64,000 nt of DNA from an uncultured Opitutales bacterium (GCA_964457855.1 CAYWEO010000004.1:4127-68126), one strand, 5' to 3'. Shown: positions 1 to 64,000, numbered from the stretch's first letter. Made by a program: numbers and translations. Notes: generated from the letters alone by a model not told the origin.

Positions 1-158
1 CCCCGTCGAATGGCTTGACGAATGCGGAAGTCGCTTAGGCACGGCGTTTAATAAGTACTTAGCACCGTTAATTTTCGGCGAAGTCGCCTGTGCTTACGAA
101 CAAGGATGGCCAAAATTCGCCAGATTGAACAGTCAAGTCGAAAAACCAGAACCCTTTT

Positions 159-890
159 ATGGAAATAAAACGCAGGGACGGCCGCGCTCCTTCTGAACTA
201 CGGCCGATATCATTTGAACGCGGCATTGCCCCAAACAGCGCCGGGTCCGTTCTCGTCAAATTCGGTAACACGCAGGTCATTTGCGCCGTCACTCTCGAAA
301 AACGAGTCCCCGGCTGGATGATCAGACAGGGTGTCTCAGGAGGCTGGATCACCGCCGAATATTCCCTCCTCCCCTACAGCACGTTCGGCGAACGCAAATC
401 CAGAGAGATTTCAAAGGGCAAGCAAGACGGCCGCACCGTCGAAATCCAGCGCCTCATTGGACGTGCAGTGCGGGCCGTTCTCGATCTCGACAAGATGCCC
501 GGCTACACCCTCTGGATCGACTGCGATGTTCTTCAAGCCGACGGCGGAACTCGCACAGCTGCCATATCCGGCGCTTACGTCGCCGCAAAAATTGCCATCG
601 ATCGCCTCCTCAAACTCCGCGAACTCAAGGCCGATCCCTTCACCGACTCCCTCGCAGCCGTCAGCGTCGGTATTTCCAACAACATCCCCCTCCTCGACCT
701 CAATGCCATCGAAGACCAAGACGCTTCCGTCGATTTCAACGTCGTCATGACCGGCTCCGGCAAATACGTCGAACTCCAGGGCTCCGGCGAACAATCCACC
801 TTCGATGACTCCCAACTCGCCCAAATGCTCTCCATCGCGAAGGGGGGCATTTTAACGATTACGGAAAAGCAAAATGCTGTTTTAGGATAG
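159..890 (+). CDS. rph: Ribonuclease PH
   Basis: 243-aa ORF. RxDGR..ELRP N-terminus and LQADGGTRTAAISGAYVA motif are typical of RNase PH. Length is right for the family. Confidence 0.9.
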   Translation: MEIKRRDGRAPSELRPISFERGIAPNSAGSVLVKFGNTQVICAVTLEKRVPGWMIRQGVSGGWITAEYSLLPYSTFGERKSREISKGKQDGRTVEIQRLIGRAVRAVLDLDKMPGYTLWIDCDVLQADGGTRTAAISGAYVAAKIAIDRLLKLRELKADPFTDSLAAVSVGISNNIPLLDLNAIEDQDASVDFNVVMTGSGKYVELQGSGEQSTFDDSQLAQMLSIAKGGILTITEKQNAVLG

Positions 891-894
891 GTAG

Positions 895-933
895 CCGGGA
901 AACTTTCTTTTCTTCGAAAAGAAAGTTTCCCGG
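895..933. repeat. Family-B hairpin module h1 (possible bidirectional terminator)
   Basis: 18-bp perfect stem ccgggaaactttcttttc / gaaaagaaagtttcccgg with a 3-nt loop. An identical copy lies at 28842-28880. It sits between the convergent rph and DUF167 genes. Confidence 0.8.
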
Positions 934-963
934 AATTCTCCTTTTCCCTGTACCCACCCCCCC

Positions 964-1242
964 TTACTCCAACTGCAACGTCGTTTGCCTTAAAATTACG
1001 ATGCTATTTTGGTTAAGGCAGGGGGCGGAGACGGAGATGCGTTTGATACGGGAGGTGAGGCCAGAGGTGATGCGGATGGCGTTTCTGGGGACGTTGAGGT
1101 CGGTGGCGAGGAGGGAGAGGACGGCGTCATTGGCTTTTCCGTCATTTGGGGGGGCTTTTACGCGGATTTTCAGCCATTCTCCCTGCCAACCTGAAATTTC
1201 GTCTTTACAGGAGCTGGGACTTACCTTTATCTTAAATTGCAT
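964..1242 (-). CDS. DUF167 (YggU-like) small protein
   Basis: 92-aa ORF. The pattern KIRVKAPPNDGKANDAVLSLLA resembles the conserved core of the YggU/DUF167 family. Confidence 0.65.
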   Translation of the reverse strand: MQFKIKVSPSSCKDEISGWQGEWLKIRVKAPPNDGKANDAVLSLLATDLNVPRNAIRITSGLTSRIKRISVSAPCLNQNSIVILRQTTLQLE

Positions 1243-1330
1243 CTACTTATGATCACGGGAAATATTCATTTCGTCAACAGGATCCGTTTATCGGAATTCT
1301 GGGGCCGTGGGGAGTGAGTTCGTTTATTTC

Positions 1331-2659
1331 ATGCAACCTTCTCTTTTAACAGAAACGCGAAAAACGCTTCATTTGGCGGTTCCGATGATTTTGGGGGCGT
1401 TGGGGCAGCTGTTAATTGGCTACACAGACACCTTGATGGTGGGGAGGTTGGGAACCCTTCCGTTAGCGGCTATCGCGTTCGCAAACAATGCAATCAACAC
1501 CATTTTCGTGATCGGCATTGGTATCGGGAGTGCGATTCACGTGCTGATTGCGCAATCCCTAGGATCTCAGAATCCGAAGCGGGGGAGCCTCTTTTTAGGG
1601 CACGGGATCTGGTTGAGCTTCTTCATGTCGCTGCTGCTCTTTTTTTCTGTATTCTTTGGGCGCAATCTGTTGCTACTGCTTGACCAACCGACGTCCGTCA
1701 TCCTGCTGTCAATTCCGTATCTAGTGATCGTAACCTTGTCACTAATGCCTGCCTTTCTGGGGACATGCCTGAAAAACTACCTAGAAGCGTACCAAAATCC
1801 GTGGTTGCCGTTCAAAATTTTGGCCATCGGGATCGTCGCAAACGCCTTTTTGAATTGGTTGCTGATCTTTGGACATTGGGGATTTCCGCGACTCGAACTC
1901 ATTGGCTCGGGGTTTGCGACATTGATCGCGCGCACGCTGATTTTAGTGCTGTTGATTGCAAAAACGACGCGGTTGTTCGACATCAAGACCTTTTTTAAGA
2001 TACGCCTCTTCCCGATCAAACGCATCTTAAGCATCGCCCTCCCATCGGCATTACACATTCTTTTCGATTGGGCGCCCTTCCTGATCATGACATTGATGAT
2101 GGGGTGGATCAACGCGGAATCCATTGCGGCGCACCAAATTGCACTCAGTTACAGCGGTCTGAATTTCGTTGTTCCGTTGGGCTTCAGTTTTGCGTTAACG
2201 ATTCGCATCGGGCACGCGAAAGGCATACAGGATTGGAAAGCGGCCAAAAGGATCGGAACGAGCGGTATTTTAACATGCGGCCTGTATTTGTTGGCGTGCG
2301 CGACCATCGTGATCCTGACGCGCAAAAACTTTCCACTTTTATTTAGCCGAGATCCCGTCGTGATCTCGTTGGCTGGCAGCTTCTTAATGATTGATGCTAT
2401 CTTCCAGTTTTTCGACGGCCTTTCGATTGCTTCCGTATCGTCTTTAAGAGGGCTATCAGACGTAACATTCCCAATGCTAACGACTTTTTTCTTTAACTTA
2501 CTCCCAGGACTTTGCCTATCTTACATCCTCGCTTTCAAATTCCATTTAGGAGGCGTTGGATTATGGTTAGGAGGCGCCATCAGCATCGTGTTTGCTTCGT
2601 TCATCCTTGTGTACCGCTTCTACGCGATTATCAAAAGATGTTTCCCTGTAAGAACTTAG
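1331..2659 (+). CDS. MATE family multidrug/toxin efflux transporter
   Basis: Long multi-pass hydrophobic ORF. The N-terminus (..TRKTLHLAVPMILGALGQLLIGYTDTLMVGRLG) is typical of NorM/MATE. The ATG at 1331 is preferred over the GTG at 1307. Confidence 0.8.
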   Translation: MQPSLLTETRKTLHLAVPMILGALGQLLIGYTDTLMVGRLGTLPLAAIAFANNAINTIFVIGIGIGSAIHVLIAQSLGSQNPKRGSLFLGHGIWLSFFMSLLLFFSVFFGRNLLLLLDQPTSVILLSIPYLVIVTLSLMPAFLGTCLKNYLEAYQNPWLPFKILAIGIVANAFLNWLLIFGHWGFPRLELIGSGFATLIARTLILVLLIAKTTRLFDIKTFFKIRLFPIKRILSIALPSALHILFDWAPFLIMTLMMGWINAESIAAHQIALSYSGLNFVVPLGFSFALTIRIGHAKGIQDWKAAKRIGTSGILTCGLYLLACATIVILTRKNFPLLFSRDPVVISLAGSFLMIDAIFQFFDGLSIASVSSLRGLSDVTFPMLTTFFFNLLPGLCLSYILAFKFHLGGVGLWLGGAISIVFASFILVYRFYAIIKRCFPVRT

Positions 2660-3453
2660 AAGTACAGCGAGAGAGCTCCGCCGACTGAGCACATTTTCCC
2701 GTGTTGGCCGGCTTCGTTGGCAACACTATCGGGCTTACCACCGTCATTGTTGGCGACGTAACGGACACCGAGGCGAACATCCCCCCACCCAGCGAGTAAA
2801 TACACCAGATCGCATTTGCCTCCCCAGTATTTATAGCCATTTTTTCGCCGATTTTCTCCATAAACTCCACCGTAGGCATTCCGAGCAAAAAGCACGCCGG
2901 CGAAAAAACCGGTATCGATGGCCCAATTTTCAAACCCAAATCCCTCCAGCTCAAAGCGATACCCGAAATTGGTTTCCGCACAAAATTGCTGTTTGTCAAA
3001 GTCGTAATAGGCATACGCGCTTGGGAGAAGCGTTAGTTGGGAATCCAATCCCACATACCATTCGCGACTTTGCCCCAAATCTTCCTCATTAACATACGGT
3101 TGCCAATAGTAAGTAAACCCCGAATGGACGTTCATGGATTCGTTCAATTTCCGCATCAAACCAATGGACTGGTCCAGACAATTGCCGTATGTGCTTTCCC
3201 TCCCAATCGGAAAACACCCAAAAAGATTGTACTCCAGGGACCATTCATCGGAAAATTTGTATTTAAAAGCCCAGTTTGTGAGTGTTGCATTTCTTGCACA
3301 TAAAGCACCGCGGTAGGTATATTCAGACTCAAAACCGATACTTGGCGCCAAAGAAACCCTCTTCTCTGGCTCAGGAACCACGACACTATCCACACTCGCG
3401 GGCAATAGGCTAAACAAGCTTACAAGAACGCTATACAGTACACTTTTTTTCAT
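2656..3453 (-). CDS. Putative outer-membrane beta-barrel (porin-like) protein
   Basis: Signal peptide MKKSVLYSVLVSLFSLLPASVDS, an alternating aromatic/Gly-rich sequence and a C-terminal ..GGALSLYF ending in Phe. Confidence 0.5.
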   Translation of the reverse strand: MKKSVLYSVLVSLFSLLPASVDSVVVPEPEKRVSLAPSIGFESEYTYRGALCARNATLTNWAFKYKFSDEWSLEYNLFGCFPIGRESTYGNCLDQSIGLMRKLNESMNVHSGFTYYWQPYVNEEDLGQSREWYVGLDSQLTLLPSAYAYYDFDKQQFCAETNFGYRFELEGFGFENWAIDTGFFAGVLFARNAYGGVYGENRRKNGYKYWGGKCDLVYLLAGWGDVRLGVRYVANNDGGKPDSVANEAGQHGKMCSVGGALSLYF

Positions 3454-3542
3454 CCATTTCTCAATCCGTAGTTTATGATGAGCAAGATCTTCCCAATGTC
3501 AAACCGACAAGAACAAATTTCGCAAATATAAAGATTGCCTTC

Positions 3543-3570
3543 TTGCATGAATGGATAATTTTAGTAGAAT
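3543..3570 (+). promoter_or_regulatory. Candidate sigma70-like promoter upstream of ptsH
   Basis: TTGCAT (3543-3548), a 16-bp spacer, then TAGAAT (3565-3570), about 40 bp upstream of the ptsH start. Pattern match only. Confidence 0.25.
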
Positions 3571-3608
3571 AGCTTACTTGAACTTTAAAAAGTTGGCAAA
3601 ATATTAAC

Positions 3609-3911
3609 GTGAACGCACCCAATCAGAACGTCCAGCAGTCTCTCGTAACTCGCATCATTGTCGTACAGAACAAGATGGGGATTCACGCGCGCCCAGCTGC
3701 CATGATCGTTCGCCTAGCCAACCGCTTCGAAAACACCCACCTCTCCATTGAAAAAGGCTCCATGATTATTAATGGGAAAAGTATCATGAGCGTCATGATG
3801 CTCGCCGCTTCCGAACGCACTCAACTCAAAATGACTGCTATCGGCCCACAAGCCAATGAGTTGCTGGATGACATGGAGGCCCTCTTTGCCTCCAAATTCA
3901 AAGAAAACTGA
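3609..3911 (+). CDS. ptsH: HPr-family phosphocarrier protein
   Basis: GIHARPAAMIV active-site His motif and the INGKSIMSVMML Ser46-type regulatory site. GTG start gives an N-terminus about 12 aa longer than usual. Confidence 0.8.
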   Translation: MNAPNQNVQQSLVTRIIVVQNKMGIHARPAAMIVRLANRFENTHLSIEKGSMIINGKSIMSVMMLAASERTQLKMTAIGPQANELLDDMEALFASKFKEN

Positions 3912-3913
3912 GG

Positions 3914-4045
3914 GGCGCCGTAGCGATTTCGAGCGCTAGGGTTCCGTTACAGAAAAAACCGAACCCCATCACGTACTACAGTACGCTCAGGGGATTCAAT
4001 TTTTCCTGTAGCCGTCCCTATCATCTCGAACTTGCTACGGCGCCT
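3914..4045. repeat. Family-A long palindromic element, copy A1
   Basis: Termini ggcgccgtagcgatttcgagcg / catctcgaacttgctacggcgcc are inverted complements. Conserved apex catcacgtac..agtacgctcagg. Confidence 0.85.
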
Positions 4046-4108
4046 CTCAGTTTGAGGGTAAGATTTGTACATACGGCGCCTCTCAGTTTTGAGGTAAGAT
4101 TTGTACAA
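4037..4108. repeat. 36-bp unit duplicated in tandem
   Basis: acggcgcctctcagtttgagggtaagatttgtacat (4037-4072) is followed by a near-identical unit (4073-4108). The first unit overlaps the right end of A1. Confidence 0.8.
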
Positions 4109-4278
4109 TTTCGGAAAACTTTCTTTTCGAAGAAAAGAAATGTTTTCCGAACCTTTCAAAGAAAAGCGGTATAGGAAGGCATTTTTTGGGCATGAAATGC
4201 CCAAAAAATGCCTTCCGAACAAAGATTTTTTTGGAAAGGGTCCGGGAAAACCACTTTTTGTAAAAAATGGTTTTCCCG
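4109..4278. repeat. Family-B three-hairpin composite, copy B1 (h1-linker-h2-h3)
   Basis: Hairpins at 4109-4150, 4173-4215 and 4241-4278. The same modules occur in the same order at 41890-42057. Confidence 0.85.
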
Positions 4279-4312
4279 GCAGCTCTCGTCCTACTCAAAA
4301 ACGGACCCACGA

Positions 4313-4439
4313 GCGAAATCGCGTCTAGTTTGAGATGACGAGCAGGCGCGCGAAGACTTCAACCCCCGAGCGTACTAACGTACGTGACGGGGTTGAAATT
4401 TGAGCGCAACGAACTCGACGCTCAAACTCGACGCGATTT
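4313..4439. repeat. Family-A element, inverted variant A2
   Basis: Termini aaatcgcgtctagtttgagatgacgagcaggcgcg / gcgcaacgaactcgacgctcaaactcgacgcgattt pair with one mismatch. Apex is cgagcgtactaacgtacgtgacgg. Confidence 0.75.
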
Positions 4440-4891
4440 TAACGATTAATAATCACCGTCGACGCGGGATTATTCTGCGAATTGAGGCGCTGCTGTTCTT
4501 GACGCACACGAGCTCTTTCGAGTTCTAGGCGTTCTTTTTCAAGCTTTAAGCGCTCTTCATCAACATCTTTCTGCAGAGAACCTGCGTATGTCGTCTGGGG
4601 TTGAGGCGGAGGCTGATAGGTGGCCCGAGCAGCGGCGGCGTCAGCAGCAGCGGCCTCTTTCTTCTCCGATTCTTTGCCTATGTAATTGCCACCGGCTGCG
4701 CCGAGAAGACCTCCACCGACGGCTCCCAGAGCCATTCCGGCGTTACCACCGATAGCATGGCCGATAAGACCGCCCCCTATGGCCCCTACGCCGGCACCCC
4801 CGAGAGTCCCTTGGGTTTCGGTACAGCCCGAAAAAGGAATGATTGTGAGTACCGAACCGCAAATTAAAGCGAGTTTCTTTACCGTATGCAT
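4439..4891 (-). CDS. Glycine-zipper lipoprotein with C-terminal coiled coil
   Basis: Lipobox ..IIPFSGC, a Gly-rich GAGVGAIGGGLIGHAIGGNAGMALGAVGGGLLGAAGG segment, then a charged heptad-like LKLEKERLELERARVRQEQQRL. Confidence 0.6.
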   Translation of the reverse strand: MHTVKKLALICGSVLTIIPFSGCTETQGTLGGAGVGAIGGGLIGHAIGGNAGMALGAVGGGLLGAAGGNYIGKESEKKEAAAADAAAARATYQPPPQPQTTYAGSLQKDVDEERLKLEKERLELERARVRQEQQRLNSQNNPASTVIINR

Positions 4892-4997
4892 ATGAAATAA
4901 AATATTAATTGTTAAATAGAACTTTGATTGATAAAGACTTACCTTTTGGCCTATCGTTTCAAAAAGCGAGCAACCTTCCGAAATCCATCGGCCAAAT

Positions 4998-5072
<75 letters not shown>

Positions 5073-5178
5073 ACACTTAAAAACGGATGTATTTAATAAA
5101 ACATAGTCGCACCCATTTTGTCAATCCGGGAAAAATAGTTTTTGAAAAACATCTTCGCTTTCCACCCTCCTATTTTCG

Positions 5179-5466
5179 TTAGTTAACTTTGATCCCCTTT
5201 TCTCTTAGTGACTTCTTCAGTTTTTCCGTCACCTTTGTCTTATACAAACCGATCGTCTTCAACCACTTGCACTTGGCAACCAAACTGTTGACTCCGTCGT
5301 CTGTCACATTATAACAGTAACTGAGGTCCAGCGTCTCTAGCCACTTGCAACCCTCCGCTAAATTCTTTATTCCAGCGTCCGTTATCTTGTAGCAGTAGTA
5401 CAGGTTCAGGTTTGTCATTTCAGGGCAATTCTCTGCTAGGCAGTTAACTCCAGCGTCTGATTTCAT
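5179..5466 (-). CDS. Eukaryote-like cysteine-containing LRR (FBXL/AMN1/RNI-type) protein, or C-terminal part of a frameshifted gene
   Basis: Three consecutive ~26-aa repeats C.x.ITDxG(I/V)xxLAxxCxxLxxLxL. Overlaps the upstream ORF by 23 nt in another frame. Confidence 0.5.
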   Translation of the reverse strand: MKSDAGVNCLAENCPEMTNLNLYYCYKITDAGIKNLAEGCKWLETLDLSYCYNVTDDGVNSLVAKCKWLKTIGLYKTKVTEKLKKSLREKGIKVN

Positions 5467-6781
5467 TCTTGCCCACTGCTATGCCTATTGGTATCCCTGT
5501 TGCTAGTGCCCCTGCTATCCCCCCTACAAACTCCCCAATTAACAAACCAAAAGCCGCTCCTATCGGGCCTCCAACAAGTCCTATTATTCCCCCTGCTCCC
5601 GCACCTACTACGCCGGCGCCTACTGTGCCACTACCTACAGCTCCTCCCAAGATTAGTAGATTCTTTACAAAGAACGCATCTCTACCAAGTTCAGAACGAG
5701 CCTTTGTACTAATTTTTAAACACCTCAACCCTTTGCAGTTCTCCGCCAATGCCTCGATCGCTTCGCTTGACAACCATTTGCAGTCTTGGATATCGACATC
5801 TTTGAGGCCCGGATGCTCCTTCACGTACTTGATGAATTCCTCGTCTCCGATATTTTTTTTAGGTGCGTAAGTTTCTTCAGGTAAGATCTTTGCTTCTAGT
5901 TTTTCTTTCTCGATTTCTTCTAACTTCTTCTTTTCTTCACTCAGTTTATTTTCAAAATTAATCTTGTTCTTGAATATCTTGTTCTCGAATATTTCCTTCT
6001 CTTTCTGAAATCCGTTATCCAATCCCTCAGCTTTTGCTGCAAATATATCATACCCCTTCTCGAAAAACACCTTTGGGTCCTGCATCTTTTCGCACAGCTC
6101 GTTGAAGAACTCCATCAGCTCGCTCGGCTTCTCGTTTTTTGTTTTTATTTGAACGAACTTCTGCAAAATGCTGACCCCCTTACTGTTTTCTTCCTGTAGG
6201 CAGTCTCCTCCCTTCACAATGGGTTCCGTGAGACCCCAGAGGTTTTCAAACCCCTTCATTAGCTTCGCCTCCCCGTTGAACAGAATTTCTATCGCGTGAC
6301 GACCCTCTTGCTTTAGGATCATTTTTTCCCAATCCTCCAGTGCTTTCTTAACCAAACGTTCCGTTTCCTCTTTTTTATTTTCATCGCACTTGAGCAAGTC
6401 CTTATAGACCTTGAAATACTGCCGTTCAGCCGCCAAAATCGCACACATCGCGTTCAGGATGTAACTCGCTGGCGTCTTGTAACTTACAGGTGCTTTGAGC
6501 TCATTTTCTATCTTGTTGATGTTCTGGTTGTTGAGTATGTTGTTGTTAAAGTTGATATTACCGCCCTCTGCAACGCCGTAAATCTTGCACAACTTCCGGA
6601 ACGCTTCCACGCTCCCCTCAATCTTCTTCTCTTCCAAGGACTTCTCTGCCTCCTTCATACCCTCCACCGAGTGGAACCCAGCCACCGCCGTAATCACGCA
6701 CGCAAGCGCAAGCACTTGCGGAAGGTTTCTTGTCTTAAATTTCATATTCATAATATCCGTAATGTTTCCTAAAATGAACAA
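5444..6781 (-). CDS. Secreted or membrane-anchored helical protein with an LRR unit and a C-terminal glycine-zipper segment
   Basis: 445-aa ORF. N-terminal hydrophobic LPQVLALACVITAVAGF, a K/E-rich helical body, DIQDCKWLSSEAIEALAENCKGLRCL, then about 60 aa of G/A/V/I. AT-rich. Confidence 0.55.
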   Translation of the reverse strand: MFILGNITDIMNMKFKTRNLPQVLALACVITAVAGFHSVEGMKEAEKSLEEKKIEGSVEAFRKLCKIYGVAEGGNINFNNNILNNQNINKIENELKAPVSYKTPASYILNAMCAILAAERQYFKVYKDLLKCDENKKEETERLVKKALEDWEKMILKQEGRHAIEILFNGEAKLMKGFENLWGLTEPIVKGGDCLQEENSKGVSILQKFVQIKTKNEKPSELMEFFNELCEKMQDPKVFFEKGYDIFAAKAEGLDNGFQKEKEIFENKIFKNKINFENKLSEEKKKLEEIEKEKLEAKILPEETYAPKKNIGDEEFIKYVKEHPGLKDVDIQDCKWLSSEAIEALAENCKGLRCLKISTKARSELGRDAFFVKNLLILGGAVGSGTVGAGVVGAGAGGIIGLVGGPIGAAFGLLIGEFVGGIAGALATGIPIGIAVGKNEIRRWS

Positions 6782-6956
6782 ACTCGTTCGAAACGAACCA
6801 AGTTTCGCTGTTAGGGAAACTTATTTTTCAATCCTTGTCAAGCGAGGCCCCACTTTTTCTTTGAAAGTTTTCCGAATACTTCAAATTTAAGAGAAATAGT
6901 ATTGATTTTAGTCCTATTGCCGTTACATTTTATCCAATAAAGAACATACTTTTCGT

Positions 6957-7041
6957 GCTTAGGTGGTGAAATTGGTAGACACACACGTTTGAGGGGCGTG
7001 TGCCGCAAGGCATAGGGGTTCGAGTCCCCTCCTGAGCACCA
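6957..7041 (+). tRNA. tRNA-Leu (anticodon GAG)
   Basis: Acceptor stem gcttagg/cctgagc, anticodon loop TTGAGGG, long variable arm, T-arm ggttcgagtcccc, encoded CCA. Confidence 0.85.
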
Positions 7042-7160
7042 AGGTTTGTTTTTTAAGGCATTGGGTCGGCATTTTGTCGTTTTCAATGAATCACTTACAT
7101 TAACTACAAAATCATCATTATCTGAGGTTTTCCCAGAAGGAAAATAAGGAGCATTATTCT

Positions 7161-8012
7161 ATGTCAACGAAAGAATATCAGGATACCATTACTGAATTAT
7201 TTAACGCTAGCGTGCACATCGGGCACCAAAAGCGTCGCGGAAATTCGCTTTTCCACAGGCTGTTTGTCTATAAAAACATCAAGGGGATGTCCATTATCGA
7301 TCTCGAAAAGACCTTTCAGGGATTGCAGGAATCCAGCAACTTTTTAGAAGAGCTTGTCGCGCGCGGCGGCACGGTGTTGTTTGTCGGAACCAAGAAGCAG
7401 GCGCAAGAGATTCTCAAAGAGATCCTTTCCGGAATGGATATGCCGTTCTGCCTAAATTGGTGGCTCGGTGGCTGCTTGACGAATTTCTCAACGATTCAGA
7501 AAAGTTTACGAAAATACGAGCATTTCCTAAAGCTCGAGGCTGAGGGAACTCTCGCCAACATGCACAAGAAGGAAGCTTCCGTCATTCGCCACAAAATGGT
7601 CCGCATGAACCGCAATTTCGAGGGTATTTTGAAGATGCCTCGCTTGCCGGATGCCCTGTTCGTCATTGATGCTCACAAGGAAGCGATTGCTGTTGCTGAG
7701 GCGCGACGTTTGGGAATCCCCGTGGTGGCTATTGCAGACACAAATGCGAACCCCCAGAATATCGATTATCTCATTCCGGGCAACGATGATGCGGTCAAGT
7801 CCATCCGGATTCTGATGTCGTTCATCGTCAACGCGATCCAACGTGGATTAGAGAAACGGGAATCCAAAAAGTTCGAAAAAGAAATTCCCGTCGAAGCGAT
7901 GCACGTCAATGAAGCGATCGGAAATGTCGGTGATGTCTACATTGATCCGGAATTGACGGCTCAGTTGGAGTCAGAAGTGGCCAAAAAAATCGAGCATAAT
8001 TTAAAGAAATAA
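7161..8012 (+). CDS. rpsB: 30S ribosomal protein S2
   Basis: AGGAG RBS upstream. NASVHIGHQ... and the IPVVAIADTNANP motif. Followed by tsf as in the canonical rpsB-tsf operon. Confidence 0.95.
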   Translation: MSTKEYQDTITELFNASVHIGHQKRRGNSLFHRLFVYKNIKGMSIIDLEKTFQGLQESSNFLEELVARGGTVLFVGTKKQAQEILKEILSGMDMPFCLNWWLGGCLTNFSTIQKSLRKYEHFLKLEAEGTLANMHKKEASVIRHKMVRMNRNFEGILKMPRLPDALFVIDAHKEAIAVAEARRLGIPVVAIADTNANPQNIDYLIPGNDDAVKSIRILMSFIVNAIQRGLEKRESKKFEKEIPVEAMHVNEAIGNVGDVYIDPELTAQLESEVAKKIEHNLKK

Positions 8013-8030
8013 AGGAATCCAAGGAATGAT

Positions 8031-8621
8031 ATGGTAGAAATTTCAGCAGCGATGGTCAATGAATTGAGGCAAAAGACGGGCGCCGGCATGATGGATTGCA
8101 GGAATGCCCTTAAGGAATCTCAGGGAGATCAAGAAAAGGCCATCGAAATTTTGAGGAAGAAGGGCGTTGCGGATGCTGCCAAGCGGTCAGGTCGCAGTGC
8201 CAGCCAAGGGCTCATCGAGTCCTACATTCATACGGGTGGTGGCATCGGAGTGATCGTCGAGCTCAATTGCGAAACCGATTTTGTCGCCAAAACAGACGAG
8301 TTTAAACAGCTTGCGCGCAATATTTGCATGCAAGTTGCTGCCGCTCATCCCTTATACTTGGCAATCAATGACGTTCCGGCAGATGTCGTCCAAAAAGAGA
8401 AAGAAATCGCCTTTGAACAATATAAAGGAAAATTTGAACAAGCACGCGAGAAAATCGTCGAAGGGAAAATTTCAAAATGGTTCAGCGAAGTTTGCCTCCT
8501 CGAACAACCCTTCGTCAAGGACCCTAACGTCAAAATCAAGGACCTCATCACCCAAACCGGTGCCAAAATGCGCGAAAATATTGTGCTGAGGCGATTCATT
8601 CGCTACCAACTAGGAGCATGA
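8031..8621 (+). CDS. tsf: Elongation factor Ts (short form)
   Basis: N-terminal UBA-like motif VNELRQKTGAGMMDCRNALKE, plus position directly after rpsB. Confidence 0.9.
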   Translation: MVEISAAMVNELRQKTGAGMMDCRNALKESQGDQEKAIEILRKKGVADAAKRSGRSASQGLIESYIHTGGGIGVIVELNCETDFVAKTDEFKQLARNICMQVAAAHPLYLAINDVPADVVQKEKEIAFEQYKGKFEQAREKIVEGKISKWFSEVCLLEQPFVKDPNVKIKDLITQTGAKMRENIVLRRFIRYQLGA

Positions 8622-8625
8622 GGGG

Positions 8626-8750
8626 GTGCCATAGCGATTTCGAGCGGCGGGGGTGTTGCGCGAAAATTGTAACCCCGCTTACGTATTTCAATACGCTCGG
8701 GGGTTAAAATTTTCGCGCGCCTACCCGTCATCTCGAACTTACTATGGCGC
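8626..8750. repeat. Family-A element, copy A3
   Basis: gtgccatagcgatttcgagcgg ... catctcgaacttactatggcgc. Starts 4 nt after the tsf stop. Confidence 0.8.
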
Positions 8751-8799
8751 CCTTTGGGGTAAAACATCTCAATCCAGATTTTTTATTTTCATAGTTAGT

Positions 8800-8912
8800 G
8801 CTTTAAGTTTAAGATGCCAAGCAGGCGCGCGAGGTCGAGATGCCTGAACGTATTGTAATACGTGATGGCATTGAGAACGAGCGCAACGAACCTGGTGCTT
8901 AAAATCAAAGCG
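8800..8912. repeat. Family-A element, inverted variant A4
   Basis: gctttaagtttaagatgccaagcaggcgcgcg ... gcgcaacgaacctggtgcttaaaatcaaagcg, with apex gaacgtattgtaatacgtgatgg. Approximate ends. Confidence 0.6.
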
Positions 8913-8928
8913 CTAACTACGAAAATGT

Positions 8929-9693
8929 ATGGAAATTTTATGCTGGAACGTCAACGGTCTGCGTTCGATATTGGGGAAGGGGTTTGGAGAGGTCTTGGAG
9001 GCGTTGCAGCCGGATGTTGTTTGTTTGCAGGAGACGAGGGTTTATGGGGGAATTGAGCCGGATTTGAGGCAGTTTGGGTTTGGAACGGTGGTGTACAGTC
9101 ACGCGGAGAAGAAAGGTTATTCGGGGACTTTGTTGATGTCCAAGGAGAAGCCGATGAGCGTGGAAACGCAGGTGCCGTTTGAGCCCGTTCCGCATGAGGG
9201 GCGTGTGATTGTTGCTGAGTACGAACGCTTTTTTATCGTTAACGTGTATGTTCCGAATGCGAAAATGGATCTATCGCGCCTGCCGTACCGCGCAAACCAT
9301 TGGGACCCAAGCTTTTGCAGCTACTTGTGTGAACTAGAGAAGAAAAAGCCCGTCATCGTGTGTGGCGATTTTAACGTCGCGCACCAGGAAATTGACCTCG
9401 TAAATCCAGCTAGCAATCGATTTAACCCCGGATTTACCGACGAGGAACGCCAGGGGTTTTCCAACTACTTAAATAAGGGTTTCGTCGACATTTTCCGCGA
9501 ACGCCATCCCGGCCAACGCGGCCTCTACACCTGGTGGTCCTACCGCGCCGGCGCTCGAGCCCGCAACATCGGATGGAGAATCGACTACTTTCTCATCTCT
9601 CCCTCCCTCGCCCCCGCCGTCGAAGGCGCCAGCATTTACGAAAGGATCCTCGGGTCTGATCATGCACCGGTTCGGTTGCGGTTGACGCCGTAG
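8929..9693 (+). CDS. xth: Exodeoxyribonuclease III (AP endonuclease)
   Basis: MEILCWNVNGLR start, CLQETR, GDFNVAH and a terminal GSDHAPV motif, the standard ExoIII/APE1 family signature. Confidence 0.9.
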   Translation: MEILCWNVNGLRSILGKGFGEVLEALQPDVVCLQETRVYGGIEPDLRQFGFGTVVYSHAEKKGYSGTLLMSKEKPMSVETQVPFEPVPHEGRVIVAEYERFFIVNVYVPNAKMDLSRLPYRANHWDPSFCSYLCELEKKKPVIVCGDFNVAHQEIDLVNPASNRFNPGFTDEERQGFSNYLNKGFVDIFRERHPGQRGLYTWWSYRAGARARNIGWRIDYFLISPSLAPAVEGASIYERILGSDHAPVRLRLTP

Positions 9694-9811
9694 CGATTTC
9701 GAGCGCTAGGGTTCCGTTCAGAAAATTTTTTAACTCATCACGTATTTCAATACGCTCAGAGTTAAAATTTTTTCTGAGCCGTCCCTATCATCTCGAACTT
9801 ACTACGGCGTC
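9685..9811. repeat. Family-A element, copy A5
   Basis: acgccgtagcgatttcgagcgctagggttccgtt ... ccctatcatctcgaacttactacggcgt. Its left terminus contains the xth stop codon. Confidence 0.85.
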
Positions 9812-9840
9812 CGTTGGTACTTTGGGCTCTCAAACCCTCA

Positions 9841-9964
9841 CAAGAAAAGCGGTATCGTAAGGCATTTTTATGGCACGGAGTGCCAAAAAATGCCTTACGA
9901 ATAGAAATTTTTAGAGGGAAGGGTCCGGGAAACCCCCTTTTTTATAAAAAAGGGGGTTTCCCGG
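9841..9964. repeat. Family-B composite, copy B2 (linker-h2-h3, no h1)
   Basis: Hairpins at 9856-9899 and 9925-9964, preceded by the linker aagaaaagcggtat. Confidence 0.8.
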
Positions 9965-10000
9965 TGCGCATCTCTTCTTGCCTTTCCCACAAAAAAATGC

Positions 10001-11611
10001 TTGTATCGTGACATGGCTAATTGGGCGTGTTTTCGGGAGAAGTTTTTTTGGCATGAAGTGCTTGGATTTGGGATAGATGTGAGCAAAATGGCATTTTCTG
10101 GGGGGTTTTTGGTGGGGATGCGTGAGAAAATTGATGGGGCGTTGAGCGAGATGGAGGCGTTGGAGGGGGGTGCGATTGCGAATGTGGATGAGAAGAGGAT
10201 GGTGGGGCATTATTGGTTGAGGGATGCTGCTTTGGCGCCGACGGGGGAGATTCGTTCGGAAATTGAGGGGACTTTGGCGAAAATCAAGGCGTTTGCGGGG
10301 AAAGTTTATAGGGGTGACGTGAAGGGCGAAGCGGGGGCATTCGAACAAGTTCTGTGCATCGGAATTGGGGGGTCGGCGTTGGGACCGCAGTTGATTACGA
10401 ACGCGTTGGGGGGCGGTTCCAAAATGCGGATGTTTTTCTTGGACAACACGGATCCGGACGGCATGGATCGCGTATTTGCTGAAATTGAGGGGAAGCTTGG
10501 GCAAACGTTGGTGATTGTGATTTCGAAATCTGGGGGGACGCCGGAGCCGCGGAACGGGATGCTGGAGGCGAAAAATCTCTTTGAGCGGCAAGGACTTACG
10601 TTCGCTAAGCACGCCGTTGCGGTTACGGGGGAAGGCAGTGGTTTGGACAAAACAGCCCTCAAAGATGGTTGGCTGGAGCGATTCCGCATGTTCGACTGGG
10701 TAGGGGGGCGAATGAGCGTGATGGCGGCGGTGGGCCTCTTGCCGGCGGCGTTAGCGGGGGTTGACATCGATGATTTGCTGAAAGGCGCACGTGAAATGGA
10801 CCAGATAACGCGCAAAAAATCTGCCTTTGAGAACCCCGCGCTATTGTTGGCGCTCAGTTGGTTTTTGGCTGTAAAAAATGGTAAGAAAACGATGGTCGTG
10901 ATTCCTTACAAAGACCGTTTAATGTTGTTCAGTCGGTATTTGCAACAGCTTGTGATGGAGTCACTTGGGAAAGAAAAAGATCGTGCGGGGAATGTTATCA
11001 ATGAAGGTCTTACGGTTTACGGCAACAAGGGTTCTACGGATCAGCATTCCTATGTTCAGCAGTTGCGGGAGGGTCCAAACGACTTTTTTGTGACTTTTTT
11101 TGAGGTCTTGACAGACCGCGTCTTAACAGACCGCGTTTTGAGGGACCGCGAAGGCCCGTCAATCCAGGTGGAGGGGGGGATCACGAGCGGCGATTATCTT
11201 GAAGGATTTCTTCTCGGAACGCGGGAGGCGTTGAGCGAGAAGGGGCGTGAGTCGATCACGATTACTATTAAAGAATGCTCTCCCTTTTATGTCGGTTTGC
11301 TGATTGCCCTTTACGAACGTGCGGTCGGGTTTTACGCCTCTTTCGTCGGGATCAATGCCTACCATCAGCCGGGAGTCGAGGCGGGAAAAAAGGCCGCAGG
11401 AACCGCCTTGGAGCTACAAAAGGCCGTCGTTGCGTACCTGAAAACAGCCCGCACGCCGCTGACGATTGACGCCATTGCCGTCGGTCTCAGTAAACCCGAG
11501 AGAAAGGAATGGATCTTCAAGATTCTGGAGCATTTGGCTTGCAATCAGCGCGGAATTGTGAGGCTTTTAGGAAACACGATAGAAGACAATCGTTATCAAT
11601 ATTTATGCTGA
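10001..11611 (+). CDS. pgi: Glucose-6-phosphate isomerase (cyanobacterial/plant-like long form)
   Basis: GAIANVDEKRMVGHYWLR, IGIGGSALGPQ, ISKSGGTPE and GSTDQHSYVQQLREG motifs. The start may be M1 or M5. Confidence 0.9.
   Translation: MYRDMANWACFREKFFWHEVLGFGIDVSKMAFSGGFLVGMREKIDGALSEMEALEGGAIANVDEKRMVGHYWLRDAALAPTGEIRSEIEGTLAKIKAFAGKVYRGDVKGEAGAFEQVLCIGIGGSALGPQLITNALGGGSKMRMFFLDNTDPDGMDRVFAEIEGKLGQTLVIVISKSGGTPEPRNGMLEAKNLFERQGLTFAKHAVAVTGEGSGLDKTALKDGWLERFRMFDWVGGRMSVMAAVGLLPAALAGVDIDDLLKGAREMDQITRKKSAFENPALLLALSWFLAVKNGKKTMVVIPYKDRLMLFSRYLQQLVMESLGKEKDRAGNVINEGLTVYGNKGSTDQHSYVQQLREGPNDFFVTFFEVLTDRVLTDRVLRDREGPSIQVEGGITSGDYLEGFLLGTREALSEKGRESITITIKECSPFYVGLLIALYERAVGFYASFVGINAYHQPGVEAGKKAAGTALELQKAVVAYLKTARTPLTIDAIAVGLSKPERKEWIFKILEHLACNQRGIVRLLGNTIEDNRYQYLC
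11105..11149 (+). repeat. In-frame 15-bp x3 tandem repeat inside pgi
   Basis: gtcttgacagaccgc / gtcttaacagaccgc / gttttgagggaccgc, encoding VLTDR VLTDR VLRDR. Confidence 0.85.
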
Positions 11612-11967
11612 AAAAATGGTCACTCATGTGCATAGTCGCGGGCATTACGTTTGCGTTTGCCGGTTGCTCCACTGTTGAGAATACCAGAGAGCGGTGCATC
11701 GTAAAGACTGCTTGGGGACGTCAACACGCAAAAAAGATTTGGAATAGTAGCCAGGAGCACTACGTAGATCTCAAATCCCATAAGTTCAACGAGGATATCT
11801 ATCACAAACAGCTCTGTAATGAGAGCGGACCACGAGGTAAGACGTCACAAGAACATGAGGCGAATGTGGGTCAATTTGTTTGCGAAGAGACAAATGAGCC
11901 AAGTCATGAAAAATTCGATGACAAGTTGATGCGAGATCTTCAGGCAAACAGGCGCAAAAGTCCGTAA
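11605..11967 (+). CDS. Small lipoprotein (paralog 1)
   Basis: MLKKWSLMCIVAGITFAFAGC lipobox. The ATG overlaps the pgi stop by 7 nt. The longer ORF from 11509 is in-frame read-through of the pgi 3-prime end. Confidence 0.55.
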   Translation: MLKKWSLMCIVAGITFAFAGCSTVENTRERCIVKTAWGRQHAKKIWNSSQEHYVDLKSHKFNEDIYHKQLCNESGPRGKTSQEHEANVGQFVCEETNEPSHEKFDDKLMRDLQANRRKSP

Positions 11968-12021
11968 TTTTTTTTGAAACCTGCTGGACAGCGAAGGGAA
12001 AATCGTTCCTAATCTCTATTG

Positions 12022-12171
12022 ATGAAAAAATGGTTGTTAATGTGCATAATCGCTGCCGTTACGCTTGCGTTTGCGGGCTGCTCCAGCGTTGAGGATACGA
12101 GCTCGCGCCAAAGCGTGAAAAAGTCCTGGAATCGGCCGGATAACAACTTTCTTCCGATGATCCAATACTAA
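12022..12171 (+). CDS. Small lipoprotein (paralog 2, 49 aa, below the ORF-track cutoff)
   Basis: Translated by hand: MKKWLLMCIIAAVTLAFAGCSSVEDTSSRQSVKKSWNRPDNNFLPMIQY. The signal/lipobox and KK.WN motif match the upstream gene. Confidence 0.45.
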   Translation: MKKWLLMCIIAAVTLAFAGCSSVEDTSSRQSVKKSWNRPDNNFLPMIQY

Positions 12172-12176
12172 CCGTT

Positions 12177-12872
12177 GTGGACACGCACGGCCAGTTGATC
12201 GTTATCGCAACCCCCATCGGAAACATGGGGGATCTGTCCGCCAGGGCCATTGCATCCTTGCGCACTTGCGACTCTATTGCTTGCGAAGACACTCGCGTCG
12301 CTTCAAAACTCCTCCGCCACCACGGAATTACCGACAAACGCCTCATCTCCTACCGCGATGCCAATGAACAAAGACAGGTCGGTTCGTTGATCGAAAAAAT
12401 CCAAAACGGCCAGCAAGTCGGCCTCATTTCCGACGCCGGAACGCCCGGAATCAGCGACCCAGGGTTCCGTATTGTCCGCGAATGCCGACGTAAAGCCTTG
12501 CCCGTCAGCGTCATCCCAGGCCCATGCGCGTTCGTAACCGCTCTGGTCGGGTCAGGATTTCCCTCCGATAGCTTCTTCTTCGGCGGCTTCCTCCCCAACA
12601 AATCCACTGCTCGCCGTCGCTTATTCGCTTCCTACAAAGACTTTAAGCATACCTGCATTTTCTACGAATCCTGCCACCGCATCGAAAAAAGCCTCGCCGA
12701 CCTCTCCGCAGAAATCGGCCCCGACCGCTACGTCTGTGTCTCCAAAGAACTTACCAAACTCTTCGAACGCTGGGTCGTCGGCAAACTCCAATCAGTCCTC
12801 TCCGAACTCAAAACTGTCGCAATAAAAGGCGAATTTGTCGTGGTCGTTGCGCCGGCGGACTTTGTGTTGTAG
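12177..12872 (+). CDS. rsmI: 16S rRNA (cytidine1402-2'-O)-methyltransferase
   Basis: LIVIATPIGNMGDLSARAI..L..CD.IACEDTR and ISDAGTPGISDPG motifs of the RsmI/tetrapyrrole-methylase fold. Confidence 0.85.
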   Translation: MDTHGQLIVIATPIGNMGDLSARAIASLRTCDSIACEDTRVASKLLRHHGITDKRLISYRDANEQRQVGSLIEKIQNGQQVGLISDAGTPGISDPGFRIVRECRRKALPVSVIPGPCAFVTALVGSGFPSDSFFFGGFLPNKSTARRRLFASYKDFKHTCIFYESCHRIEKSLADLSAEIGPDRYVCVSKELTKLFERWVVGKLQSVLSELKTVAIKGEFVVVVAPADFVL

Positions 12873-13033
12873 ACGCCGTAGCGATTTCGAGCGGCGAGTT
12901 CGTTGCGCATCGGATCGTGGGTTACTCACGTGTTGGGGTAATTGTTTACAATTTTTCAATTGTAAACAATTCAATACACTCGCAATCCACGAACTTGCGG
13001 GCCTGCTCGTCATCTCGAACTTTGCTACGGCGT
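12873..13033. repeat. Family-A element, copy A6 (long variant with an extra inner palindrome)
   Basis: acgccgtagcgatttcgagcggcgagttcgttgcgc ... gctcgtcatctcgaactttgctacggcgt. The inner palindrome is gtaattgtttacaatttttcaattgtaaacaattc. Starts directly after the rsmI stop. Confidence 0.8.
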
Positions 13034-13188
13034 CCTGTACTAAGTAAGGCATGTATTAGACCAGCTATTTTATGAAGCGAAGAATACCCCCGAATCTAGC
13101 GCTCAAAATCGAGGCCGTCCCTTTTTTGCTCAGTATGAGCAAAAAATACCGCTTTTCTTTTGAAGGTTCGGAAACTGTTGGGACCTCG

Positions 13189-13312
13189 GGCGTAGCTTCT
13201 ATTTCGAGATGATAGGCAGGCGACCGAGGGCGAGATCTCTGAGCGTACTGATGTACTGATGAAATCGAGATCCGATGGTCAACGCACCTAGCGCTCGAAA
13301 GAGATGCCACGC
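13189..13312. repeat. Family-A element, inverted variant A7
   Basis: ggcgtagcttctatttcgagatgataggcaggcg ... cacctagcgctcgaaagagatgccacgc, with apex ctgagcgtactgatgtactgatg. Approximate ends. Confidence 0.65.
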
Positions 13313-13359
13313 ACGTGCTCCCATTTCTGTTCTGGAAATAGAAAGCTTCCGAAATATTC

Positions 13360-13857
13360 CTAAATAAAATGCACGGCGATATGCAAACACACGCACGTTA
13401 AAAACGCCGCTGCGACGTCGTCGATGACGATGCCAAGGCCGCCGTCGAGTTTTTGGAGGCTGTTGATGCCAAAGGGCTTGAAGATGTCGAAGATGCGGAA
13501 GAGGATGAAACCGAGCAACAGGACGACCCACATGGGGTGTTGGCGCATAGCGGTTTGGAGGCCGATGAAGCAGATGGGCACTGCGACAACTTCGTCTAGA
13601 ATCGCGCACACGGGGTCTTTTTTGTTAAAGATGAGCTCCGCCTCGCCGCAGATAGCGATGGCTAGGTAGACGCTAGCGAACGTGAGAAGGAAATAGCCTA
13701 AGGGAGACAGGTTGTGGAAGAAGAGGGTATACCAGACGAGTCCGACGGCAGTTCCGTTAGTTCCTGGGCATTTTCCCCAGAAGCCAATCGGGCCAATGGT
13801 AGCGACGTTTTGCACCCATTTCGTTGGGAAAAAAGCAATCCAGAAGGGTCTCTTCAT
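13360..13857 (-). CDS. pgpA: Phosphatidylglycerophosphatase A
   Basis: GTNGTAVG.., DPVCAILDEVVAVP and FRIFDIFKPFGI...L.GGLGIVIDDVAAA motifs of PgpA. Adjacent to pgsA. Confidence 0.8.
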   Translation of the reverse strand: MKRPFWIAFFPTKWVQNVATIGPIGFWGKCPGTNGTAVGLVWYTLFFHNLSPLGYFLLTFASVYLAIAICGEAELIFNKKDPVCAILDEVVAVPICFIGLQTAMRQHPMWVVLLLGFILFRIFDIFKPFGINSLQKLDGGLGIVIDDVAAAFLTCVCLHIAVHFI

Positions 13858-13858
13858 A

Positions 13859-14434
13859 TTATTGCAGCAACTTTCTGTATTTCACCACGTAACGAACGCC
13901 TGAATACGCCGTCAAAGCCGTCACAAAGCAAAACCAGAACAAGTTAATGGCGTACAACGTACTGATCCACATTTCTGGAAATACGTAGGTCCAATCGCAC
14001 CTTAGGGCATCGATGAGCAGGAAAACTCCCAGCGCGATGATTTGGAACACCGTTTTGTACTTTCCGATTGCCTCTGCCTCCAGGATCGCACCCGCCCTTG
14101 CCCCGATCATGCGCAATCCCGTGATTAAAAACTCCCTGCACAAAATGATTAAGACGCAAAAAATACCCCAAGATGGAATCACTCCCTTCACCAAAAGCGA
14201 CATGAAAAGCCCGATCATCAAGATCTTGTCAATTAACGCATCCATGAGCTTCCCCAAGTCCGAAATCATGTGGCATTTACGCGCTAAATAGCCGTCCAAC
14301 CAATCCGTTACGCCAGCCAAAACAAACAACAAAAACCCTACCGTCGCTCCCAACCAAACAGGTGCATAAATTAACACCGCAATCACAAATAAAAACGGTA
14401 TACGCGACAAAGTAATTAAATTCGGCAAATTCAC
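13859..14434 (-). CDS. pgsA: CDP-diacylglycerol--glycerol-3-phosphate 3-phosphatidyltransferase
   Basis: MNLPNLITLSRI start and the CDP-alcohol transferase motif DWLDGYLARK...G..MDALIDK. Confidence 0.85.
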   Translation of the reverse strand: MNLPNLITLSRIPFLFVIAVLIYAPVWLGATVGFLLFVLAGVTDWLDGYLARKCHMISDLGKLMDALIDKILMIGLFMSLLVKGVIPSWGIFCVLIILCREFLITGLRMIGARAGAILEAEAIGKYKTVFQIIALGVFLLIDALRCDWTYVFPEMWISTLYAINLFWFCFVTALTAYSGVRYVVKYRKLLQ

Positions 14435-14512
14435 AACGGTAACTTAAACAACTTACCAAACTCTATACGACCGCTATCGTAAATGAAAAGAAAAAAAATT
14501 ATTTATGAGGCT

Positions 14513-14632
14513 TTTTCGGAAAACTTTTCCGGGAAAACCATTTTTTGCAAAAATTGGTTTTCCCGGACCCTTTCCAAAAAAACTCTTAACTCAGAAGGCA
14601 TTTTTTGGCACATAGTGCCAAAAAATGCCTTC
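14513..14632. repeat. Family-B composite, copy B3 (inverted order: partial h1, h3, h2)
   Basis: Hairpins at 14529-14566 (ccgggaaaacc...ggttttcccgg) and 14594-14632 (gaaggcattttttggca...tgccaaaaaatgccttc). Confidence 0.8.
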
Positions 14633-14665
14633 CGATAACACTTCAAAAAACCCCGTAAACGCGCA

Positions 14666-14793
14666 GACGCTATAGCAAGTCCGAGATGATAGGGACGGCT
14701 CAGAAAAAATTTTACCTCTGAGCGTACTAACGTACGTGATGAGGTGAAATTTTTTCTGGACGGAACCCTAGCGCTCGGAATCGCTATGGCGTC
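14666..14793. repeat. Family-A element, inverted copy A8
   Basis: gacgctatagcaagtccgagatgatagggacggc ... ggaaccctagcgctcggaatcgctatggcgtc. The flanks gcgcag/ctgcgc extend the palindrome to 14661-14798. Confidence 0.85.
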
Positions 14794-14801
14794 TGCGCGT
14801 T

Positions 14802-15296
14802 TTACACACTCAGCATCGCCGGGGCTTTGCCACCTGCCGCATCCTGCTGTTGCGATAGTTTTGGGGTACCGGTTCCATTTTTCAGGGATTCGACGTGTTG
14901 TCCCCAGAATTCGACGGCATTAACGAAACTTTCAATCATTTTTTCAAATCTCTCGTATTCCAGGGCATTGAGGGGCTCTTCTGCACGCAACATAGCGTAT
15001 TCAGTGATGCCATCGACGGATAAAGTGGCGCCTTGCGTACCAGCCCAAAAGAGGTTAGCCTCCAGCATTTCTTGGATCAAATCAACGCGCAGCTGAGGGT
15101 CTTCTAAATCTTCTAGTTCAGCGATTTTTGAGGAAAAATGGATCATCGAACGATCCGCCTCGTAAACCATTCTGATGAGCAAGACGTTGTCAAATAACAG
15201 GAAAACTTGCCCGCTATCGTCAAGGACGAGTCCATCCAACTTTAATGTTTTCGATAATAATTCCAAAAGTGTTTTGAATTTTTCTAACATATCCAC
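14802..15296 (-). CDS. T3SS class I (CesT/SycE-like) chaperone
   Basis: 164 aa and acidic. The N-terminal pattern F..LLE.L...L.L..L.LD..G...L.FD....I... and the later LL..ML..N are typical of CesT/SycE-type chaperones. Next to sctC. Confidence 0.6.
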   Translation of the reverse strand: MDMLEKFKTLLELLSKTLKLDGLVLDDSGQVFLLFDNVLLIRMVYEADRSMIHFSSKIAELEDLEDPQLRVDLIQEMLEANLFWAGTQGATLSVDGITEYAMLRAEEPLNALEYERFEKMIESFVNAVEFWGQHVESLKNGTGTPKLSQQQDAAGGKAPAMLSV

Positions 15297-15359
15297 AATT
15301 TGCGCTTTGATTTAAATTATATCCAGATGAAAAATTAATTCCAGTCAAATCTTAATATT

Positions 15360-25531: not shown

Positions 25532-25566
25532 AAAAATAAAAAGTTAAATCGTTGATATATAAAAGG

Positions 25567-25983
25567 TTAAATCGTTCTTTTCGAGGGAATCATTCTTTTG
25601 AGTTGCCGCGTATTCTCTATATTTTGTTGAGGTTGCGTCGCTTTTTTTTCTGAAGCGTTTGCTTTTTGCTTAGCCTTGGTTTGCTTGCCCAAGCGTTCGA
25701 TTGCAGCGCTTAAAACCTGTTGCATTCCAACATCATCCGGATGAATTTTCGCCATCGCCTGCTTCATGTCCATAAGGTCTTTCTGCTGAACAATTTGCTC
25801 GGGAGGCACACCGGCGAGTTCCGCTTTTTTAATTGTTTCGGATAATTGTTTTAATTCCTGATCTACACGTTGCATGGCTTTTTCCACGTGATCATTCAAA
25901 TCACCTGCCTGCGCCACCGTTTCATCTGCACTCGGCAGCAGCGCCATTGCTTTCGGTGGGGGGGAATTTGGGTTGTTTTCCAT
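25567..25983 (-). CDS. Small coiled-coil protein in the LcrR/LcrG slot downstream of sctV
   Basis: 138 aa and helical (..DHVEKAMQRVDQELKQLSETIKKAEL..) with a basic tail. Tightly spaced between sctV and the giant ORF. Confidence 0.45.
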   Translation of the reverse strand: MENNPNSPPPKAMALLPSADETVAQAGDLNDHVEKAMQRVDQELKQLSETIKKAELAGVPPEQIVQQKDLMDMKQAMAKIHPDDVGMQQVLSAAIERLGKQTKAKQKANASEKKATQPQQNIENTRQLKRMIPSKRTI

Positions 25984-26034
25984 AGGGGTCTCTTACAATT
26001 TAATTAAATTTCAGGCGATTGTCAAAAAGAAAGA

Positions 26035-28143
26035 TTAGCTCTTTAGACCAATTCTTCCCAAAGGCCGGATGGTGATTTCGTCCGTCAGCTCTTGGTGAGA
26101 CAGGACCGGCAATTCGTAAATCTCAAGTTCAATGAGTTTCCGCACGTAACGCCGAATGTCCATTGAAGTGAGCAGGACGGGGCGGTTGTCGAAGCGGCTG
26201 ATATTGCCGACCTCTTTCTTGATGTTGGCAACGAGTTTCTTGGCTGTTGGCGGATCGAGCGCAAGGTAACTGCCCGCAGAGGTTTGGCGAATCGCCTTTC
26301 GGACAACGTCCTCCACCTCCGCTTCCAGCAAGTAGACGGACAGCGTATTACGCCCACCACTAAACTTGTAACTAATGTAACGACGCAAACTCGAACGCAC
26401 GTAATCCGTCAGCAGAACGGGTTCCTTTTCCTTCTGTCCCCACTCGATGAGACACTGCATAATGAGACGCAAATTGCGGATCGAAATCTCTTCTTGGACA
26501 AGGCGTTGGAGGATTTCCGTAATCTTCTGAATGGGAAGAATTCGTTGAATTTCGCGAATAATTTCCGGAAACTCCTTTTCCATGTTCTCTAGCAAGAACT
26601 TACACTCCTGAATCCCGACAAATTCCCCTGCATATTTTTTCAGCATGAAGGAGAGGTGGTAGGTCAAAATTTGGGGAGTCTTCATGAACAAGATCTTAGC
26701 TTTTTCGAGCTTGGCAACCTCTTGATTCGCAATCCATAACGTTTCGATATAGGGCAAGAAGGGATCACCTTCAGTAAATGGAATCCCGATCATCGAAAGG
26801 TTATCCTTACTTTCTCGCGCAAGAACGTGTCCCGCAAGGAGTTTCCCCTCGCTCATAGGAACTTCGTTCAAAAGAATCTGGTAAACACCCTCGGCTAACG
26901 CATCGTTGTAACGCAGGTGAATTCCCGGAAACGGCACCCCCAAGTCGTGGTACAACGCACGACGGACTTGGATCAATTGCTCGTTAAGCACGTCTGGTTC
27001 AATGGTTTCTTCAACGGAAGTCGCGACATCGAGCATCAAAGGAACCGTAATGGAAAATTTGGCCTCGCCATCTTCTTCGGCGTTTTTGATCGGCGCTTTT
27101 CGAGGAACGTCGGGATCCATCGGGGATCGTTTATCCTTCGATTTTGATGTCTTTTTCGCGAGCGCCTTGGCCTTCATGAGACCGTATCCCACGAGCAGCA
27201 GCAACGTTGCGAGAATGACAAAGGGTGCTTTTGGAAAACCGGGGATTGTCATCAAACCAATGACCATGACACCAGCAAGGATGAGGGCCTTTGGCTGCCC
27301 AAGGAGTTGGTTTCCAATGTCTTTCCCGAGCACAACGCCCTGTTCGGAACCCACTTTCGTGACAATGATACCCGCCGTAATCGATATCAAAAGAGCAGGG
27401 ATTTGCGAGACAAGACCATCACCGATCGTCAAAATCGAGTACGTTGTGACCGCCTTACCAACATCCATTCCGCGTTGCAGAACACCGATCGTCAGACCTC
27501 CGATAATGTTGATGGCTGTGATAATCAAACCCGCGATGGCGTCCCCCTTCACGAACTTCATGGCACCGTCCATAGCGCCGTACAGTTGGTTTTCACGCTC
27601 AAGATCGTTTCTCCGACGTTTCGCCTCGTCCATTTCGATCGTCCCGGCGCGCATGTCCGCATCAATGCTCATTTGCTTCCCAGGCATCGCGTCCAAAGTA
27701 AACCGTGCGGCCACTTCCGCGACGCGTTCGGCACCCTTCGTAATGACGAGGAATTGGACGATCAAGAGGATCAAAAAGATCACCGCTCCAACGACGAAAT
27801 TGCCACCGACGACGAACTTACCGAACGTAAAGATGATGTGACCCGCATCCGCACGCAAAAGGATCATCCGCGTTGCACTGATGTTGAGGGACAATCGGAA
27901 GAGAGTCGTAAAGAGCAACATACTCGGGAACGTCGAGAATGCGAGCACGTTTGGCAGATACAACGCCATCATGAGGAGGACCGTCGCGAGCGTCAGATTG
28001 ACGGCGATCAGCGCATCGAGGACAGCCGTCGGGATTGGGATGATCATCAACGAGATGATCATAACCACAAGCAACGCTAAGAAAATATCACTGAATCGCG
28101 ATAAACGTGCGATGCCTCCGTCAACTATGGCTCCAAACTTCAT
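26035..28143 (-). CDS. sctV: T3SS export-gate protein SctV (YscV/LcrD/CdsV; FHIPEP family)
   Basis: 702 aa. N-terminal polytopic domain with RVAEVAARFTLDAMPGKQMSIDAD and FVKGDAIAG motifs, followed by a cytoplasmic C-domain. Confidence 0.95.
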   Translation of the reverse strand: MKFGAIVDGGIARLSRFSDIFLALLVVMIISLMIIPIPTAVLDALIAVNLTLATVLLMMALYLPNVLAFSTFPSMLLFTTLFRLSLNISATRMILLRADAGHIIFTFGKFVVGGNFVVGAVIFLILLIVQFLVITKGAERVAEVAARFTLDAMPGKQMSIDADMRAGTIEMDEAKRRRNDLERENQLYGAMDGAMKFVKGDAIAGLIITAINIIGGLTIGVLQRGMDVGKAVTTYSILTIGDGLVSQIPALLISITAGIIVTKVGSEQGVVLGKDIGNQLLGQPKALILAGVMVIGLMTIPGFPKAPFVILATLLLLVGYGLMKAKALAKKTSKSKDKRSPMDPDVPRKAPIKNAEEDGEAKFSITVPLMLDVATSVEETIEPDVLNEQLIQVRRALYHDLGVPFPGIHLRYNDALAEGVYQILLNEVPMSEGKLLAGHVLARESKDNLSMIGIPFTEGDPFLPYIETLWIANQEVAKLEKAKILFMKTPQILTYHLSFMLKKYAGEFVGIQECKFLLENMEKEFPEIIREIQRILPIQKITEILQRLVQEEISIRNLRLIMQCLIEWGQKEKEPVLLTDYVRSSLRRYISYKFSGGRNTLSVYLLEAEVEDVVRKAIRQTSAGSYLALDPPTAKKLVANIKKEVGNISRFDNRPVLLTSMDIRRYVRKLIELEIYELPVLSHQELTDEITIRPLGRIGLKS

Positions 28144-28526
28144 GAAATTTTATCGGTTGTTTTGAGACCCAATTCATTCGATGGTCGATTAAATAAGTAC
28201 TTTTTGAGCGCCACTCGCGAATCCTGCAGTTTCCCCAAGTGCCACAACACTTTACTCTGCACAAGATAATAGATCGCCTGCTGCTGCTGATTGAGCTTGA
28301 GCGCATCCGCAACCTCCAAAACCGCGAGGGACTCCTCATGCCGATCCTCCGCGAATAAACAATAACTGAATGAAAGCGCAATGATCGGATCCTTTGGAAA
28401 AACCGTATACAAAAACCGATACAACACCAACGCCTCTGCAAGCTTGTTCTGCTGCAAATAGATGTAGGCCATTAAATGAAGGATTTTCTTATGCTTTTCC
28501 ACGAGTCCCATTAATCCTAATGGCAT
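28140..28526 (-). CDS. Small TPR-like protein, SctY (YscY/Pcr4)-like by position and pattern
   Basis: 128 aa and overlaps the sctV start by 4 nt. The helical repeat pattern ..YIYLQQNKLAEALVLYRFLYTVFPKD.. and ..SKVLWHLGKLQDSRVALKKYL resembles YscY. Confidence 0.45.
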   Translation of the reverse strand: MPLGLMGLVEKHKKILHLMAYIYLQQNKLAEALVLYRFLYTVFPKDPIIALSFSYCLFAEDRHEESLAVLEVADALKLNQQQQAIYYLVQSKVLWHLGKLQDSRVALKKYLFNRPSNELGLKTTDKIS

Positions 28527-28553
28527 TCCCCGCTATACTCAAGCCTTTTTTTG

Positions 28554-28719
28554 GGCGCCGTAGCGATTTGCAGTCGCTGTGGTTCCGTTAAGACGGCCCC
28601 GATTTTGAGCGGCGAGTTCGTTGCGCATCGGATCTCAATGCCATCACGTACGTTAGTACGCTCAGGCATCTCGTCCTCACGCGCCTGCTCGTCATCTTAA
28701 AATCGGGGCATTCCTACGT
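28554..28719. repeat. Family-A: partial left end (28554-28600) plus complete copy A9 (28603-28719)
   Basis: ggcgccgtagcgatttgcag.. fragment, then gccccgattttgagcggcgagttcgttgcgc ... gcgcctgctcgtcatcttaaaatcggggc, with apex catcacgtacgttagtacgctcagg. Confidence 0.8.
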
Positions 28720-28771
28720 AAGGAAATTAAATTCCTGAGGGGGGGGTTGCACCCCTTAAAAACTCCTAATT

Positions 28772-28880
28772 CGAAAGGCATTTTAGGTCGGCCCTACAGG
28801 CCGACCTAAAATGCCTTTCGATATGCTTTTCTTTGAAGGGCCCGGGAAACTTTCTTTTCTTCGAAAAGAAAGTTTCCCGG
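28772..28880. repeat. Family-B composite, copy B4 (h2 variant + h1)
   Basis: cgaaaggcattttaggtcggcc/ggccgacctaaaatgcctttcg (28772-28820), plus h1 at 28842-28880 identical to 895-933. Confidence 0.8.
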
Positions 28881-28892
28881 AATTAGCCTTTA

Positions 28893-29402
28893 TTAACCTT
28901 CATTTAATAGCGCTCTCACATGCTTAGCCACCATCGGCATGCGAACGGAGGAAAGGAAGAGGCGTTCTTCGAGGGAGATGAGGAAGATGTTTTTAGAGAC
29001 ACAAAGGTCTAAAAGTTCGAGGCAGCGGTCATACGCGAGCAAGTGTTCCAGTTTTTTGAGGAAAAGTGCGTCATTGCAGCCCATCTTCAGGATTTCGTGC
29101 ACTTCTTGAAGCCGATTAAATTGGCCAAAACGATCGCGAAAGATTTCGATGTTCCCGTATTGGTATTGAGTGAGCAGTTCGTCGTAAAACAGCGCAAGGG
29201 GATAGCCATTAATGTAGGCGATTGGGCGCCTGAAACGGACCACCAACATCTGGTCGCCGAAATGGCTTTCCGACCAAAAAACATCTTTGTTACGATCCTT
29301 TAAGACAACCCTTTCGATCAAGGATTGCACGACAACAGCTTTATTTTTTAACAGATCCATGGATTCCGCTTCATCCTCGTTTTCGCTAAGACACTCGTCC
29401 AT
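28893..29402 (-). CDS. Hypothetical protein (169 aa, acidic N-terminus)
   Basis: ORF in the same gene train, 8 nt after pssA. No motif recognised. Confidence 0.45.
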   Translation of the reverse strand: MDECLSENEDEAESMDLLKNKAVVVQSLIERVVLKDRNKDVFWSESHFGDQMLVVRFRRPIAYINGYPLALFYDELLTQYQYGNIEIFRDRFGQFNRLQEVHEILKMGCNDALFLKKLEHLLAYDRCLELLDLCVSKNIFLISLEERLFLSSVRMPMVAKHVRALLNEG

Positions 29403-29409
29403 AGGGGTG

Positions 29410-30264
29410 TTAAGGGATATTTTGCGTTGCTTGTGGAGATTTAAAACGACGGCGCCAAACCTTCTTCACATGAGCAAAAACACCGTAAAAAACGTAGGTT
29501 AAAAATATCAAGGCAAACGTCAATTCCTTGAACAGTAGCCCAATCGTGATCGTGATCACAATGCCGACGAACGTGCGTACCTTTGTCTGCGTCGTCCAGG
29601 TGATGTTTTTGAAGTTGGGATAGGGGATGTTGCTGACCATTAAATACGCGATCAACAACATCAGCGGCAACAGCACAATCGACCAAGCACGCAGATCCAA
29701 GTCGTTGATTGCCAACACTAATGACGCGACAAATCCTGCAGCAGCCGTAATGGGTAATCCAATGAAGAAATTCGACGCCTGAGAGTCATCAGGATGTTCC
29801 CGAACCAAGAGTGGGTGCGTTAACACATTAAACCTCGCCAAACGGACCGCCCCGCAAAGGAGATAAATAAACCCCGTCAACCAGCCTACTTGGCGGAAAA
29901 ATGGATAGCCTTCCGTCGGTGACAGGATGAGAAAAAACATCATCAACGCGGGTGCCATGCCGAAAGAAATGACGTCCGCAAGCGAATCGAACTCCTTCCC
30001 GAACAACGACTCTTTACCCGCCATTCGCGCAACACGACCATCCAAAGTATCGCAAACAACGGAGCCAAAAATAAACCACACCGCCTGCGTGTAATAATGA
30101 CGGCTCATGACCTCATCGAGCACGCCGTAACGCGCCTGAATACAGCGGATGATCGCCAAGAAACCGAAAAAGAGATTCCCGGCGGTAAGCAAGTTCGGCA
30201 GCATATAAATTTTCGTCGCTGCCCTGAGGTCCGTAATGTGGACTGCTGGTCTTTCGTCGTTCAT
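29410..30264 (-). CDS. pssA: CDP-diacylglycerol--serine O-phosphatidyltransferase
   Basis: LPNLLTAGNLFFGFLAI and the CDP-alcohol transferase motif DTLDGRVAR...ESLFGKEFDSLADVISFGMAPA. Confidence 0.85.
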   Translation of the reverse strand: MNDERPAVHITDLRAATKIYMLPNLLTAGNLFFGFLAIIRCIQARYGVLDEVMSRHYYTQAVWFIFGSVVCDTLDGRVARMAGKESLFGKEFDSLADVISFGMAPALMMFFLILSPTEGYPFFRQVGWLTGFIYLLCGAVRLARFNVLTHPLLVREHPDDSQASNFFIGLPITAAAGFVASLVLAINDLDLRAWSIVLLPLMLLIAYLMVSNIPYPNFKNITWTTQTKVRTFVGIVITITIGLLFKELTFALIFLTYVFYGVFAHVKKVWRRRFKSPQATQNIP

Positions 30265-30608
30265 TTTTTCCTTAGGCTTTCTAAATACTTCCAGAATGTG
30301 GGGTGTTCTTCAACCAAAATCTCATCGTTCACTGGCAATTTAAATCGGAATAAAAAGTCCGAAAAGCTGTGTTGACGTAATAAATAATGCACATGAATCG
30401 CATCGCCGTCGATACTAAAATAACACCTCAGATCTCCTACACGCAAGCGATAAAAGGTGTCATCGCCACGCTGAAAACGCCCTAGCACAATAGCATCAGG
30501 GTTATTAAAATCCACATCACTGATGGCCTCCATAAGCTTAAGTTGTTCCAGCTTACCCACTTGGTTCATCTCAACGAGACTCTGATCGCTAAACGTTACC
30601 TGCTTCAT
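30261..30608 (-). CDS. RelE/ParE-superfamily-like protein with a C-terminal extension (orphan, no antitoxin seen)
   Basis: The core ..FYRLRVGDLRCYFSIDGDAIHVHYLLRQHS matches the Y(R/K)(I/L)R.G.YR..Y.I.....I.I....HR signature. The N-terminal helical part resembles RelE helices. ATGA overlap with pssA. Confidence 0.4.
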   Translation of the reverse strand: MKQVTFSDQSLVEMNQVGKLEQLKLMEAISDVDFNNPDAIVLGRFQRGDDTFYRLRVGDLRCYFSIDGDAIHVHYLLRQHSFSDFLFRFKLPVNDEILVEEHPTFWKYLESLRKK

Positions 30609-30616
30609 GAAAATGC

Positions 30617-31765
30617 TTACGCGTCCTCCTCATACGGGTGTTGATGTATCAATTGCAATATGTAAAACAAGGTTCCCAACACGGCAGCATATTCTGGCTG
30701 TTTCAACGCAACTTCCGTGTTAACAAAGCTTTCCCGACAATAAACATCGTTCTTAAAAACCTGACTCGCCAGCCTTTCGATCCCCTGAAGTCGCGCACAT
30801 CCACCAACAATCACGACACCACCTGGAATTTGGTTCCGATCGGCAGGAATGCCCAGCACTTTCTTGATCATCTCGAAAATCTCCTCCATCCGGCTCTGTA
30901 AAATTTCCACCACGGCTTTTTTTTTGATTTTTCCCCACTTTTCGAAATCTTTCGATATCACATACTGATCGACACAGGGATCCGATAAATAGCAACCGCC
31001 AAAAAGCTTTTTTAACGCTTCAGCCTCATTAAAATCGATTCCGAACCCGAAACTCAAATCGCCAGTTAACTGATTGCCTCCCAACGGGATCACGCCCATG
31101 GCCATGACACGATCCTCGGAATATAGCGTATAACAGGTAGTTCCCGCACCAATGTCCAAAACAAGAACACCCTTTGTCCGTTCCTTGTCAGACGTCACCA
31201 CGCAGCATCCCCCCAGTCCGGCTGGCACACAGCCCTCCAGAGTAACACCGCCTTTGTTGATTAATAAAATGTTCTTCAGCACAGGCTTGCGATCCGCAAC
31301 TACAGACCAAAACTCCACTCCGAGCTGCTCTCCTTCCCTACCAAGCGCACACGCAACCCGTTCGCCATCCACTTCAAAACCGTTTAAGTGATGCGTCAGA
31401 AAGACTTCCTGCTCGTCCAGCAACTTCGATTGCGCAATTTCGACGACGGTTTTGATCGAATTCACCTCCACTCCGTACTTTCCTAAAGCCAATTCCGCAC
31501 GATTACGAAAACCACGCACGCTTTCCTCGCGATAAACAAGATAAATGGATTTCAAGCGCTTCCCAATCGTCTTTTCGAGGCCAGTAATCACCTGGCAGAC
31601 GACGTTTCCGGCGGCTTCGTCGTCAACAATTTTCCCGCACTCGATCCCCTTTGAAGCCAACACTGACTGGCCAACAACCGTCAACGCCGCGTTCGTCATT
31701 TCTCCCGCAAGCGCAACGACTTTCGATGACCCCATTTCCAAGGCTACAACAGTTTTGCTCTTCAT
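30617..31765 (-). CDS. ftsA: Cell division protein FtsA (actin-like ATPase)
   Basis: ALEMGSSKVVAL, VLDIGAGTT, GGNQLTGDL and GGVVIVGGCARLQGIERLA motifs. Follows ftsQ. Confidence 0.8.
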   Translation of the reverse strand: MKSKTVVALEMGSSKVVALAGEMTNAALTVVGQSVLASKGIECGKIVDDEAAGNVVCQVITGLEKTIGKRLKSIYLVYREESVRGFRNRAELALGKYGVEVNSIKTVVEIAQSKLLDEQEVFLTHHLNGFEVDGERVACALGREGEQLGVEFWSVVADRKPVLKNILLINKGGVTLEGCVPAGLGGCCVVTSDKERTKGVLVLDIGAGTTCYTLYSEDRVMAMGVIPLGGNQLTGDLSFGFGIDFNEAEALKKLFGGCYLSDPCVDQYVISKDFEKWGKIKKKAVVEILQSRMEEIFEMIKKVLGIPADRNQIPGGVVIVGGCARLQGIERLASQVFKNDVYCRESFVNTEVALKQPEYAAVLGTLFYILQLIHQHPYEEDA

Positions 31766-31862
31766 TCAGTGCTGAAAATTCACAAGCCCCCGGTATCTTC
31801 TCCACTTGCACACAGGGAACTTGCTAGGTACAAAGATTCCCGAAAATTCTTCAAAAGTCAAA

Positions 31863-32789
31863 TTACTTTTTCAACCGAACGACGGGCTTATCCAGCCGCA
31901 AATCGATCCAGCTTGCCCGCAACCTGCGCTTCTCAAGCACGTCCAAAATCGCATTCAGCCGGTACAATTGCTCCGAAAAGTCTCTGCTACCAAACGCTAT
32001 CGTTCCGCCATCCTTCCACACAACGGCGATCATCGACCACGCGGCCCCCCGCCTTTTATCGAAGCTTCCCAACGATACTTTGATCCACTCACCGTACAAA
32101 TTGGGATACTTTAAGCGCGCAATTTTTAGCAAGGGATCCACCAACGTCACTTCCGGAATGGGCGCATATGTCCCGTCAGCTCGTTTTTTCGCCACCACCC
32201 CAGCCAAAAACGGCACTTGCGGCAACTGCTTGTAACCGAACGCTTTAAAAATCACCCCTTCCTCGGAAACAAAGCGCGGCAACAAACGCGAGTCCTTGTC
32301 TCGGAAGGCAATTTTCATGGCGGGCTTGTACTCTCGGATGCGAATCCGTACGGTTTTCGGGAAAATTCTCTCCACAACAACGGATTTCACCTGCTCAAGA
32401 CCCTGTAATCGCTTTTGAATCGCATCAATCGAAACAGACATCATGGGCACTCCCACCCGTAGCCCCAAAAATCGCAGCAGCAGAGGAGGATTTCGCGCCA
32501 AAACACCATCGCTTTCGATTTTAATCTCCTGCACAAGTTGCTGAATACCAATCTTTTCGCAGAGCCGCCAGAAACCTTCCTTCACCCACGCCCTTTGCTG
32601 ATAGACAGCGCCAGACACAATCGCCAAGAACAGGATCGTGGCTAGCGCAAACACCCTCCGAGAAGTCCTTAAAAACCGAGGGAAAAAGCGCTGCCAACGC
32701 TCCCGGAAACGCTTGACAGACAAGCCCTTCTGGGATGTTTTCTGCAAGGTCTTCCAGCTCCGGTCGTTAACGTTTTTTTTCTTCACCAT
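31863..32789 (-). CDS. ftsQ: Cell division protein FtsQ/DivIB (POTRA domain)
   Basis: Basic N-terminus, single TM (VFALATILFLAIVSGAVY), a POTRA-like ..VKSVVVERIFPKTVRIRIREYKP. Position between mur genes and ftsA. Confidence 0.65.
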   Translation of the reverse strand: MVKKKNVNDRSWKTLQKTSQKGLSVKRFRERWQRFFPRFLRTSRRVFALATILFLAIVSGAVYQQRAWVKEGFWRLCEKIGIQQLVQEIKIESDGVLARNPPLLLRFLGLRVGVPMMSVSIDAIQKRLQGLEQVKSVVVERIFPKTVRIRIREYKPAMKIAFRDKDSRLLPRFVSEEGVIFKAFGYKQLPQVPFLAGVVAKKRADGTYAPIPEVTLVDPLLKIARLKYPNLYGEWIKVSLGSFDKRRGAAWSMIAVVWKDGGTIAFGSRDFSEQLYRLNAILDVLEKRRLRASWIDLRLDKPVVRLKK

Positions 32790-32831
32790 GATGTCATCAA
32801 ATTGCGCTCACTATTCGCCTACTTCACTTAC

Positions 32832-41070: not shown

Positions 41071-41145
41071 GGGTCGGTAGCTCAGCGGTAGAGCAGTGGC
41101 CTTTTAAGCCATTGGTCCTGGGTTCGAGTCCCAGCCGGCCTACCA
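41071..41145 (+). tRNA. tRNA-Lys (anticodon TTT)
   Basis: Acceptor stem gggtcgg/ccggcct, D-arm tagctcagcggtagagc, anticodon loop CTTTTAA, T-arm gggttcgagtccc, encoded CCA. Confidence 0.85.
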
Positions 41146-41286
41146 AAATCAAAAGCAACCCATCAATTTTGAGCACTAGGTTCGTTGCGAAAAAAATTTA
41201 ACCCATCACGTACATCAGTACGCTCAGGGATTAAATTTTTTTCGCGCCTGCCTATCATCTCAAAATTGATGGGTTGCTTTTGATTT
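41146..41286. repeat. Family-A element, copy A10
   Basis: 28-nt perfect outer stem aaatcaaaagcaacccatcaattttgag / ctcaaaattgatgggttgcttttgattt, with apex catcacgtacatcagtacgctcagg. Starts at the nucleotide after the tRNA-Lys CCA. Confidence 0.85.
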
Positions 41287-41380
41287 AGTCGTTTTTAAGA
41301 CTCTATCATCTTGAAATCGACGCCTTCCTGGCGATTTAGTAATTTTAGAGGTGCGTTCAGGACCGGTTTTTTCGGGGTCA

Positions 41381-41821
41381 TCATGAAGCCTGATACGAAT
41401 AATTTTCGCTCTCAAAAATGACTTTGAAACCCAGCTTTTTATAGATAGAGAGGCCAGCATCAGAGGCGCCCAAAAAGCAATCAGTCACTCCTGACTCTTT
41501 AGCTCGCAACAACACGTACTTCAAAAGTTTTGTGGCATACCCCCTCCCTTGGAATTCAGGCAGGGTACCAACATCATCGATTCTAGCAATATTGCCCTTG
41601 ATGGACAACGTAATCGAGGAGACGGGTTGCTTGTTTTGATATAAACAATAATGTTCGAGTTTAAAGTGGCGTTCCAAAGCTCGCAAATGGGCTTTTGCGT
41701 AAATAGCAGTGATCTCGGCCGTTGAGTCAAAGGCACCTATGAGAGGTATCGACCAATCCGTCAAAGAATCGTCCGACGCTATGCAAATGTCGTCTCCCAA
41801 CAGCTTCCGAAGGGATGTCAT
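41381..41821 (-). CDS. GNAT family N-acetyltransferase
   Basis: Acetyl-CoA binding motif ..ARIDDVGTLPEFQGRGYATKLLKYVL..A and a C-terminal ..LYKKLGFKV. Confidence 0.75.
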   Translation of the reverse strand: MTSLRKLLGDDICIASDDSLTDWSIPLIGAFDSTAEITAIYAKAHLRALERHFKLEHYCLYQNKQPVSSITLSIKGNIARIDDVGTLPEFQGRGYATKLLKYVLLRAKESGVTDCFLGASDAGLSIYKKLGFKVIFESENYSYQAS

Positions 41822-41889
41822 GATGCATTGACTTTAGAGCCATCGCGGCAGTTTTACCCGTTTGCAGGCCATCTGTTTCTTTAAAAATA

Positions 41890-42057
41890 TTCGGAAACTT
41901 TTCTGTTCCGGAACAGAAAAGTTTCCGAACCTTCAAAAGAAAAGCGGAATCGGAAGGCATTTTTTGGCACTTCGTGTCCAAAAAATGCCTTCCGAATTGA
42001 GAGTTTTTTTGGAAAGGGCCCGGGAAAACCTATTTTTGCAAAAAATGGTTTTCCCGG
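41890..42057. repeat. Family-B three-hairpin composite, copy B5 (h1-linker-h2-h3)
   Basis: Hairpins at 41890-41929, 41951-41994 and 42020-42057. Same order and orientation as B1. Confidence 0.85.
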
Positions 42058-42065
42058 CGGCCTAC

Positions 42066-42296
42066 CTAGCGAAACCTCAAGCAGTTATTCGCCTGCGAGC
42101 ACCGTGGGCAGGGCTCGACGTCTGTGGTTGAGGTGCCTTGGTAGATGAGTTCGCAATGGGAGCAATAAAAGACGTTTGCGGCGCTGGAACATGGTTTATA
42201 CGCACGCCGATCCTGTTCATCGCATAGCATCCAAAGAACGAATACAAAAAAAAGAGCCATGAATGTCAATAGGGCAAACATGGCTTCAATATCCAT
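42066..42296 (-). CDS. Small membrane-anchored zinc-ribbon protein (hypothetical)
   Basis: 76 aa. N-terminal TM FALLTFMALFFVFVLWML, then CSHC...x13...CPRC. Lies 32 nt downstream of rplQ. Confidence 0.4.
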   Translation of the reverse strand: MDIEAMFALLTFMALFFVFVLWMLCDEQDRRAYKPCSSAANVFYCSHCELIYQGTSTTDVEPCPRCSQANNCLRFR

Positions 42297-42328
42297 AAAA
42301 TTCCTCTCGTTTATAGAATGGGGGCAAC

Positions 42329-42811
42329 TTACACGTTACCGTCTGATTTCGCAGCAGGTTCAGCGCTATTGGCGGCAGCATCCACCTTCTGTTGTTTTTC
42401 CGCACTTGACATGAGGAGCCGCTCTCCATTTTTGTCTAAAAGTTCAATAATACCGCGTGGAGAGGCGTCGCCAATGCGCGGAATCATCTTGTAAATGCGC
42501 GTATAGCCACCGTTACGATTCGCAAACTCTTGAGCGACCTTCGGGTCAAACAAGCGCCTGACCGCATTTTTATCATGCACTCTAGCGATGGACAAACGCA
42601 AACAATGGAGCTTCTCAGCCCTATTTTCGGACAAAAACGCTTGTTTTGCAAACGAAATAATCCTTTCTGCGAACGGACGAAGTGCCTTTGCTTTGATTAA
42701 AGTTGTTTGGATACGCCCATGCCTAAAAAGCGCGGCCGCCAAATTAGCAATCATTGCGCTCCGGTGTTCTTTTTTAACACCTAACGAGTATTTATGTTTT
42801 AAGTGACGCAT
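42329..42811 (-). CDS. rplQ: 50S ribosomal protein L17
   Basis: MRHLKHKYSLG..EHR.AM..NL...L..H.RI.TT..KAK..RP. Last gene of the alpha operon. Has a C-terminal extension. Confidence 0.9.
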   Translation of the reverse strand: MRHLKHKYSLGVKKEHRSAMIANLAAALFRHGRIQTTLIKAKALRPFAERIISFAKQAFLSENRAEKLHCLRLSIARVHDKNAVRRLFDPKVAQEFANRNGGYTRIYKMIPRIGDASPRGIIELLDKNGERLLMSSAEKQQKVDAAANSAEPAAKSDGNV

Positions 42812-42834
42812 AAAAAATGTCCTGTTTTAAAGAA

Positions 42835-43950
42835 TTATGATCGTTCCATTTGAGGGATTTTCGATTCGGATGCCGAAAGCAAGAAATCGTTACGTTGCGT
42901 CAGCCGATCCATTTGAAACTCTGACGTTTGTTCGATACTATTTATTTGGGGAGCCGTCGGATGATTCGTCAGCAGCTGTGGATCGATGTGCATGCCTAAC
43001 GACAGACCTAACTGTTCTAGCTTAGCCTTAATTTCGTTAAGCGATTTTTTACCGAAATTACGGTATTTGAGCATTTCCGCCTCAGTTTTGATCACCAACT
43101 CTCCGACTCGCGTGATTTTCGCGTTATTCAAGCAATTGCTTGAGCGGACAGACAACTCAATTTCATTCACGTTCAAATTCAACAGAGACTTGAAACGATT
43201 GTCTTGTTCATTAGCAACCTTTTGCTCCGTTTCGAACTGAATTTCTTGATGGTTATAGCGCTCAAAAATTTGCAAGTGATGCTGAATAATTTTCGTCGCC
43301 TCTTGAAGGGCATCATCTGCGGAAATACGGCCATCAGTCATAATTCCTAGGGTTAACTTGTCGAAATCCGTAATTTTGCCAACACGCGTATTTTCAACGG
43401 CATACTGAACGCCAATAATGGGACTAAACTGACAATCCATGGGAATGAGCCCAATCAAGGAACCATCCTTTTTATTGTCCTCCGCTGGGCGATAACCGCG
43501 ACCCACCAAAACATCAAGCTCCAGCAGTAGATGCTGCTTGGTATCAAGCGTACAAATGATTTGCTTCGGATTGATGATTTCAATGTCGGCATGCGGTTGA
43601 ATATCTCCCGCCTCGACAACACCTTCCTTGTTGACTTCCAACACCAATCGGACACTTTCCCGCGAAGAACTTTTCAGCAAAACTCGCTTTAAATTCAGGA
43701 TAATTTCGGTGACATCCTCAACAACCCCATCAATCGATTGAAACTCATGCGTAATATCAGGTATCGCAAAGCGTAAAGAAGAGATGGCAGCGCCCTCAAT
43801 CGAGCTCAGCAGCACCCTCCTATACACGTTACCAATTGTCCATCCAAAACCCTTTTCAAAGGGTTCCGCGATAAATTTTGCGTAATTTGTACCTTCCTCG
43901 ACCTTAACCAAGCGATTGGGCACCTCGAATTTTCCTAGACGTTTAGCCAT
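42835..43950 (-). CDS. rpoA: DNA-directed RNA polymerase subunit alpha
   Basis: N-terminal ..YAKF..EPFE.GFG.T.GN..RR.LLSS..G.A motif, a C-terminal domain with ELSVRSSNCL and operon position. The tail is longer than in the E. coli protein. Confidence 0.92.
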   Translation of the reverse strand: MAKRLGKFEVPNRLVKVEEGTNYAKFIAEPFEKGFGWTIGNVYRRVLLSSIEGAAISSLRFAIPDITHEFQSIDGVVEDVTEIILNLKRVLLKSSSRESVRLVLEVNKEGVVEAGDIQPHADIEIINPKQIICTLDTKQHLLLELDVLVGRGYRPAEDNKKDGSLIGLIPMDCQFSPIIGVQYAVENTRVGKITDFDKLTLGIMTDGRISADDALQEATKIIQHHLQIFERYNHQEIQFETEQKVANEQDNRFKSLLNLNVNEIELSVRSSNCLNNAKITRVGELVIKTEAEMLKYRNFGKKSLNEIKAKLEQLGLSLGMHIDPQLLTNHPTAPQINSIEQTSEFQMDRLTQRNDFLLSASESKIPQMERS

Positions 43951-43997
43951 ATTTTAAAATTGTTGATTGAATGTTGAACCACTGCCTATATTAATTA

Positions 43998-44603
43998 TTA
44001 ACGACGATAAAACTCAATAATTCTTTGATCATCAATATCTTTTACCATCTCATCGCGCACCGGCAAACGATTAACGATTCCCTTGAGACTCTCCGGAATC
44101 ACCGTCATCCAAGGCGGGGTCGGACGAAACTGTGTCTCATCCAAACACCTTGTCACTAACTGACGTGAAGTGATCTTCTCTTTAACATGAATTTCATCTC
44201 CGGGTTTGCAAGTACAACTCGAGATATTGACTTTTCTGCCGTTGACCTGAACGTGACCGTGAAAAACTAACTGACGAGCCGCTTTCCGTGTCTTTGCAAA
44301 ACCTAAACTATAAACAACGCTATCAAGGCGCGTCTCAAGCAATTGCAGCAGAACGTGTCCCGTCACTCCCTTCATCTTTTTTGCACGTGCAAACGTTAAC
44401 CGCAGCTGACTTTCCGTCAAACCGAACATGAAACGCAACTTTTGCTTCTCATTCAATCCGGTTGAGTAGTCATTCACCTTACGGCGCAACTTAGGTCCAT
44501 GTATACCTGGCAAATAGGGCTTACGTTCGTAAGCTTTTGTCAAAGGGAAAATAGCCTGTTTGTACTTTCTGTTGATCCGCGTCGTGGGTCCCGTGTAACG
44601 CAT
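43998..44603 (-). CDS. rpsD: 30S ribosomal protein S4
   Basis: MRYTGP..R..R start, S4 RNA-binding domain (RLDSVVY.LGFA.TR..ARQLV.HGH..VNG) and operon position. Confidence 0.92.
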   Translation of the reverse strand: MRYTGPTTRINRKYKQAIFPLTKAYERKPYLPGIHGPKLRRKVNDYSTGLNEKQKLRFMFGLTESQLRLTFARAKKMKGVTGHVLLQLLETRLDSVVYSLGFAKTRKAARQLVFHGHVQVNGRKVNISSCTCKPGDEIHVKEKITSRQLVTRCLDETQFRPTPPWMTVIPESLKGIVNRLPVRDEMVKDIDDQRIIEFYRR

Positions 44604-44630
44604 AATTGATAAGCTCCTAAACTAAAAATG

Positions 44631-45143
44631 TTAAACTCTTCTTTGTTTCTTTGAACGACAACCGTTATGAGGAACCGGCGTGACATCAAAAATATCCGTT
44701 ACGACCAACCCGATCGATTGAACAGCTCTGATCGATGGATCACGTCCCATTCCAGGGCCATTAACCTTGATAACAACCTCCTTCAAACCGTGAGACATGG
44801 CCACTTTCGCGGCATCTTGCGTCACCATTTGAGCTGCGTAAGCGGTCGATTTCTTCGATCCCCTAAAGTGACACTTGCCGGCGCTCGATGACGCAATCAC
44901 GTTCCCCTTATGATCCGTAAAACAAATCTGGGTGTTATTAAAGCTCGCGCGAATGCAGCAAATACCAGTATGGATGTTTTTGCTCCCTTTGGCGCGCTTA
45001 ATTTTAAATTCCTTGCCGTCCAGTTCGCCCTTCAACAAATCGGCAGCCTCCAACTGGGAGCCCGCAGCCTTAGCGGTGTCCTGTTGCTTGACCTCGAGGT
45101 TTGTTTCGGGTTTGAGTTTCTCGGTAATAATTTCTTTAGACAT
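44631..45143 (-). CDS. rpsK: 30S ribosomal protein S11 (with ~40-aa N-terminal extension)
   Basis: Core I..SFNNT....TD..GN.I...SAG...F.GS.KST.YAAQ. Operon position. Confidence 0.9.
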   Translation of the reverse strand: MSKEIITEKLKPETNLEVKQQDTAKAAGSQLEAADLLKGELDGKEFKIKRAKGSKNIHTGICCIRASFNNTQICFTDHKGNVIASSSAGKCHFRGSKKSTAYAAQMVTQDAAKVAMSHGLKEVVIKVNGPGMGRDPSIRAVQSIGLVVTDIFDVTPVPHNGCRSKKQRRV

Positions 45144-45164
45144 AATGTTCTTATTGAATAATTT

Positions 45165-45527
45165 TTACGACTTGCCTTTCATTGCTCCGACGGTCTTGCG
45201 CTTACCTTTGCGCGTCCGTGCGTTGGTGTGCGTGCGCTGCCCTCTGACGGGAAGTCCCCTTCTGTGGCGAATTCCCCTGTAGCATCCAATCGCCTGTAAG
45301 CGCTTGATGTTGGCGGCAATTCCACGACGAAGATCTCCCTCCACAGGGAACGTGATCAGCTCAGCGACACGATTCAGCTCCTCTTCCGATAAATCGTTGA
45401 CTCGACGATTCGGATCTATGCCAGCTTGTTCCACTAGCCGCTTAGCTTTACTAAGGCCAATGCCATAAATATACGGCAAGGCGTACTCTATTTTTTTATT
45501 AGGAAGTTCCACTCCAAGTAAACGCAT
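45165..45527 (-). CDS. rpsM: 30S ribosomal protein S13
   Basis: [20 protein letters not shown]...A start and a [16 protein letters not shown] tail. Confidence 0.93.
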
Positions 45528-45574
45528 AAATTTATTTCCTTATTGTTTTAAAGTTTAATTAAAAGAACCATTTT

Positions 45575-46336
45575 TCATGGTATTGTCAATATTTCCGGTT
45601 CATGATCTTTCAAAAGAACAGTATGCTCAAAGTGAGCGCACGGTTTTTGATCCTTCGTGCGGATCGTCCAACCGTCTTTTGCCGTCTCCACGTGCGGATT
45701 TCCAGAACAAATCATCGTCTCAATAGCCAACGTCATCCCCGCATGCAGCTGAGCACCGGTTCCCGGCACGCCGTAATTAGGAATCTGCGGCTCTTCGTGC
45801 ATTTGTTTGCCAATCCCATGGCCAACAAATTCTCGCACAACGCTAAACCCCTGCCCTTCAGCACAGGATTGAATCGCATACGAAATGTCGCCAACAAACT
45901 TGCCCGGCCGTGCTTGCTTGATCGCCAAAAAGAGAGCCTCCTCAGCCACTTTTAACAGATGCAAAACCTTCGCATCCACAGCGCCAACAGCAACCGTTCT
46001 AGCATTGTCACCGACATAGCCATCATAACGCACAGCTACATCGGCAGTCACAATATCCCCCTCGCGAATAGTACGCTTTTTAGACGGAATTCCATGAACA
46101 AGCTCGTCATTAACGGAAATACAGGTGTAAGATGGAAACGTTTTGCTGCCTAAACGATAACCGTATTCAGCACTTTCACACCCCAACTCACGCATACACG
46201 TGTACCCAATTTGGTCCAAGTCTTCTGTCGTCACACCGGACTTAACCGCACTTAACATACGATCCAGGACAACTGCCGCCATCTTGCAGACACAACGCAT
46301 CTTTTCGATTTCTCGATCTGTCTTAACGGGAATCAC
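45575..46336 (-). CDS. map: Methionine aminopeptidase, type I
   Basis: NDELVHGIP, D.....DGY.GD, H.IG and EP metal-ligand pattern. Position after secY. Confidence 0.9.
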   Translation of the reverse strand: MIPVKTDREIEKMRCVCKMAAVVLDRMLSAVKSGVTTEDLDQIGYTCMRELGCESAEYGYRLGSKTFPSYTCISVNDELVHGIPSKKRTIREGDIVTADVAVRYDGYVGDNARTVAVGAVDAKVLHLLKVAEEALFLAIKQARPGKFVGDISYAIQSCAEGQGFSVVREFVGHGIGKQMHEEPQIPNYGVPGTGAQLHAGMTLAIETMICSGNPHVETAKDGWTIRTKDQKPCAHFEHTVLLKDHEPEILTIP

Positions 46337-47848
46337 TTAGATACAAAACCTTAAGAGCCACGCCAAAATACCCGTTACGAATAACGCCAATAAAGGGTAC
46401 CACAGCCATTTCAAATTCCTCATCTCACCAGAATCCAGAAGGTGATGGTGCGACTTGCCCACAACGTTACTGTGTGCAACCGACTTCCCCTTCTTCGTGA
46501 AACCATCATAATGCCGCTGAAGCAAATAGGTTTCCACCTGGCGCATGGTATCCAATACCACACCAACCGTAATTAACGTTCCCGTGCCGCCAAAGAACAA
46601 AGCAATGCGATAAGGAATATTGTACAGGAAATACAATAAATCTGGCATCAAGGCAATGACCGTCAAGAAAATAGAGCCCGCCAGAGTCAAGCGCGTCATG
46701 ACAAAGTCCAAAAACTTCGCCGTCGGCTCGCCCGGCCTAACACCAAGGATGTAACCACCGTTTTGCTTCAATTCTTCAGAAATCTGAATCGGGCGAAACA
46801 TCACAGAGACCCAAAAATAGCTAAAACCCAAGATCAGGGAGCCATAAATCAAGTAATACGAGAGAGAGCCTTGCACTAAGTAGGCTGACCAGGACTGAAA
46901 GACCTGAACGCCCGTCGCCGCCCCCAAATAGGCCAGAATTTGTTGCGGGAACATCAAAACAGCACTCGCGAAAATCACCGGCATGACGCCCGAATAGTTG
47001 ATTTTCAGGGGTAAAAAGGAACTTTGACCGCCATAAACCCGCCTTCCAACCACGCGTTTAGCGTATTGAACGGGAATTTTACGCTGACCCTGCGTTACGG
47101 AAATCATCGAGGCAATCACGACGCAAAGCAAGCAGAGCATAAGAAGCGCCTGCGCAATCCCGAAACTGGGCCCTTCGGCTCCCAAAGGTTTCGAAAACAT
47201 TTGGAATAAAACGACAATAGCCTGGGGAAGTCCCGCCAAGATACCAACAGTAATGAGCAAGGAAATGCCGTTACCGATACCGTGTTGCGTGATTTGGTCG
47301 CCCAACCACATCAAAACCATTGTCCCTGTCGTCAACAAACACGTAGAAACAAGGATAAACCAGGCCCCACTACTGGAGACAATCTCTCCATAAATATCGG
47401 GGTTAAATCCCGGGAAAAGTTTACTGGGATAGTTCGTCAGAGCTAAAACCAAGAGGAATCCCTGAATCAAACATATAATGAGAGCCAAATAACGCGTGTA
47501 CTGCGTAATTTTTTGACGCCCAACATCGCCCTCCTGCTGCAATCGCGATAACGATGGCAAAACAGCGGTCAACAATTGAAAAATAATCGAAGCGCTGATG
47601 TACGGCATAATACCCAAGCCAAAAACAGCACCCTTCAAAAAAGCGCCCCCTGTAAACATATTGTAAAGGCTTACAAGAGATCCTCCTCCCATTTTTTGGG
47701 AGGAAAAGAAACTTTGAAGGGCGAGCGTGTCCACTCCAGGTAATGGAATGTTACTCCCAACCCTTGCTACGAACAACAAAGCAAGCGTAAATAAAATACG
47801 CCGCTTAAGCTCCGGTATTTTGAAAGAATTAACAAATGCAGATATCAT
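46337..47848 (-). CDS. secY: Preprotein translocase subunit SecY
   Basis: 503-aa polytopic ORF with GIMPYISASII and GNGISL motifs. Spc operon position. Has a C-terminal extension with an extra hydrophobic segment. Confidence 0.93.
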   Translation of the reverse strand: MISAFVNSFKIPELKRRILFTLALLFVARVGSNIPLPGVDTLALQSFFSSQKMGGGSLVSLYNMFTGGAFLKGAVFGLGIMPYISASIIFQLLTAVLPSLSRLQQEGDVGRQKITQYTRYLALIICLIQGFLLVLALTNYPSKLFPGFNPDIYGEIVSSSGAWFILVSTCLLTTGTMVLMWLGDQITQHGIGNGISLLITVGILAGLPQAIVVLFQMFSKPLGAEGPSFGIAQALLMLCLLCVVIASMISVTQGQRKIPVQYAKRVVGRRVYGGQSSFLPLKINYSGVMPVIFASAVLMFPQQILAYLGAATGVQVFQSWSAYLVQGSLSYYLIYGSLILGFSYFWVSVMFRPIQISEELKQNGGYILGVRPGEPTAKFLDFVMTRLTLAGSIFLTVIALMPDLLYFLYNIPYRIALFFGGTGTLITVGVVLDTMRQVETYLLQRHYDGFTKKGKSVAHSNVVGKSHHHLLDSGEMRNLKWLWYPLLALFVTGILAWLLRFCI

Positions 47849-47889
47849 AAAAAATATGTCATAGAAAATTCTTCTATACCAAGAAGTGA

Positions 47890-48480
47890 TTATTCTCTCG
47901 AAGGCTCCCGTTGTTGTGGGTAAGAAGATGGTCCTTGAGTATACTCCCTCGAACCCTCTCTTGATGCATCTCTGTCCCTATTTTGTGGGTAAGATGAACC
48001 TTGGGATTCCTGCCTTGGAGCTTCTACTTCCTCAGCTTTTCCGCCGAGAGCTTCAATTCTCTCTTTTGCAGACGCTGAAAAACGATGCGCACGCACAGTA
48101 ATCTTTCTCGTTAAATCACCACCCGCCAACACCTTAGTAGGAGCATTCTCGTCAGAAATCAGACCAGCTGCCTTCATCACAGCAAGATCAATAACCTCTT
48201 CAGTCATTTTCTCAAAGTCGCCTACATTAACGATGGCATACGCAAACTCTGGATTGCGAAAACGATCATTATTGAAACCACGAGTCGGTTGTTTGCGAAA
48301 TTCAGGAACACCTGAATAAGGCCTAAAACCATCCCTTCCTTTTCCGCCGCCAGTACGTGCATTCGCACCATTGCGACCTCTTCCACTTGTGCTACCGCCA
48401 TGTCCGCTGCCAGCACCGTTACCAAAACGCTTGCCTCTGTGGTGTTCACCACCAAACCTAGGCATTGAATTCATTTCCAT
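47890..48480 (-). CDS. rplO: 50S ribosomal protein L15 (with ~45-aa polar C-terminal extension)
   Basis: Gly/Arg-rich N-terminus (G.GHGG.TSGRG.NG...R.GG) and operon position. Confidence 0.88.
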   Translation of the reverse strand: MEMNSMPRFGGEHHRGKRFGNGAGSGHGGSTSGRGRNGANARTGGGKGRDGFRPYSGVPEFRKQPTRGFNNDRFRNPEFAYAIVNVGDFEKMTEEVIDLAVMKAAGLISDENAPTKVLAGGDLTRKITVRAHRFSASAKERIEALGGKAEEVEAPRQESQGSSYPQNRDRDASREGSREYTQGPSSYPQQREPSRE

Positions 48481-48518
48481 ATATTTATCCTATTTTTCTT
48501 ATTTTTGTTTTTAATTGA

Positions 48519-49115
48519 TTAATGTATTTTTTTGCTTTTTTTGAAGCTGATTATTTTTGTATCTCCATCAGTATGCCGAGTCAACCGAATTTCTTCGGCA
48601 GATCGTAATTGCGTCAATGCATTCATAGTGGCTTTTGCAGCAGCAGATCGATTATTGGAGCCTAACGACTTTGTTAAGACATTTGTCACTCCAACCATTT
48701 TCAATACTGCCCGCACAGCCCCACCAGCAACAACCCCAGTACCTTCGCAGGCGGGGCGCAAAATCACTCTCCCACAATCCGCTAAACCAATAACGTCATG
48801 GGGAATCGTTGTCCCTTTCAGAACAACCTTTACCATATTTTTCTTGGCGCATTCCACGCCTTTTTTGATAGCATCGGCCACTTCACTGGCTTTTCCCAAG
48901 CCAATCCCAACACTACCCTTGCGATCGCCGCAGACCACCAAGGCCGCGAAACTAAACCGACGTCCGCCCGCAACAACCTTCGAGCAGCGGTTGATATGGA
49001 CAACCTCTTCCGCAATGCTAGAAACGGGCTTGTTGCTGGCAAATTCCTGCCGCCTACCGCCCCTCTCCCGGCCTCTTTTCTGCGTCGCCGCTCCCGTATT
49101 ACTATAATTTATCAT
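48519..49115 (-). CDS. rpsE: 30S ribosomal protein S5
   Basis: [32 protein letters not shown] motif and operon position. Confidence 0.93.
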
Positions 49116-49130
49116 GTTAATAAATCCCTA

Positions 49131-49493
49131 CTAGAATAATAATCCACCTTCGCGTACCGCATCTGCGAACGCCTTGACACAGCCGTGATAACGACGTCCA
49201 CCGCGATCGAAAACAACCTTAGAAATCGCGTGCTTCTTTGCCTCTTCAGCAAATAATACGCCAATTTTCTGCGCCCCCTCAACATTGGGCTTAATTGCCT
49301 GCGCTTTCAAATCGCTTGCTAACGTCGACTTAAAAAACAGCGTTTTGCCAGCCTCGTCGTCTATACACTGAGCGTAAATGTGCTGGTTGCTAAAATGTAC
49401 AGAAAGCCTCGGACGTTTGTCTGTTCCTATGACCTTTTTACGAATACGATAGCACCGTTTTTGCCTTAAGTCCTGTTTCTTCTTTAAATTCAT
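49131..49493 (-). CDS. rplR: 50S ribosomal protein L18
   Basis: R.R.R.K..G...RPRLSV..SN.HIYAQ.ID and FDRGG..YHG.V.A.AD..REGGL.F. Confidence 0.93.
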   Translation of the reverse strand: MNLKKKQDLRQKRCYRIRKKVIGTDKRPRLSVHFSNQHIYAQCIDDEAGKTLFFKSTLASDLKAQAIKPNVEGAQKIGVLFAEEAKKHAISKVVFDRGGRRYHGCVKAFADAVREGGLLF

Positions 49494-49508
49494 AACATCA
49501 ACCTCACA

Positions 49509-50048
49509 CTAAGCAGTTTTCTTTCCTTCCTTACGACGCACGTATTCCCCAATAATGCGAACACCTTTTCCCTTGTAGGGCTCCACGGGATAAAATCTCT
49601 TGATATCGGCAGCCACTTGGCCCACCATCTTTTTGCTAGCACCCTCTATATGGACCTTCGTGCCATCCTGGATAGTCACCAAAATCCCAGCGGGAATTAT
49701 GTACTGAACGGGATGCGAATAGCCCAAAATAAGATCCAAAAAATTTCCTTTAAGCGTCGCCTTAAAACCAACGCCGGAAATTTCCAAATCCTTCGAATAA
49801 GGCTTCTGAACGCCCTCAATCATATTAAAAATCAAGGAGCGCAAAGTCCCATGCATGGCACCTGCCAAACGCGTATCATTAGCGGGCTCCACAACAACAA
49901 ATTGCGGATCGTGAGTCACTTTTACAACATTCGCGTCAAATTGCTCGAAGAGCTTCCCTTTCGGTCCTTCAACAAAAACCGTCGAGTCACGAACCTCCAC
50001 CTTCACCTTTGGCGGAATCGACACTGGAATTTTACCTTTTCTGCTCAT
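49509..50048 (-). CDS. rplF: 50S ribosomal protein L6
   Basis: MSR.GK.P..IP..V.V........V.GPKG.L start and operon position. Confidence 0.93.
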   Translation of the reverse strand: MSRKGKIPVSIPPKVKVEVRDSTVFVEGPKGKLFEQFDANVVKVTHDPQFVVVEPANDTRLAGAMHGTLRSLIFNMIEGVQKPYSKDLEISGVGFKATLKGNFLDLILGYSHPVQYIIPAGILVTIQDGTKVHIEGASKKMVGQVAADIKRFYPVEPYKGKGVRIIGEYVRRKEGKKTA

Positions 50049-50060
50049 AGAATGCTCCCT

Positions 50061-50456
50061 TTACCACACGCAACAAATATGTTCTCCGCCAACCCTTTCC
50101 TTTCTAGCGCGACGATCCTTCATGACTCCCTTCGAAGTACTGAGAATAGAAGTGCCTAGACCGCCCAAAGTTTTTGGAATGTTCTGATAGGAATAATACA
50201 AACGTCTTCCTGGCTTACTGCAACGTTTTATTTCAGAAATCGCCGGGGCGCCCTTCACGTATTTAAGTCCTATCTCTAGAATGGGAAGCCCTCTCTCGTT
50301 TTTCTCCTCAGAGAAACCACGAATGTAACCTTCCGCTCTTAGAATCGTTAAAATATTCTTCTTCAGTTTCGAAAAAGGAGCCTCACACGTTTCTTTGTGA
50401 GCTGCACTCGCATTTCGAATCGCCGTTAATAAATCACCAATGACATCCATAGCCAT
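50061..50456 (-). CDS. rpsH: 30S ribosomal protein S8
   Basis: D.IGDLLT.IRNA......T......SKL......IL..EGYI.GF, and the end GGE..C.VW. Confidence 0.93.
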   Translation of the reverse strand: MAMDVIGDLLTAIRNASAAHKETCEAPFSKLKKNILTILRAEGYIRGFSEEKNERGLPILEIGLKYVKGAPAISEIKRCSKPGRRLYYSYQNIPKTLGGLGTSILSTSKGVMKDRRARKERVGGEHICCVW

Positions 50457-50480
50457 AAAATACCCTCCATCAATCCTTGA

Positions 50481-50786
50481 TTACCATGAAGATCGCGTAA
50501 CTCCGGGAATCCTCCCCCACGAAGCCCATTCTCTAAAAGTAATCCTTGAAAAACCAAAATACCGCATATATCCCCTCGAGCGACCCGTCACGACGCAGCG
50601 ATTTTTGTAACGCACAGGACAAGAATTCCTGGGCAATTTGGACATAGCGCGTTGTGCGTTAAAAAATTCCTCGTTCGTGGACGCCGGATTGGCTAAAACA
50701 CGCTTGATTTCCGCGCGAACGGGCGCATATTTCTCAATCAAATGCTTTCTTTTATTGTTTCTTTCAATTGAAGATTTTTTTGCCAT
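50481..50786 (-). CDS. rpsN: 30S ribosomal protein S14 (long, 101-aa form)
   Basis: MAKKS.IERN.KR start and ..R..C..TGR.RG..R.FG.SRI.FRE.A..G.IPGV...SW end. Confidence 0.9.
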
Positions 50787-50792
50787 AAAAAA

Positions 50793-51365
50793 TTACTGAC
50801 TAACCGTTAACTCTGTTTTTGGCGCCTTTCTAAACGGCATTCCCATTAATGTTAATAGCTCCCGCGCCTCTGCATCTGTCTTGGCAGTTGTGGTCAATGT
50901 CACATTGAATCCAATGGACTTACGACTACTGCTTTCCGAGTGAACTTCAGGGAAAATCGTGTGATCAACGACACCAAACGTGTAATTTCCGCGGCCATCC
51001 ATTTTAGATGACAACCCGCGAAAGTCGCGGATCAAAGGTAACGCAACACTGGTCAATCGATACAAAAATTCGTACATGAGATTCTTGCGCAACGTGACCA
51101 TAACACCCACAGGCATTCCTTCGCGTAACTTGAAATTGGAAATGCTCTTTTTCGCCTTCGTAATGACCGGCTTTTGACCAGCTAGGAGGCCCATATCTTT
51201 CTGTAAGTCAGTAATATAAGCCTTTTCCGCCTCTGCGTTAACGCCCGAATTAATGACAATTTTCTCGATACAAGGAACTTCGTGTACGTTTTTGTATTCC
51301 TGCGACTTCATGAGTTGAGGAACAACCTTTTCCGTGTAATAAGTTCTTAAAAATGGTTGATACAT
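50793..51365 (-). CDS. rplE: 50S ribosomal protein L5
   Basis: ..KIVIN.G......A....L......GQKPV.T.AKKSI.NFKLREGMP.G..VTLR motif. Confidence 0.93.
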   Translation of the reverse strand: MYQPFLRTYYTEKVVPQLMKSQEYKNVHEVPCIEKIVINSGVNAEAEKAYITDLQKDMGLLAGQKPVITKAKKSISNFKLREGMPVGVMVTLRKNLMYEFLYRLTSVALPLIRDFRGLSSKMDGRGNYTFGVVDHTIFPEVHSESSSRKSIGFNVTLTTTAKTDAEARELLTLMGMPFRKAPKTELTVSQ

Positions 51366-51382
51366 GGTTTTACCTTTTGACT

Positions 51383-51685
51383 CTAACTTAATTTTTTAGC
51401 CTCTCTCTTCTGAGCTCTCGCCTCGAACCTTTCAACAGACATCACATTAGACCAATGCAACGACCCTTCAAGTTCAATGACCGCCCCTTCCGGGTTCTCT
51501 TTGCTCTTACGCAAATGTTTTTTCATCATCGCAATCCCTTCGACAACAACGCGCAACTTATGTCTCACAACACGAAGCACTTTGCCGCGTTTCCCGCGGT
51601 GGGAACCTGCAATGACAACGACCTCTTGATCCCTCTTCACGGGACATCTTTCGGCCGGCTTTTGATGCTTTAGTCTTGGTTTCAT
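51383..51685 (-). CDS. rplX: 50S ribosomal protein L24
   Basis: KOW motif V.V.IAG..RGKRGKVL.V and operon position. Confidence 0.9.
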   Translation of the reverse strand: MKPRLKHQKPAERCPVKRDQEVVVIAGSHRGKRGKVLRVVRHKLRVVVEGIAMMKKHLRKSKENPEGAVIELEGSLHWSNVMSVERFEARAQKREAKKLS

Positions 51686-51686
51686 A

Positions 51687-52055
51687 TCACCATACCTCCG
51701 GAGCTAATGAAATAATTTTCATATAGTTTTTTGTTCTTAGTTCGCGAGCTACAGGCCCAAAAATACGCGTCCCCTTCGGAGCGCCCTCAGCATCGATTAA
51801 AACACACGCATTTCCATCAAATCGAATGTAACTGCCATCCGAACGACGAGTCGCAGACTTCGTTCTCACAATGACGGCATCCTGAACACTACCTTTTTTA
51901 ACGCTAGACGTCGGAATCGCCTCTTTAATCGAGACCTTTATGCGATCACCAATACCGCGTGCGCCGGGATTACTGGAACCAAAAGTTCCAATCATCATCG
52001 CCTTTTTGGCACCCGTGTTATCGGCAATGCTCATACAACTGTTACGCTGTAACAT
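51687..52055 (-). CDS. rplN: 50S ribosomal protein L14
   Basis: MLQ..S...IADNTGAKK start (internal Met of the 135-aa ORF-track entry) and [10 protein letters not shown] near the end. Confidence 0.92.
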
Positions 52056-52353
52056 GACTATCCCCTCCCGTAGAACCCTGATGAGAATTTGCATGAATAA
52101 CAGACAACAAACGCCAGCGTTTCAGCTTACTTAGCGGCCTTGTTTCCATAATCTTCACCTTATCCCCTACCTTACAAATATTAGCTTCGTCATGGACGTA
52201 TAATATCGTTTTGCGCTTCACCTCTTTCTGGTAAAGAGGGTGTCGAGCACTGTAGTCATAAGAAACCTTAATGCTTTTATCCCCAAGTCGCGAAACGACA
52301 ACACCCGTCAACGCCTTCCTTTTGCTTCGTTGAGCAGTCAAAATTGCGGTCAT
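52042..52353 (-). CDS. rpsQ: 30S ribosomal protein S17
   Basis: ..LTG.VVS....K...V........HPLY.K..KR......HDE.N....GD.V.I.E.RPLSK.K.W.L. The tail overlaps the rplN start. Confidence 0.9.
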
Positions 52354-52553
52354 TATTTAACTCCTTCTTTTTTTAAAGATTTTTGCCTTAAAATTGTTTT
52401 TAAGCGGGCAATATTTTTGCGACAAATCCCCAAATGATGAGACTTATCCAACTGTTTCCGACGCAAATTCAACTGTAGCAGTTCGTTTTGCGACTTCCCT
52501 ATTTCAACTTCAATTTCCTTCATTGAAAGTTCCTGCATGTCTTCTATTTTCAC
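52353..52553 (-). CDS. rpmC: 50S ribosomal protein L29
   Basis: 66-aa helical ORF between rplP and rpsQ, with a ..L.....L.LR motif. Confidence 0.85.
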   Translation of the reverse strand: MKIEDMQELSMKEIEVEIGKSQNELLQLNLRRKQLDKSHHLGICRKNIARLKTILRQKSLKKEGVK

Positions 52554-52570
52554 TGTAACCCCTTAATCGT

Positions 52571-53014
52571 TTAATTATTACGTGTAATAAAGCGGCAATA
52601 AAGCGATAATTTCGCATCCGCTAAACTCATTGCCTCACGCGCCAAACTTTCTGGAACGCCTGCAATCTCAAATAAAATCGTACCCGGCCTGGCAACGGCC
52701 ACCCAATATTCAACGCCGCCCTTACCTTTACCCATACGCGTTTCCGCCGGCTTTTTTGTAATGGGCTTTTGAGGAAATACGCGCACCCAAACCTTTCCTT
52801 TACGCTTGAGATGACCCGTAATTGCCACACGCGCAGCCTCTATTTGTGCCGCAGTAATGCGATAATCGGGAAATTTGCGTTTATCGTGATTATCCTCTAA
52901 AGCTTGAATACCAAAATCGCCAAATGCCAAAAAATCATTACCCTTCGCGTTGCCTTTGTAGGGATTTTTCTGTTCTTTTCGGTACTTTGTCCTCGCTGGA
53001 GATAATTTTGCCAT
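52571..53014 (-). CDS. rplP: 50S ribosomal protein L16
   Basis: P.RTKYRK...G...G.A.....L.FG..G..A and RMGKGKG..E.WVA.V.PG..LFEI.GV. Confidence 0.93.
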   Translation of the reverse strand: MAKLSPARTKYRKEQKNPYKGNAKGNDFLAFGDFGIQALEDNHDKRKFPDYRITAAQIEAARVAITGHLKRKGKVWVRVFPQKPITKKPAETRMGKGKGGVEYWVAVARPGTILFEIAGVPESLAREAMSLADAKLSLYCRFITRNN

Positions 53015-53025
53015 AATATAAATCC

Positions 53026-53682
53026 TTACCTTCTGAGTTTATTAGAATCTTCCTCTTTCTTACAAATCCAGCACTTCACTCCGATAATTCCATAAGTGGT
53101 CCTCGACTCGCGAAAACCGTAGTCAATATTTGCACGAATTGTATGCAAAGGAACGCGGCCTTTTTTGTACTCTTCCGTACGCGCGATTTCAGCGCCACCC
53201 AAACGTCCCGAGCAGCGAACACGGATACCCTCGACATTGCCCGCGGCCATGGCGGACTCGAGAGATTTCTTCATTGCGCGGCGAAATGGTATGCGACGCT
53301 CCAATTGTAGAGCAATATTTTCAGCGACTAGCTCTGCAACAACATCGGGATTCTTAATCTCTTGAATATCAATCAAAACATCGCGCTTAATGAGTTTTTC
53401 TAGCGCCGCCTTAAGAATTTCCAAATCTTGCCCTTTTCGGCCAATCACCATTCCAGGACGTGCCGTCGGAATCGTCAAACGCACACGGCCATCGCTTGCA
53501 CGCTCAATAATGGGCTCAGTTACAGAATATTTCAATCGCTCTGTGATAAATTGACGAATCTGAACATCCTCAGCCAATAACTTCGGAAAGTTCTTTTTAT
53601 TAGCCACCCATCTGGCTTTTCGCCTGCTTTCATCAACAGGTAAGCGGAAAAGTAATGCATTAATTTTTTGTCCCACGAGCAA
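53026..53682 (-). CDS. rpsC: 30S ribosomal protein S3
   Basis: GQKIN....RL start, KH domain (RPGMVIGRKG.....L) and GRL.GAEIAR.E.Y..GRVPLHT.RA.IDY. Confidence 0.93.
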   Translation of the reverse strand: MLVGQKINALLFRLPVDESRRKARWVANKKNFPKLLAEDVQIRQFITERLKYSVTEPIIERASDGRVRLTIPTARPGMVIGRKGQDLEILKAALEKLIKRDVLIDIQEIKNPDVVAELVAENIALQLERRIPFRRAMKKSLESAMAAGNVEGIRVRCSGRLGGAEIARTEEYKKGRVPLHTIRANIDYGFRESRTTYGIIGVKCWICKKEEDSNKLRR

Positions 53683-54037
53683 CCTCCTTGACTTTTTTAT
53701 TCAACTCACTCAACACAAAACAAATGTGACTCGTGCGCTTTTTATAAGGATGGGCAGACCCACGCGCCGTCGGCATAAAACGCCTTTGCGCAGGACCCTC
53801 GCCCACTGTAATCTCTTTGATAAACAAATTCTTAGAAGATAAATTTAAATTATTTTCTGCATTTGCCACCGCACTGTCCAACACCTTCTTCAGCAAACGT
53901 GCTGACTTTCTCGGGATGAACTTCAAGGTTTCCTGTGCTTCGAGCACATGCATACCGCGCAAACCTCTGGCCACTTGGCGCACCTTCAGGGGTGACATTT
54001 TCGCGTATCGCGCTAAAGCTCTGACTTCTACTGACAT
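53660..54037 (-). CDS. rplV: 50S ribosomal protein L22
   Basis: ..A.ARY...SP.K.R.VA..IRG..V..A...L.F.P.K.A....K.L.SA.ANAE.N. Confidence 0.92.
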   Translation of the reverse strand: MSVEVRALARYAKMSPLKVRQVARGLRGMHVLEAQETLKFIPRKSARLLKKVLDSAVANAENNLNLSSKNLFIKEITVGEGPAQRRFMPTARGSAHPYKKRTSHICFVLSELNKKVKEVARGTKN

Positions 54038-54038
54038 G

Positions 54039-54317
54039 TTACTTCACTGCCTTCTTTGTATGAGGATTATGTGCCTTAAACAAGCGTGTCAAAGCAAACT
54101 CTCCTAATTTATGTCCAACCATACTCTCCGTTATGTAAACAGGGATGAATGTTTTTCCATTGTGAACTTCCAAATTAAACCCAACGAAATCGGGCGTAAC
54201 TGTGGAACGACGAGACCACGTCCTAATGGGCTTCCGTGAACCCGTTCTCTGGGCATCGCGAACCGCTTCCATTAAAGGGAAGTCTATAAAAAAACCTTTT
54301 TTAAGTGAACGAACCAT
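54039..54317 (-). CDS. rpsS: 30S ribosomal protein S19
   Basis: [11 protein letters not shown] and TWSRRST..P.FVG....[21 protein letters not shown]. Confidence 0.94.
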
Positions 54318-54323
54318 AAAATC

Positions 54324-55178
54324 TTACACCTTTTTCATTTTTCTTCCGTTACAACGCGTTATGATCTTATTGTTCGTCCATTTCGAACGTTTACGCGTCG
54401 GTTTCCCTTTCGACAATTGCCCCCATGGGGACACCGGATGACCTCCCCCTGAGGTTTTTCCTTGACCACCGCCCATGGGGTGATCGACCGGGTTCATCGC
54501 AATACCGCGGACTCTTGGCCGTTTTCCCAGCCAGCGATTGCGACCCGCCTTTCCTAAAGATTGATTCATATGATCGGCATTCCCCAACTCACCGATAGTC
54601 GCCAAACAATTGACATGTACCTTTCGGACTTCCTTACTCGGCATTTTGAGTGTTGCATAATCACCATCGAGAGCCACCAAACGCGCGCATGAACCAGCCG
54701 TACGAGCAATTTGTGCACCCTTACCCGGCAAAAGCTCGACAGCGTGAACAGCCGTTCCAGGAGGAATACAATGCAATGGCAAACACATCCCAATTGTATA
54801 TTCATCAACTGACTTGTTTGTGCTCACCACTTGATCGCCAACTTTTAGATTCTTCGGCGCCAAAATGTATCGCTTTTCGCCGTCAATGTACGCCAGCAAA
54901 GCAATGTTTGCAGTACGATTTGGATCGTATTCAATGCGTTGAACGAAAGCGGGAATGTCCTTTTTGTCGCGCTTGAAATCGATGATCCTATAAAGCTGTT
55001 TGTGACCGCCGCCACGACGACGAGACGTAATTCTTCCATAACAATTACGGCCTTTTGGACGATGACACGGCGTTATAAGAGAACGTTCCGGGGAATTGTC
55101 TTTGGCAATATCTTCCCGTTTGTTTAAAATCAAAAACCGCTGGGACGGCGTTGTCGGTCTATATTTTTTTAATACCAT
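54324..55178 (-). CDS. rplB: 50S ribosomal protein L2
   Basis: [34 protein letters not shown]. Confidence 0.95.
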
Positions 55179-55182
55179 AAAA

Positions 55183-55473
55183 TCAGTTGATCTCTATTTT
55201 ATCTCCGCGCTTCAACGTAACAATCGCCTGTTTCACATTAGAAGTCTTACCAAATTTACCACGTTGTGTGCGACTACGCTTCACTTTACCCTTGAGATTC
55301 AACATGTTAACGTTCTCAACAGTCACCTTGAACATCTCACCAATCGCATACCCAACATCAATACTGTTGGCATCACGATAAACCTCAAACGTGTACTGAT
55401 TTAACTCAGAAGCGCGTTGATTGGCCTTCTCGGTAATGCGAAACCCTTTAATTACTTCATGCGGCCGTTTCAT
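55183..55473 (-). CDS. rplW: 50S ribosomal protein L23
   Basis: ..ITEKA.......N.Y.F.V...A.........E..F.V.V..VN pattern and operon position. Confidence 0.9.
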
Positions 55474-56134
55474 GTTTCTCCCTCCTGATTTCTGAATTCA
55501 TACGCGCTGCCAATGTTTGAAGCGCCCTCTCTGTAAAAAGTATATTCCGATATTTCATGATTTCAAGAGCGTTTACCGAACTACTCTCCATGAGAAAAAC
55601 ATGCTCAATATTCCGCAAAGATAGAGCCACATTCCCAGCAAACGTATCGTCAATCAAGAGCACTTTTCTCTCTTCTTGAAAAATACGATTCACGATAGCA
55701 TTCATCTCTTTCGTTTGTGGTTTGTCGGCAAAAAACTCCTCGATAACAAGGATTTGTCCCTTTTGGGCCTTACCAAAAAAGCTCATTTTCAAGGCCAATT
55801 GCTTCTCTTTGCGCGACAATTTTTGAGAATAATCTCTCGGTCTCGGCCCGAAAACAACACCACCATGCGTCCAAATAGGACTTCTCTTGGAACCATGACG
55901 CGCACGGCCCGTTCCTTTTTGACGCCACGGCTTTTTGCCACTTCCGGCAACCTCATCACGCTTTTTCGCACAAGCAGTTCCCTGCCTCAAATTCGCACGA
56001 TACGCTAGAATCGCCTTCTTCACAATCGACTCACTGCGGTCACAATCATCGAAGCTAGGAAGACTTCCGTACTCCCGTTCTTCTTTGAACTGACCATCCC
56101 TTGTATACAACTTTAACTTCATAGAACGCTCCAT
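55457..56134 (-). CDS. rplD: 50S ribosomal protein L4
   Basis: R.G.....R.EV.GSGKKPWRQKGTGRAR.GS.RSP.W..GGV.FGP.PR.Y. Confidence 0.93.
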   Translation of the reverse strand: MERSMKLKLYTRDGQFKEEREYGSLPSFDDCDRSESIVKKAILAYRANLRQGTACAKKRDEVAGSGKKPWRQKGTGRARHGSKRSPIWTHGGVVFGPRPRDYSQKLSRKEKQLALKMSFFGKAQKGQILVIEEFFADKPQTKEMNAIVNRIFQEERKVLLIDDTFAGNVALSLRNIEHVFLMESSSVNALEIMKYRNILFTERALQTLAARMNSEIRREKHETAA

Positions 56135-56794
56135 TTACGCAGCCACCTGCTTGCCCTTTTTTGCCTTTCGCACAAAAACCTTTCCGCCATTTGCGCCAGG
56201 CACACTTCCCTTAATGAGCAGTAAATTCTTATCACTCAACACTTTAACAATTTGTAAATTTTGTATCGTGCGTCTCACATCACCCATATGCCCAGGCATT
56301 CTCTTACCCTTAATAATATGGCCAGGCTTTGCGCGCATTCCACAGGAACCCGCACGTCTGTGCGACATGTGACCGTGCGTTGCAGGACCGCCCGCAAAAC
56401 GATAACGCGTCACAACACCCTGAAAACCATGTCCCTTCGATAGACCAATCACATCCACCATTTCTCCGGGCTGAAAACAATCGACGGTAAACACTTGACC
56501 GATAGCGAATTGCGAAGTATCTTGAACGCGAAACTCCTTCAAATCGGCAAGCGCCGGCGCTTTGGCTTTTTTCAAATGACCCAGCTCAGCCTTGGACAAA
56601 CGCGATTCCTTGTTCTTACGAGAACCCACTTGGACGGCATTGTATCCATCGTTTTCCTTCGTTTTGATCTGAATAACTGGAGACGGCTCAATTTGAACAA
56701 CAGTCACGGGAAGCAAACAACCCGCCTCATTGTAGATCTGAGTCATGCCAATCTTCTTTCCTAATAATAATAATTGCGATCTTTTCTGTATCAT
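56135..56794 (-). CDS. rplC: 50S ribosomal protein L3
   Basis: LLGKKIGMTQI......L.PVTV... and GKGFQG......F.GG..THG...HR..GS.G. Confidence 0.94.
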   Translation of the reverse strand: MIQKRSQLLLLGKKIGMTQIYNEAGCLLPVTVVQIEPSPVIQIKTKENDGYNAVQVGSRKNKESRLSKAELGHLKKAKAPALADLKEFRVQDTSQFAIGQVFTVDCFQPGEMVDVIGLSKGHGFQGVVTRYRFAGGPATHGHMSHRRAGSCGMRAKPGHIIKGKRMPGHMGDVRRTIQNLQIVKVLSDKNLLLIKGSVPGANGGKVFVRKAKKGKQVAA

Positions 56795-56892
56795 GATTCT
56801 AAGCGGCAGGCAGTTAAAAACTCTTTTGGGGAACCTGCTTTAGTCTAATTGTTAACTATAAAATCCTATTTTCCGTTCATATAAGATTAACT

Positions 56893-57240
56893 TCAACGAT
56901 TCGCACCGCTGCTGGCAAGCTTTATTTTCACATCTACGCCAGTTGGCAGATTTAATTTTTTCAAATTATCGACCGTCTCAGACGTTGGGTTGATGATGTC
57001 CAAAAGACGCTTATGAGTACGTATCTCAAACTGGTCCATGGACTTCTTGTCCACGTGCGGAGAACGATTCACGGTAAATTTCTCTATCTTGGTCGGTAAC
57101 GGAATTGGACCGCAAACGGTTGCTCCAGAACGTGCTGCAGTGCTTGCAATATCACGTGCCGAATTATCCAAAATACGCGCATCGTAAGCAGTTAACCTGA
57201 TTTCGATTTTCTGTTTATTCTGTTTATGTTTATTGTCCAT
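56893..57240 (-). CDS. rpsJ: 30S ribosomal protein S10
   Basis: KIEIRL.AYD...LD......I...A...GA...GPIPLPT......TV.RSPH.DKKS..QFE.RTHKRL.DI. An internal Met is chosen because the longer ORF start would overlap fusA. Confidence 0.92.
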
Positions 57241-57265
57241 TGCTAAAATTTTCGTTGATTTGTTA

Positions 57266-59446
57266 TTAACCTCGACGCGCCGGTGCACGTGAACACTCTT
57301 TGACAATTTCCGCCAAAAGACTCGACGGAACCTGCTCAAAATGTGAAGGCTCCATAGAATAGGAGGCTCTTCCTTTTGTCAAGGACCGAACATCAGTTGC
57401 GTAACCAAACATTTCTTTTAGAGGCACGTGCGCGAGAATACTCACAACAATGCCCTTCGTTTCTACGCCCTGAATTTGACCACGACGACGGTTAAGATCA
57501 CCCAAAACATCTCCCTGATACTCTTCTGGCCCAACGACTTCCACCTTCATAATGGGCTCCAATAAAATCGCTTTTGCGCTCTTCATAGCGTCTTTGAACG
57601 CGAAAATGCCCGCCATTTTAAAGGCCATTTCGTTCGAGTCGACTTCGTGGAAGCTGCCATCGACAATATAAGCACAGAAATCGACGACCGGATAGCCCGC
57701 CACCGTACCGTTTCTTGCACCCTCTAAGATGCCTTCCTGCACGGGCTTAATGTATTCCTTTGGAATGGTGCCACCAACGATTTTGTTGATAACTTCACAA
57801 CCCTTACCTTTCTCTGCTGGCTCCAGTTTGATCACCGCGTGTCCATATTGACCGCGACCACCGGATTGGCGGATAAACTTACCCTCTCCGTCTGCTGGAG
57901 CAGTAATTGTCTCACGATAAGCGATTTGCGGACGACCAGCGTCTGCCTCAACTTTAAACTCTCTAAAAAGACGATCGCGAATGATCTCCAAGTGCAACTC
58001 GCCCATGCCAGCAATGATTGTTTGCCCGGTTTCATGATTGGAAGACACACAAAACGTGGGATCTTCCATGGACAATTGCTGCAAAGCTGACGACAATTTT
58101 TCCTGATCGGCCTTCGATTTTGGCTCGATCGACATGCTAATAACAGGATTCGGGAACGTCGGCGGTTCTAAGCGCAAATCGAGATCCCGATCACAAATCG
58201 TGTCGCCCGTCACAACATCTCGAACGCCAATGACAGCGCAAATATCTCCCGAATACGCCACATCAATGTCTTCGCGCATATTGGCCCTCATGAGCATCAA
58301 ACGGCTAATGCGTTCCGTCTTGCGCGTCCTCGGATTATATAAAGCCGAACCTTTGCGCAAAATACCCGCATAAACGCGAACAAAGACAAGCTTTCCGACG
58401 TACGGATCCGTCATTAATTTGAAAGCAAGAGCAATCACCTTCGATTGATCATTAGGAACTACGGATACCTCTTTCCCATCGTCGTCAAACGCACGCATAG
58501 GAGGTAAATCGAGAGGCGCAGGCAGATAATCCACAACGGCATCCAGCAACATCTGAACACCCTTATTTTTGAAAGCGCTTCCTGGAATAACACCGATAAA
58601 TTGACGCATTAAGGTCGCTTTACGGATCGCAAGGACAAACTCATTCTCTGTCGGCACCTCACCGTTGAGAAATTTGTCCGCCATGACATCATCAAAATCC
58701 GCGAGGGATTCGATCAGTTTTTGGCGATAATACGCAACATCGGCAGCCATATCTTCAGGCACTTCCACGATATCGTAACGCATCCCCTGGGGGTCCGTGG
58801 CGTCATAAACGTAGGCTCTCAGGCGAATTAAATCGACGAGGCCCCTAAAATTCTCCGCCGCACCGATATTCAAAAATAAAGGATGCGCATTACCGCCCAA
58901 TTTTTGACGAATGCTTTGGATGGCACCTAAGAAATCGGCACCAACGCGGTCCATTTTATTAATAAAGGCTATGCGCGGAACACCATACTTATCCATTTGG
59001 CGCAGAACGGTTTCCGACTGAGGTTGCACTCCCGCAACGGCACAAAATACCGCAACAGCTCCGTCCAAAACCCTCAGAGAACGCTCCACTTCAGCCGTAA
59101 AATCCACGTGCCCAGGCGTATCGATGATATTGATCCAGTGCTCAATGCCCGTATTGGGACCCCAAAGCGTCTTCCAATTGCAGTGGACAGCAGCCGATGT
59201 AATCGTAATACCGCGTTCGCGTTCCTGCACCATGAAATCGGTAACAGTTCCGCCGTCATGCACCTCCCCCATTTTGTGAATGGAGCCTGTATAGAACAGA
59301 ATACGTTCGGTTGTCGTCGTCTTCCCTGCGTCAATGTGAGCAGCAATGCCGATATTCCGCATGCGCTCCATCATGTGAGGACGCTCGAGAGCATTCGCAG
59401 GAGAGAATAATTTGGGTGCCAAAGAAGCTATTGAATTGTCCGCCAT
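57266..59446 (-). CDS. fusA: Elongation factor G
   Basis: [34 protein letters not shown] and NKMDR GTPase motifs. Position between rpsG and rpsJ. The start may be an internal Met about 24 codons in. Confidence 0.95.
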
Positions 59447-59470
59447 AAACGTGTTTCCTTATACCTTTTC

Positions 59471-59944
59471 CTACCAGCGGAAGTGCGCGTAGGCCCTGTT
59501 TGCAAGAGCCATTTTGTGAACTTCTTCCTTCTTTTTGACCAAATCACCCGTGTTATTATAGGCATTGACGATTTCTTTAATCAAGGCATCACACATGGGG
59601 ACACCCTTTTTATTCGAACAATATTCAACAAGCCAGCGCAAGGCAACGGCTTCCTGACGCTCGAAAGAAATCTCCGTTGGAACTTGATAAGTAGCCCCAC
59701 CAACGCGACGGCTTTTCAATTCCAATTTAGGACGAAAGTTCGCCAAAGCTCCCTTCAAAACATCCACAGAATCGCCCTTTTCGAGCTTTTCACTAACGCC
59801 CACTAACGCATCATAAACGATAGTATTTGCGATACTTTTTTTCCCCCGCTCCATAACGAGGTTGATCAATTTTTGCACCAATGTATCATTATAACGGGCA
59901 TCTGGACTGATGATACGCTTTTCTGCGCGATTACGACGTGACAT
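59471..59944 (-). CDS. rpsG: 30S ribosomal protein S7
   Basis: MSRR.R..KR...PD......V.K.IN..M..GKKS.A. start and the end ...A..RAYAHFRW. Confidence 0.94.
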   Translation of the reverse strand: MSRRNRAEKRIISPDARYNDTLVQKLINLVMERGKKSIANTIVYDALVGVSEKLEKGDSVDVLKGALANFRPKLELKSRRVGGATYQVPTEISFERQEAVALRWLVEYCSNKKGVPMCDALIKEIVNAYNNTGDLVKKKEEVHKMALANRAYAHFRW

Positions 59945-59963
59945 ACGAAAAATTCTTTAAATT

Positions 59964-60356
59964 TTATGCTTTTTTAGCCTTATTCTCCTTGGGCATTTTA
60001 ACACCATACTTCGATCGACTACGACGACGCTTTTCAACGCCTTGCGCATCCAACGTTCCTCTTACAATGTGATAACGCACACCTGGTAAGTCAGGAACAC
60101 GACCTCCACGCACCAAGACAACGCTATGCTCCTGCAAATTATGACCCTCATCGGGGATGTAAGCAATGACAACTTTACCCGTCGTCAAACGCACTTTGGC
60201 TACTTTCCGAAGAGCCGAGTTTGGTTTTTTTGGCGACACAGTGTAGACGCGCAGACAAAAACCACGACGGAATGGGCACCCATTCAGAGCAGGGGTCTTG
60301 GTTTTGCTCTTCAACGCTCTCCGTGGGTTCTTAATAAGCTGATTAATTGTAGGCAT
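59964..60356 (-). CDS. rpsL: 30S ribosomal protein S12
   Basis: [23 protein letters not shown] and [20 protein letters not shown]. Confidence 0.96.
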
Positions 60357-60462
60357 CGTATCCTTTTAGTAATTAAAAAAAAATAATGGTTAAGTTTATG
60401 AAAACCGAAAAAATGAATTTTTCAATAAAAAAAACAAATTCCTTCAATAAACATATGAAAAA

Positions 60463-63400
60463 TTAAGATGTTGCGGATTGCGACTTAAAGATTTGCGCCA
60501 AAGCTTGCGCCGTTTGCGTTTCATCCACAGAATAGGTAACCGCTTCTTTCCCAGTGCTTTCCAGGAACGTTGTTTCCACTTTGATATGCCGATATTCTGG
60601 CATACCCGTTCCGGTCGGCACTAAATTACCCATGATAATGTTTTCTTTGCAGCCAATGAGTTTATCTACCTTCCCTAACGTCGCCGCCGCTGTCAAAACG
60701 CGCGTTGTTTCTTGGAACGAGGCCGCCGATATGAAGCTGTCCGTCTCTAGCGAAGCCTTTGTCAGACCCAAAAGAACCGGTTCCGCTTCCGCTGGCTTAC
60801 CACCCATGTCCAAAATGCGCTCGTTCATAGCCAAGAAAGCCTCTTTATCGATCTTCGAGCCCCAGAGCAAATCAGCATCGCCGTCACCCGGATCCGTGAT
60901 ACGAACTTTCCGCAACGTACGCGCAATAATGATTTCCAAGTGCTTATCATCGATACTAACTCCTTGCAAGTGATAAACTTTTTGAATTTCAGAAATCAAA
61001 TACTCTTGAACAGCCTGCAAGCCCAAAATTTCCAGGACTTCATGAGGATCTGCAGAACCTTCCGTTAAAAACTGTCCTTTTTTCACCAAATCTCCGGGGT
61101 AAACAACGATATGCTTCCCGTGCGGAACCAAATGTTCTTCTTCCTGGCCCGTTTCGGCATCCGTGACCACCAGGCGCCTACGTCCACGCAAACTCCCCGA
61201 AATCGCAACAATACCATCGATTCTCGCCATTTCAGCGGTATCTTTTGGCCGACGTGCTTCGAATAACTCCGCAACCCGCGGCAAACCTCCCGTAATGTCT
61301 TGCGTTTTCGACATTGAACGAGGTGTTTTTGCCAACAAAGCGCCAGGTGCAATTTCATCACCGTCATTGACGGATATTTGAGCGCCAACAGGAATGGAAT
61401 ATGTTGCAGACAGTTTTTCTACGCCATTGACGACAGCACGGACTTCAATTGCAGGATTCAGATCTTCTTTGTGATCAATAACAACCGTCGCGATACGTCC
61501 ACTCAATTCATCTAATTCACGCTTAATCGTGACACCAGGAATCAAGTCGTGAAAACGAATGATACCCCCCTTTTCCGACAAAATGGGAATGTTGTGCGGA
61601 TCCCACATTGCCAAAACCGTCGAACGCTCGACTTGCGCACCGTCAGCAACCGGCAACACCGATCCAGCAACGATGTGAAACTCGTCCAAAACCTTACCAT
61701 CGTCATCAACAACGACTATGGAACCCGTCTTGTTGAGAACAATACCCGAACCATCCGCCAATTCTACCGTACGCAACCCCTTATACTTCACCGTACCTGC
61801 TTGGCGCGCACGAATTTCCGGCGTTTTCAACACCTGACTCGCGACACCACCCACGTGGAAGGTTTTCATGGTTAACTGCGTTCCTGGTTCACCAATGGAC
61901 TGCGCTGCAATGATCCCCACAGCCGTCCCCGGCTCCACCATTTTCTGCGTCGAAAGATCCCTTCCGTGAGCGCTTTGTGGAATTGTGTGACCGTGCATGT
62001 GCGTTAACGAAGAGAGCACTTTTACGCGCTCAATACCCAAACTCGTGAGCTTCTTCGCCGTATCCAACGGGATCATTTCGCCTTTTTTCAGCAGAATTTC
62101 GTCAGGATTTAGGGGATTTCGCACCTCTAAACTCGAACAACGACCCGCAATTCGCTCGGCCAAACTGACCACTTCTTCGTCACCATCGTAAATGGCAGAC
62201 TTCCAAACACCATCACCATTCATGACAGAATCGTCATCGGCAACGATCATGCAATCCATTGCAACGTCGCATAATTTGCGCGTCAAATATCCCGCATCGG
62301 CCGTCTTTAAAGCCGTATCAGCCAATCCTTTACGAGCACCGTGCGTTGCAATAAAGTAATCCATTACCGACAAACCTTCACGGAATGATGACAAAATTGG
62401 GCGAGAAATAATTTCTCCGGACGGCTTTGCCATCAACCCACGCGCACCGCATAATTGGCGCACTTGCTGGCGATTTCCTTTAGCACCCGAGTCCATCATG
62501 AGACAAACAGGATTGAATTCGGTGGAACCCTCATTGGCCTCCAAATCGATAAACACCCGCTTGGCAATTTCATCCGTTGCACTCATCCAAACGTCAATAA
62601 TCTTATTGTAACGTTCGCCCTCGGTGATGACACCCTTTTTAAACTGGTTTTCAACGTCTTTGACTTTCTTCCGACTACGATCAATGACTTCCATTTTCGT
62701 TTTTGGAATAATCATATCGAAAACTCCAATCGAAATACCCGCCTTCGTAGCGACCTTGAATCCAAGCTGCTTTAAATTGTCGAGAATACCCACAAGCTTC
62801 TCCTTACCAACGATTTTATAGGTATCGAGAATCAGGTCACCCAGTTTCGCTTTCGGAACAATAAAATTGATAAAACCAAGCTCTTTTGGCCAAATCGTGT
62901 TAAAAATCACACGTCCAACGCTCGTCCGAATCATCTTCTTCGTCCGATCTCCATGGTACGTATCCTTCCCATAATCAGGGTTCACCATGTCAACCCAGGA
63001 GTGAATTTTCAACATCCCCTCTTCGTAAGCCACAATGACCTCATTTGCAGAAAGCATGAGAGGCAAACGGTCCGTTTTTTCCGGCTTCACTTTGGGCTCG
63101 CAACTCAAATAATAAGCACCCAAAACGATATCTTGCGAAGGCGTTAAAACGGGCTTACCGCTCGACGGCGAAAAGATGTTATGAGTCGCCATCATCAACA
63201 ACTTACACTCCATAATCGCCTCCAGCGAAAGGGGAACGTGAACGGCCATTTGATCTCCGTCAAAGTCCGCGTTGTAGGGTGAGCACACAAGAGGATGCAA
63301 ACGAATCGCTTCTCCTTCAATGAGAACGGGATCGAACGCTTGTATCGATAACCTATGCAACGTCGGCGCACGATTCAGCAGAACGGGGTGTCCGCGCGTC

Positions 63401-64000
63401 ACTTCATCAAGAATATCCCAAACTTCCGGAGATTTTGTCTCGATCATTTTCCTCGCGCCGCGAACCGTATGCGTAAAGCCCAATTCCTTTAGACGACGAA
63501 TGATAAAGGGCTCGAAAAGAACCAACGCCATTTTCTTGGGCAAACCGCACTGATGCAGCTTAAGTTCCGGACCAATCACGATCACAGAACGGCCGCTATA
63601 GTCGACACGTTTTCCTAAAAGGTTCTGTCGGAAACGCCCGCCCTTACCTTTAAGCATGTCACTCAACGACTTAAGGGGACGGTTTCCTGCGCCTGTAATG
63701 GCTCGACCATGCCGGCCATTATCGAACAAGGCATCAACGGCCTCCTGCAGCATGCGTTTTTCGTTATTAATAATGACTTCCGGAGTCCTCAATTGCATGA
63801 GGCTTCTGAGGCGATTATTGCGATTGATCACGCGCCGGTAAAGATCATTCAAATCGCTGGTCGCGAAACGTCCGCCGTCTAACGGAACGAGGGGTCTTAA
63901 ATCTGGTGGGATAATCGGAATCGCCTCTAAAAGCATCCATTCCGGGCGCGTTTTGGACATCAAAAACCCATTGACCAACTTCAAGCGTTTGGACACTTTC
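60463..64000 (-). CDS. rpoC: DNA-directed RNA polymerase subunit beta-prime (partial; N-terminal ~320 aa lie beyond the window end)
   Basis: [47 protein letters not shown] and the catalytic [12 protein letters not shown] motif. The ORF is open to the window edge. Confidence 0.96.

Follow-up and report, generated by a model that had tools for sequence, protein, structure and literature searches.

ERIC-type palindromes with copy-specific, self-complementary stems at gene and tRNA ends in an uncultured Opitutales bacterium

The window considered here is the whole stretch of 64,000 nucleotides that was analysed, from an uncultured Opitutales bacterium (GCA_964457855.1, CAYWEO010000004.1:4127-68126). 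It carries ten copies of a non-coding palindromic repeat of the ERIC type, with a unit of ~126 nt, referred to below as family A. All ten had been listed in the original prediction, and alignment together with an nhmmer profile established them as full-length members of a single family. Built from these ten copies, the profile returned 194 non-overlapping matches across the genome, 135 full-length and ~59 partial, and its matches within the window are exactly the ten, all at the places listed. The host genome is a reduced one, 1.08 Mb in 43 contigs and 92.7% complete, and full copies occur about once per 8 kb, or ~125 per Mb. The host itself is an Opitutae-like verrucomicrobium, the best homologues of its xth gene being found in Verrucomicrobia. 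At the Rfam gathering score, the window yielded four tRNAs only and no match to family A; Rfam matches below threshold over 3880-4470 were set aside as chance hairpin matches. Every copy forms one long hairpin whichever strand is folded (z of -9 to -15 against dinucleotide shuffles), and the folds on the two strands are equally good. The finding exceeds chance and is real.

The flagged element, copy 1, lies on the plus strand and spans 3905..4053 when its locus-specific base is included (z -9.3 and -10.2 on the two strands; nhmmer match C4:8035-8178). Its left arm opens with a locus-specific layer, AAACTGAGGG (3905..3914), which holds the TGA stop (3909-3911) of an ORF at 3609-3911. This is followed by a 13-nt layer, GCGCCGTAGCGAT (3915..3927), the counterpart of the ERIC terminal repeat as judged from the profile of pairing and conservation and from the alignment of our model with ERIC, and by a conserved box, TTCGAGCG (3928..3935), whose columns are near-invariant in both alignments of the family (A1 and A2). 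The alignments place an ERIC-like centre, CATCACGTAC-TACA-GTACGCTCAG, at the apex (3967..3990), a motif also found in other Verrucomicrobiota and, in the version TCACTTAC..GTAAGCTC, in the ERIC of Escherichia coli. The right arm returns through the aligned conserved box CATCTCGAA with its unpaired CAT (4022..4030) and closes with the 13-nt layer CTTGCTACGGCGC and then CTCTCAGTTT, which from sequence and folding looks like a mirror copy of the gene end (together 4031..4053). A 36-nt tandem duplication (TACGGCGCCTCTCAGTTTGAGGGTAAGATTTGTACA, two units, 92% identical) occupies 4036-4107 and begins inside the right outer arm of this copy; it may be the trace of slippage or template switching at the base of the hairpin.

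Seven of the ten copies in the window, copy 1 included, adjoin a co-oriented gene or tRNA end. Copy 2 (4316..4439, minus strand) has its left arm against the TAA stop of the minus-strand ORF 4439-4891, copy 3 (8621..8755, plus) begins at the TGA stop (8619-8621) of ORF 8031-8621, and copy 5 (9679..9818, plus) contains within its 13-nt layer the final two codons of xth (8929-9693) together with the TAG stop of that gene. Copy 6 (12868..13039, plus) begins at the TAG stop of rsmI (12177-12872) and bears an extra palindrome of ~34 nt at its apex, while the stem of copy 8 (14654..14806, minus) takes in the TAA stop of the minus-strand ORF 14802-15296. Copy 10 (41146..41286, plus) begins at the first base after tRNA-Lys(ttt) (41071..41145, plus), whose 3' CCA end it adjoins, and has a perfect basal helix of 28 bp. 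The remaining three are placed otherwise. Copy 4 (8785..8926, minus) lies in reverse orientation 2 nt upstream of the xth start and is not at a co-oriented gene end. Copy 7 (13179..13323, minus) is part of a composite present in several copies, in which the element lies inside an arm of the other hairpin family, F1, and has a stem of its own, TGGGA..TCCCA. Copy 9 (28596..28709, plus) lies within the left arm, now degenerate, of an older member of the family and is likewise not at a gene end. The additional palindrome of copy 6 (~12933-12979) is perfect, reads AATTGTTTACAATT-TTTC-AATTGTAAACAATT and replaces the normal apical loop, a hairpin inserted at the tip of a hairpin.

Members of the family share a layered anatomy. 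Read in family orientation, an outer stem is followed by the box TTYRAGCG, a mid-arm, a variable inner stem, the apex, the return arms, the box CATCTYRAA and the outer stem again. The conserved core comprises the two boxes, the mid-arms and the apex TCACGTAC-N4-GTACGCTC; it measures 96-103 nt from box to box, and 124-131 nt with the 13-nt layers (98 aligned copies). The mid-arms fall into three or four types, among them GGCGAG.../...CTCGTC and GCTAGGG.../...CCCTATC. Because the CAT of the CATCTYRAA box is unpaired, the element is asymmetric and has a polarity. Around the core lies the 13-nt stem layer, which differs from copy to copy, and in about half of the copies a third layer of ~10 nt (up to 25) consists of local sequence. 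Both of these outer layers pair within a copy and do not pair between copies.

Across positions 1-13, counted outward from the box, 80-87% of positions are Watson-Crick paired, with an information content of 0.06-0.6 bits at most positions and of ~0.1-0.2 bits in several columns. Positions 14-23 show no sequence conservation at all, yet 37-60% are paired against ~25% with shuffled partners, and pairing reaches background from position 25 outward. Beyond the box, the flanks of one copy pair for a median of 20 nt, a figure that falls to 5 nt once the right flank is taken from a different copy, which bears out the claim that the flanks are copy-specific and nevertheless self-complementary. Stem lengths are bimodal, at 12-16 and 20-28 nt, and in many copies the helices run unbroken across the layer junction as 22-28 bp of perfect pairing. 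Among the 98 aligned copies, 94.1% of cells are paired, compared with 74.4% for shuffled and at most 47% for slid partners, and 791 double-sided changes are observed where 231 are expected. Covariation is present in all 12 outer-stem pairs, several of them with all four Watson-Crick types, and is strong. The original description of the outermost sequences as completely different has to be softened: ~30 copies share the GACGCCGTAGCGAT/CTTRCTACGGCGTC layer, and a loose consensus, ..G.CGTCGAT, persists in the 13-nt layer.

Enterobacterial repetitive intergenic consensus (ERIC) elements, also called IRU or RU-1, were reportedly described by Sharples and Lloyd in 1990 and by Hulton et al. in 1991, and E. 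coli K-12 has about 30 copies. The family had not been recognised as ERIC in the original prediction; this proved wrong. A covariance model built solely from the family A copies of this genome matches E. coli ERICs end to end and in one orientation. Its score against the ERIC of the cusC-cusF spacer is 33.1 bits, compared with 4.5 bits for the opposite strand, and over one E. coli chromosome it finds 13 full-length sites of 126-127 nt, at 33-51 bits and with genome-wide E-values down to 9.7e-9. Boxes, mid-arm and apex align column for column, and the 13-nt layer, ..CGTCGAT, corresponds to the ERIC terminal repeat CTCGTCAT. Both elements are imperfect palindromes of ~126-127 nt that form a single hairpin, laid out as a terminal stem, TTCRAG/CTCGAA boxes, a mid-arm and an apex of the form TCACKTAC-N4-GTAMGCTC. 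ERIC has the central repeat GTCACTTAC-N4-GTAAGCTCC with TTCAAG/CTCGAA boxes where family A has TCACGTAC-N4-GTACGCTC with TTYRAG/CTYRAA, and some family A copies carry the TCACTTAC..GTAAGCTC apex, or TCACTTAC-TTTT-AGTAAGCTC, which is almost the ERIC centre. The sites are also alike, being non-coding, intergenic and co-transcribed positions beside gene ends; the cusC copy begins 6 nt past the stop. Among 400 other Verrucomicrobiota genomes, two hold weakly related elements whose apex is the same.

Family A is therefore built like ERIC and works like ERIC, and it lacks three features by which ERIC is defined, namely conserved terminal repeats, a flanking TA or target duplication, and the host range. 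In published reviews, ERICs have conserved terminal repeats flanked by TA and are confined to Enterobacteriaceae and Vibrionaceae (PMC3184786; PMC10969869). The terminal layer of family A, in contrast, is copy-specific, its stem continues into host DNA, TA is present at only 15 of 266 ends, and the host belongs to the Verrucomicrobiota rather than to the two families of ERIC hosts (PMC10969869). Its orientation to gene ends is almost obligatory and it occupies the ends of tRNA genes, which further separates it from ERIC. Density differs as well, with ~125 full copies per Mb compared with the ~30 copies of E. coli K-12. Among the ERICs of one E. coli chromosome (NZ_AP018808.1), divergent members have outermost heptamers that differ yet remain complementary (TTTCCC/GGGAAA, CTCCCCC/GGGGGAG and TTTAACC/GGTTAAA, the usual pair being TATACTC/GAGTATA). 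These varied ends are a weak echo, in the classic host, of what family A shows.

REP sequences, REPINs and BIMEs offer a second comparison, since they too are extragenic palindromes at gene 3' ends that form mosaics with other hairpins and have covarying arms (PMC3116915; PMC3733652), and one family A subfamily has GTAG...CTAC in its ends. However, REP units are 20-40 nt long, REPINs are doublets, and both are defined by a RAYT gene and a GTAG/CGTC tag, whereas the family A unit measures ~126 nt. Membership was rejected, with the RAYT gene (Y1 HUH, PF01797) absent and GTAG confined to the CGCCGTAGCGAT subfamily.

Across the genome, family A has settled at gene and tRNA 3' ends in a near-obligatory orientation, with the same arm towards the gene. 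A co-oriented gene lies on the left-arm side of 95 of 130 copies, and in 62 of those 95 the stop is at most 20 nt from the stem, usually inside it (median distance -3). There is hardly any gene end near the right-arm side; five candidate ORFs that would converge into the right arm, implying the opposite direction of copying, are short, run through repeats and are probably spurious. Stops fall either just outside the 13-nt layer (-15 to -20) or on codons that the element itself carries, which are the TAG of CCGTAG, the TGA of TTTGAG and the TAG of GCGCTAGG. Because the reading frame enters the left arm and ends at such an element-borne stop, a number of housekeeping proteins have element-encoded tails (..RRF* or ..DFER*). 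Examples outside the window include ruvB (C7:11164-12165), a permease (C3:38864-39841) and a Nudix protein (C5:56499-57065).

Of 43 tRNA genes, 19 have a co-oriented copy within 21 nt of their 3' end, and the box of the 17 full copies stands at a fixed distance from the last tRNA base, 22-24 nt in 14 and 12-13 nt in three. The locus-specific layer after tRNAs resembles an intrinsic terminator. Over the family as a whole, a run of at least four T within 12 nt past the stem follows 30 of 127 copies, against a background of 9%. Among 70 long copies, 33 have a T-tract at the right base within the locus-specific layer, 20 of these with a left A-tract as well, and 31 have neither tract, carrying instead AT-rich coding sequence or tRNA acceptor ends that are mirrored distally. 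Occupied tRNAs show an A-run beside the CCA and a T-run beyond the element. Those without an element lie in the window at 4998-5072, 6957-7041 and 35300-35386, with 21 more elsewhere, and in many of them the CCA is followed by a T-run (ccaTTTTT, ccaGGTTTTTG).

A second repeat family, composed of three hairpins, is found in the window at 4107-4280, 9833-9962, 14528-14643, 28825-28891, 41917-42080 and 895-944. Its modules are TCGGAAGGCATTTTT..AAAAATGCCTTCCGA, CCGGGAAAACC..GGTTTTCCCGG and CGGAAACTTTCTTTTC..GAAAAGAAAGTTTCCG, with constant basal stems and variable, self-complementary tips. This repeat lies downstream of 90 of 127 family A copies and upstream of 32.

The complementarity of the outer stems is of a DNA type, because G·T pairs are rarer than A·C mismatches, the two strands fold equally well and identical cores bear unrelated stems. 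In the 13-nt layer, to which this count was confined since the score for the extension layer rewards G·T pairs, 1092 cells are Watson-Crick, 37 are G·T and 73 are A·C, with no excess of wobble pairs. Core and stem are, moreover, independent of each other. Many pairs of copies have box-to-box cores that are 98-100% identical and outer stems that are unrelated from 3-8 nt beyond the box, as with C6:60866 and C3:59078. The composite in which one element lies within another, recognised by a shared mutated box, occurs at no fewer than five loci, where both the nested core and patches of the stem vary. Chimeras whose arms disagree are found occasionally and point to recombination among the copies.

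Overall, the outer stems give the appearance of mirror copies, made at the DNA level, of the gene end beside them. For RuvB, the profile alignment extends through residue 327, and the mirrored layer includes the codons CAA ATC CTG; for GlgC it reaches position 428 of 429, and ATT TGT TAG has its mirror in CTAACAAAT. RecJ behaves in the same way. At tRNAs, the complementarity of the right flank to its own tRNA 3' end is 4.18, compared with 3.52 +/- 0.19 for the ends of other tRNAs (P ~0.001), the clearest mirrors being 8 nt of tRNA-Met and the CGACCA of tRNA-Pro. As the gene-side arm holds the conserved end codons of RuvB and GlgC and the tRNA 3' ends, it is the distal arm that is the derived mirror copy. 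The mirrored tracts range from 3 to 25 nt. Of the two explanations first proposed, compensatory maintenance of an RNA stem is disfavoured, and copying that creates a new inverted flank at each site agrees best with these mirrored ends, with the reservation that it does not accompany every insertion. When the filled arm of F1 is compared with its consensus, the copy nested there is seen to be a clean insertion: it came with a 24-nt stem of its own and took over no sequence from the target.

Other accounts of the stems must be set against these observations. A core with its 13-nt layer might enter the loops of existing hairpins, mainly intrinsic terminators, so that the outer stems would be host terminators. 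The sites are indeed terminator sites, to judge from the co-oriented genes upstream (95/130), the nearby stops (62) and the tRNAs (19/43); the right-base T-tracts (33/70, 20 with the A-tract) and the T-runs (30/127 against 9%) agree, and the constant distance from tRNA to box would suit a compact terminator. Yet no hairpin stands at the CCA of any of the 24 unoccupied tRNAs of the same genome, and among 652 gene ends that lack the element, a hairpin of as little as 7 bp spans the stop in just 21 (3%). When CYGTRGYGAT was sought in the absence of the core, as a mark of coreless outer hairpins, truncated left ends were all that came up, and a genome-wide hairpin scan yielded a few ordinary terminators along with three further families of repeats, with no 'GAT-loop-ATC' hairpins. 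Remnants of a loop are absent from the layer junctions, where pairing is perfect and uninterrupted, neither tract is present in 31 of 70 long copies, and the change of the 13-nt layer between copies with identical cores is left unexplained. The outer hairpins were thus probably absent before the element arrived, as judged from paralogous sites within one genome, the form in which the refuting condition first set, a pre-existing terminator, was examined and came out negative. As regards orthologous sites, the 30 GTDB relatives all belong to other families and lack the repeat, the closest xth homologue among 5.8 billion proteins is 60% identical, and a scan of genome contigs for relatives returned distant genomes only. 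We regard loop insertion as unlikely, and consider it a still poorer prospect that the hairpins act in 3' UTRs or trailers, as RNase III or RNase E sites, terminators or stabilisers, with their pairing kept by compensatory evolution at the RNA level. Selection of this kind would account for the strict co-orientation with the upstream gene or tRNA, the start exactly at the stop codon or CCA, the strong covariation and the conserved asymmetric bulges, and Yersinia ERICs do affect mRNA decay in an orientation-dependent manner (PMC3184786; PMC10969869). It predicts, however, the opposite of the G·T and A·C counts found (37 against 73), and it sits poorly with identical cores in unrelated stems and with equal folding of both strands. 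Point mutation followed by selection is also an implausible source of perfect 10-25-nt complements of coding ends.

Transposition by a dedicated enzyme fares no better. It is quite improbable that a putative protein reads the boxes and apex as a folded hairpin, integrates the core at stops and tRNA ends, and fills in an inverted target copy of ~10-23 nt, even if such an enzyme would agree with stem lengths that are bimodal rather than smoothly decaying, with the fixed distance to tRNA ends and with an apex conserved from Verrucomicrobiota to E. coli. Reviews of ERIC name no transposase (PMC3184786; PMC10969869), which leaves room for an enzyme of this kind; against it, no candidate gene was found among the four families searched, the F1-nested copy has no inverted target copy, and the mirrored tracts vary from 3 to 25 nt. 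The search for mobilising genes covered Y1/RAYT (PF01797, positive in control genomes), the reverse transcriptase family RVT_1, IS110 and DDE_Tnp_1, and all four families are absent from the genome. With the genome 92.7% complete, a mobilising gene could sit in the missing part; the absence of the four families fits a process run by host machinery. Least probable by far is an ordinary MITE, whose transposase would recognise conserved terminal inverted repeats and leave direct target duplications, the outer pairing being simply the terminal repeat. Size, hairpin shape and abundance are MITE-like, and ~30 copies do have one terminal sequence in common. Nevertheless, the terminal layer differs between copies with identical cores, pairing runs into unique flanking DNA, TA ends are lacking, and the genome has no transposase gene of the Y1/RAYT, IS110 or DDE_Tnp_1 type. 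Direct repeats of at least 3 nt are at chance level at every candidate boundary, in keeping with the initial view that direct target duplications do not explain the flanks. The MITE reading is largely refuted.

The reading we prefer is that cores are swapped between hairpin tips and that the arms are homogenised and extended by fold-back template switching, a proposal that commands about half of our confidence. The core, as a contiguous segment at the tip of the hairpin, would pass from one locus to another, or be converted, through copy-choice or recombination for which the boxes serve as anchors. Because a transfer or conversion tract centred on the apex would span the contiguous tip, both arms of the inner layers would change together, which would explain the inner 'covariation' without selection. 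Intra-strand template switching during DNA synthesis would then keep the outer arms complementary and push them into the flanking DNA. The gene-side arm, containing a stop codon, last codons or a tRNA end, would be under selection, and the surviving outcome would therefore be one in which a mirror image of that arm replaces the sequence of the free distal arm. Such a process would resemble quasipalindrome template-switch mutation, the Ripley model. In the literature, that mutation acts at the DNA level, perfects inverted repeats, makes multi-base compensations in one step and can expand arms (PMC7202029; PMC8794818; PMC13100816). It predicts stems of Watson-Crick pairs only, on both strands, in agreement with the stems seen here. 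The same literature also has template switching fixing pairing and homogenising inverted repeats as it perfects and expands them (PMC8794818; PMC13100816). The mutation differs in being described there as a point process at single loci, and not as a rule for the ends of a mobile repeat family or for the mirroring of gene and tRNA ends across a genome.

The chemistry of template switching is inferred here, as is the timing of mirror copying, whether at insertion or afterwards. Several observations fit the proposed process poorly. Template switching alone leaves the near-absolute orientation to gene ends unexplained. Likewise, the growth of a palindrome without regulation does not predict fixed spacings of 22-24 or 12-13 nt between tRNA and box, the right-base T-tracts in 33 of 70 long copies are terminator-like after tRNAs, and the F1-nested copy mirrored nothing from its target. 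The likeliest source of the strict orientation may be an orientation-dependent behaviour of the co-transcribed hairpin, by analogy with the ERICs of Yersinia, with coupling to the direction of transcription or replication as the alternative. Copying is the best supported of the readings, if unproven, and its truth is evenly balanced in our judgement.

To our knowledge, the means by which ERICs spread has been an open question since about 1990, and we know of no transposase for them. The present genome amounts to an extreme natural experiment in this respect, combining ~125 full copies per Mb, no recognisable transposase, cores visibly uncoupled from their stems, and stems in which the ends of genes and tRNAs are mirrored. 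ERIC architecture and template switching were known before; what is new is the occurrence of locus-specific, self-mirroring stems on an ERIC-type palindrome, at extreme density and outside the published hosts. The architecture is hereby extended far past its published host range, which points to a conserved recognition module. If the copying account is true, a classic repeat family would be tied to the template-switch (quasipalindrome) pathway, and 'compensatory' covariation could arise without any RNA function, a caution for the discovery of RNAs by covariation. It is a tentative and on balance doubtful extension of this account that ERIC-type elements are pan-bacterial palindromes that need no transposase, with an apex-box module that may be read by a conserved host factor, cores transplanted between tips by copy-choice during replication, and stems rebuilt by mirroring the adjacent gene or tRNA end, and that they here replace ordinary terminators as transcript punctuation.

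Two further features of the window concern the host and its genes. Type III secretion genes, for the secretin SctC and the export gate SctV, and a fused MurC-MurB lie at 15360-17381, 26035-28143 and 32832-35180, a combination that suggests a host-associated lifestyle for a verrucomicrobium with a 1.08-Mb genome. Finally, just 5' of tRNA-Lys, the region 39477-41104 contains a tandem set of short paralogous genes that have lipoprotein-like signal sequences and whose upstream regions are repeated (direct repeats D4, D9, D12 and D17).
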